From NCBI GenBank assembly GCA_963767925.1, contig CAVYGB010000002.1, forward strand, positions 1,056,001 through 1,120,000: DNA of 64,000 nt, given 5' to 3'. The translations under genes and the position numbers were made by a program. The notes under the pieces were generated by a model. It made no database searches and had not been told where the DNA came from. It saw only the letters and a program-made list of their open reading frames with translations. Source of the DNA: an uncultured delta proteobacterium. GTDB taxonomy: Bacteria; Myxococcota_A; Polyangia; Fen-1088. Below are positions 1 to 64,000 of the stretch, in pieces. Each line of letters starts with the position of its first letter. Within the stretch, counting starts at the first letter, position 1.

Positions 1-700
1 TACATGACCCTCACCTGGGCCAACCCCACCCGCTGGGCCGACTCCTCGGGCAAGGAGAACCGGGACCGGGTGCAGGCGCCCGACGGGCTCAGCGACTTCG
101 GCCGCGAGGTGGTGCGGGAGATGAACCGGGTCGGCATGATCGTCGACATCTCCCACGTCTCGGACAAGACGTTTCACGACGTGCTCGCCGTGAGCAAGCA
201 CCCGGTGATCGCCTCGCACTCCTCCTGCCGGGCCCTCGCCGACACGCCCCGCAACATGACCGATGACATGATCCGGGCGCTGGCCCGCAACGGCGGGGTC
301 ATCGGCATCAACTACGGCTCGAGCTTCCTCGACGCCGACTACCGCAAGCGCAACGAAGCCGCCCGCAAGCCCCCGCCCCCCGGCGCCCCCACCGACCCCG
401 AGGCCCTCGCCACCTGGCGCTACGCAGAAGCTGTTCCAGGCCGGCTCCGGAGTGGAGCCGCCGCCCCTGTCCCGCCTGATCGACCACATCGACCACGCCG
501 CCAAGGTCGCCGGCGTCGACCACGTCGGCCTCGGCTCCGACTTCGACGGCGTCCCCAGCCTCCCCAAGGGAATGGAAGACGTCTCCCGCCTCCCCCACAT
601 CACCGAAGCCCTCCTCGCCCGCGGCTACACCGAAAAAGACATCCGCAAGATCCTCGGCGCCAACTTCCTCCGCGTCCTCCGCACCGTCACCGGCAGATAG
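1..700 (+). CDS. Membrane dipeptidase (peptidase M19), 5'-truncated by the window edge, frameshift near 435-450
   Basis: Motifs GLSDFGREVVREMNRVGMIVDISH and ASHSSCRAL..TPRNMTD in ORF 4-, continuing in ORF 452-700 as LIDHIDH..GVDHVGLGSDFDG..KILGANFLRV. Confidence 0.85.
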
Positions 701-714
701 CCGCCTGGCGCCAG

Positions 715-760
715 GCCGACATGCATGTGCATGATCTTTGGCATTCACATGCACATCGGC
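715..760. promoter_or_regulatory. Inverted repeat upstream of vapBC, probable autoregulatory operator
   Basis: GCCGACATGCATGTG (715-729) and CACATGCACATCGGC (746-760) are 13/15 inverted, ending 12 bp before the antitoxin start. Confidence 0.55.
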
Positions 761-772
761 TAGATTTGACGG

Positions 773-1012
773 ATGCGAACGACCATCGAGCTGACCGATC
801 GTCAGAGGGCGAAGCTGCTCGAGCTGGCCGCGCAGCGAAGGGAAAAGGGATTTTCGACCCTGGTTCAGGAGGCCGTAGATCGTTATCTCGCAGAGGAGGA
901 GTCGAAATCGGCCCGGGTCGCATCCGCGCTGGCCCTGGAGGGAAGCTTCGAGCCCGAGCAGGCGGATGCCCTCGAGGAGTCGGTCCATCGGATGCGGAGT
1001 AGCTGGCGATGA
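773..1012 (+). CDS. vapB: Ribbon-helix-helix antitoxin (VapB/CopG-like)
   Basis: MRTTIELTD N-terminus, 79 aa, ATGA overlap with the downstream PIN gene. Confidence 0.8.
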   Translation: MRTTIELTDRQRAKLLELAAQRREKGFSTLVQEAVDRYLAEEESKSARVASALALEGSFEPEQADALEESVHRMRSSWR

Positions 1013-1398
1013 TGCTGGCGGACTCCGACCTGCTCATCGATTTCCTGCGCGGGCGGGAGCCGGGGCTCTCTCGAATGCGGATCGAGATCGGGACCGGGCG
1101 ACTGGCAACGACCGCCATCAGTGCGTTCGAGCTCCTGAGCGGCGCCCGAACCGACCGCGAGAGAGAGAGCGTGTCGACCTTGCTTGCTGCTCTCCAGGTG
1201 ATTCCCCTGGATGCCCCTGCCGCGGCTCTGGCCGCCGAGACGCGCCAATCTCTCGAGCAGAAGGGCGCGGGAATTGGTCTCGCCGACTATCTCATCGCCG
1301 GAGTGTGCCTGTCGCGGTCGGCGATCTTGTTGACCCGGAACCGGGCTCATTTCGAACGGGTGCCGGGCCTGAAGCTCGGAATGTCGACGCCCGGCTGA
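1009..1398 (+). CDS. vapC: PIN-domain toxin VapC
   Basis: LADSDLLIDFL, ISAFELLSG, DYLIAG, LLTRNRAHFERVPGL; 129 aa. Confidence 0.9.
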   Translation: MMLADSDLLIDFLRGREPGLSRMRIEIGTGRLATTAISAFELLSGARTDRERESVSTLLAALQVIPLDAPAAALAAETRQSLEQKGAGIGLADYLIAGVCLSRSAILLTRNRAHFERVPGLKLGMSTPG

Positions 1399-1425
1399 AG
1401 TCGGAATGTCGACGCCCGGCTGAAG
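1376..1425 (+). repeat. Perfect 25-bp tandem duplication across the vapC stop codon
   Basis: TCGGAATGTCGACGCCCGGCTGAAG at 1376-1400 and 1401-1425. Confidence 0.9.
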
Positions 1426-1448
1426 GCGGTCGGGGCGAGGGGCGGGGG

Positions 1449-2961
1449 TCAGATGTAGCGGAGGCCGTCGATGACGCGGAGGCGGCTGGCGCGGAGGGCG
1501 GGATAGATGGTGGCCAGGACGCAGATGAGCTGGGTGGCGGCGGCGACGAAGAGCACCTCGCCCAGGGAGATCTCCACGGGCAGCTCGGCGATCAGGTAGA
1601 CCTTGGGATCGAGCGGGTAGCCGTAGAGCGAGGCCAGGCCACAGACGGCCAGGCCGTAGAGCAGGCCGAGGCCCACCCCGACGAAGCCGACCAGGCTGCC
1701 TGCCACCAGGAACAGGCGCAAAAGGCCGCTCTTGCGCGCGCCCATGGCGCCCAGGATGGCCATCTCGCGCACCTTGGACAGGACGATCATGGTCAGCGAG
1801 GCGATGATGTTGAACGCCGCCACGATGATGATGATCATCAGGAACAGGGCGATGATCAGCTTCTGCATCATCAGCGCCCGGAACAGGTTGTGGTTGAGGG
1901 TCTCCCAGTCGACGATGCGCGGCTCGTAGCCCAGGCGGGCGACGACCTCGGGCTCCGACCTCCAGCGCCCGGCTGGCCCGGTGAAAGCGCAGCTCGACCC
2001 CGAACAGGGTCAGGCGCGAGCCGCCGCGATGTGGCGAGCGTCGGCCAGCCCGGTGTAGGCCAGGCGGGTGTCGTACTCGTGAAAGCCGAGGCGAAACGTC
2101 CCGACCACCTGGAACGAGATACGACGCCGGCTCGGCGTCGGGGTCCTCGCCGGCGAAGGGGACCAGCACGGCGATGCAGTCGCCCAGCTTGGCCCGAAGG
2201 CGTGCGCGCCAGCTCGGCCCCCAGCACGATGCGCCCCACCCAGCCCCCGGTGGGCCCGTCGGTGTCGCGGGCCCAGGCCGGGCCGGTCGAGCACGTGCGC
2301 CGGCTTCTCGAGGTCCTCGACCTTGCCGGCGATGAGCGCGCGGCGCAGGTCCTCGCTGCCGGCCCCGACGTCGACCCCTTTGAGGTTGGCGCCCACCTTG
2401 CCGATCATGACCTCGCCGGCCGAGAGGCTGAACTTGGCCATCTGCTTGAGGCCGGGCAGGCCCTTCAGCTTCTTCATGTATTCGTCGGCCACCCGCTCGC
2501 GCTCCTCCAGGCCGGGCTCGCCGTAGCTCATCACCAGCATGTGGGCGTTGACCGCGAGGACCTTGTCCTCGAACTCACGCTCGAAGCCGGAGGTCACGGC
2601 CAGGACGACCACCAGCGACGCCACCCCCAGCACCAGGCCCATGGTCGAGACCGTGGTGAACACGGAGAACACGCGCAGCAGGGCGAACAGCAGCAGCCCG
2701 AGCCCGCCCAGCAGGGTCAACATCACGCCGAGCGTCTCCAGCTCGCGCGAGTGGCCGCGGCCCCCGAACAGCGCCGCCAGGCCCGCCGCCGTCATCAGCG
2801 CCGTGATCAGCAAGCCCGGCGCGCGCGGCCTGCGATCGGCGGGCGCGCAGCAGGTAGCGCAGCCCCACGAAGCGCTCGAACCGGAAGCCAAGGAACAGGA
2901 CGAGGCTCAGGCCCAGCGCCAGGAGGCCCGAGCCAAGGACGATGCCGACCGCGGTGAGCAA
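1449..2961 (-). CDS. Lipoprotein-releasing ABC transporter permease LolC/E family, split by several frameshifts
   Basis: Fragments FERFVGLRYL, VVVLAVTSGFEREFEDKVL, VVGTFRLGFHEYD, IIVAAFNIIASLTMIV..KVREMAIL and ATIYPALRASRL are spread over ORFs 2575-2961, 2010-2891 and 1449-1871. Confidence 0.85.
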
Positions 2962-3397
2962 GGCTCGGGGAAGCTAGAGGACGCGTGCCCGGGGGTCAAA
3001 CCCCCGACGAAACCTGGCCGCAGCCAATGCAGCGGCCACCCCGTGCCTGCGACACGGGAGCCCTGCCGGCGGGCGCCCCCTTTGCCCGCCGGATGGTGTC
3101 GGTGCGGCGGTCGTCATCTCGGGCCCGCTCCTGCCAGAACCGCAGACATGTCTGCGGCTCTGGGCAGGGGTGCGGCAACCACGCGGGCTCGCCCGGGCGG
3201 GACGCATCCGATAGCGGCAGAGGCTCTGGTGCGACCTTCCCCTCCCCCTACCGAACCGACAGTGCCACCGACCGCGGCGGATTCCCCTGCGCAGCGACCC
3301 CGACATCCGCACCTTCGGTGCGACCTCGGAGGGTGCGCGCAGATCCGGCGAGCTCTTTGCGGGATTGCCCGGGGCGAGCGTCGACCCTCGGCTCCGA

Positions 3398-3649
3398 TTA
3401 CTGCGCTGGCAGACCGTTGCGGATGATCCGCCGCAGGCCTTCGATGGAGAGGCGCGGGCCGCGCTTTTCTTCCTCGAAGATGATCTGAGCCATCGTGGCG
3501 GCGGTCAGATCCTGCTGAGTGGTCTTGTCGATCACCCGGATTTCATCGCCGTTACGAATAAGCCCTGCGATTTGCTGAAGCGTCACATAACGGCTGTCCG
3601 TCGTGTCGTACAGCTTGCGGTTCGAGTACCTCTTGATCGTGCGCACCAT
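3398..3649 (-). CDS. PhaR-like PHA-synthesis regulator DNA-binding-domain protein
   Basis: MVRTIKRYSNRKLYDTTDSRYVTL..IRNGDEIRVID..DLT..TMAQIIFEEE. Confidence 0.85.
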   Translation of the reverse strand: MVRTIKRYSNRKLYDTTDSRYVTLQQIAGLIRNGDEIRVIDKTTQQDLTAATMAQIIFEEEKRGPRLSIEGLRRIIRNGLPAQ

Positions 3650-3818
3650 GCCGTTAATCATTAACCATCTTGCTATTTGCGTCAAGATGTAACTTGACAC
3701 ACACGGTGTGCGCAGTAATTCCCGAGCAACTACGCTGAGTTCGACTGGCTGCGGTGCGTAAAACGCGCCCGCCACGCGTGACGTAGCGGGCTTGTCGGTT
3801 GCGCGTGCTCAGTGCGGC

Positions 3819-4055
3819 TCAGCCGCTCGTCTTGGTGCTCTTCTCGACGGTCGGGGTGGCGGCTGGCGTGTCGTTCTCGGAGATCTCGCCCTTCTTGGGG
3901 GACACGTCGATCTCGTTCTGGTTGGTTACCGCCCGCTTGAAGTTCTTGATCGCGCGCCCGAGGCCGTCGCCAAGCTGGGGAAGCTTCGTCGATCCGAAGA
4001 CAACGACGATGATCAGAAGGACGATGATGAGCTCACTGAATCCCAGATTGGGCAT
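3819..4055 (-). CDS. tatA: Twin-arginine translocase TatA/E
   Basis: LGFSELIIVLLIIVVVFGSTKLPQLGDGLGRAIKNFK. Confidence 0.92.
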   Translation of the reverse strand: MPNLGFSELIIVLLIIVVVFGSTKLPQLGDGLGRAIKNFKRAVTNQNEIDVSPKKGEISENDTPAATPTVEKSTKTSG

Positions 4056-4231
4056 AGGACCCTCCGCGCGTCGGACTTATAGCACCCACCCTGGAGGTGG
4101 GCAAACGTGGCTGTCGGCTGAATGGATGAAGATAGCGACAGGCAAAACCCCTGCGTTCAACGCGGTTTAGCCCGGAAAACCGGCGCCCGCCTGGGTTTTG
4201 TTGCGCTCTCTCGCGGGTTCGATACGATCGT

Positions 4232-6391
4232 GTGTTCATGGCTAGGGCGGCTGCCACCCCCCCTGCACCCGCGGCTCGGGGCCCCGCTCGCGTGGTCACC
4301 GGCATGCCGCGGGCGTGCATGTCGTGGCTCGCGAGGGCGCTGCTCCTGCTGGTCGCCGCGAGCCACGGCCCAGCCCAGGCCGCCAACGAGGCCTCACGCC
4401 CGCCGATCGAGCTTGCCCCAAGCGCAGCCGAGCGCAAGGCCGTACGCGGCAGCTGGGCGCCCGAGCCGTTCGCCACCTGGGAGATGCGCGAGCTCGAGGG
4501 GTATGAACGGACGACGTTCACCCGCGCCGCCATGGCCCGCCTGCGCGTCGCGCGGGGAGACCAGGACGGCGTCTTGCCACCCGGGTTCACCGGGAGCTGG
4601 CAGGGTACCGGCGACGACAGCACCGCCGCTGAAGGTGCCGCGCCGGCAGCGGCCGCGACCGGCGCCGCCGCGGTGGCCACTCCGGCGGCGACCGCGCTGG
4701 CCGATCCCGACCTCGAGATGAGGTGGGACGCCGAGGTGGGCAAATACATCGAATACCTGACGAAAGACGCCAAGGGCCGGTCGGTCATGGCCAGCCTCCT
4801 GCGGCGCAAGGCCCGGCGCGAGCCGGCCATCGCGGCGGTGCTGGCCCGCGAGAACGTGCCGCGCGACCTCATCTATGTGGGGCTGGCCGAGAGCGCCCTC
4901 GACCCGCGGGCCCAGTGGGGCGACGGGACCTCGGGCCCCTGGCGCCTGTCGCTCGAGGCGGCGCGCGCCCAGGAGCTGGAGGTTGGCTTCTGGGTGGACG
5001 GCCGGCGCGAGCCGGAGCTGGCGGCGACGGCGGCGGCCCGGCGCCTGCGGGATCTGCACGTCCGTTTCGGATCCTGGCCCCTGGCCCTGGCGGCGCACCG
5101 GGTGGGCCCCGAAGCGGTGACGGAGCTTGTCGCCCGGCTGCAGACCAACGACTACGAGGAGCTGCGCGATCGGCGCGACGGCCTGTCGCGGGAGGCGCTG
5201 CTGTTCGTGGCGCGCGTGATGGCGACCGCCCTGATCGGCCGCAACCTTGCGGCCTTCGGGTTCGATGAGGGGGACAAGGACGCGGCGGACACCTCCGAAC
5301 GGGTGAGCGCCCGGGCGGGGACGACGCTGGCCACTCTGGCGCGCGCGGCCTCGGTCGGGGTGGAGGCGCTGCGCGCGCTCAATCCGGAGCTGGTGCGGGA
5401 TCGGACGCCGCCCGACCGGGAGACCTACCCCCTGCGGGTGCCGCCCGGGACCGGGCGCATGGTGACGCTGGGGCTGGCCCAGGAGCTGACCCCGGCCGAC
5501 GAGGTGATCACCCACTTTCTCCGGGTGGGTGAGTCGCTCGACGACCTGGCGGGGCGTCACGGGATCTCGAGCCGGGAGCTACGGAAGCTCAACGGCGTGC
5601 GCAACGCCTCCGAGCTGCGGGGCGGGGTGACGGTCCTGCTGCCCACCCGGGCGGGGGCGCGCGGTCGACCGGCTCGGACGGCCAGCGAAGAGGCGCCGAT
5701 GCTTGTGGCGGTCCCCAAGCAGGAGTTCAGCTACCCCGACCGCGAGCGGGTGTTCTACCGGGTCTGCGACGGCGACACGGTCGACGAGCTGGCGGCGGTG
5801 TTCAAGCTGGGCGCCCCGGAGATCGTGGCCTGGAACAACCTCGACCCCGGCGCGCGGCTGCACGCCGGGATGGTGCTGCAGCTCTTCGTGAGCGCGGAGA
5901 TCGACCGCTCGGCGCTGGCCCTGCTCGACCCCGATTCGCTGCGGGTCGTGAACATCGGCTCGGAGGAGTTCCACGACATCGAGACGGCGATGCGGGGCAA
6001 GACCCGCCTGGAGTACACCGCCCGGGCCGGCGACACGCTCAACAAGATCGCCCGCCGCTACGGCCTGGCCAGCGGCGACCTGGCGCGCATCAACCGCTTC
6101 TCCTGGAACAACGAGCTCAGCGCCGGGCAGAAAGTGATCGTTTATTCGCCCCGCTCCGGGTTGCCGCGCGAGCTGGCCGTCGGCCGCACCGCCGCCGTCC
6201 CCAAGCGCCCCGGCACCCCCGGTCTGAACGCCACGAAGGCCGCCTCCGCCGCCACCCGCACGACGGCCGGCAAAGGCGCCCGCGCCGGGGTGACCTTGAC
6301 TCCCGTGCGCAGCCGCGAGGCGATGGCCCCGAAAGCCGCCTCCGCCGCCACCCGCGGCCGCCCGCCCAGACCGGCCGCGCCCCGGCGGTAA
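4232..6391 (+). CDS. MltD-like lytic transglycosylase with multiple LysM domains (start uncertain, possibly 4319)
   Basis: SLT domain (LAESALDP, AAARRLRDL..FGSWPLALAAH), ALNPEL, and LysM repeats GESLDDLA, GDTVDELA, GDTLNKIARRYG. Confidence 0.85.
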   Translation: MFMARAAATPPAPAARGPARVVTGMPRACMSWLARALLLLVAASHGPAQAANEASRPPIELAPSAAERKAVRGSWAPEPFATWEMRELEGYERTTFTRAAMARLRVARGDQDGVLPPGFTGSWQGTGDDSTAAEGAAPAAAATGAAAVATPAATALADPDLEMRWDAEVGKYIEYLTKDAKGRSVMASLLRRKARREPAIAAVLARENVPRDLIYVGLAESALDPRAQWGDGTSGPWRLSLEAARAQELEVGFWVDGRREPELAATAAARRLRDLHVRFGSWPLALAAHRVGPEAVTELVARLQTNDYEELRDRRDGLSREALLFVARVMATALIGRNLAAFGFDEGDKDAADTSERVSARAGTTLATLARAASVGVEALRALNPELVRDRTPPDRETYPLRVPPGTGRMVTLGLAQELTPADEVITHFLRVGESLDDLAGRHGISSRELRKLNGVRNASELRGGVTVLLPTRAGARGRPARTASEEAPMLVAVPKQEFSYPDRERVFYRVCDGDTVDELAAVFKLGAPEIVAWNNLDPGARLHAGMVLQLFVSAEIDRSALALLDPDSLRVVNIGSEEFHDIETAMRGKTRLEYTARAGDTLNKIARRYGLASGDLARINRFSWNNELSAGQKVIVYSPRSGLPRELAVGRTAAVPKRPGTPGLNATKAASAATRTTAGKGARAGVTLTPVRSREAMAPKAASAATRGRPPRPAAPRR

Positions 6392-6546
6392 GTGGGCTTC
6401 GATTCGAGTGGGTCTCACTGGGCGTAGCGATCCCGTGCACGTCTTCCGAGCCGGGCACGGGCACGTCTGACGGGTCCCGTGCACGTTGACGGATCCGTGC
6501 ATGGGCACTGGGCGTCCCCGTGCCCGAGGCGACCGGAAAGCAAGGG

Positions 6547-6660
6547 GGGCAGCGGGCGTTAGCGGCGCGCGCGACCGACACTCTCCAGGCCAGTGTGGAT
6601 CCGGCGCTCCCGAGGACGGGCCCGGCCCGGGTATTTCTCGCGGGCTAGGGGACGCACCCG
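6547..6660 (+). repeat. 114-bp dispersed repeat, copy 1
   Basis: 112/114 identical to 19387-19500. Confidence 0.92.
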
Positions 6661-6748
6661 TCGGGTGGGTAGCATTCGCGAACGGGCAAAGACTCATCGC
6701 AGGAATCTTCTACGTCCGGGATGCCTCGCTTCGATCTATCATCGCCCC

Positions 6749-6985
6749 ATGCACGGCGCTCGCTTCGTCCTTCTCGCTCCCCTGCTGACCTTCGGGCCGC
6801 TGTTCATGACCGGGATGGGCGGGACGATGTTGAATGACCCTGCCTGGTCTCTCCGGGTGGGCATTCCCCTCGCCGGGGCGTTCATGACGATCTTCGGCCT
6901 GGGCTTGCTGGTTCGTATCGTCGGCCGCCAGGCATTGAGGATCGAAGAGCTCACGAACGAGCTGCGCCGTCTGACCGGGAAGTAG
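6749..6985 (+). CDS. Small two-TM hypothetical membrane protein
   Basis: Two hydrophobic segments and a short coiled tail (IEELTNELRRL). Confidence 0.55.
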   Translation: MHGARFVLLAPLLTFGPLFMTGMGGTMLNDPAWSLRVGIPLAGAFMTIFGLGLLVRIVGRQALRIEELTNELRRLTGK

Positions 6986-7053
6986 CAGATCGCGGGCACG
7001 TGCTGCCGAGGCGGGGGGAGCAGCGGACTACCCAGGGAGGGGCAGGCGGGTGG

Positions 7054-7977
7054 TCAGGCGGCCCAGGGGGGCGGGGGGGCTTCGATGGTCAGTGGGATGG
7101 CGGTCAGGGGGTGGGAGAACTGGATGGTGTGGGCGTGGAGGCGAAGGCTCTGGACGTCCAGGGCGGCGGCGAGCTGGCGGGTGTTGTCGTCGCTGTAGAG
7201 CGGGTCGCCGAGGACGGGCCAGCCGGCATAGGCGAGGTGGGCGCGGACCTGGTGGGGGCGGCCGCGGGTGAGGGTGGCCTGGACCAGGGTGGTGCGATCG
7301 CGGAGGGCGACGACCTTGATCGCGGTGCGGGCGGGGAGCATGCCGCGGCCGGTGCCGACGCGGACGCGATCGCCGCGCCGACCGACCCGGCCGATGGCGG
7401 CGTCGATCACCGTGTCGGTCGCGGTGCCGGCGACCTCGGCGAGGTAGGTCTTCTCGCAGCCGCCGCCGAGGGTCTCGTGCAGGGGCGTCCAGAGGCCACG
7501 CTGGCGGGCCGCGATGAGCACCCCGCTGGTGCCGACGTCGAGCCGGTGAACCAGCCCCCCTTCGCGCGGGTCGGGTGACGCCCCGGCGCACTCGGGAAAT
7601 CGCGCGACGAGCCCCGAGGCCAGCGTGCCGCGCTCGCCGGCCCGGAGCGGATGGGAAGGCATCCCCGCTGGCTTGGCCACCGCCACCAGCGCCTCGTCCT
7701 GGTACAGCACCGTCAGGACCACGCTGGCATCTGCCTCGATGGCCACCCGTTCGCCGGGAGCCGGCACGGGCGCCGCGCCCACCACCCGCACCACCTGCCC
7801 CGCCACCAGCCGCTCCCCCTTGCGCGCCACCCGCCCATCGACCCGCACCGCCGCCCCCGCCTCCGCGAGGAACCGCCGCGCCGCCGCCGCGCTGGCAAAC
7901 AGCCCCCGCCGCACGAGAAAAGCATCAACCCGCACGCCCGCCTCCCCCACCTCGACCGTCAGCTCACGCTCACTCAT
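7054..7977 (-). CDS. RluA/RluD-family pseudouridine synthase
   Basis: S4-like N-terminus, VAKPAGMPSHP, LVHRLDVGTSG, GRPHQVRAHL, GDPLY, LHA. Confidence 0.92.
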   Translation of the reverse strand: MSERELTVEVGEAGVRVDAFLVRRGLFASAAAARRFLAEAGAAVRVDGRVARKGERLVAGQVVRVVGAAPVPAPGERVAIEADASVVLTVLYQDEALVAVAKPAGMPSHPLRAGERGTLASGLVARFPECAGASPDPREGGLVHRLDVGTSGVLIAARQRGLWTPLHETLGGGCEKTYLAEVAGTATDTVIDAAIGRVGRRGDRVRVGTGRGMLPARTAIKVVALRDRTTLVQATLTRGRPHQVRAHLAYAGWPVLGDPLYSDDNTRQLAAALDVQSLRLHAHTIQFSHPLTAIPLTIEAPPPPWAA

Positions 7978-8204
7978 TGCAAATCCAGCTCTCCGCCCTT
8001 CATACAGCACAACCCCACCCCCGCCCATACCGCGACATGCTGTCGGCCAGGCCCGGGCCCGCACCAGCAGGTCGACGTGGGCGGCGATCTGCGACAGGAA
8101 CACGCGGCCCGACCGGCGGAGTTGCCGCCGCCCACCAGGTCCGCGGTCCGGGCTCGCGGCTTCGCGGCCGGGTCGTCTATAGTCGGCGCCGGTAGCCTCG
8201 CTCC

Positions 8205-9296
8205 ATGCCCACGAGTCCCTCCCCGCCCGCCACCCGCCGCCCCCGCATCCGGCGCGCCTTCATCGTCATCGCCGCTGCGATCATCCTGGTGCCGGCCACC
8301 GTGACCGGCGTGGGCTGTGCGCTCTCCGGGCCGGTGCACACCGGGCCGCGTTCGGATCACTTCGATGGGGAGCGCTTCGTCAACATGCGCGCGGTCCCCC
8401 ACGGCGGCTTCGGCGACTTCTTGCGCTGGCAATGGAGCCGCGAGCGGGGACCCTGGACCCGCCGCGACGGCGCCGCCGGCCCGCGACCGCCCACCCGCGT
8501 CCCCCGCGGCGACATGCGCATCACCTTCGTCAACCACGCCACCACGCTCTTGCAGCTCGATGGCCTCAACCTGCTCACCGACCCGATCTGGTCAGAGCGC
8601 TGCAGCCCCTTCTCCTGGATCGGCCCGCGCCGCCAGCAGCCGCCCGGCGTGCGCTTCGAAGATCTGCCGCCCATCGACGCGGTGGTGATCAGCCACAACC
8701 ACTACGACCACCTCGACCTGCCCACCCTGCGCCGCCTCGCCGACAGCCACCGCCCGCGCTTCTTCGTCGGCCTGGGCAACCGCGCCCTGCTCGAGAAGGC
8801 CGGCATCGCCCGGGTCACCGAGATCGACTGGTGGGAGACCGTGCGGCTCGATGGCGACGTGCAGGTGACCGGCGTCCCCGCCCAGCACTTCTCGAACCGA
8901 GGCCTGTTCGACCGCGACGGCACCCTCTGGCTCGGCTACCTGGTCCGCGGTCCGGCCGGCTCGGCCTTCTTCGCCGGAGACACCGGCGCCGGCCCCCACT
9001 TCGCCGAGATCCGCCGCCGCTACGGCTCGCCCCGGCTGGCCATCTTGCCCATCGGCGCCTTCCGGCCCGAGTGGTTCATGGCCGGCGTCCACGTCTCGCC
9101 CGAGGAGGCGGTCGTCGCCCACGAGACCCTCGGCGCCGGAACCAGCGTGGGCATCCACTTCGGCACCTTCCCCCTCGCCGACGACGGCCAGGACGAACCG
9201 CCGCTCGCCTTGCGGGCCGCCCTCGCCCGGCGCCCCGAGGGCCAGCGCCCCCGGTTCCTCGTGCTGGCGCCGGGCGAAGGTCGCACCCTGGATTGA
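8205..9296 (+). CDS. Metallo-beta-lactamase-fold hydrolase (NAPE-PLD/RomA-like)
   Basis: LTDPIWSER, ISHNHYDHLD, FAGDT, LPIGA, IHFGTF; N-terminal membrane or lipoprotein segment. Confidence 0.9.
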   Translation: MPTSPSPPATRRPRIRRAFIVIAAAIILVPATVTGVGCALSGPVHTGPRSDHFDGERFVNMRAVPHGGFGDFLRWQWSRERGPWTRRDGAAGPRPPTRVPRGDMRITFVNHATTLLQLDGLNLLTDPIWSERCSPFSWIGPRRQQPPGVRFEDLPPIDAVVISHNHYDHLDLPTLRRLADSHRPRFFVGLGNRALLEKAGIARVTEIDWWETVRLDGDVQVTGVPAQHFSNRGLFDRDGTLWLGYLVRGPAGSAFFAGDTGAGPHFAEIRRRYGSPRLAILPIGAFRPEWFMAGVHVSPEEAVVAHETLGAGTSVGIHFGTFPLADDGQDEPPLALRAALARRPEGQRPRFLVLAPGEGRTLD

Positions 9297-9384
9297 CCGG
9301 CGCGGCCGGGCGCTCCCGGCCGCCCCGGTCGCTGCGCCAGGGACTGTCTTCGAAGTCGGGTTCCCTCGCTTCGCTCGGGCCCGA

Positions 9385-10572
9385 CTAGTTGTTCAGCTCG
9401 CCGTGGGCCACGACCTCGAACGCGCTCGCCGGCACGTCGGCCAGCTCGGAGATCTCGTCGTCGTTCCAGGCCGGGTTGGCCTCGCCGGTGATGAACCAGT
9501 CGCCGCCGTTGTCCGCCAGGAACATGCCGTACTCCTTGAGCGCCGTGAGGATCACGCGGGCGGTGGGACCGAACCCGCTGACGTCGAAGTCGGCCTTGAG
9601 GCGCACGCGCAGGCCCATCGGGGGCAGCGCCGGATCGGTCGAGGGGCTGGCGAAGTGGCGGGCGGGCGCCACGTAGGCCCGCTGGGTGCGCTGCACGGTG
9701 AAGCGCAGGGCGTGGGCGATGCGACCGGCCTTCACCTCGTCGTGGCGGATCAGCCCCGGCAAGATGGGCAAGCCGGCAGCGTCGGCGCTGGTCCAGCCCG
9801 CCGGGCGCAGGCCGTTCGAGCGCAGGTCGAAGATGGCGCCCGATCCGGCGTGCCAGCCGGCCCCGTTGCGGTTCGTGTCGAAGGTCTCGTAGAGCGTGCA
9901 GCTATCGCGCTCGACGACGAGGATGTGCCGATCGCTGCCGAGCTCGACGGGGGCGTCGGCCGGGATCGGGTAGGGGCCGGGGTCGCTCTCGTCCTCGTAG
10001 TCGAACGACATCGGCACCTGCGCCTGCGAGCCGGGCACGACGATGAAGGGGATCCCATATTCGCCGTCGCCGCCGAAGTCGGCGTGAAGGAAGCGGCCGC
10101 CGGCGTTCATGGCGGCCATGTACTCCTCGGAGCGCGGGTCGACGGGGTCGTCGCTCACCTTCTGATTCCAGGGGTTGCTGGCCGGGAAGATCGGGCAGCC
10201 AGCGAGGCTGGGGCCGCCCTGCGCCGGGGGCGGGGGAGCCGGGGGAGTGGGGGGCGGGGGAGCCGGGGGAGTGGGCGCCGGCGGCGTCGGCGGCTCCTCG
10301 GGCGGAGTGGGCGCGGGGGCCGGCTCTTCAGGGGGAGTCGGCGCAGGCGGGGTAGGGGCGGGGGGCGTCGTGCAATCGGGAAGCGCGGACACCGGGAGCG
10401 GCGCCGACGCCGCCGGGACCTCCCCCGTCGCGCGCCGCTCGCCGCTGGCACTGCGGACGCTTTCACTGTACCGGTCGACCGCACCGGGCGCGCAGCCGAA
10501 CGCCGCGCTGGCGAGCGCGGCGCCGAAGAGAGAAATGACCGTCTGAGACTTTCTTTGTTGGGTTCGGAGCAT
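9385..10572 (-). CDS. Secreted/lipoprotein hypothetical protein with a Pro-rich linker
   Basis: AAFGC lipobox-like segment, PTPP repeats, then a globular domain (FPASNPWN..WTSADAAGLPILPGL..YGMFLADNG); strong GC3 bias. Confidence 0.75.
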   Translation of the reverse strand: MLRTQQRKSQTVISLFGAALASAAFGCAPGAVDRYSESVRSASGERRATGEVPAASAPLPVSALPDCTTPPAPTPPAPTPPEEPAPAPTPPEEPPTPPAPTPPAPPPPTPPAPPPPAQGGPSLAGCPIFPASNPWNQKVSDDPVDPRSEEYMAAMNAGGRFLHADFGGDGEYGIPFIVVPGSQAQVPMSFDYEDESDPGPYPIPADAPVELGSDRHILVVERDSCTLYETFDTNRNGAGWHAGSGAIFDLRSNGLRPAGWTSADAAGLPILPGLIRHDEVKAGRIAHALRFTVQRTQRAYVAPARHFASPSTDPALPPMGLRVRLKADFDVSGFGPTARVILTALKEYGMFLADNGGDWFITGEANPAWNDDEISELADVPASAFEVVAHGELNN

Positions 10573-10823
10573 CGGCGGAGGGTAAGCATCAAACCTGTCC
10601 GTGCACGCCCCTTCATCGACACGGCCCCCTAAATGGGGACTCCCATTGTGAAGAGGAGTGCCGGCCAGGAGCACCTCACAACACTTCCCCCGTGCAAGAT
10701 TTGCGAATACGACGCGCTCACAACCAGAACACAGCCGCGAATGCGCACACTCTGCCGGCAGCGTGAATCAGGCTGGTTTCATCGCCAACCGCGCGTCCTC
10801 CGAGCGCCGCGACCGTCGACGTG

Positions 10824-12365
10824 TCACGACTTGCCGGAGGCCCTGGTTGCGATCTCGCGGGGTGGCAGCTGGTAGAGGGGTTGATTCTTTCGCCACAGGT
10901 AGTCGACGTAGGGCTCGATCGACATTTCCTGTCCGGTCGCTCTCCGCATCAGCTCGCCCGCCGTGAACTTGGCGCCATGTCGGTAAACGTTGGTTCGCAA
11001 CCAGGTCTGCAGGGTGCCGAACTCGCCCGTCGCGAGGCGCGCCGGGATCTCGGGATGCGCAGCGACCGCGGCAGCATACAGCTGGGCGCTCATGATGTTG
11101 CCCAGCGTGTACCCCTGAAACACCCCACCGATTCGGCCGGTATACCAGTGCACGTCCTGAAGCACGCCGTGGGTGTCGTCGGGCACCGGGAGGCCGAGGT
11201 CGGCCTCGAAGCGCTCGCGCCAGACCTGCGCGAGGTCCTTGATGGCGACACGACCTTCGAGCAGATCGAGCTCGAGGTCGAAGCGCAGCATCACGTGCAA
11301 GTTGTAGGTCACCTCGTCGGCCTGGCCGCGAAGCAAGGAGGGCTGCACACGATTGATCGCCCGGTAAAAGGTCTCGAGATCAACGCCCGCCAGCTGTTCC
11401 GGGAGGGCCTGCCGCAATCTGGGATAGAAGTACTCCCAGAAGCCTCGGCTGCGACCCACGAGGTTCTCCCAGAGCCGAGCCTGACTCTCGTCCAGTCCTG
11501 CGGAGGGAGGTCCTTTGAGCGGCGACCCTTCGAGATCCTGGCTCCCGCCCTGCTCGTAAAGCCCGTGGCCCGCTTCGTGGAGGGCGATAAAGAGAGACTC
11601 GGTGAAGTTGTCATCACGCACGCGCGTGGTGACGCGGACATCGTCGAGCGCGATCCGGGTCGAGAAGGGGTGGGGCGTCAGGTCGAGGCGTCCGCGCTCG
11701 AAGTCGTAGCCGATCGCCCCGATCGCTTGCCGCGCGATCTCGAGCTGTCGGCCTGCCGGGACGACCTGCCGCAGGCAGGAGGCGTCCGCCGGGGGCCGGG
11801 CGGCGATGGCTCGCACAAGCGGGACGAGCTGGGCCCGCAACGCCTGGAACATCTGGCGTATGTCCGAGGCGGTCATGCCCTCGTCCTCGAGCGCGATGAG
11901 CGGGTCGGCGATGCATTCGTAACCTGGAAAGCACTCCGCGCGACGACGGCTCAGCTCCAGGACCTTCTCCAGTAGCGGACTGACCGAGGCGAAGTCGTTG
12001 GCCGGCCGGGCCCGGGTCCAGGCTTGATACGTCCTGGCAGCCTGTTCCTCGATCTCGGCGACGAGTGATACCGGGACACGAACCGAGCGATCGTACAGGC
12101 GCCGCGTGACACGAACCAGCGAGGCCTCGACAGAATCAGGAGAGAGCGAGGCTGTCTCCCGCGCCACCCGGTCGAGCAAGCGCCCCATCGAAACATCGGT
12201 GAGCTTCTCGTGGGCGAGGCGGGTCAAGGTCGCGAGCTGTCGTCCCCGCGCCGCGCCGCCCCCGGCCGGCATGTACGTCATCTGGTCCCAGCGTGCCAGC
12301 GACGCCGCGCCCTGGAGATCGTCGATCTCCAGGAGCCGCGCCCGAAGCTCGTCGAGATCCTTCAT
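10824..12365 (-). CDS. Carboxypeptidase, M32 (Taq) family
   Basis: [44 protein letters not shown]. Confidence 0.95.
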
Positions 12366-12676
12366 GGTAGCCGGGTCGAACCTGAGCGCGGGATAGATGC
12401 CCGAACGGGTGAAGTGGCGTCCGTCAGGGCGCGCGAGGCGCGGAAAACTCGCCCCCCGAGGCCTGTTCGTCCAGCCATCTCCCTCAGACTCAGGGGCCGC
12501 ATGTCCGTCCAGACCTCTTCCATGTGCGCCAGGCAGTCGGTCTTCGAGCCAGTCTCGCCCAGGGTGCGCCAGCCTGACGGCACGTCACGATCGGCGAGCC
12601 AGATCGAAAACGGCTCCTCGTCGTTGATCACGACGCCGTACGTCCGCGCGTCCTCGCTGCCGTCCGTTGTCGACAT
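12362..12676 (-). CDS. MbtH-like protein with a C-terminal extension
   Basis: [42 protein letters not shown] matches the MbtH signature; RBS-like GAGGG upstream. Confidence 0.88.
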
Positions 12677-12736
12677 GGCTCCCTCTTAGCTCATTTTGAC
12701 CGACCTCCGGACAGAAACTCGGGGGTTCCCCATTCG

Positions 12737-12843
12737 AGTTTGCCGGGAACGCGGGTCGCACCACGCGCCCGACCCGCCCACCGGCGCAGTCGAAGGGGGA
12801 GTAGTGCCCTTTTCAAGTTTGCGGGAACGCGGGTCGCACCACG
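12737..12843. repeat. Two copies of a 28-29-bp motif upstream of the MbtH-like gene
   Basis: AGTTTG(C)CGGGAACGCGGGTCGCACCACG at 12737-12765 and 12816-12843. Confidence 0.85.
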
Positions 12844-13219
12844 TGTGCGGCCGGGCACATCGCAGGGGAGACGTCGGGATCGCCACTGCTCCGCGTCCGT
12901 TCATTCGACTCCAGGCCCGCGCAACAGGACCGGTCCGGAACGGCAAAAGCGCCGGTCGCCGGAAGGCGCGGGGAGCGAACGATCCCGGGTGGGGGCGATG
13001 CATCCCGAGTGCGTTCTGCACAGCACGCACTGGCAGTCGGCGAGGAGCGCCGAGACGGGTGCGCTCGAGCCGGGATACGAACCCGCTCCGCCTCGACCAT
13101 GGTCGAGGGGAGGCGTGGGGCCGGGCGGCGAGGTTGAAGGCGAGGGCGGGGGCGGGGGCGAGGGCGAGGGCGAGAGTCGCCGGGATGCTGGGGGCGTGGC
13201 CGCTCGCCGGTGGGCGGCG

Positions 13220-16200
13220 TCAGGTTGGCAGGACGAGGCCGGTGTCGGCGTCGACCATGACCAGGTCGCCCGGGCGCAGGCGGTCGAGGGCGCCGGTCAC
13301 GCCGACGATCGCGGGGAGGTTGCGCTCGCGGGCCTGGGTGGCGACGTGGTCGAGGGGCCCGCCCGTCTCGGTGATCAGGGCGGCGACCCGCAGCAGCGGT
13401 AGCTCCGACGGCAGGAGGGTGGTGGCCACCAGGATGGCGTCCGGCGCCGGGGGCGGGCCGGCGGGATCGTGCCGGTGCACCCGGCCGAGGGCCCGGCCAC
13501 CGGTCCCCACACCCCGCAGGACCCCAGGCGTGAGCTGCCCGCCCGACTTGGACGGAAGCGGCGGCGGATCCCGCAGGGCCGCGGCGAAGGCAGCGCGACC
13601 CGCGGCAACCAGCGCGCGCAGCTCCTCCGCCCCCGCCGGCCAGCGTTCGGGTTGCTCCGCGCCGCCGGCCCCACCGCCCCTCCGCGGGTCATCAGCACCG
13701 ACGCCGCCGCCCGCTTCTTCGCCGGGTCCTCCCGCGACCGGCGACTCGCCCTGGCTCCTGCCTATCGATCCACCAGAAGCTTCGGGCACCACCGCGCCGC
13801 CCGGTCCAGCGTTCGCCGACGCGTCCAGACCCGACGACGCCACGGCCCCCTCCGCCCGCCCCGGATCGTGAGACGCGGCCGCAGAGGAAGATGGCGCCAC
13901 ATCCGAGGCGCCCGGACTGACCGCCGAAGCGTCGTCGCCAGCCGCGACCGCCGGCGAGGCTTCTGCAGACACGGAGGCGGCGGTCGCAGCGGCGCCGGGG
14001 GCGCGCACGAGGTTGGCCGCCGAGGTGGGATCGGGCGCCGCGGCGGCCGTGGCGGAGGGCGCGGCGGCGGCAGGGTAGGTCGCGGTGGCGGGGAGGCGGG
14101 AGGCGGCGAGGGGGCGGAGCTTGTCGAGGGGGATGAAGAAGACGTCGTCGGGGTGGTCGAGGTGGGCTGCGGCTGTGAGCTGGTGGCCCAGGGCCAGGAG
14201 GGCGCGGCGGACCGCGGTCTGCAAGCGGGCGTAGATCCAGTCGTCGTTCTCGGCGGCGGCGGCGGCGGCGCGGGCGGTGGCGAGGACGGTGTCCCACTCG
14301 GCGAGCAGGGGTGCGGGCAGGCGGGCGCGCACCTCGTTGGCGGCGGATTTCCAGGGGGGTGGGGCTCCGTGGGGGGCCGACGGCTCCTCGTTACCGGCGC
14401 GCGGGAGGCTGGCGGGCGCGGCGCCGCCCGCGCTGTGCGCGAGGCGGTCGGAGAGGGACTGGGGCTGGTCGCGGTGGGTGGGCGCGGAGACATCCCAGAC
14501 GCTGCTCTCGTCGCCGAACCGGTCGAGGTACGCCGCGAGAGCCTGCTGGCGGGCCTCGGCCGCGGAAGCCCGCGCCGATCGCCTCCGCCAGACCGCGCCG
14601 CTCGCTGGCGACAGATTCGACGTCGGAGAGAAGCAGAGCCACCGTCCGATCGATGACCGCCGCGCCACTGCTCGCCCCCAGCGCCGTACCTCCCGAACCC
14701 GGCGCCACCGCAGCCGAACCTGGCGCCGGCGCTCTGGCTGAAGCCGGCGCCACGGCCGGAGACACGGGCGCCGAACCTCCAGAGCCCGACGAAGGTCGTC
14801 CAGAGCCCAACGCCGCTCCTCCGGACACCTGCGCCGCTCCTCCAGGCCCGACGCCCTCCTCCAGACCCGACGCCGCTCCTCCAGACCCGACGCCGCTCCT
14901 CCAGAGCCCGACGCCGCTCCTCCAGAGCCCGACGCCGCTCCTCCAGAGCCCGACGCCGCTCCTCCAGAGCCCGACGCCGCTCCTCCAGAGCCCGACGCCG
15001 CTCCTCCAGAGCCCGACGCCGCTCCTCCAGAGTCCAGCGCGGCTCCTCCCGAGCCTGGCGCGGCGGCTGTGCCCTTGTCCGGGGCGGCACCGCTCGACTC
15101 GGTTCCCGCACCGGCGGATGCCATCGCCGCGCCGAAGGACCAGGGCTCCGGTCCGGCGGGCGGGGGTGCGGGGTTGCCGGAGGGGGGCGCGAGGGCGAGT
15201 GGGGTGGCGGAACGGGGGGTGGGGGGTTGGGGGGCGGCGGCGAGTGAGGAGGTTGAAGCGGCGGTGGGGGGCGCGGGGGCGGGGGGCGGGGCGTGGCGGT
15301 GGAGGAAGGCGCGGAGGGCGGTGCGGGCCTGGTGGAGGGCGGGGCGGAGGGTGCCGTACAGGCGTTCGTAATACGTCGTGAAGGTTCGGAGCGTGGGCTC
15401 GAGGGCGGGCGGGGTCGTGAGGTTGGCCAGGGCGGCTTCGACGTCACGCTCGAGCTGGGCGAGCTCGACGGGGATTTGGGTGGGGAGAATCGTGCGGGGG
15501 GCGGGGGGGCCGCCGTCGGACCAGAAGAGGTAGCCGCGGACCACACGCTGGCGCATGCCGGTCCGGCAGGTGGCGTCGACGAGGGCGACGAGGCCGGCCT
15601 GCGCGGGGCTGAGGGGCAGCGGATTGTGGGCGGCGTCCCAGCGCCAGGTGCCGTCGGTGGGCAGCTCGCGCTGGCCGGGCCAGGCGCGGGCCGCGGGGGG
15701 GGCCCGATATGGGCGCATCTGCAGGAAGGTCAAGCGGCCGCGGTCAGCGACCCACTCGACCTCGACGGGGCCGAAGCGGGCGGCCAGCGCGCGGAGGGCC
15801 GCGTGCAGGGCCGTGCGCACGTCTTCAGGCACCGGTCCGTCGCGGGCGTCGATCACCGGATCGCGCCAGGGCGCGCCGGGATCCCAGGCCGCGCCGCCGG
15901 CGTGGGCCCCCGACTTGTGGCGGTGAATCAGCACCGCGACCGGCGGCTCGGCGAGGCGCCGGCCGTGCGCCGAGGCGTACGCGGCCGCGGCCGGCTCCAG
16001 CGCCGAGCGGAGCACGTCGCGAAGCGCGGCCTCCACCCCCTCGGCCGGCACGGCCGTGTGCGACCGGTAGATGCCCGCCGCCACCGACCCCGCCGTATCC
16101 TCGGCGACGAACGACGAACGCACCGAAAACGTCGCGCCCCCCAGCGCCTGCAACCGCCAGGCGAGGTCCTCCGAGAACCCCTCCGGCAACGCCCCCTCCT

Positions 16201-17188
16201 CCACCGCCGCCCGCGCCGCCCGCACCTCCGGCGCCTCCTCCGCCCCCGAGGCCCGTCCTGCCGCACGCAGGTCCAGAGCGCCCGGCGTCTCCACCCCCTC
16301 GCGCGCCGCCGCCCCCGCCTCCGGACCTTCCATGCCCGCGCGCGACGCCGCCCCCCCCGCTACCGCCACTCGTGCACCGACTGCCACCGCCCGGGCCACA
16401 ACGGACTCCCGCGCGGTAACGGGCGTCCGCCCTGCGACCATCTCCGCCGTCTCTGCCCCCTCCGGCGCCACCACCGCCGAGCCTGGCTCCTCTCCCGACC
16501 CTCGCGCCGCGCCCCCCGCATCGCGCGACTCCGGCGTCTCCAGCCCCCCTCGGGGCCCCTCCTCCCCCACGTCCGTCTCGCGAGCCTCCGCTGCGCGACC
16601 ACCCTCCGTTTCGTGGGCTTCCGCTGCGCGACCCCCTTTCGCGGTCTCGCGACCCTCGTCCGCGCCGCCCTCAGCCGCTCGACCACCCTCCGCCGCCCGA
16701 CCCTCCGCCTCGCCGCCCTCAGCCGCTCGACCACCCTCCCCCGCCTCACGACCCTTCTCCGCGCGACCCTCCGCCGCCTCGCGACGCTCCGTGGTCCGGG
16801 GCGACTTTCCTGTCCCCACCGGCGTCGGGGTCTCGGCCGCGTCCAGCGCGTGGGCACCCGCCCTGGTCTGCCGTCCGGCTGCTGCGGGTGGGGCTGTGTG
16901 GCGGGACTCCGCGGTGTCCCGCGCCATCACGGTCGTGATGGGTTCGTCCTCGTCGAGGTCCTGGCCTGCCTCCGGCTTCCCTGGCTGGCGGCTCTCCAGC
17001 ACCGCCTCGAGCGCCCCGGTGCCGGCCTGGGCGCGGACCAGGTGGGCGAAGAGGGCGTGGGTGACGACGAAACCTGCGGGGGTGGGCAGGCCGGCCTGGC
17101 GAAGGCGGGCGAGGGAACGGGCCTTGCCGCCGACGCGCGGGTCGTCGGTCAGCTCGAGGAAGAGATCGTCTGGCGGGGCAGCCGGCAT
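13220..17188 (-). CDS. PEP-utilising/PPDK-like phosphotransferase (ATP-grasp plus His-swivel domain) with large low-complexity insertions and local frameshifts
   Basis: VGGKARSLARL..PAGFVV, FSVRSS..ED..AAGIY, EVEW..LQMRP, and C-terminal ITETGGPLDHVATQARERNLPAIVG..GDLVMVD. Confidence 0.8.
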   Translation of the reverse strand: MPAAPPDDLFLELTDDPRVGGKARSLARLRQAGLPTPAGFVVTHALFAHLVRAQAGTGALEAVLESRQPGKPEAGQDLDEDEPITTVMARDTAESRHTAPPAAAGRQTRAGAHALDAAETPTPVGTGKSPRTTERREAAEGRAEKGREAGEGGRAAEGGEAEGRAAEGGRAAEGGADEGRETAKGGRAAEAHETEGGRAAEARETDVGEEGPRGGLETPESRDAGGAARGSGEEPGSAVVAPEGAETAEMVAGRTPVTARESVVARAVAVGARVAVAGGAASRAGMEGPEAGAAAREGVETPGALDLRAAGRASGAEEAPEVRAARAAVEEGALPEGFSEDLAWRLQALGGATFSVRSSFVAEDTAGSVAAGIYRSHTAVPAEGVEAALRDVLRSALEPAAAAYASAHGRRLAEPPVAVLIHRHKSGAHAGGAAWDPGAPWRDPVIDARDGPVPEDVRTALHAALRALAARFGPVEVEWVADRGRLTFLQMRPYRAPPAARAWPGQRELPTDGTWRWDAAHNPLPLSPAQAGLVALVDATCRTGMRQRVVRGYLFWSDGGPPAPRTILPTQIPVELAQLERDVEAALANLTTPPALEPTLRTFTTYYERLYGTLRPALHQARTALRAFLHRHAPPPAPAPPTAASTSSLAAAPQPPTPRSATPLALAPPSGNPAPPPAGPEPWSFGAAMASAGAGTESSGAAPDKGTAAAPGSGGAALDSGGAASGSGGAASGSGGAASGSGGAASGSGGAASGSGGAASGSGGAASGLEERRRVWRRASGLEERRRCPEERRWALDDLRRALEVRRPCLRPWRRLQPERRRQVRLRWRRVREVRRWGRAVARRSSIGRWLCFSPTSNLSPASGAVWRRRSARASAAEARQQALAAYLDRFGDESSVWDVSAPTHRDQPQSLSDRLAHSAGGAAPASLPRAGNEEPSAPHGAPPPWKSAANEVRARLPAPLLAEWDTVLATARAAAAAAENDDWIYARLQTAVRRALLALGHQLTAAAHLDHPDDVFFIPLDKLRPLAASRLPATATYPAAAAPSATAAAAPDPTSAANLVRAPGAAATAASVSAEASPAVAAGDDASAVSPGASDVAPSSSAAASHDPGRAEGAVASSGLDASANAGPGGAVVPEASGGSIGRSQGESPVAGGPGEEAGGGVGADDPRRGGGAGGAEQPERWPAGAEELRALVAAGRAAFAAALRDPPPLPSKSGGQLTPGVLRGVGTGGRALGRVHRHDPAGPPPAPDAILVATTLLPSELPLLRVAALITETGGPLDHVATQARERNLPAIVGVTGALDRLRPGDLVMVDADTGLVLPT
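14806..15048. repeat. 21-bp coding tandem repeat (GGAASGS)
   Basis: CCAGAGCCCGACGCCGCTCCT, six perfect copies from 14901 plus degenerate 19-21-bp copies. Confidence 0.92.
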
Positions 17189-17280
17189 GGACGGGGGCCA
17201 GCTCCATCTTACGGCCCTGACCCGGTTCTGCGCGAACCTGCGGCCTGCCGCCGTCGAGGCAGCATGAAAATTTACGTATA

Positions 17281-17862
17281 GTGAGGCCGATGCGGGGACC
17301 TCTGCTTTCGGGGCCGGTCGGCGGCGCGGTGACTCTGGGGCGGTTGACGGCGATGCTGCGTGACCAGGGGCCGACGGTGGTGGTGCGATCGGCCTGGCTG
17401 GGTCTCACCCTGTGCGCGGAGCTCTCGGTGCTGGCGGTGCTCCCGGCGACCGCCCGCTCGGCGGCCCGCCGCCGGCGCCGCAAGAGCCAGGGGCTGCCGC
17501 CCTCCCTGTTCGTGCTGGGGGGCGCGGCTGCGCCGCTGCAGCCGGGGACGGCCGGGTCGATCGTCGTGGCCGACCTCGCCGAGATCGACCCGCCCGCGCT
17601 CGTGTCCTTCCTGATCGACCTGGCGGCGCTGGTGCGCCCGGGCGGGATTGTCGTCGGCGTCGACCGCACCAAAGACGCCGCCACCGAGGCCCGCCTCGCC
17701 GGGGCGCTGCTGACCGCGGGCTTCCTCGGCATCGGACAGGAGCGCCCGCGCGAGGGGGCCCTGCTGACCCGGGCCAGCCCGCCGTCGCCCACGGTGCGCG
17801 CGATCCTGGCCAGCGCGGTCGCCGCCAGCGCGGTCGCCCTCTCCCCACCACCGCCCGCCTGA
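17281..17862 (+). CDS. Hypothetical protein
   Basis: Plausible codon bias; weak resemblance to a methyltransferase fold (LVRPGGIVV). Confidence 0.55.
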   Translation: MRPMRGPLLSGPVGGAVTLGRLTAMLRDQGPTVVVRSAWLGLTLCAELSVLAVLPATARSAARRRRRKSQGLPPSLFVLGGAAAPLQPGTAGSIVVADLAEIDPPALVSFLIDLAALVRPGGIVVGVDRTKDAATEARLAGALLTAGFLGIGQERPREGALLTRASPPSPTVRAILASAVAASAVALSPPPPA

Positions 17863-18019
17863 CCCGAGCCACCCCGGCCCGCGCCCCTGCGCCGGCGCGG
17901 TCGCCCTCCGTCCTGCACCGGCGCCTGCCCGGCCGAGGCCACTGGCCGGGGCCGGCGGATTGGCCCAGGATGGCGCTCGATGAACGCCTTGCGCCCGAGG
18001 GGCGTCTAACATTCCATCC

Positions 18020-19402
18020 ATGAGGTCCTGGCGGGCGCTGTATGCGCTGGGCGTGTCGCTCGCGCTGCACGTGAGCGCCACCGGCGTGGTGCTGATGACC
18101 TCGGTCTGGCAGGGGTGGCGCCTGGCCCGGAACGTCGACATCGAGCTGGTGACCAGCAAGGTGCCCGAGGTCAAGGAGCTGCCCCTCGGTCCGCCTCCGC
18201 CGCCGAAGGCCAGCGGGCCCGCCCGCCGGCGCGCCCGCCCCAGACCGCGCCCCGCCGGCGACGGCGTGCACCTCGCCGTCCAGGACGCGGGCGCCGACGC
18301 CGCACCCGATGGCGGCGCCCCCTCGGACGGCGGCGCCCCCGATGCGGGCCCGCCCTCCCCGGGACGGCCCGACGCCAGCGGGCCCCGCCCGCGCGACCTG
18401 CGCGACTACGGGCCCGAGGGCTCGCGCCTGACCGCCCTGCTGCGGCTCGATCGCCTGCGCGCCAGCCCCCAGGCCGCCGCCACCATCGCCGTCGTCGATC
18501 AACTCCTGCGCCGGCTGCCCGACCGCCGCCGCCTGATCGACGGCACCGGGCTGGACCTCTACCGCGACTTCGAGGCGCTGCTGATCGCCACCCCCAATCC
18601 GCTCGACGACGCCGTCACCTTCCTGGCGGCGCGCCACCGGCTCTCCGACGCCGACCTCATGGCGGCGCTGGCCAAGGGGGCGGAGGCGGCCGGCCGGCCC
18701 CTGGTCTGGAGCACCGAGGGCGGCCGCCCGGTCGGCGTCCGGAGCCCGCGCCGGGCCCAGGGCACCGACGCCGGCGTGCGGGTGGAGCGCGACGATCGCC
18801 TCCTGATCTTGCCCCAGCCGGGGCTGGCCATCATCGCCCCGCCCGCCTACGCCGCCCTGCTGCTGCCCGACCGCGCCGCCCGCCCGCCCGGCGCCGGCCC
18901 GGTCGACGCAGGCGCCGTCGCGGGCGCGCCGCCGGCCCTCACCGCGGAGGAGCGCTGGCGCAGCCTGGTGGCCCGCATCGACGCCGAGGACAGCGCCTTG
19001 CCCGACGGGGCCGTGCTCATGATGACCGCCAGCAACCTCCTCGGCAGCGGCGGACGCCGCCGCCCCGGCCGCGCCGCCGCCCCCGAGATCGCGGCGCCCG
19101 GCGGGCTGACGCTGCCGCCCTTCGCGACGGTCGTGGTGGGCACCGCGCCCCGCCCCTTCCTCGAAGCGACCGGCGAGTTCGCGCGCACCTCCGACGCCAT
19201 CGCCTGGGCCGAACGCTGGCCCGGCCTCAAGCAGACCCTGCTCGGCAGCCCGCTGCTGCTGCTGTCGGGCTTCAGCGCCATCGTCGCGCGCACCGAGGCC
19301 ACCCGCGAGGACGCCGCCTTCATGCTGCGCACGACCGCCAGCCAGGAGGAGATGAGACGCGTCCTGGCGACCATCGCCAACCTGATGGGCAGCGGGCGTT
19401 AG
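18020..19402 (+). CDS. Hypothetical membrane-anchored protein
   Basis: N-terminal SLALH TM segment, Pro-rich linker, long ORF with GC3 bias. Confidence 0.75.
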   Translation: MRSWRALYALGVSLALHVSATGVVLMTSVWQGWRLARNVDIELVTSKVPEVKELPLGPPPPPKASGPARRRARPRPRPAGDGVHLAVQDAGADAAPDGGAPSDGGAPDAGPPSPGRPDASGPRPRDLRDYGPEGSRLTALLRLDRLRASPQAAATIAVVDQLLRRLPDRRRLIDGTGLDLYRDFEALLIATPNPLDDAVTFLAARHRLSDADLMAALAKGAEAAGRPLVWSTEGGRPVGVRSPRRAQGTDAGVRVERDDRLLILPQPGLAIIAPPAYAALLLPDRAARPPGAGPVDAGAVAGAPPALTAEERWRSLVARIDAEDSALPDGAVLMMTASNLLGSGGRRRPGRAAAPEIAAPGGLTLPPFATVVVGTAPRPFLEATGEFARTSDAIAWAERWPGLKQTLLGSPLLLLSGFSAIVARTEATREDAAFMLRTTASQEEMRRVLATIANLMGSGR

Positions 19403-19500
19403 CGGCACGCGCGACCGACACTCTCCAGGCCAGTGTGGATCCGGCGCTCCCGAGGACGGGCCCGGCCCGGGTATTTCTCGCGGGCTAGGGGACTCACCCG
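19387..19500 (+). repeat. 114-bp dispersed repeat, copy 2
   Basis: 112/114 identical to 6547-6660; overlaps the stop codon of 18020-19402. Confidence 0.92.
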
Positions 19501-19560
19501 GTTGCGGTGTTCGCCGGACACACCAGATTGGTCCCAGTCAACGACATCGGAGGAAACGCC

Positions 19561-20346
19561 ATGTTCAGGAAGCAGAGTTGGGTGGTCGCGATCGCCGGCC
19601 TGGCCGCGGGCGGGTCCAGTGCCTGGGCCGCAGACGACAGCGCCAAGGACGACAGGTTGGAAGACAAGGTCGAGACGCGCCTCAAGGCCGACACCAAGCT
19701 GAAAGACGTCGATATCGACGTCGACAGCGGGGTCGTCACCATGACGGGTGAGGTCGCCAGCCGCACGGAGCGGGCCCGGGCCGAACGCCTGGCCAAGGCC
19801 GAGGGCGCCCGGCGCATCGTGAACAAGCTCGAGATCGACAACGACAAGGCCGCCGCCGCCATCGACGAGCGCGCCAAGGAGCGCAAGGACGCCGTCGACG
19901 CCCGCGCCGACCGCCAGAAGGAGGCGATCGACAAGGAGGCGACCGTCGCCAAGGAGAAGCTGGAGCGCGGCACCGTGACCAGCACGGTGACCACCAGCGG
20001 CCGGACCGACGCCGAACGTCGGACCGACGCCGAACGCCGGGCCGACGCCGCCGAGCGCCGCGCCGAGGCCGCCGAGGACCGGGCTCGGCCCAACGAGGCG
20101 GAGAAGGTGGCGCGCAACGCGGGGGATGCCTGGATCACCACCAAGGTGAAGACCAAGATCCTCGCCGACGACATCCTCGACAAGTCGGACCTGAACGTCG
20201 ACACCGACAACAAGGGCATCGTCACCCTGACCGGCACCGTCCCCTCGGAGACGGCCCGCAACCGGGCGGTCGAGATCACCCGGACCACCGAAGGGGTGCG
20301 CCAGGTCGTCGACAAGATCGTGGTCGGGGCCCCGGTGGTCAAGTAG
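19561..20346 (+). CDS. Periplasmic BON-domain (OsmY-like) protein with two BON domains
   Basis: Signal peptide, IDVDSGVVTMTGEV, DAWITTKVKTKI..GIVTLTGTV..EGVRQV; RBS GGAGG. Confidence 0.9.
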   Translation: MFRKQSWVVAIAGLAAGGSSAWAADDSAKDDRLEDKVETRLKADTKLKDVDIDVDSGVVTMTGEVASRTERARAERLAKAEGARRIVNKLEIDNDKAAAAIDERAKERKDAVDARADRQKEAIDKEATVAKEKLERGTVTSTVTTSGRTDAERRTDAERRADAAERRAEAAEDRARPNEAEKVARNAGDAWITTKVKTKILADDILDKSDLNVDTDNKGIVTLTGTVPSETARNRAVEITRTTEGVRQVVDKIVVGAPVVK

Positions 20347-20501
20347 CCAGCCGGCAGGCGAAACCCGTACCGAAACCCTTCAGCGAAACTTCATAGCCTT
20401 TGCGCCGCCCGCGTCATAGTTCGGAAGAGCACGCGGGCGGCGCTCTTCTTCTTTTCGGGGACACATCTTCTTGCTCGGGGAGCGGCGAAGGGAGCCTGGT
20501 G

Positions 20502-21320
20502 GTGAGCGAGGAAGCGCACGAGGTGTACAGGCAGGCGGTGGCGACCCTCAATCGGGTCGAGCTGCCCTTTCTCGTGGGCGGGGCCTTCGCGCTGGCCCAC
20601 TACACCCCGGTCGCCCGGGACACGAAGGACTTCGACATTTTCGTGCGGCCCGCCGACCTCGAGCCCGTGCTGGCCGCGCTGGCCGCCGACGGGTTCTCCA
20701 CCGAGGTGCCCTTCCCCCACTGGCTGGGCAAGGCCTACGAGGGCGACATCTTCATCGACATCATCTACAGCTCCGGCAACGGGGTGGCCCAGGTCGACGA
20801 CGCGTGGTTCGAGCACGCGCCTACCGCGCCGGTGCTGGGGGTGCCCATGCGCCTGTGCCCGGCCGAGGAGATGATCTGGTCGAAGGCCTTCGTGCTCGAG
20901 CGCGAACGCTACGACGGGGCCGACGTCCTGCACCTCATCCGCGACCGCGGCGCGCACCTCGACTGGGAGCGCCTGCTGGTCCGGTTCGGACGGTACTGGC
21001 GGGTGCTCTACTCCCACCTCGTGCTGTTCGGGTTCGCGTTCCCCGGTCACCGGGCCGCCGTGCCCGAGTGGGTGATGTTGGCCCTGGCCGACAAGCTGCG
21101 CGCCGAGAGCGGGGGCGGCGGGGCCGCCGACCTGTCCGTGTGCCAGGGGACCCTGCTCTCGCGCGAGCAATATCTCACCGACGTCGAACAGCTCGGTTAT
21201 CGGGACGCGCGGCTGTTGCATGCGGACGTGAACATGTCCGAGACCGACGTCGAAACCTGGACCAGCGCGATCCCCAACCGGAAGAACAATGGCGGACCTG
21301 AACCTAGCGGCGATCGGTGA
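20502..21320 (+). CDS. Nucleotidyltransferase-family protein
   Basis: FLVGGAFALAHY..RDTKDFDIFV (GG..DxD motif), FIDII, WSKAFVLERERYDGADV. Confidence 0.85.
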   Translation: MSEEAHEVYRQAVATLNRVELPFLVGGAFALAHYTPVARDTKDFDIFVRPADLEPVLAALAADGFSTEVPFPHWLGKAYEGDIFIDIIYSSGNGVAQVDDAWFEHAPTAPVLGVPMRLCPAEEMIWSKAFVLERERYDGADVLHLIRDRGAHLDWERLLVRFGRYWRVLYSHLVLFGFAFPGHRAAVPEWVMLALADKLRAESGGGGAADLSVCQGTLLSREQYLTDVEQLGYRDARLLHADVNMSETDVETWTSAIPNRKNNGGPEPSGDR

Positions 21321-22131
21321 CCTGCACTGCACCCGCGCCTCGCAGGGCAAGCTGCAGCCGATCTTCGCCTGCATCGCGGGCAAGGCCGACGTCCTGCTCC
21401 TCTGTGGGGACCTGACCGACAACGGCACCGCGGAGGAAGCGCGGGTGCTGGTCAACGAGCTCAGCAAGACCGTCAGCGTCCCAAAGCTGGCGGTGCTGGG
21501 CAACCACGACTACGAGTCGGCCCGCCCCGAGGAGGTCCGGCAGGTGCTGACCGAGGCGGGCATCGTCGTGCTCGACGGCGACGCGGTGGTGCTGCACGGG
21601 GTGGGCTTCGTGGGGGTCAAGGGGTTCGCCGGCGGGTTCGGGCGCCGCATGCTCGAGCCCTGGGGCGAGCCCATCATCAAGCAGTTCGTGCAGGAGGCGG
21701 TGCTGGAGTCGACGAAGCTCGAGTCGGGGCTGGCTCGCCTGCGCGTCGACACCCGGATCGCGATGTTGCACTACTCGCCGGTCGAGGCGACGGTGGTGGG
21801 GGAGTCCTCGGAGATCATGCCGTTTCTGGGCTGCAGCCGCCTGGAGGAGCCGCTCAACCGGCACGGGGTCACCGCCGTGTTTCACGGGCACTCGCACTAC
21901 GGCTCGCCCGAGGGGCGGACCCGCGAGGGCATCCCCGTCTACAACGTCGCGGCGCCGCTGCTGCGCCGGCTGCACCCGGACCAGCCCCCCTTCCGCTACC
22001 TCGCCGTCCCTCGGCCGGAGGGCGGCAACAACGAGATGGTCGAGCTGCCCGACCAGCTCAGCGCCCCGACCGCCTCCACCCGGGTCACGGCGGCGACCGA
22101 CGGCCGACCCGCGCGCTCGCCGGGGCCGTGA
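21289..22131 (+). CDS. Calcineurin-like metallophosphoesterase
   Basis: GDLH, GDLTD, GNHD, LHY, HGHSH; overlaps the upstream gene. Confidence 0.92.
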   Translation: MADLNLAAIGDLHCTRASQGKLQPIFACIAGKADVLLLCGDLTDNGTAEEARVLVNELSKTVSVPKLAVLGNHDYESARPEEVRQVLTEAGIVVLDGDAVVLHGVGFVGVKGFAGGFGRRMLEPWGEPIIKQFVQEAVLESTKLESGLARLRVDTRIAMLHYSPVEATVVGESSEIMPFLGCSRLEEPLNRHGVTAVFHGHSHYGSPEGRTREGIPVYNVAAPLLRRLHPDQPPFRYLAVPRPEGGNNEMVELPDQLSAPTASTRVTAATDGRPARSPGP

Positions 22132-22349
22132 CGCCTAGCCGGGATTATTCATCAGGCGGCAACGCTGGCGGTCGCGCGGCCACCGGCGCCGTGTTCCCGA
22201 TCGTTCCCGTTCCCGTTCCCGTTCCCGTTCCCGGACCCGTGCCCTTTCCCGTTCCCGGTTTTTCGGACTGGGGCCCACGCAATGGGCGACCGAGGGCAGG
22301 GCTGCGCCCCAGCGGCGGGGGAATAGAAGGCGAAGGGAATGTGGGCGAT

Positions 22350-22971
22350 TCAGCCGAAGGGCTGCGGCGATAGCAGCCGCCTGGCGATGCGAGCCCAAAG
22401 TGCCTGCCAGGGATGGCTGGAGGCCAGATGAAACCAGATGCGACGGGCGGAGCCGAGCACGCGCACACCGATCTCAAGCAGGCGCAGGCGGAGGGTGTCC
22501 ATCTGGGCATCGGCGAGCTCGGTGCCGTGTGCGGCGCGGCGGAGCATATACATGAGGACGTAGGCGGCGGCGTGCAGGAGCAGGCGAAACTGGTTGGCCC
22601 AGAAGCGGTGACAGCTCAGGCGGTCGGCCTTGAGCGCCGCTTGAGGTCCTTGATGGAGTTTTCGCAGGCGTCGGCTCGCTGCACGTAGCAACGGTCGTAC
22701 AGCTTCTGGGGGTCACCAGCAAGATTGGTCACCACGAAGCGAACGTTCGAGCCTTGCTCGGTGTGCTCGGCCTTGATGATCATGCGGTAGCTGCGCGGCC
22801 AGCGCTTGCGACCCGTTCCCATGGAGCGATATCGGTCAGGCCGAGGCGCCGGTCGGCCTGCCGCAGGAGCAGGAGCCCACCGTCGCTGGAGATGGGCCCG
22901 GCGTCGAAGGTCGCTCGTACCTGCCGGCGCCCCGCGAACGGGAAGTCGATTTGGCTGGTATCCTCGTGCAT
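22350..22971 (-). pseudogene. IS1380-family DDE transposase remnant (N- and C-termini only)
   Basis: N-terminal VRATFDAGPISSDGGLLLLRQADRRLGL joined near 22825 to RFVVTNL..YVQRADACENSIKDLK / ADRLSCHRFWANQFRLLLHAAAY..TLRLRL. Confidence 0.9.
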
Positions 22972-23048
22972 CGAGCGGCCCTCCTCGTCGTTGCCTTCTG
23001 GTCTCGCAACCGAAAAGCAGTGCGAGAAGTGTGCCGCTCGATTCTTCT

Positions 23049-23423
23049 TCAGCGCGATGGCTCTTCTTGCTCGCCGAGCAGCTTCGCCATCTTCGTCAGC
23101 ATCGAGACGATGCGCAGTAGAAGATCGCGTCCTGCCCCCAACGTAGCTTCGTCGCTGAGCTTCACCTTGCGGCAGACATCCAGTAGTGCAGCGCACTCCG
23201 TCGCCGACCGCAGTGCCATTCGGTAGAAGCGCGCCTTGTCCTTCCTGCTGAATTCCCCGGCCCCCTCGGCCACGTTGAGCGGCAGCGAGGTCGCCGCGCG
23301 CTGCAGTTGGTCCGCCAGGTAGGCTCGACCACGCGGCAGCTGCTCCACGATGTCGTCCGCCTTGGCGACGAACTCGATTCCCGCCTGGTACACGTCCAGC
23401 TTCTCGTGATCGAAATGGCCCAT
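23049..23423 (-). CDS. Four-helix-bundle protein (23S-rRNA-IVP/bAvd-like family)
   Basis: FDHEKLDVYQ..LADQLQRAATSLPLNVAEGAG..KARFYRMALRSATEC..IVSMLTKM; 124 aa. Confidence 0.92.
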   Translation of the reverse strand: MGHFDHEKLDVYQAGIEFVAKADDIVEQLPRGRAYLADQLQRAATSLPLNVAEGAGEFSRKDKARFYRMALRSATECAALLDVCRKVKLSDEATLGAGRDLLLRIVSMLTKMAKLLGEQEEPSR

Positions 23424-23570
23424 TCCCTGTTTTCGGCCAGCGCCTTCTCAGGTTGCGGGTACGGGGCACGGGTCCGGGAACGGGAACGGGAACGGGAACG
23501 GGAACGATCGGGGCCAGACACCCTGTTGGCGGCGTCTCGACGGCGGCGCCCCGCTGGTGAATAATCCCGC

Positions 23571-24191
23571 CTAGGACCCTTCGAACACCGGGATGATGCC
23601 GGTGTGGACGGTGAGGATCAGCAGGTCGCGCTCGGGGCTGGCCCGATATTCGTGCACGGTCCCGGTCGCCATCTCGATCTGCTCGCCGGGGCCGTAGGTC
23701 CGGCCGTCGGCGAACATGCCGCCTTCCAGGACCAGGGTCACCTCGTCGCCGAGGTGGCGGTGGCGGGGGAAGGCCATCCCGGGCTGCAGGCGCACGAAGC
23801 CGGCGTCGGCGCTGGCCAGGCGCGGGCCGGCCTGGAAGTGGATGAGGTGCATGCCCGGCAACCCCCGCTCCCAGGCGGTCGGATCGTCGATCCGGGCGAG
23901 GATCGGGCGAACCGCCTCGAGGGGAAGGTCGAGCAGGGCGGCCGCCCGGGCGAAGAAGGGGGCGAAGCGATCGACGCTCTCCAGGGTTCGCAGCAGGCGG
24001 GCCCGCTGCCCCGGGTCGGCCGTCAGCGGGGTCAACGTCTCGGCGGTGCGGGCGAAGGCGACCAGGGCCTGGTCCAGCTCCCGCGCCAGGTCGTCGGAGG
24101 TGGCCAGCGCCGCCTCGAAGCGGCTGGCTTCCTCCTCGGGCAGGAGGCCGAGGGCGTATTCGGACAGCAAGGCGATCGCTCCGGCGCTCAC
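23571..24191 (-). CDS. ChrR-like anti-sigma factor with a cupin domain
   Basis: N-terminal LLSEYALGLL..E..FE anti-sigma helix and FPRHRHLGDEVTLVLEG..H cupin motif; coupled to the ECF sigma gene. Confidence 0.85.
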   Translation of the reverse strand: MSAGAIALLSEYALGLLPEEEASRFEAALATSDDLARELDQALVAFARTAETLTPLTADPGQRARLLRTLESVDRFAPFFARAAALLDLPLEAVRPILARIDDPTAWERGLPGMHLIHFQAGPRLASADAGFVRLQPGMAFPRHRHLGDEVTLVLEGGMFADGRTYGPGEQIEMATGTVHEYRASPERDLLILTVHTGIIPVFEGS

Positions 24192-24778
24192 GAAGCCACC
24201 CCCGGGGGTACGACCAGGCGGTCGCGCAGGATGGCCAGGGCGCGGGCCATGCGCGACTTGACCGTGCCGATCGGGATACCCGCCCGGAGGGCGATGTCGC
24301 TGCAGCTCAGACCGTCGAAGTAGGCCAGGTCGACGACCTCGGTCAGCTCGGGGGGCAGGCCGGCGAGCTGCTGGCGGATCCGGTCGCGATCGGGGCGGGT
24401 CGCCAGCCCGTCGGCGGCGTGGGGATCGGCGGCGCGGCCGACCTGGTCCGCCAGGCGGGCCTGGCGCGCGGCCGCCGCCCGCCGGTCGAGGGCCCGCGAG
24501 CGCATGCGGGTGATCAGCCAGGCGCGCACGCTGCCCCGGGTGGGGTCGAAGTCGCGGGCCCGGTGCCAGGCCTCCAGCACCACGTCGTGCAGGAGGTCCT
24601 CGGCGGGGGCGCGATCGCCGAGGATGCGGACGCCCAGGGCCAGCAACAGCCCGGCGTGCCGGTCGTACAGGTGACCGAGCGCCTCTCGCTCGCCGCGCAC
24701 GAGGGCGGCCAGCAGCTCGGCGTCGTCGAGCGTCGCCGCGAGCTGCCCCGGTCCCTGTTCGTCCGCCCGCACCGGCAT
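24188..24778 (-). CDS. ECF RNA polymerase sigma factor
   Basis: LYDRHA, AEDLLHDV, FDPTRGSVRAWL, YFDGLS..IA..IPIGTVKSR. Confidence 0.92.
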   Translation of the reverse strand: MPVRADEQGPGQLAATLDDAELLAALVRGEREALGHLYDRHAGLLLALGVRILGDRAPAEDLLHDVVLEAWHRARDFDPTRGSVRAWLITRMRSRALDRRAAAARQARLADQVGRAADPHAADGLATRPDRDRIRQQLAGLPPELTEVVDLAYFDGLSCSDIALRAGIPIGTVKSRMARALAILRDRLVVPPGVAS

Positions 24779-25027
24779 CAACATGATGGCTCGGCGAGCC
24801 CTGGAGGCGGTCCCGGACTGCGCGGTGGACAACATGCGACGGTCACCAGCCTTCCGTACGAGCCGGCGGGGCGATCGGATCTCGGGGCCGGACATTTTTC
24901 TTCTGGCGACCGGCGCGGCCCGGCGTCGGCGGAGCGGCGCGCGTCAATCATCGCGGGGCAGCCTTGACGGGCCAGCCGGGGACAGGGGGATTGCGCGCAG
25001 CCGGGGTGAACACATCTTCGTGACGTC

Positions 25028-25468
25028 ATGGAGCAACAAACGGAGCCGAGGACAAGGAAGGTGGGAGCCGGCGGTCTTGTCGCCGTCGCGGCGGTGGCCG
25101 GGCTCCTGGGGGGCTGCGCGACCTCGTCGCTGTATCCGCCGCCGACGGCCGGCCAGATGGCCGCCGCCGAGTCGGCCGTCGCGGTGGCGAAGCAGGACGG
25201 GCAGCCGGGCGACGCCAATTCGGCCCGCCATCTGCGTCTGGCCGAGCAGCAGCTCACCGACGCCAAGCAGCTCGCCGCGGTCGACGACAACCGGGGCGCC
25301 TCGCTGATGCTGGCCCGCGCCCAGGCCGACGCCGAGCTGAGCCAGGTGCTCAGCCGCAAGGCGAAGAACGCCGCGAGCGCGGAGGAGGCCGAGCGCGTGC
25401 TGCAAGAGGTGCGCGGCGCCCCCGGTGTCGCCCCGCCAACCCCGGCGCTGCCCGCGCCGCAGCCCTGA
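25028..25468 (+). CDS. DUF4398-like lipoprotein
   Basis: LLGGC lipobox, helical ARAQADAEL motif, directly upstream of an OmpA gene. Confidence 0.75.
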   Translation: MEQQTEPRTRKVGAGGLVAVAAVAGLLGGCATSSLYPPPTAGQMAAAESAVAVAKQDGQPGDANSARHLRLAEQQLTDAKQLAAVDDNRGASLMLARAQADAELSQVLSRKAKNAASAEEAERVLQEVRGAPGVAPPTPALPAPQP

Positions 25469-25495
25469 ATCATCGTTTCACAGGAGGGAGCCATC

Positions 25496-26815
25496 GTGTG
25501 GTTGAAAAGCCGTCTCGTTTCCGTGGCTGCAGTCGGGGTGCTGGCTGGCGCGTGTGGACACCAGTATCCGCCCCCCCAGGAGCTGCTCACCGCCCGCAGC
25601 GCCTTCATCAAGGCCAGCGCGGGCCCCGCGCGTGAGCTGAGCACGGCCCGCCTGCGCCTGGCCAAGCAGGCGCTCGACTCGGCGGAGATGGCCTACGGGG
25701 CCGCGCCCGAGCAGGAGGTGCGCGATCGCTCGTACATCGCCATCCGCTACACCGAGGCGGCCGAGGCCGAGGCGACGGCGGCGGTGGCCGCCCAGCGGCG
25801 CGAGGAGGCGCTGCAGGAGCTGGCCAGCATGGGGGGCGAGCGGGCGGCGCAGGCCCGGGCCCAGCTCCTGGCGGCCGAGCAGCAGACCTCGCGCGAGCGC
25901 CAACGCGCCGACAGCGCCGAGCAGCAGGCAGCCAGCGAGCAGGCGCGCGCGGCCAGCGAGCAAGCGCGGGCCGATGTCGGCGAGCGCGAGGCGACTCAGG
26001 CCAAGGAGCGCCTCAGCGCCGAGCAGCAGGCCCGGGTCGCGGCGGAGAACCGCACCCGCCAGGCGCTGGCCGACCTCGAGCGGATGGGCAACGTGAAGCG
26101 GGAGGCGCGCGGCCTGGTCGTCACGCTGTCGGGCCAGGTGCTGTTCGCCACCAACAAGGCGACCCTTCTGCCCGCCTCTGAGGCGAGCCTCGACAGCGTC
26201 GCCACCGCCCTCAAGGCCCTGCCCCCGGAGTCGCCCCCGGTCGTGATCGAGGGGCACACCGACTCGACCGGCGCGCGCGGATACAACATCCAGCTCTCGG
26301 AACGGCGGGCCCAGGCGGTGCGGGACTACCTGATCAACAAGGCGGTGCCCAGCCAGCGCTTCAACGTGCGCGGCCTCGGTCCCGACCGGCCGGTGGCGAC
26401 AAACGCCAGCCCCGAGGGGCGGGCCAACAACCGCCGGGTCGAGATCGTGATCCCGCCGCCGGTGGCCAGCGAGGGTGCGAGCGGCGCTCCCGCCGCCGTG
26501 GGTGTGCAACCGGCAGCGCCGGCCCTGGGCACGACCGCCCCGCGCCCGGCCGCGACGCGCGCGCCAGACAGCCCCGGCCTGCCGAGCAGCACGGTGCCCG
26601 GCCCGGCGCCGGCGCCCCGGCCCGGTACGGAGCCGGCGAGCGCGGCGCCCACCAACGTCCCGGCAGGTCCCGATCCCATCCCGGATCTGCTGCCGCCGCC
26701 GACCCCGGGTGAGACCGCGCCCCCCGCGCCACCGACTCCGCCGGCGCCCGGCACCCCCCCGCCGCCCAGCCCCCGCTCGGCGCGCCCGGCGCCCGGCACC
26801 ACCTCGACGCCTTAG
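25496..26815 (+). CDS. OmpA-family lipoprotein (coiled coil plus OmpA C-domain, Pro-rich tail)
   Basis: LAGAC lipobox, RGLVVTL..VLF, IEGHTDSTG..NIQLSERRA, NRRVEI. Confidence 0.92.
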   Translation: MWLKSRLVSVAAVGVLAGACGHQYPPPQELLTARSAFIKASAGPARELSTARLRLAKQALDSAEMAYGAAPEQEVRDRSYIAIRYTEAAEAEATAAVAAQRREEALQELASMGGERAAQARAQLLAAEQQTSRERQRADSAEQQAASEQARAASEQARADVGEREATQAKERLSAEQQARVAAENRTRQALADLERMGNVKREARGLVVTLSGQVLFATNKATLLPASEASLDSVATALKALPPESPPVVIEGHTDSTGARGYNIQLSERRAQAVRDYLINKAVPSQRFNVRGLGPDRPVATNASPEGRANNRRVEIVIPPPVASEGASGAPAAVGVQPAAPALGTTAPRPAATRAPDSPGLPSSTVPGPAPAPRPGTEPASAAPTNVPAGPDPIPDLLPPPTPGETAPPAPPTPPAPGTPPPPSPRSARPAPGTTSTP

Positions 26816-26883
26816 CCGAGGCCGCGCGCAGCGAGGAGACCGGCTATCATCTGCAACAACCTCTCGGGGGAATCGCTCGATCG

Positions 26884-27414
26884 ATGAACTTCGAAAAGCT
26901 CGACCGCGCCCGGATCGCCGCCGCCCTGGTGGCGGCGATCCTCACCGGCGGCGCCGCCCTCTACGGCGTCTACTCCAAGTCGCGCGAAGCGACCGCCGCC
27001 AGCTACGAGACCCTCGCCCCCGAGATCAACGAGCTCAAGGGCAACGTCGAGCAGCTCCGCGCCGAGAACGAACGCCTGCGCGAGGCCCTGACCAGCGCCA
27101 CCGGCGTGAAGGTGCAGCCGACCCCGACCGCCGAGGGCCGCACCCCCCCGCGCCGCCCGCGCCGGGCCGCCACCACCCCGGGGGCCGAGCCGACCCCCGG
27201 CGCCCGTCCCACCGCTCCCGACGCCGGCGCCACCGCCACCACCCCCGCGCCGCCGCCGCCGGGCCCGGGCGAGCCCGCTCCGCCGCCCGCGCCCGCCCCG
27301 CCTGCCGACGACCCCATCGAGGACATCAAGAAGCGCGTCCCGATCGACTTCGAGCGCGCGATCCGGGTCTGGAAGGACGTCCAGGAGATCCGCAAGAACC
27401 TCCCGCAGAAGTAG
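26884..27414 (+). CDS. Hypothetical membrane-anchored coiled-coil/Pro-rich protein
   Basis: N-terminal TM segment, coiled coil, GC3 bias. Confidence 0.7.
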   Translation: MNFEKLDRARIAAALVAAILTGGAALYGVYSKSREATAASYETLAPEINELKGNVEQLRAENERLREALTSATGVKVQPTPTAEGRTPPRRPRRAATTPGAEPTPGARPTAPDAGATATTPAPPPPGPGEPAPPPAPAPPADDPIEDIKKRVPIDFERAIRVWKDVQEIRKNLPQK

Positions 27415-27654
27415 GCGCCCCGCGCCCCGACCGGCTGCGGCGCGCGGCCCCCACATCCCCCTCAAGCCCGCGCCGGCAAGAGTCGATGTCCCCCTCGTCT
27501 TGAGGGGCGCGTGTCCTCCCGCCACCCGCGGCCGATAGCGCCAGCCCGCCCGGGCCCCCGCTCGCGGCGCCAGTTCCTCACCTCGCTGGCGACGCTGGCC
27601 TCGGCCATCTCGCCCTCCCGGCCGGGCACCACCGCCCCCGGCGCCGCCGCGCCC

Positions 27655-29160
27655 ATGGTGGGCGCCCCGCCCCCCTTCGCCCGCCGGGCCCGACACGCCG
27701 GGACTGGCTGGCTCCGCAACTCACTGCGCGCCTGCACCGCCGAGGGCCTGTTCGCCGAGCTGATCAACGCCTTCGCCGGCGGCGCGCTGCTCACCGGCTG
27801 GGCGATCCACCTCGGCGCCTCGCCGCTTTACACCGGCCTGCTGGTGGCCCTGCCCCAGATCGCGCAGGTCCTCCACGTGCCCGGGGCCTGGTCCACCGCC
27901 CTGCTCGGCCACCGGCGCGCCTGCCTCTGGCTGGTGGGCGCCTCGCGCCAGGTGCTGCTGCCCCTGGCCCTGCTCCCGTTTTTTCCGATCGACGACGCCA
28001 CCCGGCGCGCGATCCTGCTCGCGGTGGCGGGGCTGGCCGCCACCCTCGGCGTCCTCGGCAACAACGCCTGGGTCGCCTGGATGGGCGAGCTGGTCCCCAA
28101 GCGCATCCGCGGCCGCTACTTCGGCAAGCGCACCGGCCTGTGCATGCTGGGCGGTGGCCTGGCCGCCGCCGTGGTGGGCCTGCTGCTCGACTGGGCCCGC
28201 GGGCGCGGCCTGGTCGGCGCCACCCTGGCCGGCCTGCAGGTGCTGGCCTGCGCCTGCGGCGTCGTCACCGTGCTGCTGATGCGCAAGCAGCACGACCCGG
28301 CCCCGCCCGGCCAGGACAAGACCGAGGCGCGACCGACCGCCTCCCTGTCGCAGGCCTGGAAGCCCTTCCTCGACCGGCGCATGCGCGGCCTGTTCGGCTA
28401 CCACTTCGCCTGGAACGTCGCGGTCGGCGTGGCCGGATCGTTCTTTGCCCTGCACATGCTCCGCAACCTCAAGATGGGGTTCACCCTGGTGGCCCTGCAC
28501 GGCGCCGCCACCGCCGGCGTCCGCATGCTGGCCGCGCCCCTGTGGGGGGCCCTCATCGATCGCCTCGGCGCCCGCCCGGTGCTGGCCGCCTGCTCGTTCG
28601 GCATCGCCGGCATCCCGATGATGTGGCTGCTGCCCACCGAGGCCCGCCTGTGGCCGCTGGCCATCGACGCCCTGCTGGCGGGCCTGTTCTGGAGCGGGCA
28701 CGCCCTCGCCGTGTTCGCCTTGCCCCTGGCGGTCACCCGCCGCCGCGAGCGCCCGTTTTACGTCGCCGCCTTCGCCGCCGTCGGCGGGGTCGCCTTCACC
28801 GGCGCCACCGCCCTGGGGGGCACCCTGGCGAGCTGGATGCCCGATCGGGTCAGCCTGGCGGGCCTCGAGATCCACAACCTGCAGGTGCTGTTCGTGATGT
28901 CGGGCCTTCTCCGACTGGCCGCCGCCTTCCTCGCCGTGCGCATCCACGAGCCGCAGGCGCGCGGGGTGGGTGATCTGTGGTTCGCCATCACCAGCCAGAT
29001 CGGCCCCCGCCCCGCGCCGCCAAAGTTGCCCGCCCCCGCCTTCCCCCTGCCCGCCGCCGCAGGCCCCGACGGGGATCCCACCCGGCTTCCCCCGGTCCGC
29101 CGGCGCACCCGCAGCCAGTCGGTACCCGCGCCGGGCGACGGCGCCGAACATCGCGGCTGA
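27655..29160 (+). CDS. MFS transporter (start uncertain)
   Basis: About 12 hydrophobic segments, WMGELVPKRIRGRYFG, WGALIDRLGARP. Confidence 0.88.
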   Translation: MVGAPPPFARRARHAGTGWLRNSLRACTAEGLFAELINAFAGGALLTGWAIHLGASPLYTGLLVALPQIAQVLHVPGAWSTALLGHRRACLWLVGASRQVLLPLALLPFFPIDDATRRAILLAVAGLAATLGVLGNNAWVAWMGELVPKRIRGRYFGKRTGLCMLGGGLAAAVVGLLLDWARGRGLVGATLAGLQVLACACGVVTVLLMRKQHDPAPPGQDKTEARPTASLSQAWKPFLDRRMRGLFGYHFAWNVAVGVAGSFFALHMLRNLKMGFTLVALHGAATAGVRMLAAPLWGALIDRLGARPVLAACSFGIAGIPMMWLLPTEARLWPLAIDALLAGLFWSGHALAVFALPLAVTRRRERPFYVAAFAAVGGVAFTGATALGGTLASWMPDRVSLAGLEIHNLQVLFVMSGLLRLAAAFLAVRIHEPQARGVGDLWFAITSQIGPRPAPPKLPAPAFPLPAAAGPDGDPTRLPPVRRRTRSQSVPAPGDGAEHRG

Positions 29161-29204
29161 CGACCGCGACATCCTGCCGCCTCCGGTACTAAAGTGGAGG
29201 GGCC

Positions 29205-30905
29205 ATGCCCCAGGTCAAGGCGCCCGCAGGACCGATCCGGGCCGCCCGCGGCCGAACCCTCTCGTGCCGCGGCTGGCATCAGGAGGCCGCCCTGCGGATG
29301 CTGATGAACAACCTCGACCCGCAGGTGGCCGAGCAGCCGCAGCAGCTCATCGTGTACGGCGGCGCGGGCAAGGCGGCCCGCGACTGGGCCTCTTACCGGG
29401 CCATCGTCCAGACGCTGAAGAGACTCGGCGACGACGAGACCCTGCTGGTCCAGAGCGGCAAGCCGGTGGGCGTGTTCCGCACCCACGACGAGGCCCCCCG
29501 GGTGCTGATCGCCAACGCCCACCTGGTGCCCCGCTGGGCGACCTTCGATGAGTTCCGCCGGCTCGAGGCGCTGGGCCTCACGATGTACGGGCAGATGACC
29601 GCCGGGTCCTGGATCTACATCGGCACCCAGGGGATCTTGCAGGGGACCTACGAGACCTTCGCCGAGATCGCGCGCCAGCACTTCGGCGGCACCCTGGCCG
29701 GGCGGCTGGTGGTGACCGGTGGGCTCGGCGGCATGGGCGGGGCCCAGCCGCTGGCCGCCACCATGAACGGCGCCGCCTTCCTCGGCGTCGAGGTGGATCC
29801 GCTGCGCATCGAGCGTCGGGTCAAGAGCGGCTACTGCGACCGGATGTGCGCCGAGCTCGACGAGGCCCTGGCCCTTGTCGAGGCGGCGCGCGCCAGCAAG
29901 CAGCCGCTGTCGGTGGGCCTGGTCGGCAACGTCGCCGAGGTGCTGCCCGAGCTGGTGCGCCGGGGCGTCGCGCCCGACGTGGTGACCGACCAGACCTCCG
30001 CCCACGACCTGCACGTCGGCTACATCCCGCGCGGCTGCTCGCCGGGCGAGGCGGCCGGCCGGCGCGCGCGCGATCCCGCCGGCTACCAGGCGGCGGTGCT
30101 CGACTCCATGGTGGCCCACGTCGAGGCGATGCTGGCGCTCAAGGAGGCCGGCGCGGTGGTGTTCGACTACGGCAACAACCTGCGCGGCCAGGTGGCCGAC
30201 CACCGCGGCCTGGCCCGGGCCTTCACCATCCCGGGGTTCGTGCCGGCCTACATCCGCCCGCTGTTCTGCCGGGGCGCCGGCCCCTTCCGCTGGGTGGCCC
30301 TCTCGGGCGACCCGCGCGACATCGCCACCACCGACAAGGCCATGCGCGAGCTGTTCCCGCGCAAGGAGAGCCTCACCCGCTGGCTGGACCAGGCCAGCGC
30401 CAAGGTCGCCTTCCAGGGCCTGCCCGCCCGCATCTGCTGGCTGGAGTACGGCGAGCGGGCCGAGGCCGGGCTGAAGCTCAACTGGCTGGTCAAGCGCCGC
30501 AAGGTGGGCGCCCCCATCGTCATCGGCCGCGACCACCTCGACGCCGGATCGGTCGCCTCGCCCAACCGCGAGACCGAGGCGATGAAAGACGGGTCGGACG
30601 CCATCGCCGACTGGCCGCTGCTCAACGCCCTCCTCAACACCGCCTGCGGGGCGAGCTGGGTCTCGATCCACCACGGGGGCGGGGTGGGCATCGGCTACTC
30701 GATCCACGCCGGCATGGTGGTGGTGGCCGACGGCAGCAAGCGCGGCGACCGCCGCCTGGAACGGGTGCTCACCGCCGATCCGGGCACGGGGGTCATGCGC
30801 CACGCCGACGCCGGCTACGACGACGCCATCCGCACCGCCCGCAAGCGCCAGGTCGATCTCCCCATGCTGGGCAGCGGGCGCGCCCGCCGGGCGAAGGGAG
30901 CCTGA
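29205..30905 (+). CDS. hutU: Urocanate hydratase
   Basis: [55 protein letters not shown]. Confidence 0.98.
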
Positions 30906-30907
30906 CG

Positions 30908-32266
30908 GTGCCCGTCCTGCGCAACATCGGGCGGCTGCTCACCTGCCGCGCCCCGCGCGACCAGGCCGACGTGTCGGCCCTGACCGGCGCCGCCCTCGCC
31001 TTCCGCGACGGGCGCGTGATCTGGGTGGGGCGCGAGCGCGACCTGCCCGCCCGCGCCGACGACGGCGTCGCCTGGGACGCGCAGGGCAAGCTGGTGCTCC
31101 CCGGGCTGGTCGACGCCCACACCCACCTGGCCTTCGGCGGCTGGCGGGTGGAGGACTTCGTGGCCCGGATCCGCGGTGAGAGCTACCTCGACATCGCCCG
31201 TCGGGGTGGCGGCATCGTCTCGACGGTGAAGAAGACGCGCGCCGCCACCGCCGAGGCGCTGTACGCCCGCTGCCGGGGCTTTCTGCAGGCGATGCTCGCC
31301 CTCGGCGTCACGACCGTGGAGGCCAAGAGCGGCTACGGCCTCGACCTGCGCACGGAGGCGCGGGTGCTCGCGGTCTACGCCGCCCTGGCCCGCCGGGGCC
31401 CGCAGCGCCTGGTGCCGACCTACCTCGGCGCCCACGTGGTGCCCCCCGAATACCGCACCCGCCGCGCTGGCTACGTCGCCCTTGTCGAGCGGGCGGTGGC
31501 CGATCTGGCGGCCGACGGGCTGGCCCGCTTCGTCGACGTCTTCGTCGAGGAGGGGGCCTTCGACGTGGCCGAGGCCCGCCGGCTGGCGGCCGCCGCCCGC
31601 GCCGCCGGGCTGGGCCTCAAGCTGCACGTCGATCAGCTCGGCGCTGGCGGCGGGGCGGAGCTGGCCGCCGAGCTGGGCGCCGTCTCGGCCGATCACCTCG
31701 AGCACACCTCCCGGCGGGGCATGACCGCGCTGGCCCGGGCCGGCGTTGTCGGCGTCTGCTTGCCGCTGGCCAGCCTCTACCTCGGCAGCAAGCCGGCCCC
31801 CGCCCGGGCCCTGGTCAGCGCCGGCGTCCCGGTCGCCATCGCCAGCGACTTCAACCCCGGCAGCGCCCCCAGCTACCACCTGCCGCTGGCCCTCACCCTG
31901 GCCGCCACCCAGCTTCGCCTGACCCCGGCCGAGGCGGTCAAGGGCGCCACCCGCTTCGCCGCCCGCGCGGTCGGCCTGGAGGACGAGGTTGGTGCGCTGG
32001 AGGTCGGCAAGGCCGCCGACTTCATCGTCATCGACGCCCCCGACGAGGATCACTGGCTCTACCACTTCCGGGCCAACGCGACCCTGCTGACCGTGACCGG
32101 CGGGGTGGCCCGCTGGCGCGCCCCCCGCTTCCGGGAGACCGACGGCCCCCGCGGCGAGTCGGCGAGCGAGCGGCGTCAGCGGGCGCGCGAGCGGCGGCCC
32201 CCGGACGCGCGCGGCGGCGGCCGGGGCGGCGCGGGGCGGAGCGCTTCCCGGCAGGCCGACGAGTAG
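30908..32266 (+). CDS. hutI: Imidazolonepropionase
   Basis: PGLVDAHTHL, GGGIVSTV, EAKSGYGL, GAH, HVDQL, SADHLE, SDFNPGS. Confidence 0.95.
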   Translation: MPVLRNIGRLLTCRAPRDQADVSALTGAALAFRDGRVIWVGRERDLPARADDGVAWDAQGKLVLPGLVDAHTHLAFGGWRVEDFVARIRGESYLDIARRGGGIVSTVKKTRAATAEALYARCRGFLQAMLALGVTTVEAKSGYGLDLRTEARVLAVYAALARRGPQRLVPTYLGAHVVPPEYRTRRAGYVALVERAVADLAADGLARFVDVFVEEGAFDVAEARRLAAAARAAGLGLKLHVDQLGAGGGAELAAELGAVSADHLEHTSRRGMTALARAGVVGVCLPLASLYLGSKPAPARALVSAGVPVAIASDFNPGSAPSYHLPLALTLAATQLRLTPAEAVKGATRFAARAVGLEDEVGALEVGKAADFIVIDAPDEDHWLYHFRANATLLTVTGGVARWRAPRFRETDGPRGESASERRQRARERRPPDARGGGRGGAGRSASRQADE

Positions 32267-33237
32267 CCCTCGAGGCGCAGGGCCAGGGGGGCCACCTCGA
32301 TCCAGCGCGTGCCGTCGCCCTGGCCGAGGTCCCCCTCGCGCTTGATCCGCAACACCTCGATGCGGCCGTCGGCCGGCGCCAGCACCAGCGGGCGCAGCAT
32401 CACGGTGAGCCGCGGGTCGTGGGTGTGGTAATCGGAGATCTCGCTGCCCGAGACCGCCCCGAGATCCTCGACGGTCATCGTCACCCGCACCAGCCCGGCC
32501 GGCACGGCCGTGAAGCGAAAGTTCCCCTGCCCCGAGGTGAACACCGGGCTGCGGGCCGCGCCGCCCGCGCCGGTCAGCTCCACGCAGGCCCGCTCCACCG
32601 GATTGCCGTCGCGATCACGCACGAACCCCGCGATCTCCGCCTGCCCGGGTGGCTTCACCCGCACCTCGAAGGCCACCGACGCCACCCGACCGGGAAACGG
32701 CCGCTCCGCCGCCGGCGCGGGCACGGCTGGCGGGGCGGTCGCGGAGCCCGGCTTTGCCCCGGCGTCGCCAGCCAACACGGCGGGCGGCTGAGCCCCGTCT
32801 GCGCCTGACTCCTTCGTTCCCGTTCCCGCCGGCGGCGGCGGGGCCGGCTCGACGGCGCCGCCCACCCAGGCCTCCGACTCCGGCGCCGCCGCGGAGCCCG
32901 CCGGTCGGGCGGGCGCGCCCGCGCAGGCAGCGGCGAGCACCGCCAGCGCAGCGAACGCTTCGAACCGCAGAACGCGGGCAGACCCCTCACCCCTCCCTCT
33001 CCCCGCTGCCGCGGGGCGAGGGCGAACGATTGGCCGGATGCCGGGATCATCCTTCGAACCGACCGCTCGAGAGCGGAATCGCCCCGAGCGCTCGACTTCA
33101 CCCGGCCCGTTCGCCCTCGCCCCGCGCAGCGGGGAGAGGGAGGGGTGAGGGGTCTCCGACTTGACCGGACCGTGCTCTTGCGGCGCCGCCCACCGCCGGG
33201 TGCTCTCCAGAACGGCGGATCGGCTCGCGCGCCTCAT
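32176..33237 (-). CDS. Lipoprotein with a carboxypeptidase-regulatory-like (beta-sandwich) domain; start uncertain because a MITE overlaps the 5' end
   Basis: LAVLAAAC lipobox, IAGFVRDRDGNPV..VFTSGQGNFRFTAVPAG. Confidence 0.6.
   Translation of the reverse strand: MRRASRSAVLESTRRWAAPQEHGPVKSETPHPSLSPLRGARANGPGEVERSGRFRSRAVGSKDDPGIRPIVRPRPAAAGRGRGEGSARVLRFEAFAALAVLAAACAGAPARPAGSAAAPESEAWVGGAVEPAPPPPAGTGTKESGADGAQPPAVLAGDAGAKPGSATAPPAVPAPAAERPFPGRVASVAFEVRVKPPGQAEIAGFVRDRDGNPVERACVELTGAGGAARSPVFTSGQGNFRFTAVPAGLVRVTMTVEDLGAVSGSEISDYHTHDPRLTVMLRPLVLAPADGRIEVLRIKREGDLGQGDGTRWIEVAPLALRLEGYSSACREALRPAPPRPPPRASGGRRSRAR
32980..33155. repeat. REP/MITE-like element with ~48-bp inverted arms
   Basis: Arms 32980-33028 (AGACCCCTCACCCCTCCCTCTCCCCGC..GGGCGAACG) and 33108-33155. 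Confidence 0.85.
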
Positions 33238-33334
33238 GGTCCCTCCACCGCCGGCCCGCGCCCGCGGGCCTTGGCTATTGACTCTCCGCCGCGGATCTTG
33301 CCCCATGATGCCGAGGTATCAAGCAGGAAACGGG

Positions 33335-34312
33335 ATGACGGTCTTCCGGCCGGCCGAGATCGCGCTGCCCAGCACCGCGCCCGACGACCCGCGCGTCGGC
33401 CATCTGCTCGGACGCAGCCTGGCCGGTCGCAGCTCCGCGCGCGCCGTGATCATCGGCTTCCCCACCGACGAGGGCGTGCGCCGCAACGGCGGTCGCCCGG
33501 GCGCCTCCGCGGCGCCGATGGAGATCCGCCGCCTGCTCTACCGGATGACCCCCGACGCCGCCAACCCGGCGCCGTTCATCGAGCTGCTGCGCCACACCCT
33601 CGACGTCGGCGACCTCGACACCTCCTCCGATCTCGAGGCCGACCAGCAGCGCCTGGGCGACGTGGTGGCCGACGTGCTCGCCGCCGGCGCCTTTCCCATC
33701 GTCCTCGGCGGCGGACACGAGACCGCCTACGGCCACTTCCTCGGGTACGTCAAGATCGGCCGCGCCCTCACGCTGCTGAACTGGGACGCCCACGCCGACG
33801 TGCGCGAGCCGTCCGGCGGGCTTGGCCACTCCGGCTCGCCCTTCCGGCAGGCGCTGATGCACCCCTCGCGCCTGGCCCGTCGCTACGTCGTCGCCGGGCT
33901 GCTGCCCCACTCGGTGGCCGCCGCCCACGTCGAGCTCGTGCGCAGCCGCAAGGGCGACGCCATCTTCCGTTCGGCGCTCACCGTCGCCCGCGTGCGGGCG
34001 CTCTACAAAGCCCTGCGCGCCCCGGCCCTGGCCAGCTTCGACATCGACGCCGTCGATCAGGCCTTCGCCCCCGGCGTGAGCGCCCCGGCCGCCGGCGGGC
34101 TGCCCCCCGACCTCTGGCTGGAGGCCGCCTTCGAGGCCGGCCGCACCCGCGCCGTGACCTCCTTCGACCTGGTCGAGCTCAACCCGACCTACGACCGGGA
34201 CCACCAGACCGCCCGCCTCGGGGCCCTGACCGTGTGGTCGCTCTTGCGGGGTCTCGCTGCGCGCGGGCCCGCTGCGCGTCGAAACCCTGCCGCAACAAAG
34301 CGGATACCTTAG
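33335..34312 (+). CDS. hutG: Formimidoylglutamase (arginase family)
   Basis: DEGVRRNGGRPGA, LGGGHETAYG, NWDAHAD, SGSPF, DIDA..PGVSAP, ELNP. Confidence 0.93.
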   Translation: MTVFRPAEIALPSTAPDDPRVGHLLGRSLAGRSSARAVIIGFPTDEGVRRNGGRPGASAAPMEIRRLLYRMTPDAANPAPFIELLRHTLDVGDLDTSSDLEADQQRLGDVVADVLAAGAFPIVLGGGHETAYGHFLGYVKIGRALTLLNWDAHADVREPSGGLGHSGSPFRQALMHPSRLARRYVVAGLLPHSVAAAHVELVRSRKGDAIFRSALTVARVRALYKALRAPALASFDIDAVDQAFAPGVSAPAAGGLPPDLWLEAAFEAGRTRAVTSFDLVELNPTYDRDHQTARLGALTVWSLLRGLAARGPAARRNPAATKRIP

Positions 34313-34585
34313 CTGGATACAGCAAGATCCCGATTTCGGGAGTTCTCCTCTAGTTTCCGGGGCTTGCCGTCATTTGCGACGAAACCGGAGCTTGTAGTGA
34401 ATCGTGGGCTGGGGTACGAAAAGACACGACAACGCAGGTTGTAAACCCGAGCACCGCGTGAACAGTGCGCTGGAATACTAAAAAGGTGCACGTGGGGCGC
34501 GCGTTCAACCACTATCACTCACGTTGACGCCTTCATCGGGTCCCACCCGCAAGGCCCCAAGTCCCGCTCCAGGAGGCACTACACC

Positions 34586-35539
34586 ATGTCATTTTCGTCG
34601 CTGAGGATGGGGGCCCTGATGGCCGTGTTGGCAATCTCGGCCTGTGATACGACAGGCGCCGTCGAAGGACCGCGCCTCCCGCCCGGTGCTGCCCCGCCGA
34701 GCATCGCCGAGATGCCTCCGGTGAGCGCGCCCGTTCGCAACGATGCCCTGTACCGCCGGCTCGGCGGCGACGGCGGCATCCGCACCGTGATGAACGACTT
34801 CGTGAACCGGGTCGCCGCCGACCCGCGCATCAACGGCTACTTCCTCAACGCCCGCGTGAGCGCCACGCGCGTCGTCGAGTGCCTCGTGCTCCAGGTCGGC
34901 TTCCTGACCGGCGGTCCTTACGGCTACCCCTCGGCCGGCTGCCGGGACATGCGGACCGTCCACACTGGCATGAACATCTCGAAGGCCGACTTCGACGACA
35001 CCGCCGGTCACCTCATCGCCGCCCTCAACGCCGCCCGCGTCTCGACCAGCGACGTGAACACCATCGTCGGCGCCGTGGCCGCGACCGCCCCCGAGATCGT
35101 CGAGGATCCCGCGAACAACCGCAGCGTCTACCACCGCGTCGGCCGCAAGCCCGCCATCGAGGCGGTCGTGCTGGCCTTCATGCGCGACGTGTTCAACGAC
35201 CCGCGCATCAGCGGCTTCTTCGCGGGCGGCAACGCCGAACGCCTGCGCACCTGTCTCATCCGCCAGGTCTGCAGCATCGACGGCCCCTGCAAATACGGGG
35301 AAGAGGTCGACGGCGAGCCGGGGGTGGCGCGCGCCAACCCCTGCAAGGACATGATCTCGAGCCACCGGGGCATCGCCAGCCCACGCGCCATCACCAAGGC
35401 CGACTTCGACGCCCTGGTGCAGGTGCTGGTGGGCGTGCTCGATCGGGCCGGCGTCCCCGCGGCCGACAAGATGGCCCTGCTGGGCGCCCTCGGCCCCCTG
35501 TGCCGGGACATCGTCGCGGGCGGCACCGGCTGCCCCTGA
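34586..35539 (+). CDS. Lipoprotein with two tandem group-I truncated hemoglobin domains
   Basis: LAISAC lipobox; LYRRLGG..DPRINGYF..GGPYGY..DMRTVH and VYHRVG..DPRISGFF..GPCKY..DMISSH. Confidence 0.85.
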   Translation: MSFSSLRMGALMAVLAISACDTTGAVEGPRLPPGAAPPSIAEMPPVSAPVRNDALYRRLGGDGGIRTVMNDFVNRVAADPRINGYFLNARVSATRVVECLVLQVGFLTGGPYGYPSAGCRDMRTVHTGMNISKADFDDTAGHLIAALNAARVSTSDVNTIVGAVAATAPEIVEDPANNRSVYHRVGRKPAIEAVVLAFMRDVFNDPRISGFFAGGNAERLRTCLIRQVCSIDGPCKYGEEVDGEPGVARANPCKDMISSHRGIASPRAITKADFDALVQVLVGVLDRAGVPAADKMALLGALGPLCRDIVAGGTGCP

Positions 35540-35621
35540 CCCCCCCGCGTCTCCGAGGATCCGATCGCCGAGGGTCCCCTGCCGTGAAGTCGCCCCTGAT
35601 CCCTGCCGCGCCGGAGGCCCG

Positions 35622-36431
35622 TTGAGTCGGCTGTCCGGCGTGCGCCCCGTCCTGGTGCCCGTGCTGGTGGGCGGCCTCGTCGCCGTCCTCGTCGGGCTCG
35701 GCTGGGCGAGCTGGTCGTACCGGCGGATGGCCGACGCCGCCATCGACGCCCGCTTCGCCCCCTTGCTGGCCGATCCGCCGCCCGGCCCGCGCAGTCCCCG
35801 CTCCGACGCCTTCGGCGTGCAGGTCGGCCGCACGACAATGGCCGAGGCGCAGGCCCTCGCCCGCAAGCTCGGCGTGGACTGCCCCGACACGAGCGCGCGC
35901 GCCCTGATGGCCGGGGCCCGCGCCCACCGCGAGCGCGAAGCCGAAGAGCGCAAGCGCAAGGGCCTCCCCCCCGACGCCGTCAGCGGCGCCTCAAAGCGCA
36001 AGGGCCCCAGCCCGATGGAGCGCAACCCGCAGGTCCGCCTGAGCTGCGAGGGCCTGGCCACCTCCCTCCTCACCGACCGCACCCGCGCCGCCATCGCCGA
36101 AGGCCGCCTGCTGTTCGTGTTCGACCGCCCCGACCAGCCCCTGCGCCACGTCTCGTACCAGCGCACCCTCCCCGATCCCGACCTGGCCCGCCGCGAGCTC
36201 GACGCCGCCGTCGCCGACTACCGCAAGCTCTACGGCCCCCCCACCAAGACGCCGACCACCCCCTCCGGCCCCCTCCCCTGGCTCTCCCCCGTCGACTACG
36301 AGTGGAACTTCACCGACCTCACCGTCCGCCTCGCCGCCCTCAACTTCGGCGGCACCCGCGGCACCATGCTCACCGAGCTGGTAGAAGTCCCCCTCCCCCT
36401 CCGCCCCAACGCCCCCACCGACCCCCGCTGA
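35622..36431 (+). CDS. Hypothetical membrane-anchored protein
   Basis: N-terminal TM segment and strong GC3 bias. Confidence 0.7.
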   Translation: MSRLSGVRPVLVPVLVGGLVAVLVGLGWASWSYRRMADAAIDARFAPLLADPPPGPRSPRSDAFGVQVGRTTMAEAQALARKLGVDCPDTSARALMAGARAHREREAEERKRKGLPPDAVSGASKRKGPSPMERNPQVRLSCEGLATSLLTDRTRAAIAEGRLLFVFDRPDQPLRHVSYQRTLPDPDLARRELDAAVADYRKLYGPPTKTPTTPSGPLPWLSPVDYEWNFTDLTVRLAALNFGGTRGTMLTELVEVPLPLRPNAPTDPR

Positions 36432-36593
36432 CGCTGGGGTTGATTTGGAACGGCCCGAGCGCGGCAGTCCTGAGCCGCTCCTTTTGTCGCCTCCTAAGAG
36501 CAAGCCGCAGAAACCTGTGAAAATCTGCGGTGGCCTTGGACGTGAGATGCGGAGATCGAGACGCGTGGTCGTGTGCGAGCCCGTGTTCGTGTT

Positions 36594-38618
36594 GTCGGGT
36601 AGCCCGAGGCAGTTACCCACCCCGGGCCCCCACCGGAACCGGACAAGGAGATTTCCACCATCCGGCTCTTCCGCCGAGACGTCTCACGTCAGCTTTGCCC
36701 AGAGCTGAACTTTCAGCCGTGGGCGCGGCAGCGGGAATGCTCGAAGAAGGTCCCCGAAGCGCTGCCAGTTCAGGCGCGTGCGGTTGCTCCGGCGTCGCAG
36801 CCACCGGTACCAGATTCTCTCCGCGGCCCTCACGAGCCGGGAAATGCAGGCCAGGTTGCCGTTGACGCCGAAGTAGTTGATATGTCCGCTGATGCGCCTG
36901 CAGAGCGAGGCGTGCTGCTCCTTGACCGGCTCGTGTCGGTGGCGCCGACAGAAGTCGTTGATGGCTTGCTTGGCCCTCTGGAGCCTCGCCTTTCGGGTTT
37001 TGAAGTTCTGCCCCCAGTGTCCCTTCCGGGTCTTCTGCCACAAGAGCGTGAAACCCAGAAAGTCGAAGCTTCCCGGTCCCTTGCCTCCATCGTGCCGTGA
37101 TGACGGCCTTTTGAAGGGCACGAGCCGTGTCTTCTCTGGATGCAGTCGCAGGCCGTTCTCCGCCATCCGCTGTCGCAGCATCGCCATCACCATCTCGGCC
37201 TCTTCGGGTCGCTCGAAGCCGATGACCAGGTCGTCCGCGTACCTGACGAGGCAGGTTTTGCCTTGCAGCCGCGGCCTGACCTGTCGGTCGAGCCACACGT
37301 CCAGGACGTGGTGCAGGTAGATGTTGCCCAGCATTGGCGAAAGCACCGACCCTTGTGCCGTACCCACGTCCGGCTCGGTGTAATCCTCGCCGTCGAGCAC
37401 TCCCACGTGGAGGCACTTGCCCACGAGTCGCATGAACGACTCGTCGTTCACCCGCAGCCGGAGCATCTCCATCAGCTTTTTGCGGTCGATGCTGTCGAAG
37501 AAGGACTCTATGTCAGCCTCCAGCACCACGTTCACTTCGCCTCGCATGCACGCCGCGTTCAGGGTCCGCAGCGCATCGTGCGCGCTTCTTCCGGGTCGGA
37601 AGCCATACGAGCAGTCCAGAAAGTCCTGTTCGTAGATAGCTCCCAGCACCATCGTCAGCGCGTTTTGCACGACTTTGTCCTCAATGGTCGAGATGCCGAT
37701 CGGACGCGTTTTCCCCGGGGCTTTCGGGATGTGCACCCGCCGAATCGGTTGGTGGCGATATCGCACCTCCTTCATCCGCGTGTGCAGCCCCCGGATGTTG
37801 TCATCCAGGTGCGCTCCGTACTGCTCCTTGGTCACCCCATCGACGCCCACCGCCGCATCCTTGCGGATGCGGCCGAACGCCTCCTTCATCAGCTCCTCGT
37901 CCATCAGGTATGCCAGCGCGAGCAACCGGGCTTCGGGTTCCCGTTTCGCTCTCTCCGCTACCTTCATCAGTTTCGGTGACAGGTTCGTCGACGTCTTGGC
38001 GCCGCTCATGTTCCCCCTCTGAAGTTCGTCTCGACACGGGCCCCCTTTGCTCGGCCGGGTCCGGGTGCCTTCCGTTCCCCGACGTCTTCGCTCTTATTGG
38101 GCCCTCCGACGCCTCGCCTTCTTCAGCCGCCGCTCCGGTCGTCCCTCGCTGCGCGGCCCACCTCGGTCGGGCGCTTCTTCTGTACCGGCCGTCGGTGCAC
38201 CCTCGACCCACGGCGCGTCGGAGATTCTTGGGCAGGCTCCCCGTTTGGCCTGAGTTGCCCGAGGAAGGGCGAGGCTCTCCCAGGTTGCTGGGTCGTCCTC
38301 TTGATACGTGCCGCGGTCCGAGACCCCGCCGAGCGCGCAGTCACCTGGCCCTTTATCGGTGACGGCGCTGCTGCCTTCAGAGAACACGAGCTCCTGGGCG
38401 CTCGGGAACCAACAGTTTCGAGGCTGTACTCACGCGGCCCGCGTCCTTGCGTGCCTACGCATCATCCGGTGACATCGCTGCCCCCGAAGCAAGGCTCGCT
38501 ACCGGCCTGCCGGGCTCGGCTCTTGCCGGGCGGGTTTCACACCCGCTGGACGACGATTCGGAATTTCATGAATCACCGCATGATTCAGTCCTTTCCGACC
38601 AGCCTTGCCTGGTCGCAC
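36594..38618 (-). mobile_element. Full-length group II intron (2,025 nt)
   Basis: 5' GTGCG at 38618, domain V GAGCCGGATGGTGGAAATCTCCTTGTCCGGTTC (36668-36636), domain VI hairpin ending CCCGAC at 36594, internal RT ORF. Confidence 0.95.
36684..38009 (-). CDS. ltrA: Group II intron reverse transcriptase/maturase, no endonuclease domain
   Basis: AVGVDG, RRVHIPK, RPIGI, SYGFRPGRS, EADIESFFD, GTAQG..SP, RYADD, HPEKT, FDFLGF, X domain GHINYF; 441 aa. Confidence 0.95.
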   Translation of the reverse strand: MSGAKTSTNLSPKLMKVAERAKREPEARLLALAYLMDEELMKEAFGRIRKDAAVGVDGVTKEQYGAHLDDNIRGLHTRMKEVRYRHQPIRRVHIPKAPGKTRPIGISTIEDKVVQNALTMVLGAIYEQDFLDCSYGFRPGRSAHDALRTLNAACMRGEVNVVLEADIESFFDSIDRKKLMEMLRLRVNDESFMRLVGKCLHVGVLDGEDYTEPDVGTAQGSVLSPMLGNIYLHHVLDVWLDRQVRPRLQGKTCLVRYADDLVIGFERPEEAEMVMAMLRQRMAENGLRLHPEKTRLVPFKRPSSRHDGGKGPGSFDFLGFTLLWQKTRKGHWGQNFKTRKARLQRAKQAINDFCRRHRHEPVKEQHASLCRRISGHINYFGVNGNLACISRLVRAAERIWYRWLRRRSNRTRLNWQRFGDLLRAFPLPRPRLKVQLWAKLT

Positions 38619-38822
38619 CGTGTTCGTGTTCGTGTGAGACGAGCGGCTAGCGGTTGGCGGTTCTCGTGCCAGAAATTTCGCTAGCCGAGGCCCGCGAGCC
38701 GAGACACGCGTACCACCCACGAACTCGAACACGAACACGCGCTCGACCACGCGCTCGACCACGACCACGGCACGACCACGCGCTCGACCACGCGCTCGAC
38801 CACGACCACGGCACGACCACGA
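38619..38822. repeat. Hexamer-based inverted tandem-repeat hairpin (left arm split by the intron, remainder at 36562-36593)
   Basis: (CGTGTT)n left arm against a GAACAC/GACCAC right arm, inner IR CGGCTAGCG..CGCTAGCCG, and a 41-bp unit duplicated at 38736-38817. Confidence 0.85.
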
Positions 38823-38837
38823 CAGCCGCGGCAGTGA

Positions 38838-39244
38838 TCAGGGCTGGTGGCGGTGCATGCCGGCGAGCCGGGTGAGCATCGCGCACAGGCGGTCGAGCAG
38901 AGACATCACCGCGTCGACCTCGGGATCGGGCGCAAGGCGAAGGATTGCGACGGCCTCCAGCGCGGCTGCAGCTTCGGACACTTCACCTCTGGCGGTGCGG
39001 AACCGTGAGATCCTATCGGCGCCCGTTCGGCTGGATGCCTCGGCGATGCCCAGGTATGCCGACAACAGCGGGGGGGGCGGGCGGCATGCCCCCGCCGTTA
39101 CAGCGCGCGCCGAAGCTGGTCCTGTAACGTCGCATACCCGCGTGGCATTCTCCGCGCAAGAGCGTCGCCCAAGCGTAGAGCATCGCGGGCCACGCAGAAA
39201 GCGTCGAGCCGATGATGGTCAAAGCTGCGGGGGCCCGGCGACAT
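38838..39244 (-). pseudogene. Four-helix-bundle protein gene interrupted by a 35-bp insertion
   Basis: FDHHRLDAF..LQDQLRRAL | LSAYLGIAE..RFRTARGEVSE..LCAMLTRL; removing 39066-39100 restores a 123-aa ORF. Confidence 0.85.
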
Positions 39245-39501
39245 AACCAAGTTATCGGCGGGGTTGGCGCTTGGTTGCGCCCGACCAGACCAGCGGCCGG
39301 GACATGCAGGGCTGCCGCCGACGGTGCGCGAGTACCAATCCAAGCGAAAATTTTCCGAGCCCGTCAGGCCGTGATCTCTACTGTCCATGACGGCACAATT
39401 CGAAGACATCCCCGAAGAGGTTTGGGAACGCACGCGCGTTTGGATTCCCAAGCGAGCACGCAGTCCCAAAGGCGGCCGACCACCGATCGGACGGACAGAA
39501 C

Positions 39502-39540
39502 AAAAAAAAGGAAGGCGGCCACCCCGCTGGGTGACCGCCT
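39502..39540 (-). terminator. Rho-independent terminator of the SodC-like gene
   Basis: Minus-strand stem AGGCGGTCACCC/GGGTGGCCGCCT followed by a T8 tract. Confidence 0.8.
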
Positions 39541-39562
39541 GTTTGTCGAGCTGAGTGGATGA

Positions 39563-40324
39563 TTACTGGGCGACGCGGATGATGCCGCAGCCCTGGAAGG
39601 TGTCGGTGCTGGTGCCCTGGTGGATGATGAGCGGACGGCCGTTGAGGTTCGAGGCCCCCGGGCCGCCGATGGTCCAGCTCACGTTGGCGGGCATGTTCGG
39701 GCGGATGTAGGTCAGCGTTCCCTTGCCGTCCTCGCCGCACATGATGCGGGCGTTGCCGCCGATGTTCTCGCCACGGGGCCAGTGGTTCGTGAAGTTCTCG
39801 CAGGTGGTGCCGTTGTGGATGTGGGTCAGGTTGGGACCGGGGCGGCAGCCCTCGACGGTGTAGGTCATCTCGACGCCGTTGGCGACCTGCTTGAAGGTCA
39901 CGGTTCCACGGATCGTGGCGCCCTGGAGGCCACCGACCATCGCCAGGGCGCTGGGGCCGGCGGCGGCGTTGGCGCCGTCGGAGCCGCCGCCGTCGCGGCG
40001 GACGGCGCCGTCAGCGGGGCGGACGTCGGAGGGGCGGCCGGCGTCGGCGGGGCGGGCGCTGTCGGGGCGGCGGCCGTCGGCGGGGCGGGCGGCGTCGGGG
40101 GCGCGGCCGGCCGAGCCGCCTGCGCCACCGGAGCCGGCGCTGCCGCCGGTGCCTGCGGAGCCGCCGGTGCCGGCGCTACCGCCGGTGCCTGCGGAGCCGC
40201 CGGTGCCGGCGCTGCCGCCGCGGCCACCGGTGCCGCCGCCGTTGTCCATCTCGGCGGGGCAGCCTGCGCTGAGCAGGGTGATGAGTCCTAATGAAACTAA
40301 GGCGCCTCGGGCTACGTGCTTCAT
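39563..40324 (-). CDS. Cu/Zn-SOD-fold lipoprotein with Gly-rich and PADAG linker repeats
   Basis: LSAGC lipobox, GTVTFKQ, THIH..C, NHW, GRPLIIH, GCGII. Confidence 0.75.
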   Translation of the reverse strand: MKHVARGALVSLGLITLLSAGCPAEMDNGGGTGGRGGSAGTGGSAGTGGSAGTGGSAGTGGSAGSGGAGGSAGRAPDAARPADGRRPDSARPADAGRPSDVRPADGAVRRDGGGSDGANAAAGPSALAMVGGLQGATIRGTVTFKQVANGVEMTYTVEGCRPGPNLTHIHNGTTCENFTNHWPRGENIGGNARIMCGEDGKGTLTYIRPNMPANVSWTIGGPGASNLNGRPLIIHQGTSTDTFQGCGIIRVAQ

Positions 40325-40806
40325 TCGATTGCTCCTGACTTCTTTCGCTATCAGCAGGGCCGCGGGCCCCGGCTGGTGGTTGAGTAGGTGGTGTGCCTAG
40401 TTGTGGCCTGACCACGGTTCCGCACATCGCAACCGCTGCACGCAATGTGACGAAGGCGCGCAGTTTCGGCACTGCGGCATGTATGAAGTCTCCTACATTG
40501 CCGTTTTTTGGCCACCTCTGTCAACCCAAAGGGACGAGCAACATCAAGGCGCAGCAAAGCGTCGCGGCCCGCTCCCGCTCGGGTGTGCTCCCCTCATCTA
40601 GAGTCGGGCGCCCGGCCGAGCCTTCCCGGCGGACCTGAGAAGCGACGCCCGCGGCCACGTGACCGCGCTGGTGGCCGACCCGGGCTTCCCGCCTTCCGAG
40701 GCGGTGACCGACGCCGACTGCGTGCCGGTCCGCTACGCCTGCGGCCGGAGACCGGCGAAACGAGGGTGCGACGACGACGGAAGAGCCCCGCAGACGTTCG
40801 CGCGCG

Positions 40807-41916
40807 CTACGGGGCGCCGGCGTCGGGGCGGGAGGGGGCGTAGGGGTCGAAGGGGGGGCGGGAGACGCGGCGGCGGTTGAGGGTGGCGAGCTCGGCGGGG
40901 GTGAAGGCCTGGGGGCTGCCGGCGGGGAAGACGCGGCGGATGAAGGCGACGATGCTGGCGCGGGCGGCGGCGCCGAGGTCGGGCTGGCCGTCGGCGGCGC
41001 CCTCGACGCATTCGTCCCACATGTCGAAGAGCAGCTCGCGCTTCTCGCTGCCCGAGAGATTGGGGAGCTGGTTCACGTGCTCGAGCCGCTCCTTGAGATG
41101 GAACAGCCCCGCCTGCTGGCGGCGGAGGGCGGCTTCCCGGGCCAGGCAGAGGCGCTCCTCGAAGGTGGCCTCGGCGACCTTTCGCTTCTCGTGGGAGAAG
41201 GGATCGTTGCCCGCCACCCGCTCGGCCAGCGCGGTCAGGTCGGGGAGCGGCTCGCGGAAGCGCATGCCCCCTTCGGCGTCGACGGCGACGCCGAGGCCGG
41301 TGCCGGTCTCGCGCTTGCCCTGGGCCCGCTCGGCGATGGGGTTGAAGACCACGTCGGGCAGGGGGATCAGCGGCAGGCCCATGGAGTCGCGGGGCGGGCC
41401 GCTCGGGAGGCGCTCGCCGGGGGGCATGCGGGTGAGCGGTGTCGATTCCACGGGCGAGCGCATGCGCAGCCAGAAGCGGCTCTTCGGCGCGGTGGGGTCG
41501 GCGGCGTCGGATGGGGCGGCCGGCGGCGCGGTGGCTCGCGGCGAGAGAGGGCGGTTGCGGCGAGCGGGGCGGTTCGGCGGGCTCGAGGGTGGGTGGCTGG
41601 CAGCGGGGGCGCCGGCGCGGTTTCGTGGGCGGGGGGCGGGAGGGGAATTTTTGCCGGTGGGTGGCTGGGCCGTGGGCGGGGGGATAGCGGGAACGGGAAC
41701 GGGAGATAGCTGGGGCGGGGGAACGGCGGGAACGGGAGAAACCTGGGCGGGATCGGGGACCGTTCGGATGTCGAGGTCGAGGATCTCGCTCGACCGGGGC
41801 GGGGGCGGCCAGGGGGGAGTGGACGGCGCCCGCAGGAAGAGCAGCAGCGCGAGCAGTCCGTGCGCCGCCAGCGACAGCAGCAACGGGCGCACGAGAAATC
41901 GGCGCTTGCCGGCCAT
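40807..41916 (-). CDS. Hypothetical Pro-rich membrane-anchored protein
   Basis: SLAAH TM segment, Pro-rich linker, C-terminal domain (LFDMWDEC..FIRRVFP). Confidence 0.7.
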   Translation of the reverse strand: MAGKRRFLVRPLLLSLAAHGLLALLLFLRAPSTPPWPPPPRSSEILDLDIRTVPDPAQVSPVPAVPPPQLSPVPVPAIPPPTAQPPTGKNSPPAPRPRNRAGAPAASHPPSSPPNRPARRNRPLSPRATAPPAAPSDAADPTAPKSRFWLRMRSPVESTPLTRMPPGERLPSGPPRDSMGLPLIPLPDVVFNPIAERAQGKRETGTGLGVAVDAEGGMRFREPLPDLTALAERVAGNDPFSHEKRKVAEATFEERLCLAREAALRRQQAGLFHLKERLEHVNQLPNLSGSEKRELLFDMWDECVEGAADGQPDLGAAARASIVAFIRRVFPAGSPQAFTPAELATLNRRRVSRPPFDPYAPSRPDAGAP

Positions 41917-42008
41917 GGGCGGAGATCTTACTCCGCGCGCGGAGCCGGTCGAGCCGACCGGGCGCACTCGCCGCAACCGCCCGCCGTGTTTGTGGCTACA
42001 TTGCTCAC

Positions 42009-42332
42009 ATGCTGCACGGTGACTTGCTGGCCGGCATTCCCGCCGACCTGCCCGACGAGCTGATCACGCCCCTGCTGGTGCGGTCGGGGATGCGCGTCGA
42101 GCGGATCGTCTCGCGGGGGCACCGCTCGCCACCGGGCTTCTGGTACGACCAGGATGAGCACGAGCTGGTGCTGCTTGTCGCTGGCGAAGCCCGCCTGCAG
42201 CTCGAGGGGGCGCCCGAGCAGACGCTCCGCCCGGGACAGTGGCTGGACATCCCGGCCCACGCCCGCCACCGGGTGACCTTCACGGCGCCCGACGCCGATA
42301 CGGTCTGGCTGGCGATCTTCCACACGACCTGA
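42009..42332 (+). CDS. Cupin-domain protein
   Basis: VERIVSRGHRSPPGFWYDQ..E..IPAHARHRV..TVWLAI. Confidence 0.88.
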   Translation: MLHGDLLAGIPADLPDELITPLLVRSGMRVERIVSRGHRSPPGFWYDQDEHELVLLVAGEARLQLEGAPEQTLRPGQWLDIPAHARHRVTFTAPDADTVWLAIFHTT

Positions 42333-42509
42333 AGGACCCGCCACCCGTGATCCCGACCGCGCCGCGCCCTCCTTCCCGCTCCAGCTACCGGGCGACCGCG
42401 CCAAGCGCCCCGGCCGACTCGCCTGGTTGGTCCAGGGTCCATGCGCACCCAGGCCCACAGCGCGCCCGGACAGGCACGCAGCGTCTGCCCCCCGAGGGCG
42501 AGCCCCGAG

Positions 42510-42669
42510 GCGCGACCGGCGCATTCGAATATCGACGAGGACGGTGGACGGCGACCCACGCGGCGCGACCGGCCCACCGGCGTCGACGAGGACGGTGGGC
42601 GGCGACCCACGCGGCGCGGCCGGCGCATTCGGTTTCGACAAGGACGGTGCGCGGCGACCCACGGTGCGC
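42510..42669. repeat. Three imperfect ~51-bp tandem units upstream of a histidine kinase
   Basis: TCGAC(G/A)AGGACGGTG..CGGCGACCCACG at 42532, 42583 and 42635. Confidence 0.85.
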
Positions 42670-42680
42670 ATAGACTGGTG

Positions 42681-44012
42681 ATGCGCGTGCGGCTCTTCCG
42701 GTTCTTTTCCCGCGTGATCGACCAGGGCGTGACGCCCGTGCTCGATCCGGCCCTGCGCAAGCGGATCCGGCTGACCAACGCCCTTTCGCTGTTCGCCGCC
42801 TTCGTGCTGTTCGCCAGCATCCCCTTCGACTGGGTCACGGCGCCGCGCTGGATGCTGGTCGAGGACGTCGCGGGCGGCGTCGCCTTCCTGTCCCTGTTGC
42901 TGCTCAACCGGGCGGGCAAGCTGACCGCCTCGCGCCTGGCTTGCCTGGCGCTCGCCAACCTGATCGTCCTCGGCAACGCCGCCCTGCTGGGGCCCACCTC
43001 GGGCGCGCCCATGGTGTTCCTGGCCCTGACCGCCCTGCCCTTCGCCCTGTTCGACCTGGGGGACCGGCGGTTCTTGATCCCGTCGGTGCTGCTCGCCCTG
43101 GTCTGCCTCATCGTCGCCGAGTCGGACCTGCTGGCCGGCCTGCGCTCGGTGTCGGAGAACTACTCGCCGGCCGCCTACCGCATCTACAGCGCCGCGGTCA
43201 CGGTGAGCGCCCTGCTGTTTCTGCTCGTCCAGATCTCCCGGGCCAACGCCCGCGCCGAGCAGGAGCTGCGCGAGAACCGGGCCACCGCCATCCACTCGGC
43301 CAAGATGGCCGCCCTCGGGGAGATGAGCGGCAACATCGCCCACGAGGTCAACAACCCCCTGACCGCGATCCGCCTGCGCGCCGACCGGCTGCTGCGCCTG
43401 TCGAGCGCCGGCAAGCTCGACCAGCAGAAGGTGGCGGACAACGCCCGGGAGATCGAGAAGACGGTGGCCCGCATCGCCCGCATCGTGGACTCGCTGCGCT
43501 CCTTCGCCCGCGACGTGGAGCGGGACCCCCTGCGGCCCGAGAGCGTCGCCCAGATCGTCCAGGACACCATCGAGCTGTGCGCCGAGCGCTTCCGCCAGCA
43601 CGCCATCACGCTGGAGGTGGCCGACATCCCGGGCGACCTGCGCATCGCCTGTCGCGGCGTCCAGATCTCGCAGGTGCTGCTCAACCTGCTCAGCAACGCC
43701 CACGACGCGGTCGAGCGGCAGCCCTCCGCCTGGGTGCGCATCGCCGCCCGGACCACCGGCGCCGAGGAGGTGCTGATCACCGTGACCGACAGCGGCCTCG
43801 GCATCCCGCTGGAGCTGCGCACGCGGATCATGGAGCCGTTCTTCACGACCAAGGAGCTCGGCAAGGGCACCGGCCTGGGCCTCAGCGTCTCGCAGGGCAT
43901 CGCCGCGGCCCACGGCGGACGCCTGGCTTACGACTCGGAGTCGCGCAACACCCGATTCGCCCTCACGCTCCGGCGCTGGGCCGAGCCGCCCGGCAGCATC
44001 CGGGCGTCATGA
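42681..44012 (+). CDS. Membrane sensor histidine kinase
   Basis: Multi-TM N-terminus, [33 protein letters not shown]. Confidence 0.92.
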
Positions 44013-46493
44013 CCCCGGCAGGGGCAGCCCGGCCTCGCGCCCCTCGGTAGCCGGTTCGTCGGGCAAAGCCGCGGGAGCAGCGGGGCTCCCGGAGGGGCGC
44101 CCGGCGGTCGGGCCGTCGGACCCCTCGGTCTCCTCGACGTCGCGCACGGCGCGGTGGATCTGCTCGAGCATGCCGGTGCTGCGCCGCTCGAGGGGGCCCA
44201 TCAGCAGGCGGCGCTCCTCGTCGCTGCCGAACAGCCGGGCGAACTCCCGCCGGTCGCGCAGCTTGGCCTCGAGCACCCGCGTGAGATCGGCCGGGTCCTC
44301 GATGACGTAGGGGGTGAGGGCGAGGATGATGTTCTGCTTCTCGGTGACCTTCTGGGTGTTGCGAAAGAAGAAGCCGATGAGGGGGATGTCGCCCAGCAGG
44401 GGGACCTTCTGGGCGGCGTCGCTGACCCGCTCGCGGGTGAGCCCGCTGATGACGATGGTCTGCTGGTCCCGGGCGAACACGGTCGTGTGGGTGGTGCGGC
44501 GGCTGGTGGAGGGGCCGAGGTTGTTCTCGTTGGTGCCCAGCTCCGACATCTCCTGGTCGATCTCCAGGCGGATGAGGCCGTCCTCGTTGACGTGGGGGAT
44601 GAGCTTCAATTTCAGATCGACGTCCTCCCGGTTGACCGACACGGTGGGGACGAAGCTCCCGGCGGCGCCGCCGAGCGACTGGGTGAAGGCCCCGGGGACC
44701 GAGACGCGCTGGCCGACCGAGATCTCCCCCTCGTGGTTGTTGGTGATGAGGATGGCCGGGTTGGCGATGAGGTCGACGTTGTCGTTCTTCTGCAGGAGCT
44801 GGATGAAGGCGCCCACCGAGGGGACGTTGCGGGTCGACATGCCGAGCGCGCTGGCCAGGGCCTGCAGGGGCGCGCCGAGGGCCACGCCCGACAGGCCCAC
44901 CAGGGCTGACCCCAGCGTCGATTCGTCGAGCAGGAGGGTGCGACCGGCGTCGAACCCGCCCGCCAGGACGGCCCCCTCGCCGACCGGCCGTCCGGCGACG
45001 TACGAGATGCCGATGTCGCGCTTCTTGGTGCGCAGCACCTCCATGATGCTGGCCTCGACGTAGACCTGCTTGCGGGGGGTGTCGATCTCCTCGATCAGGC
45101 GGCGCAAGGTGCGAAAATCGTCGAGCGACGACAGCACGAGCAGGCCGTTGGTGCTGGGGTCGGAGGTCACCCGCACCTCCCCGCCGAACAGCGGCGCGGC
45201 CCCCGCGCCGGCGCGGGTCCCCCCGGCGGCGGGCGCGGCGGGCGCTGGCATGGCGGCGGCGCCCGGGCGGTTGCGCGCCCCCTCGGGGGCGGGCCCGCGC
45301 GCGACCTGCACGTCGGCCAGGGTGGCCAGCATGGTGGCGACCGCGTCGCAGTCGGCGTGGCGGCAGCGGTAGCCGTGCACCTTGGCGGCGCGGGTCTCGG
45401 CGGGCACGTCGAGCCGCGCGGCGAGCGCCGCCAGCCGGGCGAAGGCCGCGTCGGTGGCCACCACCAGCAGGCGCCCCGCCCGATCGTCCGGCTGCAGCCG
45501 GGCCACCCCGGCCAGGGTGGCGCCGCTCGCGGCACCGCCGCCGCCCGCGGAGTTGCTGGCCGGGGCCAGGGCCGCGGCCGGGCCCCCGCCGCGACGGGCG
45601 CCGCCGCCGGCCAGGCCCGCGGGCAGCCCCGCCAGCTCGGACAGCGTCTGCGCCAGATCGACCGCCGACAGGTGCCGGGCGGGCAAGGTCCACAGCCGCA
45701 TCTGCTCGCCCGGCACATCCAGCGCCGCCACCAGCGCCACGAGCCGCTCCAGCGACGCCGCCCGATCGGTGATCAGCAACATCCCCGCCGGCGGATAACC
45801 CGTGACCACGCCGTGTTCGCCCCGGTAGCTCTGCAGCACCAGCACCAGGTCGGTCACGGCCACGTGTTTCACCCGCACCAGCCGCGTGACGTACCCCTCC
45901 TCCCGCCCCGCCGACGCCCCCTCGGACAGCACCGGCAACATCGCCCGCGGGCTCTTGCTCGCCTCGATCACGCGCAAGAACCGCCCGAACGGCTCGACGG
46001 TCAGCCCCACCGTCTCGAGCAAGGCGAGGAACAGCCGGTACGCCTCCGCCGGCGACACCACCTCCGGCGAGAACACGGTGACCTTCCGCCCCGCGAGCTG
46101 CAACCCCGTGGCCACGATGAACCCCCGGCAGGTCGCCCCGCTGATCCAGGCGATCACATCCGTGATCTCCGACTCCGGCTTCAAGGTCACCCGGATCCCC
46201 TTCACCGCCACCTTCAAGCAGCCGCCAAACTCCCGCTCCCCCACCACCTCCACCGCCCCCAACCCCGCCACTCCCGCCCCGACGGAGGGCACCGCCGCCT
46301 CCGGCTTCGTCGATCCCACCGCGACAGCCGGCTCCTCGCGTCGCCCCTTGGCGGCAGGCTCCGCCGTCACACCCGCCTCGACGGCCTTCGCCGGCGGCGA
46401 CGCGCCGACCGCCTTCGCCGGATCCCCCACCGCTCCCCGAGGAGGAACACCAGCCAGGATCGCAGCGAGCAGCAGGGCCATCGACGTCCGCAT
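44007..46493 (-). CDS. gspD: Type II secretion secretin GspD
   Basis: N0 domain (VTVFSP..EAYRLFL), N1-N3 repeats, RKQVYVEASIME, KVPLLGDIPLIGFFF, LTPYVI. Confidence 0.88.
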   Translation of the reverse strand: MRTSMALLLAAILAGVPPRGAVGDPAKAVGASPPAKAVEAGVTAEPAAKGRREEPAVAVGSTKPEAAVPSVGAGVAGLGAVEVVGEREFGGCLKVAVKGIRVTLKPESEITDVIAWISGATCRGFIVATGLQLAGRKVTVFSPEVVSPAEAYRLFLALLETVGLTVEPFGRFLRVIEASKSPRAMLPVLSEGASAGREEGYVTRLVRVKHVAVTDLVLVLQSYRGEHGVVTGYPPAGMLLITDRAASLERLVALVAALDVPGEQMRLWTLPARHLSAVDLAQTLSELAGLPAGLAGGGARRGGGPAAALAPASNSAGGGGAASGATLAGVARLQPDDRAGRLLVVATDAAFARLAALAARLDVPAETRAAKVHGYRCRHADCDAVATMLATLADVQVARGPAPEGARNRPGAAAMPAPAAPAAGGTRAGAGAAPLFGGEVRVTSDPSTNGLLVLSSLDDFRTLRRLIEEIDTPRKQVYVEASIMEVLRTKKRDIGISYVAGRPVGEGAVLAGGFDAGRTLLLDESTLGSALVGLSGVALGAPLQALASALGMSTRNVPSVGAFIQLLQKNDNVDLIANPAILITNNHEGEISVGQRVSVPGAFTQSLGGAAGSFVPTVSVNREDVDLKLKLIPHVNEDGLIRLEIDQEMSELGTNENNLGPSTSRRTTHTTVFARDQQTIVISGLTRERVSDAAQKVPLLGDIPLIGFFFRNTQKVTEKQNIILALTPYVIEDPADLTRVLEAKLRDRREFARLFGSDEERRLLMGPLERRSTGMLEQIHRAVRDVEETEGSDGPTAGRPSGSPAAPAALPDEPATEGREAGLPLPGS

Positions 46494-46719
46494 GTTCACC
46501 ACCTGTGCAACGCCGATGCCGCCGCTCCTCGCACCGCGAACCAGCGGATCCAACCGCCGAGGACGCCCCGCCCAAGCCCCGTCGCCTGCCACTCTGACGA
46601 TCACCGGCCCCGCCCCACGCCAAACCGACGCCTCACCGAATGTGATCGCGCCCGCGCGCACATGCTGTTCAGGCAGGCCCCCCGCTCCCTGTTTGCCCCC
46701 TCCCCGGACGTCTGCGGCC

Positions 46720-46860
46720 GTGGGGAGAGGGTGAAGGGTGAGGGGCGGTTGCCTCGCCGGAGGCCCCTCACCCGGCGCGCAGACGCGCCGACCTCTCCCC
46801 CGGCAGACCGCGGGGAGAGGTGATGACCTGCGACGCGCGGCGGGGAGAGGTGATGAGAGA
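46720..46860. repeat. REP-like GGGGAGAGG/CCCTCACC palindromic cluster
   Basis: GGGGAGAGGGTGAAGGGTGAGGGGC..GCCCCTCACCC..CCTCTCCCC..GGGGAGAGGTGA x2. Confidence 0.7.
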
Positions 46861-46972
46861 GGGGGCGCCGCGCGAGCGCGTGCGAAGGCGGGGGCAGCGC
46901 TGCGGGGGGCGTGTCATGGCGGGGGCGGGGCGGGTTGTGACGGGTGGGGGGGATTCGGGCATACTCCGCGGC

Positions 46973-47833
46973 ATGCCGGGGCGGTCTGACCTGCATGAAG
47001 CCAATCGCCGGAGCTGGAACGCGGCGACGGTTGCCCACAACAGCCACAAGCAGGGGCAAGCCGGCTTCCTGCGCGGGGGTGGCACGACCCTGTTCCCCGA
47101 GGAGGTGGCGCTCCTCGGGGAGGTGCGCGGCGCGCGCGTCCTGCACCTGATGTGCAACGCGGGGCCGGATACCCTCTCGATCGCCGCGCAGGGCGCGCGG
47201 GTCACCGGCGTCGACATCAGCGACGAGGCCATCCGCTACGCCAAGCACCTGTCGCAGGAGGCCGGGATCCCGGCCGACTTCCTGCGCAGCGACGTCTACG
47301 ACTTCCTGTCGACCGCGCTCGAGCGCACCTGGGACGTCGTCTTCATGTCTTACGGGGCCTACATCTGGCTGTCCGACCTGGAGACCTACCTGCGCCAGGT
47401 GGCGCGGGTGCTGGCGCCGGGCGGACGGCTGGTCATCATGGAGTTTCACCCGTTCTTGCAGATGTTCGACGAGCGGTGGACCCCCGTCGACGCCTACTCG
47501 ACCGCGGGGCGCCCGGTGACCTCGAACCCCGGGGTGCACGACTACGTTGGGATGTCGGGCAGCGGGCTGGTGCCCTGGGGGCCGAGCGCGGGCGTGGCGG
47601 GGTTCAGCAACCCGCACGAGTGTCACCAGTTCAACTGGAGCCTCGGCGACATCGTCGGCGGGGTGATCGGGGCGGGGCTGCGGCTCGAGCACTTCCGGGA
47701 GTACCTCTACGCCAACGGCTGCAAGCTGTTCGAGGACATGGAGCAGGTCGAGGGCCGCCGCTACGTCCCCGCCCCCGGCCGCCCGGTCATCCCCCAGATG
47801 TTCAGCCTCGTCGCCCGCCGCGACACCGCCTGA
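46973..47833 (+). CDS. Class I SAM-dependent methyltransferase
   Basis: VLHLMCNAGPDTLS, VTGVDIS, LAPGGRL, EFHP. Confidence 0.9.
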   Translation: MPGRSDLHEANRRSWNAATVAHNSHKQGQAGFLRGGGTTLFPEEVALLGEVRGARVLHLMCNAGPDTLSIAAQGARVTGVDISDEAIRYAKHLSQEAGIPADFLRSDVYDFLSTALERTWDVVFMSYGAYIWLSDLETYLRQVARVLAPGGRLVIMEFHPFLQMFDERWTPVDAYSTAGRPVTSNPGVHDYVGMSGSGLVPWGPSAGVAGFSNPHECHQFNWSLGDIVGGVIGAGLRLEHFREYLYANGCKLFEDMEQVEGRRYVPAPGRPVIPQMFSLVARRDTA

Positions 47834-47888
47834 TCGCCGACCGCCCGGGCGATTTCCCGACTACCCGTATGATAGCGGCTCTCCCGCC

Positions 47889-48842
47889 ATGACCACCCGT
47901 CCTGACCTCGCCGAGGTTCGCGCCGCCGCCGACCGCATCGCTCCGTTTGCCCACCGGACGCCGGTCGCCACCTGCGCGACCCTCGACCGGATGGCCGGGC
48001 GGCAGCTCTTCTTCAAGTGTGAGCACCTGCAGAAGACCGGGTCCTTCAAGTTCCGGGGCGCTTGCAACGCCGTCATGAAGCTGCCCGCCGAGGTGGCGGC
48101 GCGCGGGGTGGTCACCCACAGCTCCGGCAACCACGCCGCGGCGCTGGCCCAGGCCGCCCGCCTGCGCGGCACCTCCGCCCACGTGGTCATGCCCACCAGC
48201 GCCTCGTCGCTCAAGCGCCGGGCCACCCTGGGCTACGGGGCCGAGGTGATCGACTGCGCCCCCACCCTGGAGGCGCGGGAGAGCACCGCCGCCGCCACCC
48301 TCGCGCGCACCGGCGGCACGCTGATCCCACCCTTCGATCATCCCGACATCATCGCCGGCCAGGGGACCGCCGCCCTCGAGCTGCTGGCCGACGTCCCCGA
48401 CCTGGACGCGATCGTCGGCCCGCTCGGCGGGGGCGGGCTGATATCGGGCCTGTGCATCGCCGGACACGGGCTGTCGCCGCGCCTGCGCGTCGTCGCCGCC
48501 GAGCCGAAGGCGGTGGACGACGGCGCCCGCTCGCTGGCCGCCGGGCAGCTCGTTCCCCAGCCCGGTGGCCGCAGCATCGCCGACGGCCTGCTCACCAGCC
48601 TCGGCGCCCAGACCTGGCCGATCATCCGCGAGCAGGTGGATCGGGTGATCACCGTGTCGGAGGAGGAGATCGTCGCGGCGATGCGCCTGCTGTGGGAGCG
48701 GGCCAAGCTGATGGTGGAGCCCAGCTCCGCCGTGGTGCTGGCCGCCCTGCTGTCACCGGAGGCAGCAGCCCTCACCGGCGTGCAGCGGGTGGGGCTGGTG
48801 CTCTCGGGCGGAAACGTCGATCTGGATCACCTGCCCTGGTAA
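47889..48842 (+). CDS. PLP-dependent threonine/serine dehydratase or serine racemase
   Basis: KCEHLQKTGSFKFRGA, SSGNHA, GGGGL, VEPS, SGGN. Confidence 0.93.
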   Translation: MTTRPDLAEVRAAADRIAPFAHRTPVATCATLDRMAGRQLFFKCEHLQKTGSFKFRGACNAVMKLPAEVAARGVVTHSSGNHAAALAQAARLRGTSAHVVMPTSASSLKRRATLGYGAEVIDCAPTLEARESTAAATLARTGGTLIPPFDHPDIIAGQGTAALELLADVPDLDAIVGPLGGGGLISGLCIAGHGLSPRLRVVAAEPKAVDDGARSLAAGQLVPQPGGRSIADGLLTSLGAQTWPIIREQVDRVITVSEEEIVAAMRLLWERAKLMVEPSSAVVLAALLSPEAAALTGVQRVGLVLSGGNVDLDHLPW

Positions 48843-48912
48843 GGGCGGAAGCGCGGCGGGCAGACGCCGGCCTCATCCTGTCCTGGGGCGGGCGATCAAG
48901 ATCGCCCCGGAG

Positions 48913-49083
48913 GCCCCTCACCCCTCCCTCTCCCCGCTTCGCCGGGCGAGGGCGAACAATCACCGGGATGCCCCGGCATCGTCCCGAGCGAGGGATCCAC
49001 GGTCGGTTGATCCGAGATTTTCCGCGACCCGTTGCCTGTTCGCCCTCGCCCCGCGGCAGCGGGGAGAGGGAGGGGTGAGGGGC
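48913..49083. repeat. REP/MITE-like element, same family as 32980-33155
   Basis: Inverted arms 48913-48958 and 49037-49083. Confidence 0.85.
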
Positions 49084-49088
49084 TCTGG

Positions 49089-51207
49089 TCAGCGCTTCAG
49101 CGCCTGTTCGGTCGCGCGTAGCAGCGGGCCGGCGCTGACGGGGGCGCCGGTGGCGTTTTGCATCCAGAGGTCGGGGGTGACGGCGCCGAAGCGGGCCATG
49201 CGCTCGAACTCGGGGCCCAGCTTGCCCGCCTTCTTCATGTGCTCCTCGATCTGGAAGGCGATGAGGTGGCCGAGCGGGTAGTTGAACAGGTACAGCGGGT
49301 AGCTGATCATGTGCGAGTAGATGCCGAGCAGGACCGAGTCCTTGCCCGCCCAGCACCGGCGCGTAGTACTGGTTCCAGACCTCGCGCGGCGATCTTCATG
49401 GTGGCCTCGCGCAGCTCCTTGGGGCTGGCGTTCGGGTGGTCGTACATCCAGTGCCACACGGCGATGTCGACCAGCGCGACGCCCGCGATCTCCCAGGTCA
49501 TCCAGAAGTCGTTGAGCACGCGCAGCCGCTCGCTCTCGGCGTCCGGCTTGGGGTAGCCGAGCAGCTCCAGGTCCTTGGCCTGGAACACGAACGCCAGCGC
49601 CTCGGTGAAGGCCGTGTTGGGCACCCCCGCCAGCAGGGTGTGGTCGACGTCGTACAGCGAGAAGACCTGCTCGACGTTGTGCCCCAGCTCGTGGACGGCG
49701 ATGTTGTAGCCCTTGTAGTTCATGCCGTCCTTCTCGACCCGGGTGCGCAGGTGGGGGAAGTCGCCCCGCCGCGCCGCCTGCAGGGCGTGCCCCGCCCCGC
49801 GCGACGGATCGACGACGATGTGCGCCGCCAGGTACCTGGCCCGGTCCTCGGAGAAGCCCAGGTCCTTGAGGAGGCGGGGCATGTCCTTGGCGAAGGCCGT
49901 CGGCGTTGGGGTAACGGGCCCGCGTCTTGGCGTCGAGCTCGGGCTCGGGGATCTTGCCCCGGGCCACGAAGCCGTTGAACCACAGGTCGTGCGGCTCGAG
50001 CTTGCGCCCGAGCTTCTTCTCCGCCTCCGCCGCCACCTCTGGCACCAGCGGTGAGGCGAGCACCTCCGTCAGCAGCGCCTTGACCCGCTCCTCCGGCATC
50101 TCGGCCCCCAGGTCGAAGGCCCGGGCGATCTGGGTGGGCGCCACCGGCGAGTAGGGGTCGGCCTTGCGCGCGGCCTGGAAGTTGCCCGAGCAGCTTGCTG
50201 TAGCGGACGTCGGGCTCGGGCACGTCGGGCTTCGGCTCGGGCTTGCCCGACGGCCTGGGGGCGTTGTCCTCGATCGCGCCCGCCGGGGCCGGCGTCACCT
50301 GGTTGGTGACCGGGTTCCAGTCGACGCGCGGGTTGTCGATCACGACCTGGGGGATGGTCTGGGTGACGATCCGCTCCATCACCCGCAGGATCATCCGCTG
50401 CTTGGCCAGCCCCACCTTGCTGTCGGCGTAGTTGCCCTTCAGCTCGTCGCGCAGGTTCCAGTGGCTGATGAGGCGCAGGCCCTTGGGGAACAGGCGCTGC
50501 CCGTTGTCGTCGAGCAGGTGGTGCATCCAGATGTTGTATTCGGAGATGTAAAGCTCAGCGGCGGCCGCCGCGGCGGCGATGTCCTGCTGGACCTCGGCCG
50601 GGACCCGCCGCCCGAAGCGCCCGGCCAGCCGGGTCTCGGCCCAGGCCCGCCGGCTGAAGCCCTTGCCCTGCTCGAGCTTGTCCTTCAACGTCGTCAGCGG
50701 AAAGTTCAGCAACACGACGAACCCCAGCTTGTTGCGAAACAGGTCCTCGATCATGTGGGCGCTCGGGATCGTAGCGCCGCGAACAGCGGGTCGACCTTCA
50801 GCAGCGGCCCCACGTCCAGGTCGGAGGGGCGCTCGCAGCTCGCGCGCGATCTCGAGCAGGTGCCCGTCGAGCTGCTCGAAGTTGGTCTGGAAGCGGGCGA
50901 ACACCCGGTCCAGCTCCCTGGGGTCGGCCAGGAAGTGCTCGCGGACGAAGGCCTTGAAGTCGGCCTCGCTGCCGTCCGCCTTGCGCCACAGGGCGGCCAC
51001 CTGGTCGATCCCCCGCTCGATGCGGGCGCGGCTGGCCTCGCCGTGTTGCTTGACCAGCTCGGCCTTGAGCGCGGCGAGGTCCTTCGGTTTCATCATCGGT
51101 TTGCCGGTCCCCCCGGGGCGCGGCCCTTGCGCCTGCGCCAGCGGCGCCGCCGCCAGCACCACCGCCAGCCCCAGCACCACGGTCTCGAGCAAAGTCGCCT
51201 TTTTCAT
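49089..51207 (-). CDS. Secreted zincin-like (HExxH) protein, several frameshifts
   Basis: Signal peptide, AVHELGHNVEQ, AFTEALA, HMISYPLY; fragments in ORFs 49720-51207, 49089-50144 and 49307-49882. Confidence 0.75.
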
Positions 51208-51680
51208 CGTGCGTCCCTTCGGGAAGAATACCCCCGTCGCGCCCCGCCGTCAGTCGTAGACAATGCGCGCGCGCCCGTCCAGGCCGGCGGCCAAGGCGAC
51301 GCCGAAGGCGACCGCGAAGACGACGGCCAGGCCGGCGCAGCCCGCCCGCGCCTCATCGCCGTCGCGCGCGGCGGTCGGCGGGACCCGAGACGTTCCAGCG
51401 GGCCGCCGGGCGGCGCAGGCCCGATTGCGGGCCCGCGGGCCGGTGGCCGCGCCACTGGCGCTCGCGCGGAAAACAGGTCGGACAGGGGCCGATCTTCGGG
51501 CGTTTTCCCGGGCGGGGCGGCTCGGCAGGACCCGGGCCCGAGCCAACCCGGCACACCCCGCGGGGGGGAAGGATCCGCCACTGGTCGCGGTGGCCCGCCT
51601 GATCACAGGCGGTTCCCAGCACGTAGCGACCGCGAACATAGGTTGTCGATCGAAAGCGCATCGCCGGTCCTGCCCGCCCG

Positions 51681-52112
51681 TCAGGGGCTGTCGATCGCGG
51701 GCTTCTTGGGGGTCTCGCCGCCGCCGGGGTCGGGCGCCTTGCGGGCCACGTCGACCTCCTCGTGGCGCGGGTGGTGCGCCCGCGGCTCGTCCAGGCTCGA
51801 GAGGATGTACGTCGACTCCATCATGTCGAACCCGGCGCGGTCGAGCTGACGCCGGAGCTGCTCACGGACCACCAGCCTGCTCGGTTCCGGGACGTCGTGG
51901 GTCTTCTGCATGATCTGGACGCGGAGCTGCTCCATCAGCGATGATCGAGCGGCTGGATCATGTTTCACCTCGTCGGGGATCCAGAGCGGCTCGGTCTCCG
52001 CCGCCACGTAGCCACCGGGGTACGGCTGTCCGTGCCGCCCATCACCAAGCAGCGAGGGTGCGCAGCTTGCCAGCGCGGGGAATAACAACAGCGTCAAACC
52101 GATTCGGGTCAT
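51681..52112 (-). CDS. Hypothetical lipoprotein
   Basis: MTRIGLTLLLFPALASC lipobox; RBS GAGGAG. Confidence 0.65.
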   Translation of the reverse strand: MTRIGLTLLLFPALASCAPSLLGDGRHGQPYPGGYVAAETEPLWIPDEVKHDPAARSSLMEQLRVQIMQKTHDVPEPSRLVVREQLRRQLDRAGFDMMESTYILSSLDEPRAHHPRHEEVDVARKAPDPGGGETPKKPAIDSP

Positions 52113-52305
52113 GCTTGGCTCCTCGGTGATGGGGTCGGGAACCACCCCCTGGATGGTCCCGGGAAGGGCGATGCAGGAGCCGGACTGGTTGTGACGGATA
52201 ATCGGACGCCCGAATGGGCCTGGGTGGCTGGACGTGGCGCGGCTGGCGCGTCGCGTGCGTCGGGGCGGCCGCGATAACTTATTCAGAGGTCGAGTGAGGG
52301 GGCCA

Positions 52306-54978
<2,673 letters not shown>

Positions 54979-54991
54979 CGAGCGTGCGGCA

Positions 54992-55642
54992 ATGAAACCA
55001 ACCGAGACCGTGCCCACCCCGGCGGAGGCGCCGGAGGAGCGGATCGCCGCCTGCCTCGCGGAGGGCCGCCTGGGGGACGCCGCCACCGCCGGGCTGCGGG
55101 CCTACGGCGCCGAGATCGGCGGCTACCTGGCCGCCGTGCTGCGCGACTCCACCGCCGCCTCCGACGTGTTCTCCGACGTGTGCGAGGACATCTGGCGGGG
55201 CATCGGCCGCTTCCGGGGCGACAGCTCGTTTCGCACCTGGGCCTACGCGGTAGCCTGGAACGCGGTCAAGATGTACCGACGCGATCCGTTCCGGCGGCGC
55301 GCCCAGCGGCTGCAGACCAGCGACTACTCCCGCCTGGCCGATCGCCTGGCGAAGAGCTCGCTGCTGCACGCCGACCCGCTGGCCAAGGACCGCCTGGCCC
55401 GCCTGCGCGCCAGCTTGACCCCGTTCGAGCAGTCGATGCTGATCCTGCGGATCGATCGCGGCCTGCCCTGGCGCGAGATCGCCCTGATCCTCGCGGAGGA
55501 GGGCGACGGCACCCCGGTCGATCCCGCCAGCGTGCCAGCCACCTTGCCCGCCACCTTGCGCAAGCAGTTCGAGCGCCTCAAGGATCGCCTGCTGGCCCAG
55601 GCCACCCTCGAGGGCCTCGCCGACCCCGCCCGCGGCCCGTAG
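54992..55642 (+). CDS. ECF sigma factor (kinase-associated type)
   Basis: YGAEIGGYL, FRGDSSFRTWAY, LILRIDRGLPWREIA, LRKQFERLK. Confidence 0.85.
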   Translation: MKPTETVPTPAEAPEERIAACLAEGRLGDAATAGLRAYGAEIGGYLAAVLRDSTAASDVFSDVCEDIWRGIGRFRGDSSFRTWAYAVAWNAVKMYRRDPFRRRAQRLQTSDYSRLADRLAKSSLLHADPLAKDRLARLRASLTPFEQSMLILRIDRGLPWREIALILAEEGDGTPVDPASVPATLPATLRKQFERLKDRLLAQATLEGLADPARGP

Positions 55643-55668
55643 CCGTTACCGGCGCACGGGCGGCGCGG

Positions 55669-56355
55669 TCAGCTCCGGCGCAGCCGGCGGGTGACGACGA
55701 TGTGGCCCGCGAGGGCGAACACAACCGGCCCCGCGGCCAGCCAGACGTAGGGGAAGTGGGTGACCCACAGGTTCAGGTTGTGGGGCTCGGAGCCGAACGC
55801 CGCGACGATCGGGGTGGTGGCCACGGCGATGGCGGCGATCATCGCCAGGGTGGCGAAGCCGAGGAGGTTCCAGGCCCAGATCGCCCAGCGCGGGCAGCCG
55901 CCGCGGGCGATCCACCAGGCCAGCGGCACCGCCAGGATGCCGACGAGGATGTCGAGGTTGAAGCCGGAGTAAGAGAGCTGCATCGGCATGATCCGCTCGT
56001 TGGCCGCGTGGTGCATCACCAGCTCGAGCGGCAGCCGGAAGGCCTGCGCCCCCACCAGCGCCACCAGGGAGAAGGCCTCCGCCACCCGCGCGCCCAGCGG
56101 CGACAGCCCCAGCCCCAGGGCCAGCGCGATCACCGCCGCCATGAACAGCAACATCGGCGGCGGGCGCAGGTCGAACCGCCCGAGCACGCCGGCAACCGCC
56201 AGCACGGCGGCCAGCCCGTACCAGCCCACCACCCCCGCCACCCCCTCGGCCATCCGCCCGGTCGATCGCGCCACCGCCAGGACGAACATCACCGCCACCA
56301 GCAGGGCCAGGCCGGTGATGCCGGCGGCGACGATGGGATCGTGGTCGAACCGCAT
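55669..56355 (-). CDS. Hypothetical multi-TM membrane protein
   Basis: QAFRLPLEL, NLDILVG, WNLLG, FPYVWL; about 7 TM segments. Confidence 0.8.
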   Translation of the reverse strand: MRFDHDPIVAAGITGLALLVAVMFVLAVARSTGRMAEGVAGVVGWYGLAAVLAVAGVLGRFDLRPPPMLLFMAAVIALALGLGLSPLGARVAEAFSLVALVGAQAFRLPLELVMHHAANERIMPMQLSYSGFNLDILVGILAVPLAWWIARGGCPRWAIWAWNLLGFATLAMIAAIAVATTPIVAAFGSEPHNLNLWVTHFPYVWLAAGPVVFALAGHIVVTRRLRRS

Positions 56356-56492
56356 GCCCCGAACATACCCCGACTGCCGGGAGCCCGATCGCGCGGCGCC
56401 GGCTGCGCGCCGGACCCACATGCTCACACCCGATCCCGGCGCATCGCCGGCGGCGGGATCGCCCTTGTGGTCCGCGGCGGCGCCGTGGCCAA

Positions 56493-57536
56493 ATGGAGAA
56501 GATGAAGAGGGTACTGAAGGTCGTGGGGGTGATCCTGGGGATGGTCGTGGGAGGTGTGGTGGTGTTCGTGGCCACCTTCGAACCCAAGCAGCGGCCGCCG
56601 CTGAGCGAGACCATCGAGCGGACCCCGGCGCGGCTCGAGCGCGGCAAGTACCTGGTCGAGGCGGTGCTGGGCTGCATGGACTGCCACGCGGCCAAGGATC
56701 CCACCCGCTTCGGGATGCCGGTGACCGGCCCACCCGGGGCGGGGGCGCCGTGCCTGGGGCCGGAGATGGGGATGCCGGGGTCGATCTGTCCGTCCAACAT
56801 CACGCCCGATCCAGAGACCGGCATCGGCGCCTGGACCGACGGGGAGATCCTGCGCGCCATCCGCGAGGGGATCAGCCGCGACGGACGCGGGCTGTTCCCC
56901 TTCATGCCCTATAGCTCGTACAAGGGCCTCTCGGACGAGGACGGGCGCGCGGTGGTGGCCTACCTGCGCACGCTGGCCCCGGTCAAGCAGGTGGTGCCGA
57001 AGTCGGTCGTCGATTTCCCGGTCAGCTTCTTCGTCAAGATGGCGCCCAAGCCGCTGCCGGGGCCGGTGCCCGAGCCAGACACCGCCGACAAGGTGGCCCA
57101 CGGCAAGTACCTCGCGCAGGTGAGCGGCTGCCAGTTCTGCCACACGCCGGTCGACTCGCGGCACGTCCCGATCGCGGCGCAGGAATTTTCGGGCGGGCAG
57201 GAGTTCAAGGGGCCCTGGGGCGTCGTGCGCTCGGCGAACCTGACCCCCCACGCCACCGGCCTCGGCGATCGCGACGAGGCCGCCTTCGTGGGGCTCCTCA
57301 AGGCCTTCGCCCTCGCCGCGGCCGACGTGCCCCAGGTGCCGATCGATCAGAACACCGTGATGCCCTGGCTCACGCGCGCGCACATGACCGCGCCGGACCT
57401 CGGCGCCATCTACGCCTACCTGCGCACGCTGCCGGGCATCGCGCGCATCGTCGAGAAGCGCCTGTTGCCGAAGGTCCCCGGCCTGCCCGTCGAGGGCGAA
57501 GAGGCCACGCCGCCGGCCGCCCCCGCCACGCCCTGA
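56493..57536 (+). CDS. Diheme cytochrome c
   Basis: CMDCH and CQFCH, NITPDPETGIGAWTD, MPY and MPW. Confidence 0.92.
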   Translation: MEKMKRVLKVVGVILGMVVGGVVVFVATFEPKQRPPLSETIERTPARLERGKYLVEAVLGCMDCHAAKDPTRFGMPVTGPPGAGAPCLGPEMGMPGSICPSNITPDPETGIGAWTDGEILRAIREGISRDGRGLFPFMPYSSYKGLSDEDGRAVVAYLRTLAPVKQVVPKSVVDFPVSFFVKMAPKPLPGPVPEPDTADKVAHGKYLAQVSGCQFCHTPVDSRHVPIAAQEFSGGQEFKGPWGVVRSANLTPHATGLGDRDEAAFVGLLKAFALAAADVPQVPIDQNTVMPWLTRAHMTAPDLGAIYAYLRTLPGIARIVEKRLLPKVPGLPVEGEEATPPAAPATP

Positions 57537-57599
57537 CGATTTCGTGCGCCGAACGGCCCGGATCGCCCGGATGGCGGATGACCGTGGCTTCTCCCCGCT

Positions 57600-57648
57600 C
57601 GTTCGCCCTCGCCCCGCGGCAGCGGGGAGAGAGAGGAGTGAGGGGTCT
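57600..57648. repeat. Solo arm of the REP/MITE family
   Basis: CGTTCGCCCTCGCCCCGCGGCAGCGGGGAGAGAGAGGAGTGAGGGGTCT. Confidence 0.8.
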
Positions 57649-57652
57649 CCGC

Positions 57653-58615
57653 TTACAACATCAGCCAGTCGATGGCCGCGCCGAGCAGCTTGAGGCCGTT
57701 GTCGTTGAGATAGAGCTGCGTCACCGGGGGCGGGGCGTGTACGGCGAAGAAGAACTGCAGGCGGCGGGCCGGCGCGGGCCGGTCGACCATCATCGCCCCC
57801 GCGGGGTACCCGAACAGCACCCAGCGCTCCGGCTTGCCTTTCACCGTCGCGATCTTCACCGCGCCCGGCCCGGGCGTGCCCCAGAACATCTCCTGGGTGC
57901 GGGCGTACACCGTGAGGTCGCCCGCGGGAAAGCCCGCCGTGAGCACCGGATCGGTGGCGGCGATATTGAGCTGGGTGAGGCCCTGCTCGAAGCCGTGGCC
58001 GGCGTCGCTGGTCATGCCGAGCACCGGCAGCAGGAAGTGCTCGAACACGATGATGGGCGCCTTGACGTCGGCGAAGGCCGCCCGGGCGGCGAAGCTCCCG
58101 CTCTGCATGCTGCAGGAGAGCACGACGACCCGCTTGCCGGCGGCGTCGGCCGCGGTGGCGTCGACCTCCCGGACCTCCTGCACCTCGAGCTTGCGGGCCA
58201 GCAGCGCATCCCGGATCTGGACGTCGGTGCCGACCAGCGGAATCGTGCCCACCACCATGAGCGCCTTGCCGCCCGCGGCCGGTGCGCCAGGCTCGGAGGG
58301 CCGCGGGGGTTTCGTCGCCGCCGCCCCGTCGGTGGGTGGCGGCGGCTCGACCGGCGGTCCACCGGCACCGGGGGCGTTGCCACCCCCGCCACCCGCCCCC
58401 GCCGGGGGAGCCGGAGGCGGAGCGGGCGCCGGCGCGGCCGCGCCAGGCGCCGGGGCGCCCGGGCTGGCCGATCCGCCCGGTCCGGGGGCAGCCGGAGCCG
58501 CGCCACCGGCCCCCTCGCTGCTCGGGGCGGGCGCGCCGGACGACCCCGACTTGCACGCGGCAAAGGCACACATCACCAGGCTGGCGAGCAGCAAAGGCCG
58601 GGTCGCGGTGTTCAT
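57653..58615 (-). CDS. Pro-rich lipoprotein with a C-terminal globular domain
   Basis: AFAAC lipobox, Pro/Gly linker, terminal LLGAAIDW. Confidence 0.75.
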   Translation of the reverse strand: MNTATRPLLLASLVMCAFAACKSGSSGAPAPSSEGAGGAAPAAPGPGGSASPGAPAPGAAAPAPAPPPAPPAGAGGGGGNAPGAGGPPVEPPPPTDGAAATKPPRPSEPGAPAAGGKALMVVGTIPLVGTDVQIRDALLARKLEVQEVREVDATAADAAGKRVVVLSCSMQSGSFAARAAFADVKAPIIVFEHFLLPVLGMTSDAGHGFEQGLTQLNIAATDPVLTAGFPAGDLTVYARTQEMFWGTPGPGAVKIATVKGKPERWVLFGYPAGAMMVDRPAPARRLQFFFAVHAPPPVTQLYLNDNGLKLLGAAIDWLML

Positions 58616-58764
58616 GGATCCACCATCTCCCGCGAAACGCCCGTCAGGGGAAGCCGTTTCAACCCGCACAACCCCCAGCCGCCCTGCCCCCCGCCACCAA
58701 CCCGAGGACAGCTCCAATCAGGAGCTATCCAGCGCCGGCGCAGCCGCACCGGTTGCACGCGTAG

Positions 58765-59124
58765 TTACATCGAGCCCTCGGCGGCGCCACCCTTCTCGTT
58801 GGGGCCTCCGCCGCTGGCGGTCGGGACGGGCAGAGGGGCGCGCGGGCGGCCGTTGTTGACCCGCTCGCGCAGCTCCTTGCCGACCTTGAAGAAGGCCAGC
58901 CGCTTGGGCTTGACGTGGACCGTCTCACCGGTGCGCGGGTTGCGGCCCTCGTAGGCCTCGTACTCGCGGATGGTGAAGCTCCCGAAGCCGCGTATCTCGA
59001 TGCCCTCGCCCCGCTTGAGCGCCTCGATCATCGCCTCGAAGATGTGGTCGACGACGAGCTCGGCTCGACCCCAGGGGAACTTCAGCTTCTCGGCGACGGC
59101 CGCGATGAGATCGGCTTTCGTCAT
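58765..59124 (-). CDS. ihfB: Integration host factor beta / HU-family DNA-binding protein
   Basis: MTKADLI..IEIRGFGSF..GRNPRTGE..FKVGKELRERVN. Confidence 0.88.
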   Translation of the reverse strand: MTKADLIAAVAEKLKFPWGRAELVVDHIFEAMIEALKRGEGIEIRGFGSFTIREYEAYEGRNPRTGETVHVKPKRLAFFKVGKELRERVNNGRPRAPLPVPTASGGGPNEKGGAAEGSM

Positions 59125-59260
59125 GGCCCGTCCCGAGCCTTATAGCACGGGTGTAACTGTCCGTGGAAACGGAGGTTTTTAGCACCCCCAGGTTGACGAC
59201 CTGTAACCATACCGGCAGGGCCCTGCCACCTCCTCGCCACCGTCCGCTCGCCATACTCGA

Positions 59261-60490
59261 ATGGCCATGTCAGCGGATGACGCAATCTCGACCATCCTGT
59301 GGGCCCTGGGCGGGCTGGCTCTCGCCGGCCTGGCGGTCAATCTGCTGGCCGACCGGGCCCTGCGCCGCTGCCTGCGCGGCCCGGCCCCCGGCCCCGGGGT
59401 CGCCCCCGGCCCCTCCCCTGCCGTCAGCATCCTCAAGCCGGTCAAGGGCCTGGACGACGGCCTCGAGGAGAACCTGCTGTCCCTGGCCGACCAGGCCTAC
59501 CCGACCTTCGAGATCCTCGTCGGGGCCGCCGACCCCGACGACCCCGCCCTGGCCGTCGCCCGCCGGGTGGCCAGCCAGCGCCCCGCCGCCGCGATCCGGG
59601 TGGTGGTCTGTCCCGCCGACGGCGGCCTGAACCCCAAGGTCTCGATCCTGCGCGTGCTCGGGGCCCGCGCCCGCCACGACCTGCTGCTGATCTCCGACTC
59701 CAACGTCCGGGCCGACCCCGGCTACCTGACCGCCACCACGCGCGAGCTGGACGACCCCGCGGTCGGCCTGGTCACCAACCTGGTGGCGGGCAGCGGCGAG
59801 CGCAGCACCGGCGCCACCCTCGAGGGCCTGCACCTGGTGACCTTCGTGGCCCGGGCCACCGCCTTCGCCGCCGCCCACCTGGCGCGCGCCTGCGTGGTCG
59901 GCAAATCGATGCTGTTCCGCCAGTCCGACCTGGCGCGGGTAGGCGGCTGGAGCTCCGTGCGCGACGTGCTCGCCGAGGACTACGTCATCGGCCAGGCCTT
60001 CCAGCGCGCCGGCTACCGCGTGGTCTGCTCGGGCCACGTCATCCACACCTACAACCGCGACTGGCCGGTCTCCCGCTTCGTCAACCGCCACCTGCGCTGG
60101 GGCCAGATGCGCCGGCGCGTGCACCTGCCCGCCTACCTGCTCGAGCCGGTGCTCAGCCCGACCTCGCTGCTGATGGTGATGGTGATGCTGTCGCTCTGGG
60201 CCGGCACCGCCGTCGACCTCGTCGTGCCGCTCGGCCTGCTCGGGATCGGGATCCGGCTGCTCGCCGACCGCGCCCTCTGGCGGCTCATGCGGGGGACGCC
60301 GCCCCCCCTGTCGACCCTGCTGCTGGGGCTGCCGAAGGACCTGCTCGTCCTCGGCGTGTGGCTGGTGGCTGGCTTCCGCCGCACCATCCACTGGCGCGGC
60401 AACATCGCCACCATCGGCCCCGGCACCCGCCTGCAGGCCAAGCCGCCCCGCCCCCAGCCCACCGCCGCCCCCGCCCTGCGTCCTTCCTGA
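59261..60490 (+). CDS. GT-A glycosyltransferase, ceramide glucosyltransferase/HpnI-like
   Basis: VSILKPVKG, NPKV, ISDSN, LAEDY, RHLRW, WRG. Confidence 0.9.
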   Translation: MAMSADDAISTILWALGGLALAGLAVNLLADRALRRCLRGPAPGPGVAPGPSPAVSILKPVKGLDDGLEENLLSLADQAYPTFEILVGAADPDDPALAVARRVASQRPAAAIRVVVCPADGGLNPKVSILRVLGARARHDLLLISDSNVRADPGYLTATTRELDDPAVGLVTNLVAGSGERSTGATLEGLHLVTFVARATAFAAAHLARACVVGKSMLFRQSDLARVGGWSSVRDVLAEDYVIGQAFQRAGYRVVCSGHVIHTYNRDWPVSRFVNRHLRWGQMRRRVHLPAYLLEPVLSPTSLLMVMVMLSLWAGTAVDLVVPLGLLGIGIRLLADRALWRLMRGTPPPLSTLLLGLPKDLLVLGVWLVAGFRRTIHWRGNIATIGPGTRLQAKPPRPQPTAAPALRPS

Positions 60491-60633
60491 CCGGCGGCCC
60501 GCGGCCACCCTCCCTCGGGGGATCCCTGGAAAGGGGGCCTCCGCACCTGGGTGTCACCTGGGTGAATCCATATTGGGTATGCGTGCCCGGGCCGCGCCAC
60601 GTAGCGCCCCAGTCGGCTGCGGGCCCGCACCGC

Positions 60634-61890
60634 ATGGAACCTGCCCAGACGACCGCGCCGGAGCTCGACCGGAAGGGACGCAGCCGCGTCCTCGACATGC
60701 TCGAGAGCCTCCTGGCCCTGCCGTCCGCCGAGCTGAAGGCGACGCTGACCTCGGCCTGCGACCTGGTGGCGAAGGCCCTGCGCGCCGACAAGGTGGACGC
60801 GTTCGTGTACGACCCGGCCAGGAGCAGCCTCGACGCCATCGGAACCAGCAACCAGCCGCTGTCGGCGCTCGAGCGACGCCTGGGCCTCGACGTGCTGGCC
60901 CTGGCCAACGGCGGGCGCGTCGTGCAAGTGTTCAGCACCGGCAAGACCTTCCTGACCGGCGCGCTCGAGCGGGACCCCGAGGAGCTGCGCGGGATCAAGG
61001 AGGGTCTGAAGGTCCGATCCTCGCTCGGCGTCCCTCTCGAGGTGGGCGGCGCGCGCCGGGGCGTGTTGATGGTAGCCTCGCAGACCCCCGACTTCTTCAC
61101 CGCCGAGGACGCGCGCTTTGCCGAGCTGGTCGTGCGCTGGGTGGGCATGGTCGCCCACCGGGCCGAGCTGGTCGAGACGATCACCCGCGCCGCCCACGAG
61201 CAGGGCCGCCAGATCGCCGCCGAGGAGCTGGTCACCGCCCTGGCCCACGACCTGCGCAACCTGCTCGCGCCGCTGAAGGCCCGGCTGTACGTGCTGCAGA
61301 CGCGCGCCGGGCAGCAGGGACGCGCCGACGACGCCCGCGACGCCGAGTCGGCCACCCGCATCGTGCAGCGGCTGGCCGGCATGATCGGCAACATGCTCGA
61401 CAGCGCCCGGATCGACAGGGGGATCTTCCAGATCGAGCAGCGCCCGCTGTCGATGGTGGCCTTGTGCCGCGAGGTGGCCCGCCTGATGGCCACCGACGAC
61501 CAGCCGGTCGAGGTGACTGCCGCCGAGGATCTTGCCGTCGAGGGGGACGGAGAGCGGCTGCGCCAGTGCCTGGAGAACATCGTGGCCAACGCCGTTCGAC
61601 ACTCACCGCGGAACACCGCCGTGCAGGTGAACGTGGGACAGGAGGCTCGCGCCGAGGGTCCCAGGGTCAAGGTGGTGGTCCGCGACGAGGGCCCCGGCAT
61701 CCCCGCCGAGGTGTTGCCCCGCATCTTCGACCGCTTCGCCACCGGCGAGCGCTCGATCGGCCTGGGCCTGGGCCTGTACCTGGCCCGGCAGATCGTCGAG
61801 GCCCACGGCGGCCAGCTCACCGTGGAGTCGACCCTCGGCGAGGGGGCGCGCTTCATCATGGTCCTGCCCGCGTTCGTCTCCGCGGGCTGA
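60634..61890 (+). CDS. GAF-domain sensor histidine kinase
   Basis: GAF domain (SSLGVPL..FTAED), AHDLRNLL, NIVANA, DEGPGI, GLGLGL. Confidence 0.92.
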   Translation: MEPAQTTAPELDRKGRSRVLDMLESLLALPSAELKATLTSACDLVAKALRADKVDAFVYDPARSSLDAIGTSNQPLSALERRLGLDVLALANGGRVVQVFSTGKTFLTGALERDPEELRGIKEGLKVRSSLGVPLEVGGARRGVLMVASQTPDFFTAEDARFAELVVRWVGMVAHRAELVETITRAAHEQGRQIAAEELVTALAHDLRNLLAPLKARLYVLQTRAGQQGRADDARDAESATRIVQRLAGMIGNMLDSARIDRGIFQIEQRPLSMVALCREVARLMATDDQPVEVTAAEDLAVEGDGERLRQCLENIVANAVRHSPRNTAVQVNVGQEARAEGPRVKVVVRDEGPGIPAEVLPRIFDRFATGERSIGLGLGLYLARQIVEAHGGQLTVESTLGEGARFIMVLPAFVSAG

Positions 61891-61935
61891 GCCCTTGTCG
61901 GGCGGGGCTACCGGCCGCACCTTGCCCCCGGCTGC

Positions 61936-62445
61936 ATGGAATCTTTTGGTGACCGCGCCTGGGCCACGCTGAAGGACGAGTTCTCGGACCTCGGCGAAGG
62001 CCTGCCGCTGATCCGGCTGCTCGTGCGGCTGGTAGTGGCCGCCCTGCTCGGGGGGCTCATCGGCTACGAGCGCAAGCAGGCCGGCAAGGACGTCGGCCCC
62101 CGCACCCACATGCTGGTGGCGGCCGGCTCGGCCCTTTTCGTGATAGTCCCGCAGCAGGCCGGCATGCCGATGTCCGACCTCAGCCGCGTGCTGCAGGGGC
62201 TGCTCGCCGGCATCGGCTTCATCGGCGGCGGCGCCATCCTGAAGTCGCCCGAGCAAGGCCGGGTCCAGGGCATCACCTCCGCCGCCGGCCTCTGGATGGT
62301 CGCCGCGGTGGGCGTGGCCGTCGGCCTGGGCCGCACCGCCACCGCCATCGTCGCCGCCCTCTTCTCCTACGCGGTCCTCTCCCTGATGTACCGCCTCGAA
62401 CGCCGCATGGACATCGGCAAGGACCACCACCCCCTGCAGCCGTAG
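61936..62445 (+). CDS. MgtC/SapB family membrane protein
   Basis: GGLIGYER..GPRTHMLV, GIGFIGGGAI, GITSAAGLW. Confidence 0.92.
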   Translation: MESFGDRAWATLKDEFSDLGEGLPLIRLLVRLVVAALLGGLIGYERKQAGKDVGPRTHMLVAAGSALFVIVPQQAGMPMSDLSRVLQGLLAGIGFIGGGAILKSPEQGRVQGITSAAGLWMVAAVGVAVGLGRTATAIVAALFSYAVLSLMYRLERRMDIGKDHHPLQP

Positions 62446-62464
62446 GCGCCGGGAGGGGCGGACC

Positions 62465-62887
62465 CTACCGGGTGTGCTTCCAGATCCGGATGACGTCGCC
62501 CACGCGCTCGTACGAGAGCTGCTTGGCCTTGACGACGATGTGAAGCGCCTGCTCCCAGGGGACGTTGCGCATCTTGATCGTCACCTCGCCCGTGACGCCA
62601 TCGGTGGTCTCGAGGGTCACCTGTCCGGCGTCGGCGAGCAGGCGCAGGACGCGGTGGATATCCGCCCCACGGAAGTCGAGATCGATCCGCCGGCCGGTGA
62701 ACGTGGACGGATCCGGCTCGGTCGCCTCGACGCGCGGTCGCACGGTCCCCTCGGGGAGGGCCGGGGGGAGCGGCGCTTGCCGCGCGCCCGCGGGGCGAAG
62801 GGTACGGGTCGGCTCGACCGGGGGGATCCGCGATGCGAACGCGGGACCCGCGGCCAGCAGGACGACGATCACGCTGAAAGACCGCAT
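62465..62887 (-). CDS. Small secreted protein consisting of a PilQ-like secretin N-terminal (N0/STN) domain
   Basis: Signal peptide, FTGRRIDLDFRGADIHRVLRLLAD..VTGEVTIKMRNVPWEQAL. Confidence 0.8.
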   Translation of the reverse strand: MRSFSVIVVLLAAGPAFASRIPPVEPTRTLRPAGARQAPLPPALPEGTVRPRVEATEPDPSTFTGRRIDLDFRGADIHRVLRLLADAGQVTLETTDGVTGEVTIKMRNVPWEQALHIVVKAKQLSYERVGDVIRIWKHTR

Positions 62888-62959
62888 CGTGCGCCGGGGT
62901 ATCGGCGGGTCCTGGCGATCGGTTGAGGCGCGCCCGCTGCGAGGGCGAAAGCGCGCCGA

Positions 62960-63468
62960 TCAGGCTCGGGCCCAGGGGGGGGCGCAGAGGTGGCACCAGG
63001 CGTTGCGGCCTTTGCGTTGCCACTCGGCCTCGCCGAAGTGGAGGGGCCGGGGCGGGGCGTCGGGGGGGAGGACGCGGTGGACGTGGGGCGCCGGGGGGAC
63101 GTCCTCGGCAGAGGGCGCAGTAGCCGCGGGGATCAGCGGCTCGACGCGGGCGGTGAGGGGTGGGTTCAGGAACAGGGGGAGAGAGACGCGCGTTCGGGCG
63201 AGCGAGGGGTTGATCACCCGATGCGGGGTGGCGGGAAAGGCGCCGCGGCTCGCGACCTGCAACAGCTCGCCCGGGTGGACCCAGAGGCCGCCGGGGACGG
63301 GATCGACGAGCGCCCAGTCGCCGCCGGGGTGGCAGATCTCCAGGCCGGGGCTGTCCTGCAGGGTGAGCGTGACCCAGCTGAAGTCGACGTGGGCGGCCAC
63401 ACCCGGTCGCTGCACGTCGGCCGCCGGTTGCGGGTGGTAGCCGATGAGCTTGAGCAGGAGGTACCCCT
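62960..63468 (-). pseudogene. C-terminal half of a 2OG-Fe(II) oxygenase (IPNS-like), fused in frame to the upstream kinase
   Basis: LKLIGY, AHVDFSWVTL, GELLQ, TPHRV, RVSLPLF. Confidence 0.75.
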
Positions 63469-64000
63469 CGCGCGCCGGGCCGTCGCTCTCGGCGAGGATG
63501 CTGCCCCCGAGCCGCTGCACGAGGTTGCTCACGATGGCCAGGCCGAGGCCCAGGCCGCCGCCGAGCGCGTCCCGCTCGCGGTCGACCTGCCCGAAGGGCT
63601 CGAAGATGCGGTCGAGCTGGTCGCGGGCGATGCCGCGCCCGTTGTCCCGGACGGTGACCCGGACCCGGGCGGACAGGCGTTCGATGGCCACGTCAATCTT
63701 TCCCCGGGGGGGCGTGAACTTGGCGGCGTTGGTGAGCAGGTTGGCGAAGACCTGCGCCAGGCGCACGGGATCACCCTTGATGGTGAGGAAGTCCGCCCGG
63801 TCGACCCGCAAGGCGTGGCCGTGACGGGTGATCAGCGGGGAGGCCAGCTCCAGCGCTCGCTCGAGGACCGAGAAAGGGAGACCTTCTCGCTTCGTAGCTC
63901 GACGTGGCCGGTTGTCACGCGGGAGATGTCGAGCAGGTCGTCCACCAGCCGCGCGAGATGCCGGGTGTGCCGCTCGATCACCTGCTTCTCGCGGGCCACC
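63469..64000 (-). CDS. Histidine kinase (partial, frameshifted, C-terminally truncated)
   Basis: HLARLVDDLLDISRV, RLAQVFANLLTNAAKFT, DNGRGI, GLGLGL. Confidence 0.8.

Follow-up and report, generated by a model that had tools for sequence, protein, structure and literature searches.

How does a group II intron that lacks an endonuclease find a DNA target that it can occupy safely? This question is raised by a locus of an uncultured delta proteobacterium, at which such an intron interrupts a tandem hexamer array in one arm of a long hairpin. We analyzed the surrounding 64,000 nucleotides (nt) of contig CAVYGB010000002.1 (hereafter, the window); all features are given in window coordinates and read on the minus strand. 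Very probably, the intron is an endonuclease-less (En-less), IIB-type bacterial group II intron that reached the hexamer array, which lies close to the right-hand end of an IS5-family insertion sequence (IS), by retrohoming, and did so in more than one event rather than by a single entry.

The window element is an intact group II intron, that is, a ribozyme and retroelement with its own intron-encoded protein (IEP). It covers 2025 nt (36594-38618), beginning with 5' GUGCGAC and ending with CUACCCGAC 3'. These ends fit the GUGYG/AY rule (GUGCG at 38618, and GAC up to 36594), and the same ends recur in the other copies in this genome and in relatives. The core of domain I (38314-38539) matches Rfam model RF02005 (group-II-D1D4-6) over positions 1-225 of 225 with 118.3 bits (cut-off 49), and no RF02005 match was found in 14 control genomes. 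Domains V and VI (36594-36670; RF00029, 42 bits, cut-off 40) contain the AGC triad and a bulged A in CUA-CCC. Domain IV, with about 610 nt of intron 5' of the open reading frame (ORF), encodes a reverse transcriptase (RT)/maturase of 441 amino acids (36684-38009) with the motif RYADDLVIGF. This protein scores 337.7 bits against TIGR04416 (cut-off 300; residues 39-407), and RVT_1 was the sole family matched in the Pfam search; the Pfam and TIGR profile searches gave no HNH or other family match. Its C-terminus extends 34 amino acids beyond the TIGR04416 match, with no D/En domain or any other domain after domain X, which places the intron among the En-less lineages (classes C, D, E, F and g1-g4).

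The intron is flanked by a 5' exon array of CACACG-AACACG-AACACG (38619-38636) and a 3' exon array of AACACG-AACACG (36582-36593), followed by GGCTCG. Excision in silico regains CACACG(AACACG)4, which forms part of the 3' arm of a long imperfect hairpin. By folding, the left (5') arm, made of CGTGGT/CGTGTT-type hexamers, lies at 38693-38811; Tandem Repeats Finder reports the opposite-arm hexamers at 38717-38823, as period 6 and 41 repeats. The apical part (38644-38687) has an inner stem of CGGCTAGCG (38687-38679) and CGCTAGCCG (38652-38644) around a loop, and the distal part of the right (3') arm (36534-36593) is split off by the intron. The hairpin measures approximately 180 nt and 90 base pairs (bp). 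Its strength is far above chance: the joined window exons have folding energies of -152.3 kcal/mol (z -6.4) for RNA and -93.0 (z -8.8) for DNA, and a natural intron-less copy (C8) gives z-scores of -9.6 (RNA) and -8.2 (DNA), all relative to 100 dinucleotide shuffles. Note that the insertion point falls within the stem, so the target is inside a stem arm and neither in the loop nor just 3' of the hairpin, as it is for IIC introns. A first-pass annotation of this DNA had described the intron, exon, stem and loop features, the (AACACG)4 array restored by intron removal and the inverted-repeat hairpin around it; all of these were confirmed.

The same annotation proposed that the loop CGUGUU (intron nt 231-236; 38388-38383), exposed by the stem-loop CAGGAG-CUCGUGUU-CUCUG (38378-38396), is the exon-binding site EBS1, pairing with IBS1, the last six exon bases (38624-38619). 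We checked this by covariation among the best 80 of at least 551 relatives, from which 44 distinct intron/exon pairs were scored for EBS1, 43 for EBS2 and 62 for EBS3. The loop paired with the last six exon bases at five or more positions in 38 of the 44, and at all six in 26; across 1000 exon shuffles, the count with at least five pairs had a mean of 12.5 and a maximum of 22. Two further RF02005 introns of the same genome fit the rule (UACCAU/GUGGUA and UAACCG/CGGUUA), and in the closest relative (L009) both sides have changed (EBS1 CGUGCU, IBS1 AGCACG). Because the complementarity co-varies across relatives, it goes beyond a chance match of six bases, and on this comparative evidence the CGUGUU loop is EBS1.

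The other two exon-binding sites read the array as well. EBS2 (UGUUGGU, intron nt 205-211; 38408-38414) is a variable stretch directly 3' of a conserved CGAAA. It pairs at six of seven positions with exon bases -15 to -9 (ACGAACA; IBS2, 38633-38627), with an internal G-G mismatch. In relatives, this stretch paired at six of six positions in 20 of 43 (shuffled mean 8.2, maximum 16; 300 shuffles). The candidate for EBS3 is the U at intron nt 298 (38321), which pairs with the A at +1 of the 3' exon (IBS3, 36593); its column is Watson-Crick to the first 3' exon base in 50 of 62 relatives, and the next best column reaches 0.60. A delta-type pairing between the base 5' of EBS1 and +1 was also tried. 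It fits L001, L009 and L010 but fails in L011, and the nt 298 column was preferred. The full site is therefore ACGAACA-CG-AACACG before the insertion point and A after it. The hexamer array is the target, as had been claimed; IBS1, IBS2 and IBS3 all lie within it. EBS2-IBS2 pairing, together with a single-base EBS3-IBS3 pairing outside the EBS1 loop, is exon recognition of the IIB type.

Rather than standing alone, the hairpin is a sub-terminal module at the right end of an IS5-family IS, and the window holds DNA homologous to IS positions 746-1628, with the intron within it (36494-39489). This stretch includes the right terminal inverted repeat, CACAGGTTTCTGCGGCTTGCTCTTAG (36494-36519), and it contains neither a transposase nor a left inverted repeat. 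It also includes the four-helix-bundle gene of the IS (TIGR02436; 38838-39230) with a broken frame: the C-terminal part is at 38838-39065, the N-terminal part lies within an ORF at 39098-39469, and about 35 nt are extra between them. The match to TIGR02436 is for the 75-amino acid C-terminal piece (25.9 bits, cut-off 24), and the frame between the two parts is broken in the window and likewise in the full IS copy inspected. The transposase of the IS matches PF01609 (DDE_Tnp_1; 64.2 bits) and PF13340 (DUF4096) in two overlapping frames and is presumably a frameshifted orfA/orfB. Inverted repeats of the IS (..AGCCGCTGAAACCTGTG / CACAGGTTTCAGCGGCT..) occur 36 times in the genome, and terminal inverted repeats and TNA target duplications matched in three of four full IS copies, as well as in the IS of copy L002. 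As a separate observation, an IS5-family element with a four-helix-bundle gene and a hairpin of approximately 180 nt is hereby documented. The module is present at 29 loci in the genome, whereas a search of 40 relatives found it whole in none. The dispersed palindrome family proposed in the annotation is therefore real as to its dispersal, but its members are sub-terminal modules of an IS5-family element with inverted repeats, TNA duplications and a DDE transposase. This makes the insertion a case of intron-in-IS homing, a known pattern.

Five of the 29 module loci contain intron sequence: two full-length copies, two 5'-truncated copies and one fragment in the opposite arm. Genome-wide, we found six copies, of which only two are full-length, three are 5'-truncated and one is a 58-nt stub. 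The second full-length copy is 97% identical to the window intron. Three other copies share 99.2 to 99.9% identity with the window intron, a sign of recent spread. The 5' exon is the same in both full-length copies, and position +1 is A in all four copies with an array 3' flank (L001 to L004); the 3' exon of L005, AGCACCGGG, is non-array. L006 sits in the opposite arm and in the opposite orientation, directly after GACACGAACUCG, with five of six IBS1 and six of seven IBS2 pairs. Entry into the hairpin family, which the annotation had supposed, thus appears to have happened more than once, including in reverse into the other arm. Exact matches to AACACGAACACG number 26 in the genome; 22 of them were flagged within modules, and a further one belongs to the 3' exon of the window intron. 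At most of these sites +1 is C or G, and those sites are empty. Against our reading, two module sites that fit the rule are unoccupied (C2:2197946 and C10:1777943). The idea that every register of the array would be a valid IBS1 was accordingly too generous, given that EBS2 and EBS3 constrain the site too. In addition, a natural empty site is seen in a 196-nt DNA contig from a soil metagenome, which joins 36587 to 38619 and lacks precisely the intron plus one repeat unit.

We propose that the spliced intron RNA would read DNA by three pairings, each taken from successive repeat units: EBS1 CGUGUU with AACACG (-6 to -1), EBS2 UGUUGGU with ACGAACA (-15 to -9), and EBS3 U298 with the +1 A of the next unit. 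The predicted homing target is ACGAACACGAACACG followed by A. With three pairings on successive units, a homing site would require an unbroken run of at least about 2.5 AACACG units, and variation in unit number and sequence could bring IS copies to the target state. By analogy with RmInt1 and other En-less introns, reverse splicing of the RNA would take place at a replication fork, where DNA is transiently single-stranded, and the nascent strand would serve as primer for cDNA synthesis. The 5'-truncated copies would result from cDNA synthesis that stopped early or from deletions afterwards. Because the array is part of a near-palindrome, the opposite strand also has a near-cognate site, in the other arm, and this was apparently used once. 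The IS may thereby provide the intron with many harmless sites plus a ride. The anatomy, the pairings and the distribution of copies are shown here; the mobility pathway we infer from the copies, and any role of the hairpin in it is likewise putative; a target base-paired within a hairpin in single-stranded DNA would hinder EBS pairing rather than help it. GC skew, computed around the copies of C2 and C10, fluctuated without a clear switch and gave no usable replication direction.

Could the intron instead have entered one IS once, with all later copies arising through IS transposition or recombination and no homing into repeats? L002, L003 and L004 share one identical 3' exon up to the IS end, and some of them may indeed have spread in this way. 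Around L002, the IS retains its two inverted repeats within a matching TTA duplication, so that IS and intron could have transposed as one unit, and gene conversion is plausible because IS copies are 95 to 100% alike. However, the window module has diverged (70 to 87% identity to the main IS) and nevertheless carries an intron 99.93% identical to that of L003, whose flank is of the L002 type. Furthermore, L006 lies reversed in the other arm, and 24 of the 29 module loci have no intron sequence. Spread by these routes alone is very improbable. It is also quite unlikely that all copies are inactive, with the exon-EBS match a mere fossil of past insertion. Half of the six copies are truncated at the 5' end and another is a stub. 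Four 1-nt insertions in L002, one of them within the ORF, which is frameshifted as assembled, may reflect decay or else an error of assembly. We compared one metatranscriptome (X19) and three DNA sequencing runs, and this single RNA run yielded partial pieces only: contigs 90 to 95% alike, with partial cover and no ligated-exon joint, which are probably RTs of other organisms and uninformative as to expression or splicing. The truncated and frameshifted copies are countered by the window copy, with its complete YADD ORF, intact D5/D6 and D1 motifs, and near identity to three other copies. Repeated retrohoming into the array thus remains our preferred explanation.

The annotation extended this homing to the intron's lineage as a whole, but the preference for hexamers belongs to the intron family of one genome. 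L009 is 85.4% identical over the aligned intron, and its site has no hexamer array. We tabulated flanks at 30 distinct related sites, as the annotation had suggested. This genome's two copies lie in arrays, as it expected, but 27 of the 30 sites fall outside period-6 arrays, the only other array being that of the unrelated case L012. The L012 site lies in a (GCCGAC)n hexamer hairpin (z -3.8). The site folds used flanks of -230/+90 nt, because flanks of 80 nt on either side miss the window hairpin, whose partner arm is 70 to 190 nt upstream. A first pass used 10 shuffles, and a second, of 50 shuffles, was limited to windows that had scored -2.5 or lower. Very strong hairpin arms occurred at 5 of the 30 sites (L001, z -8.0; L002, -8.8; L009, -5.5; L071, -16.4; L079, -5.5) versus none of 45 neighbouring control windows, the lowest of which was not below -3.4. 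This excess is what would be seen if the En-less clade recognized long DNA hairpins or palindromes in the way that IIC introns recognize terminator and attC stem-loops, with the hexamer match secondary. Such structure-directed targeting is distinctly unlikely, given that 24 of the 30 sites lack a strong hairpin, and that a 6-bp EBS1 and an EBS2, both co-varying with the exon, are enough to define the site. Insertions also lie within stems and in either arm (L079 is in a 5' arm), whereas IIC introns take a fixed place relative to the stem. Moreover, the sample is small, L001 and L002 are non-independent, and palindromes may simply tolerate insertions.

We likewise consider it unlikely that the clade truly prefers the arms of long DNA palindromes, with hexamer hairpins used in two unrelated genomes (AACACG here and GCCGAC at L012). 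If true, this would be a fourth kind of target choice among bacterial group II introns, beside homing sites, terminators and attC sites. Such a preference would place the same IBS on both strands, so that one arm would always be on the lagging-strand template, whichever the fork direction. A hairpin-stalled fork could supply both single-stranded DNA and a primer to an intron without endonuclease, and variation of repeat units would turn sites on and off.

The locus shows, by natural example, how an En-less group II intron settles on a target that is both safe and multicopy. Covariation has placed each of its three exon-binding sites, a single genome offers occupied and empty sites for comparison, and variation of the tandem repeat creates and destroys the target. 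Insertion into both arms and the excess of strong hairpins at related sites are a testable lead: do DNA structure or the behaviour of replication forks assist the integration of En-less introns?

Introns associated with DNA stem-loops are known from two other settings. En-less IIC introns are tied to terminators and attC sites (PMC4424553), and are described as having no EBS2, an IBS1 of 3 to 4 bp and an insertion point immediately after the stem-loop or at a defined position in it (PMC4424553, PMC7923331). Our intron shares with this class (class C) the missing endonuclease and the association with a stem-loop. It differs from the class as described there in its 6-bp EBS1, its co-varying EBS2, the roughly 610 nt before its ORF and its site within the stem; on the two exon-binding sites and the site position, class C membership was rejected. 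IIB introns (CL1, class E) have been described beside attC sites in halophiles (PMC7923331). That 2021 paper speculates on a role for secondary structure and notes that, for IIB introns, no such role had been reported. Those introns are like ours in being non-IIC and adjoining hairpin-forming DNA. Theirs lie downstream of attC in integron arrays, whereas here the hairpin belongs to an IS and the hexamer repeats themselves are the IBS. Among myxobacteria, introns M.xa.I1 and Sg.ce.I1 are assigned to group g2 in a study that rests class assignment on IEP phylogeny and a class-specific C-terminal signature (PMC3552965). Our full-text literature search, with subscription journals outside its scope, found no paper in which a bacterial group II intron targets tandemly arrayed hexamers or a stem within a long palindrome.

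The closest parallel is RmInt1 of Sinorhizobium meliloti, an En-less, IIB-like intron of class D, whose site is described as set by EBS1, EBS2 and EBS3 pairings (PMC4075523), and whose homing site in ISRm2011-2 and spread are likewise on record (PMC1802570, PMC8914252). As far as these accounts go, the two systems share an IEP of RT and maturase without D/En, a target in a multicopy IS, a site defined by three exon-binding sites and fragmented genomic copies. Our IEP is at most 46.6% identical to those of rhizobial plasmid introns (ltrA; best matches by plasmid tblastn). Two features set our intron apart from RmInt1. IBS1, IBS2 and IBS3 follow one another as units of a tandem hexamer array that is itself variable, so that the site comes and goes with the repeats, and its location is the stem of a hairpin whose mirror arm has also been struck. 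By this analogy, what we describe is RmInt1-style homing into an IS, in which the intron-in-transposon arrangement is familiar and the repeat-unit target is unusual.

Reading positions 38950-36400 on the minus strand confirmed the intron and exon layout proposed in the first-pass annotation. The intron starts GUGCGACC at 38618 and finishes CUACCCGAC at 36594; its 5′ exon ends in CACACG-AACACG-AACACG, and its 3′ exon begins with AACACG-AACACG-GGCTCG. It has a complete domain I core (38539-38314; Rfam group-II-D1D4-6, 118.3 bits, cut-off 49), D5/D6 (36670-36594; Rfam, 42 bits, cut-off 40), and a 441-amino acid RT/maturase frame (38009-36684; TIGR04416, group II intron RT/maturase, 337.7 bits, cut-off 300) that also matches Pfam RVT_1 and contains YADD. 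Both ribozyme and intron-encoded protein are complete in this copy. The protein stops 34 residues past the maturase match and therefore has no DNA-binding or endonuclease (En) domain. Two other group II introns in the genome (C1:203839 and C4:143251) score 185 and 174 bits in the same Rfam D1 family; they are of a different sequence family and occupy non-hexamer sites (GUGGUA/ and CGGUUA/, slash marking the insertion point).

Relatives were gathered from 60 related genomes and, with the RT as query, from public genomes. The latter yielded 551 stretches coding for a relative, of which the best 80 (46 to 66% amino acid identity) were retained; a profile was used to align the 5′ regions. The loop claimed as EBS1 was borne out: The loop aligned with CUCGUGUU co-varies with the exon's final six bases. 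Among the collected relatives (including the best 80 of 551), EBS1 pairs with IBS1 at no fewer than five of six positions in 38 of 44 distinct intron/exon pairs and at all six in 26, while 1000 shuffles of exons among introns gave a mean of 12.5 pairs with at least five and a maximum of 22. In the closest relative collected (L009; 85.4% identity over the aligned intron), CGUGCU faces AGCACG, and the pairing also fits in two further RF02005 introns of this genome. EBS2 is a variable stretch immediately 3′ of a conserved CGAAA, ~25 nt ahead of the EBS1 hairpin; it matches exon positions −16 to −7 at 6/6 in 20 of 43 introns (shuffled mean 8.2, maximum 16), and in the window intron UGUUGGU faces ACGAACA (−15 to −9) with a single G-G mismatch. 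For EBS3, the alignment column of intron nucleotide 298 (U) and the opening base of the 3′ exon make a Watson-Crick match in 50 of 62 relatives (runner-up column, 0.60). From these three pairings, the site read by the intron is ACGAACA-CG-AACACG/A, drawn wholly from consecutive repeat units.

With the intron removed in silico, the exons fold into a single long, imperfect hairpin whose 3′ arm contains the insertion point (RNA, −152.3 kcal/mol, z = −6.4; DNA, −93.0 kcal/mol, z = −8.8; 100 dinucleotide shuffles), which confirms the inverted repeat described earlier as holding the intron in one arm. A natural copy without the intron gave z values of −9.6 and −8.2. Tandem Repeats Finder reports CGTGTT units at 38619-38635, and at 38717-38823 it finds repeats of six and of 41 nt. 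The palindrome had been taken for a dispersed family. Dispersed it is, with 29 loci in the genome matching a 289-nt right-end module, but it is not free-standing and belongs to an insertion sequence (IS). A motif downstream of the array, CACAGGTTTCNGCGGCT, occurs 36 times in the genome and forms inverted pairs ~1.56 kb apart. Between paired motifs, one strand carries a DDE transposase (PF01609 and DUF4096) that occupies two overlapping frames, and the other a four-helix-bundle gene (TIGR02436) followed by the hexamer hairpin. Matching TNA triplets bound three of four full copies and the element hosting L002, the second full-length intron. The motif pairs, transposase and triplets together identify the host as an IS5-family element of ~1.6 kb. 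Deletion derivatives (294 to 649 bp) keep both inverted repeats. The module matches its own reverse at 71 to 79% over ~177 nt, which is the palindrome. The window retains only IS positions 746-1628 (70 to 87% identity), and this remnant has neither a transposase nor a left inverted repeat. A search of 40 related genomes did not recover the module as a whole, the matches being confined to short (AACACG)n-like arrays, some of which resemble His-rich coding repeats.

A full IS copy of ~1.6 kb (C8:2215900-2217560) carries the TIGR02436 passenger gene and then a ~180-nt hexamer hairpin. Here, as in the window, the reading frame of the gene breaks between ..DQLRRA and LSAYLGIAEAS.., so the gene is either a pseudogene or dependent on a frameshift. 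Compared with other IS copies, the window gene has ~35 additional nucleotides precisely at the frame break (39065-39100), GC-rich, partly palindromic and flanked by a GCTGT repeat. Arrays of (AACACG)n or (CACGAA)n with 8 to 10 or more units lie outside any IS in four related genomes (L121 in G014, L122 in G040, L123 in G009 and L125 in G046); at least L123 reads as a His-rich coding repeat (His-Glu, His-Gly), and the IS hairpin arm likewise reads HELEHEHALEHAHEHA in one frame. The product of the adjoining gene (39563-40324, minus strand) is lipoprotein-like and combines (GGSAGT)n repeats with a C-terminal domain; the gene finishes in a T-rich terminator right ahead of the IS remnant.

Empty modules mostly read CACACG-AACTCG-(AACACG)0-3-[C/G]GCTCG, with unit number differing among copies. 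The exact string AACACGAACACG occurs 26 times in the genome (22 flagged within modules, and one more being the window's own 3′ exon), and nearly all unoccupied occurrences have C or G next. Just three sites combine an A at +1 with the absence of an intron: two within modules (C2:2197946 and C10:1777943) and one elsewhere (C8:1566954). The array is thus the target, as first proposed, but not in every register: A usable register needs an AACACG-like unit before it and an A after it, and the homing site arises through variation of the repeat. In a DNA contig from a soil metagenome, window positions 36587 and 38619 are joined, so that the array lacks both the intron and one unit.

The genome holds six intron pieces: the window copy (L001); L002 (97.4% identity; four 1-nt insertions, one in the reading frame); L003, starting at nucleotide 551 (99.93% identity to L001); L004, starting at nucleotide 1527; L005, the final 200 nt; and L006, the initial 58 nt. 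L001 and L002 have the 5′ exon CACACGAACACGAACACG in common, and the 3′ exon opens with AACACG in L001 to L004. L006 lies reversed in the other module arm, after GACACGAACUCG; its partner sequence, if intact, would run on as AACACGGGCUCG, the usual site mirrored (IBS1 5/6, IBS2 6/7). Recent, near-identical copies coexist with filled and empty sites. Some of this spread may have been carried by the IS. The near-identity of L003 to the window intron despite its L002-type flank, the diverged subfamily of the window's module, and the occupation of the other arm by L006 favor repeated, independent entry over a single entry that the IS then spread.

The idea that the lineage homes to hexamers does not hold widely: Among 30 distinct related sites whose two flanks were both available (relatives including the best 80 of 551), only L001, L002 and L012 have a period-6 score of at least 15/18. 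L012 (G055:C310), of a different intron sublineage in a genome of another family, lies within a (GCGTCG)n/(GCCGAC)n hairpin, in its 3′ arm, directly past a stop codon. This hairpin, in the 5′ exon and the 110 nt preceding it, is a second one of hexamers, independent of the first, to serve as target. Folding −230/+90 nt flanks, with only windows at or below −2.5 in a 10-shuffle pass recomputed with 50 shuffles, gave very strong structures for L001 (z = −8.0), L002 (−8.8), L009 (−5.5), L071 (−16.4) and L079 (−5.5), and −3.8 for L012; the lowest of 45 neighboring control windows was −3.4. L071 (a Gemmatimonadaceae MAG) lies inside a near-perfect palindrome with a ~100-bp stem, and L079 (a Gemmatimonadota MAG) in the 5′ arm of one with a ~30-bp stem. 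The remaining 24 of the 30 sites showed no strong hairpin on folding, and at least eight of these have another conserved site in common, ..ATAGG.AAAACA/AGC.GGTTTT... In its longer form, ..(G)ATAGG(A)AAAACA/AGC.G(G)TTTT....CCGAT.., it is shared by at least eight related introns from several phyla (listed for L043, L081, L066, L038, L041, L040, L046, L010, L111 and L091), in MAGs labelled Myxococcota, Acidobacteriota, Spirochaetales and Rhodobacterales. The excess of strong hairpins at related insertion sites is suggestive, not established.

En-less introns are described, in PMC4424553 and PMC8914252, as reverse splicing into transiently single-stranded fork DNA with nascent-strand priming. By analogy, the intron RNA would reverse-splice into such DNA at forks, with nascent strands as primers; the 5′-truncated copies would stem from cDNA synthesis that stopped short or from deletion at a later time. 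The intron and the four-helix-bundle gene share a strand, with the intron ~220 nt past the stop codon of the gene, so the intron could be expressed by read-through transcription. The hairpin might stall forks or make the site available on either strand, or it might just as well do no more than mark DNA tolerant of insertions.

Identity as a IIC intron was rejected on account of its EBS2, its 6-bp IBS1 and its insertion inside a stem. Three target specificities are given for bacterial introns in PMC4424553, namely homing sites, terminators and attC; the window intron is a homing-site intron. Its closest known case, going by PMC4075523, is RmInt1 in ISRm2011-2: Both are En-less, have a multicopy IS as host and use EBS1, EBS2 and EBS3. 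The novelty is modest, comprising a target of tandem repeat units inside a long palindrome, the use of both arms and a possible liking of related introns for strong hairpins.
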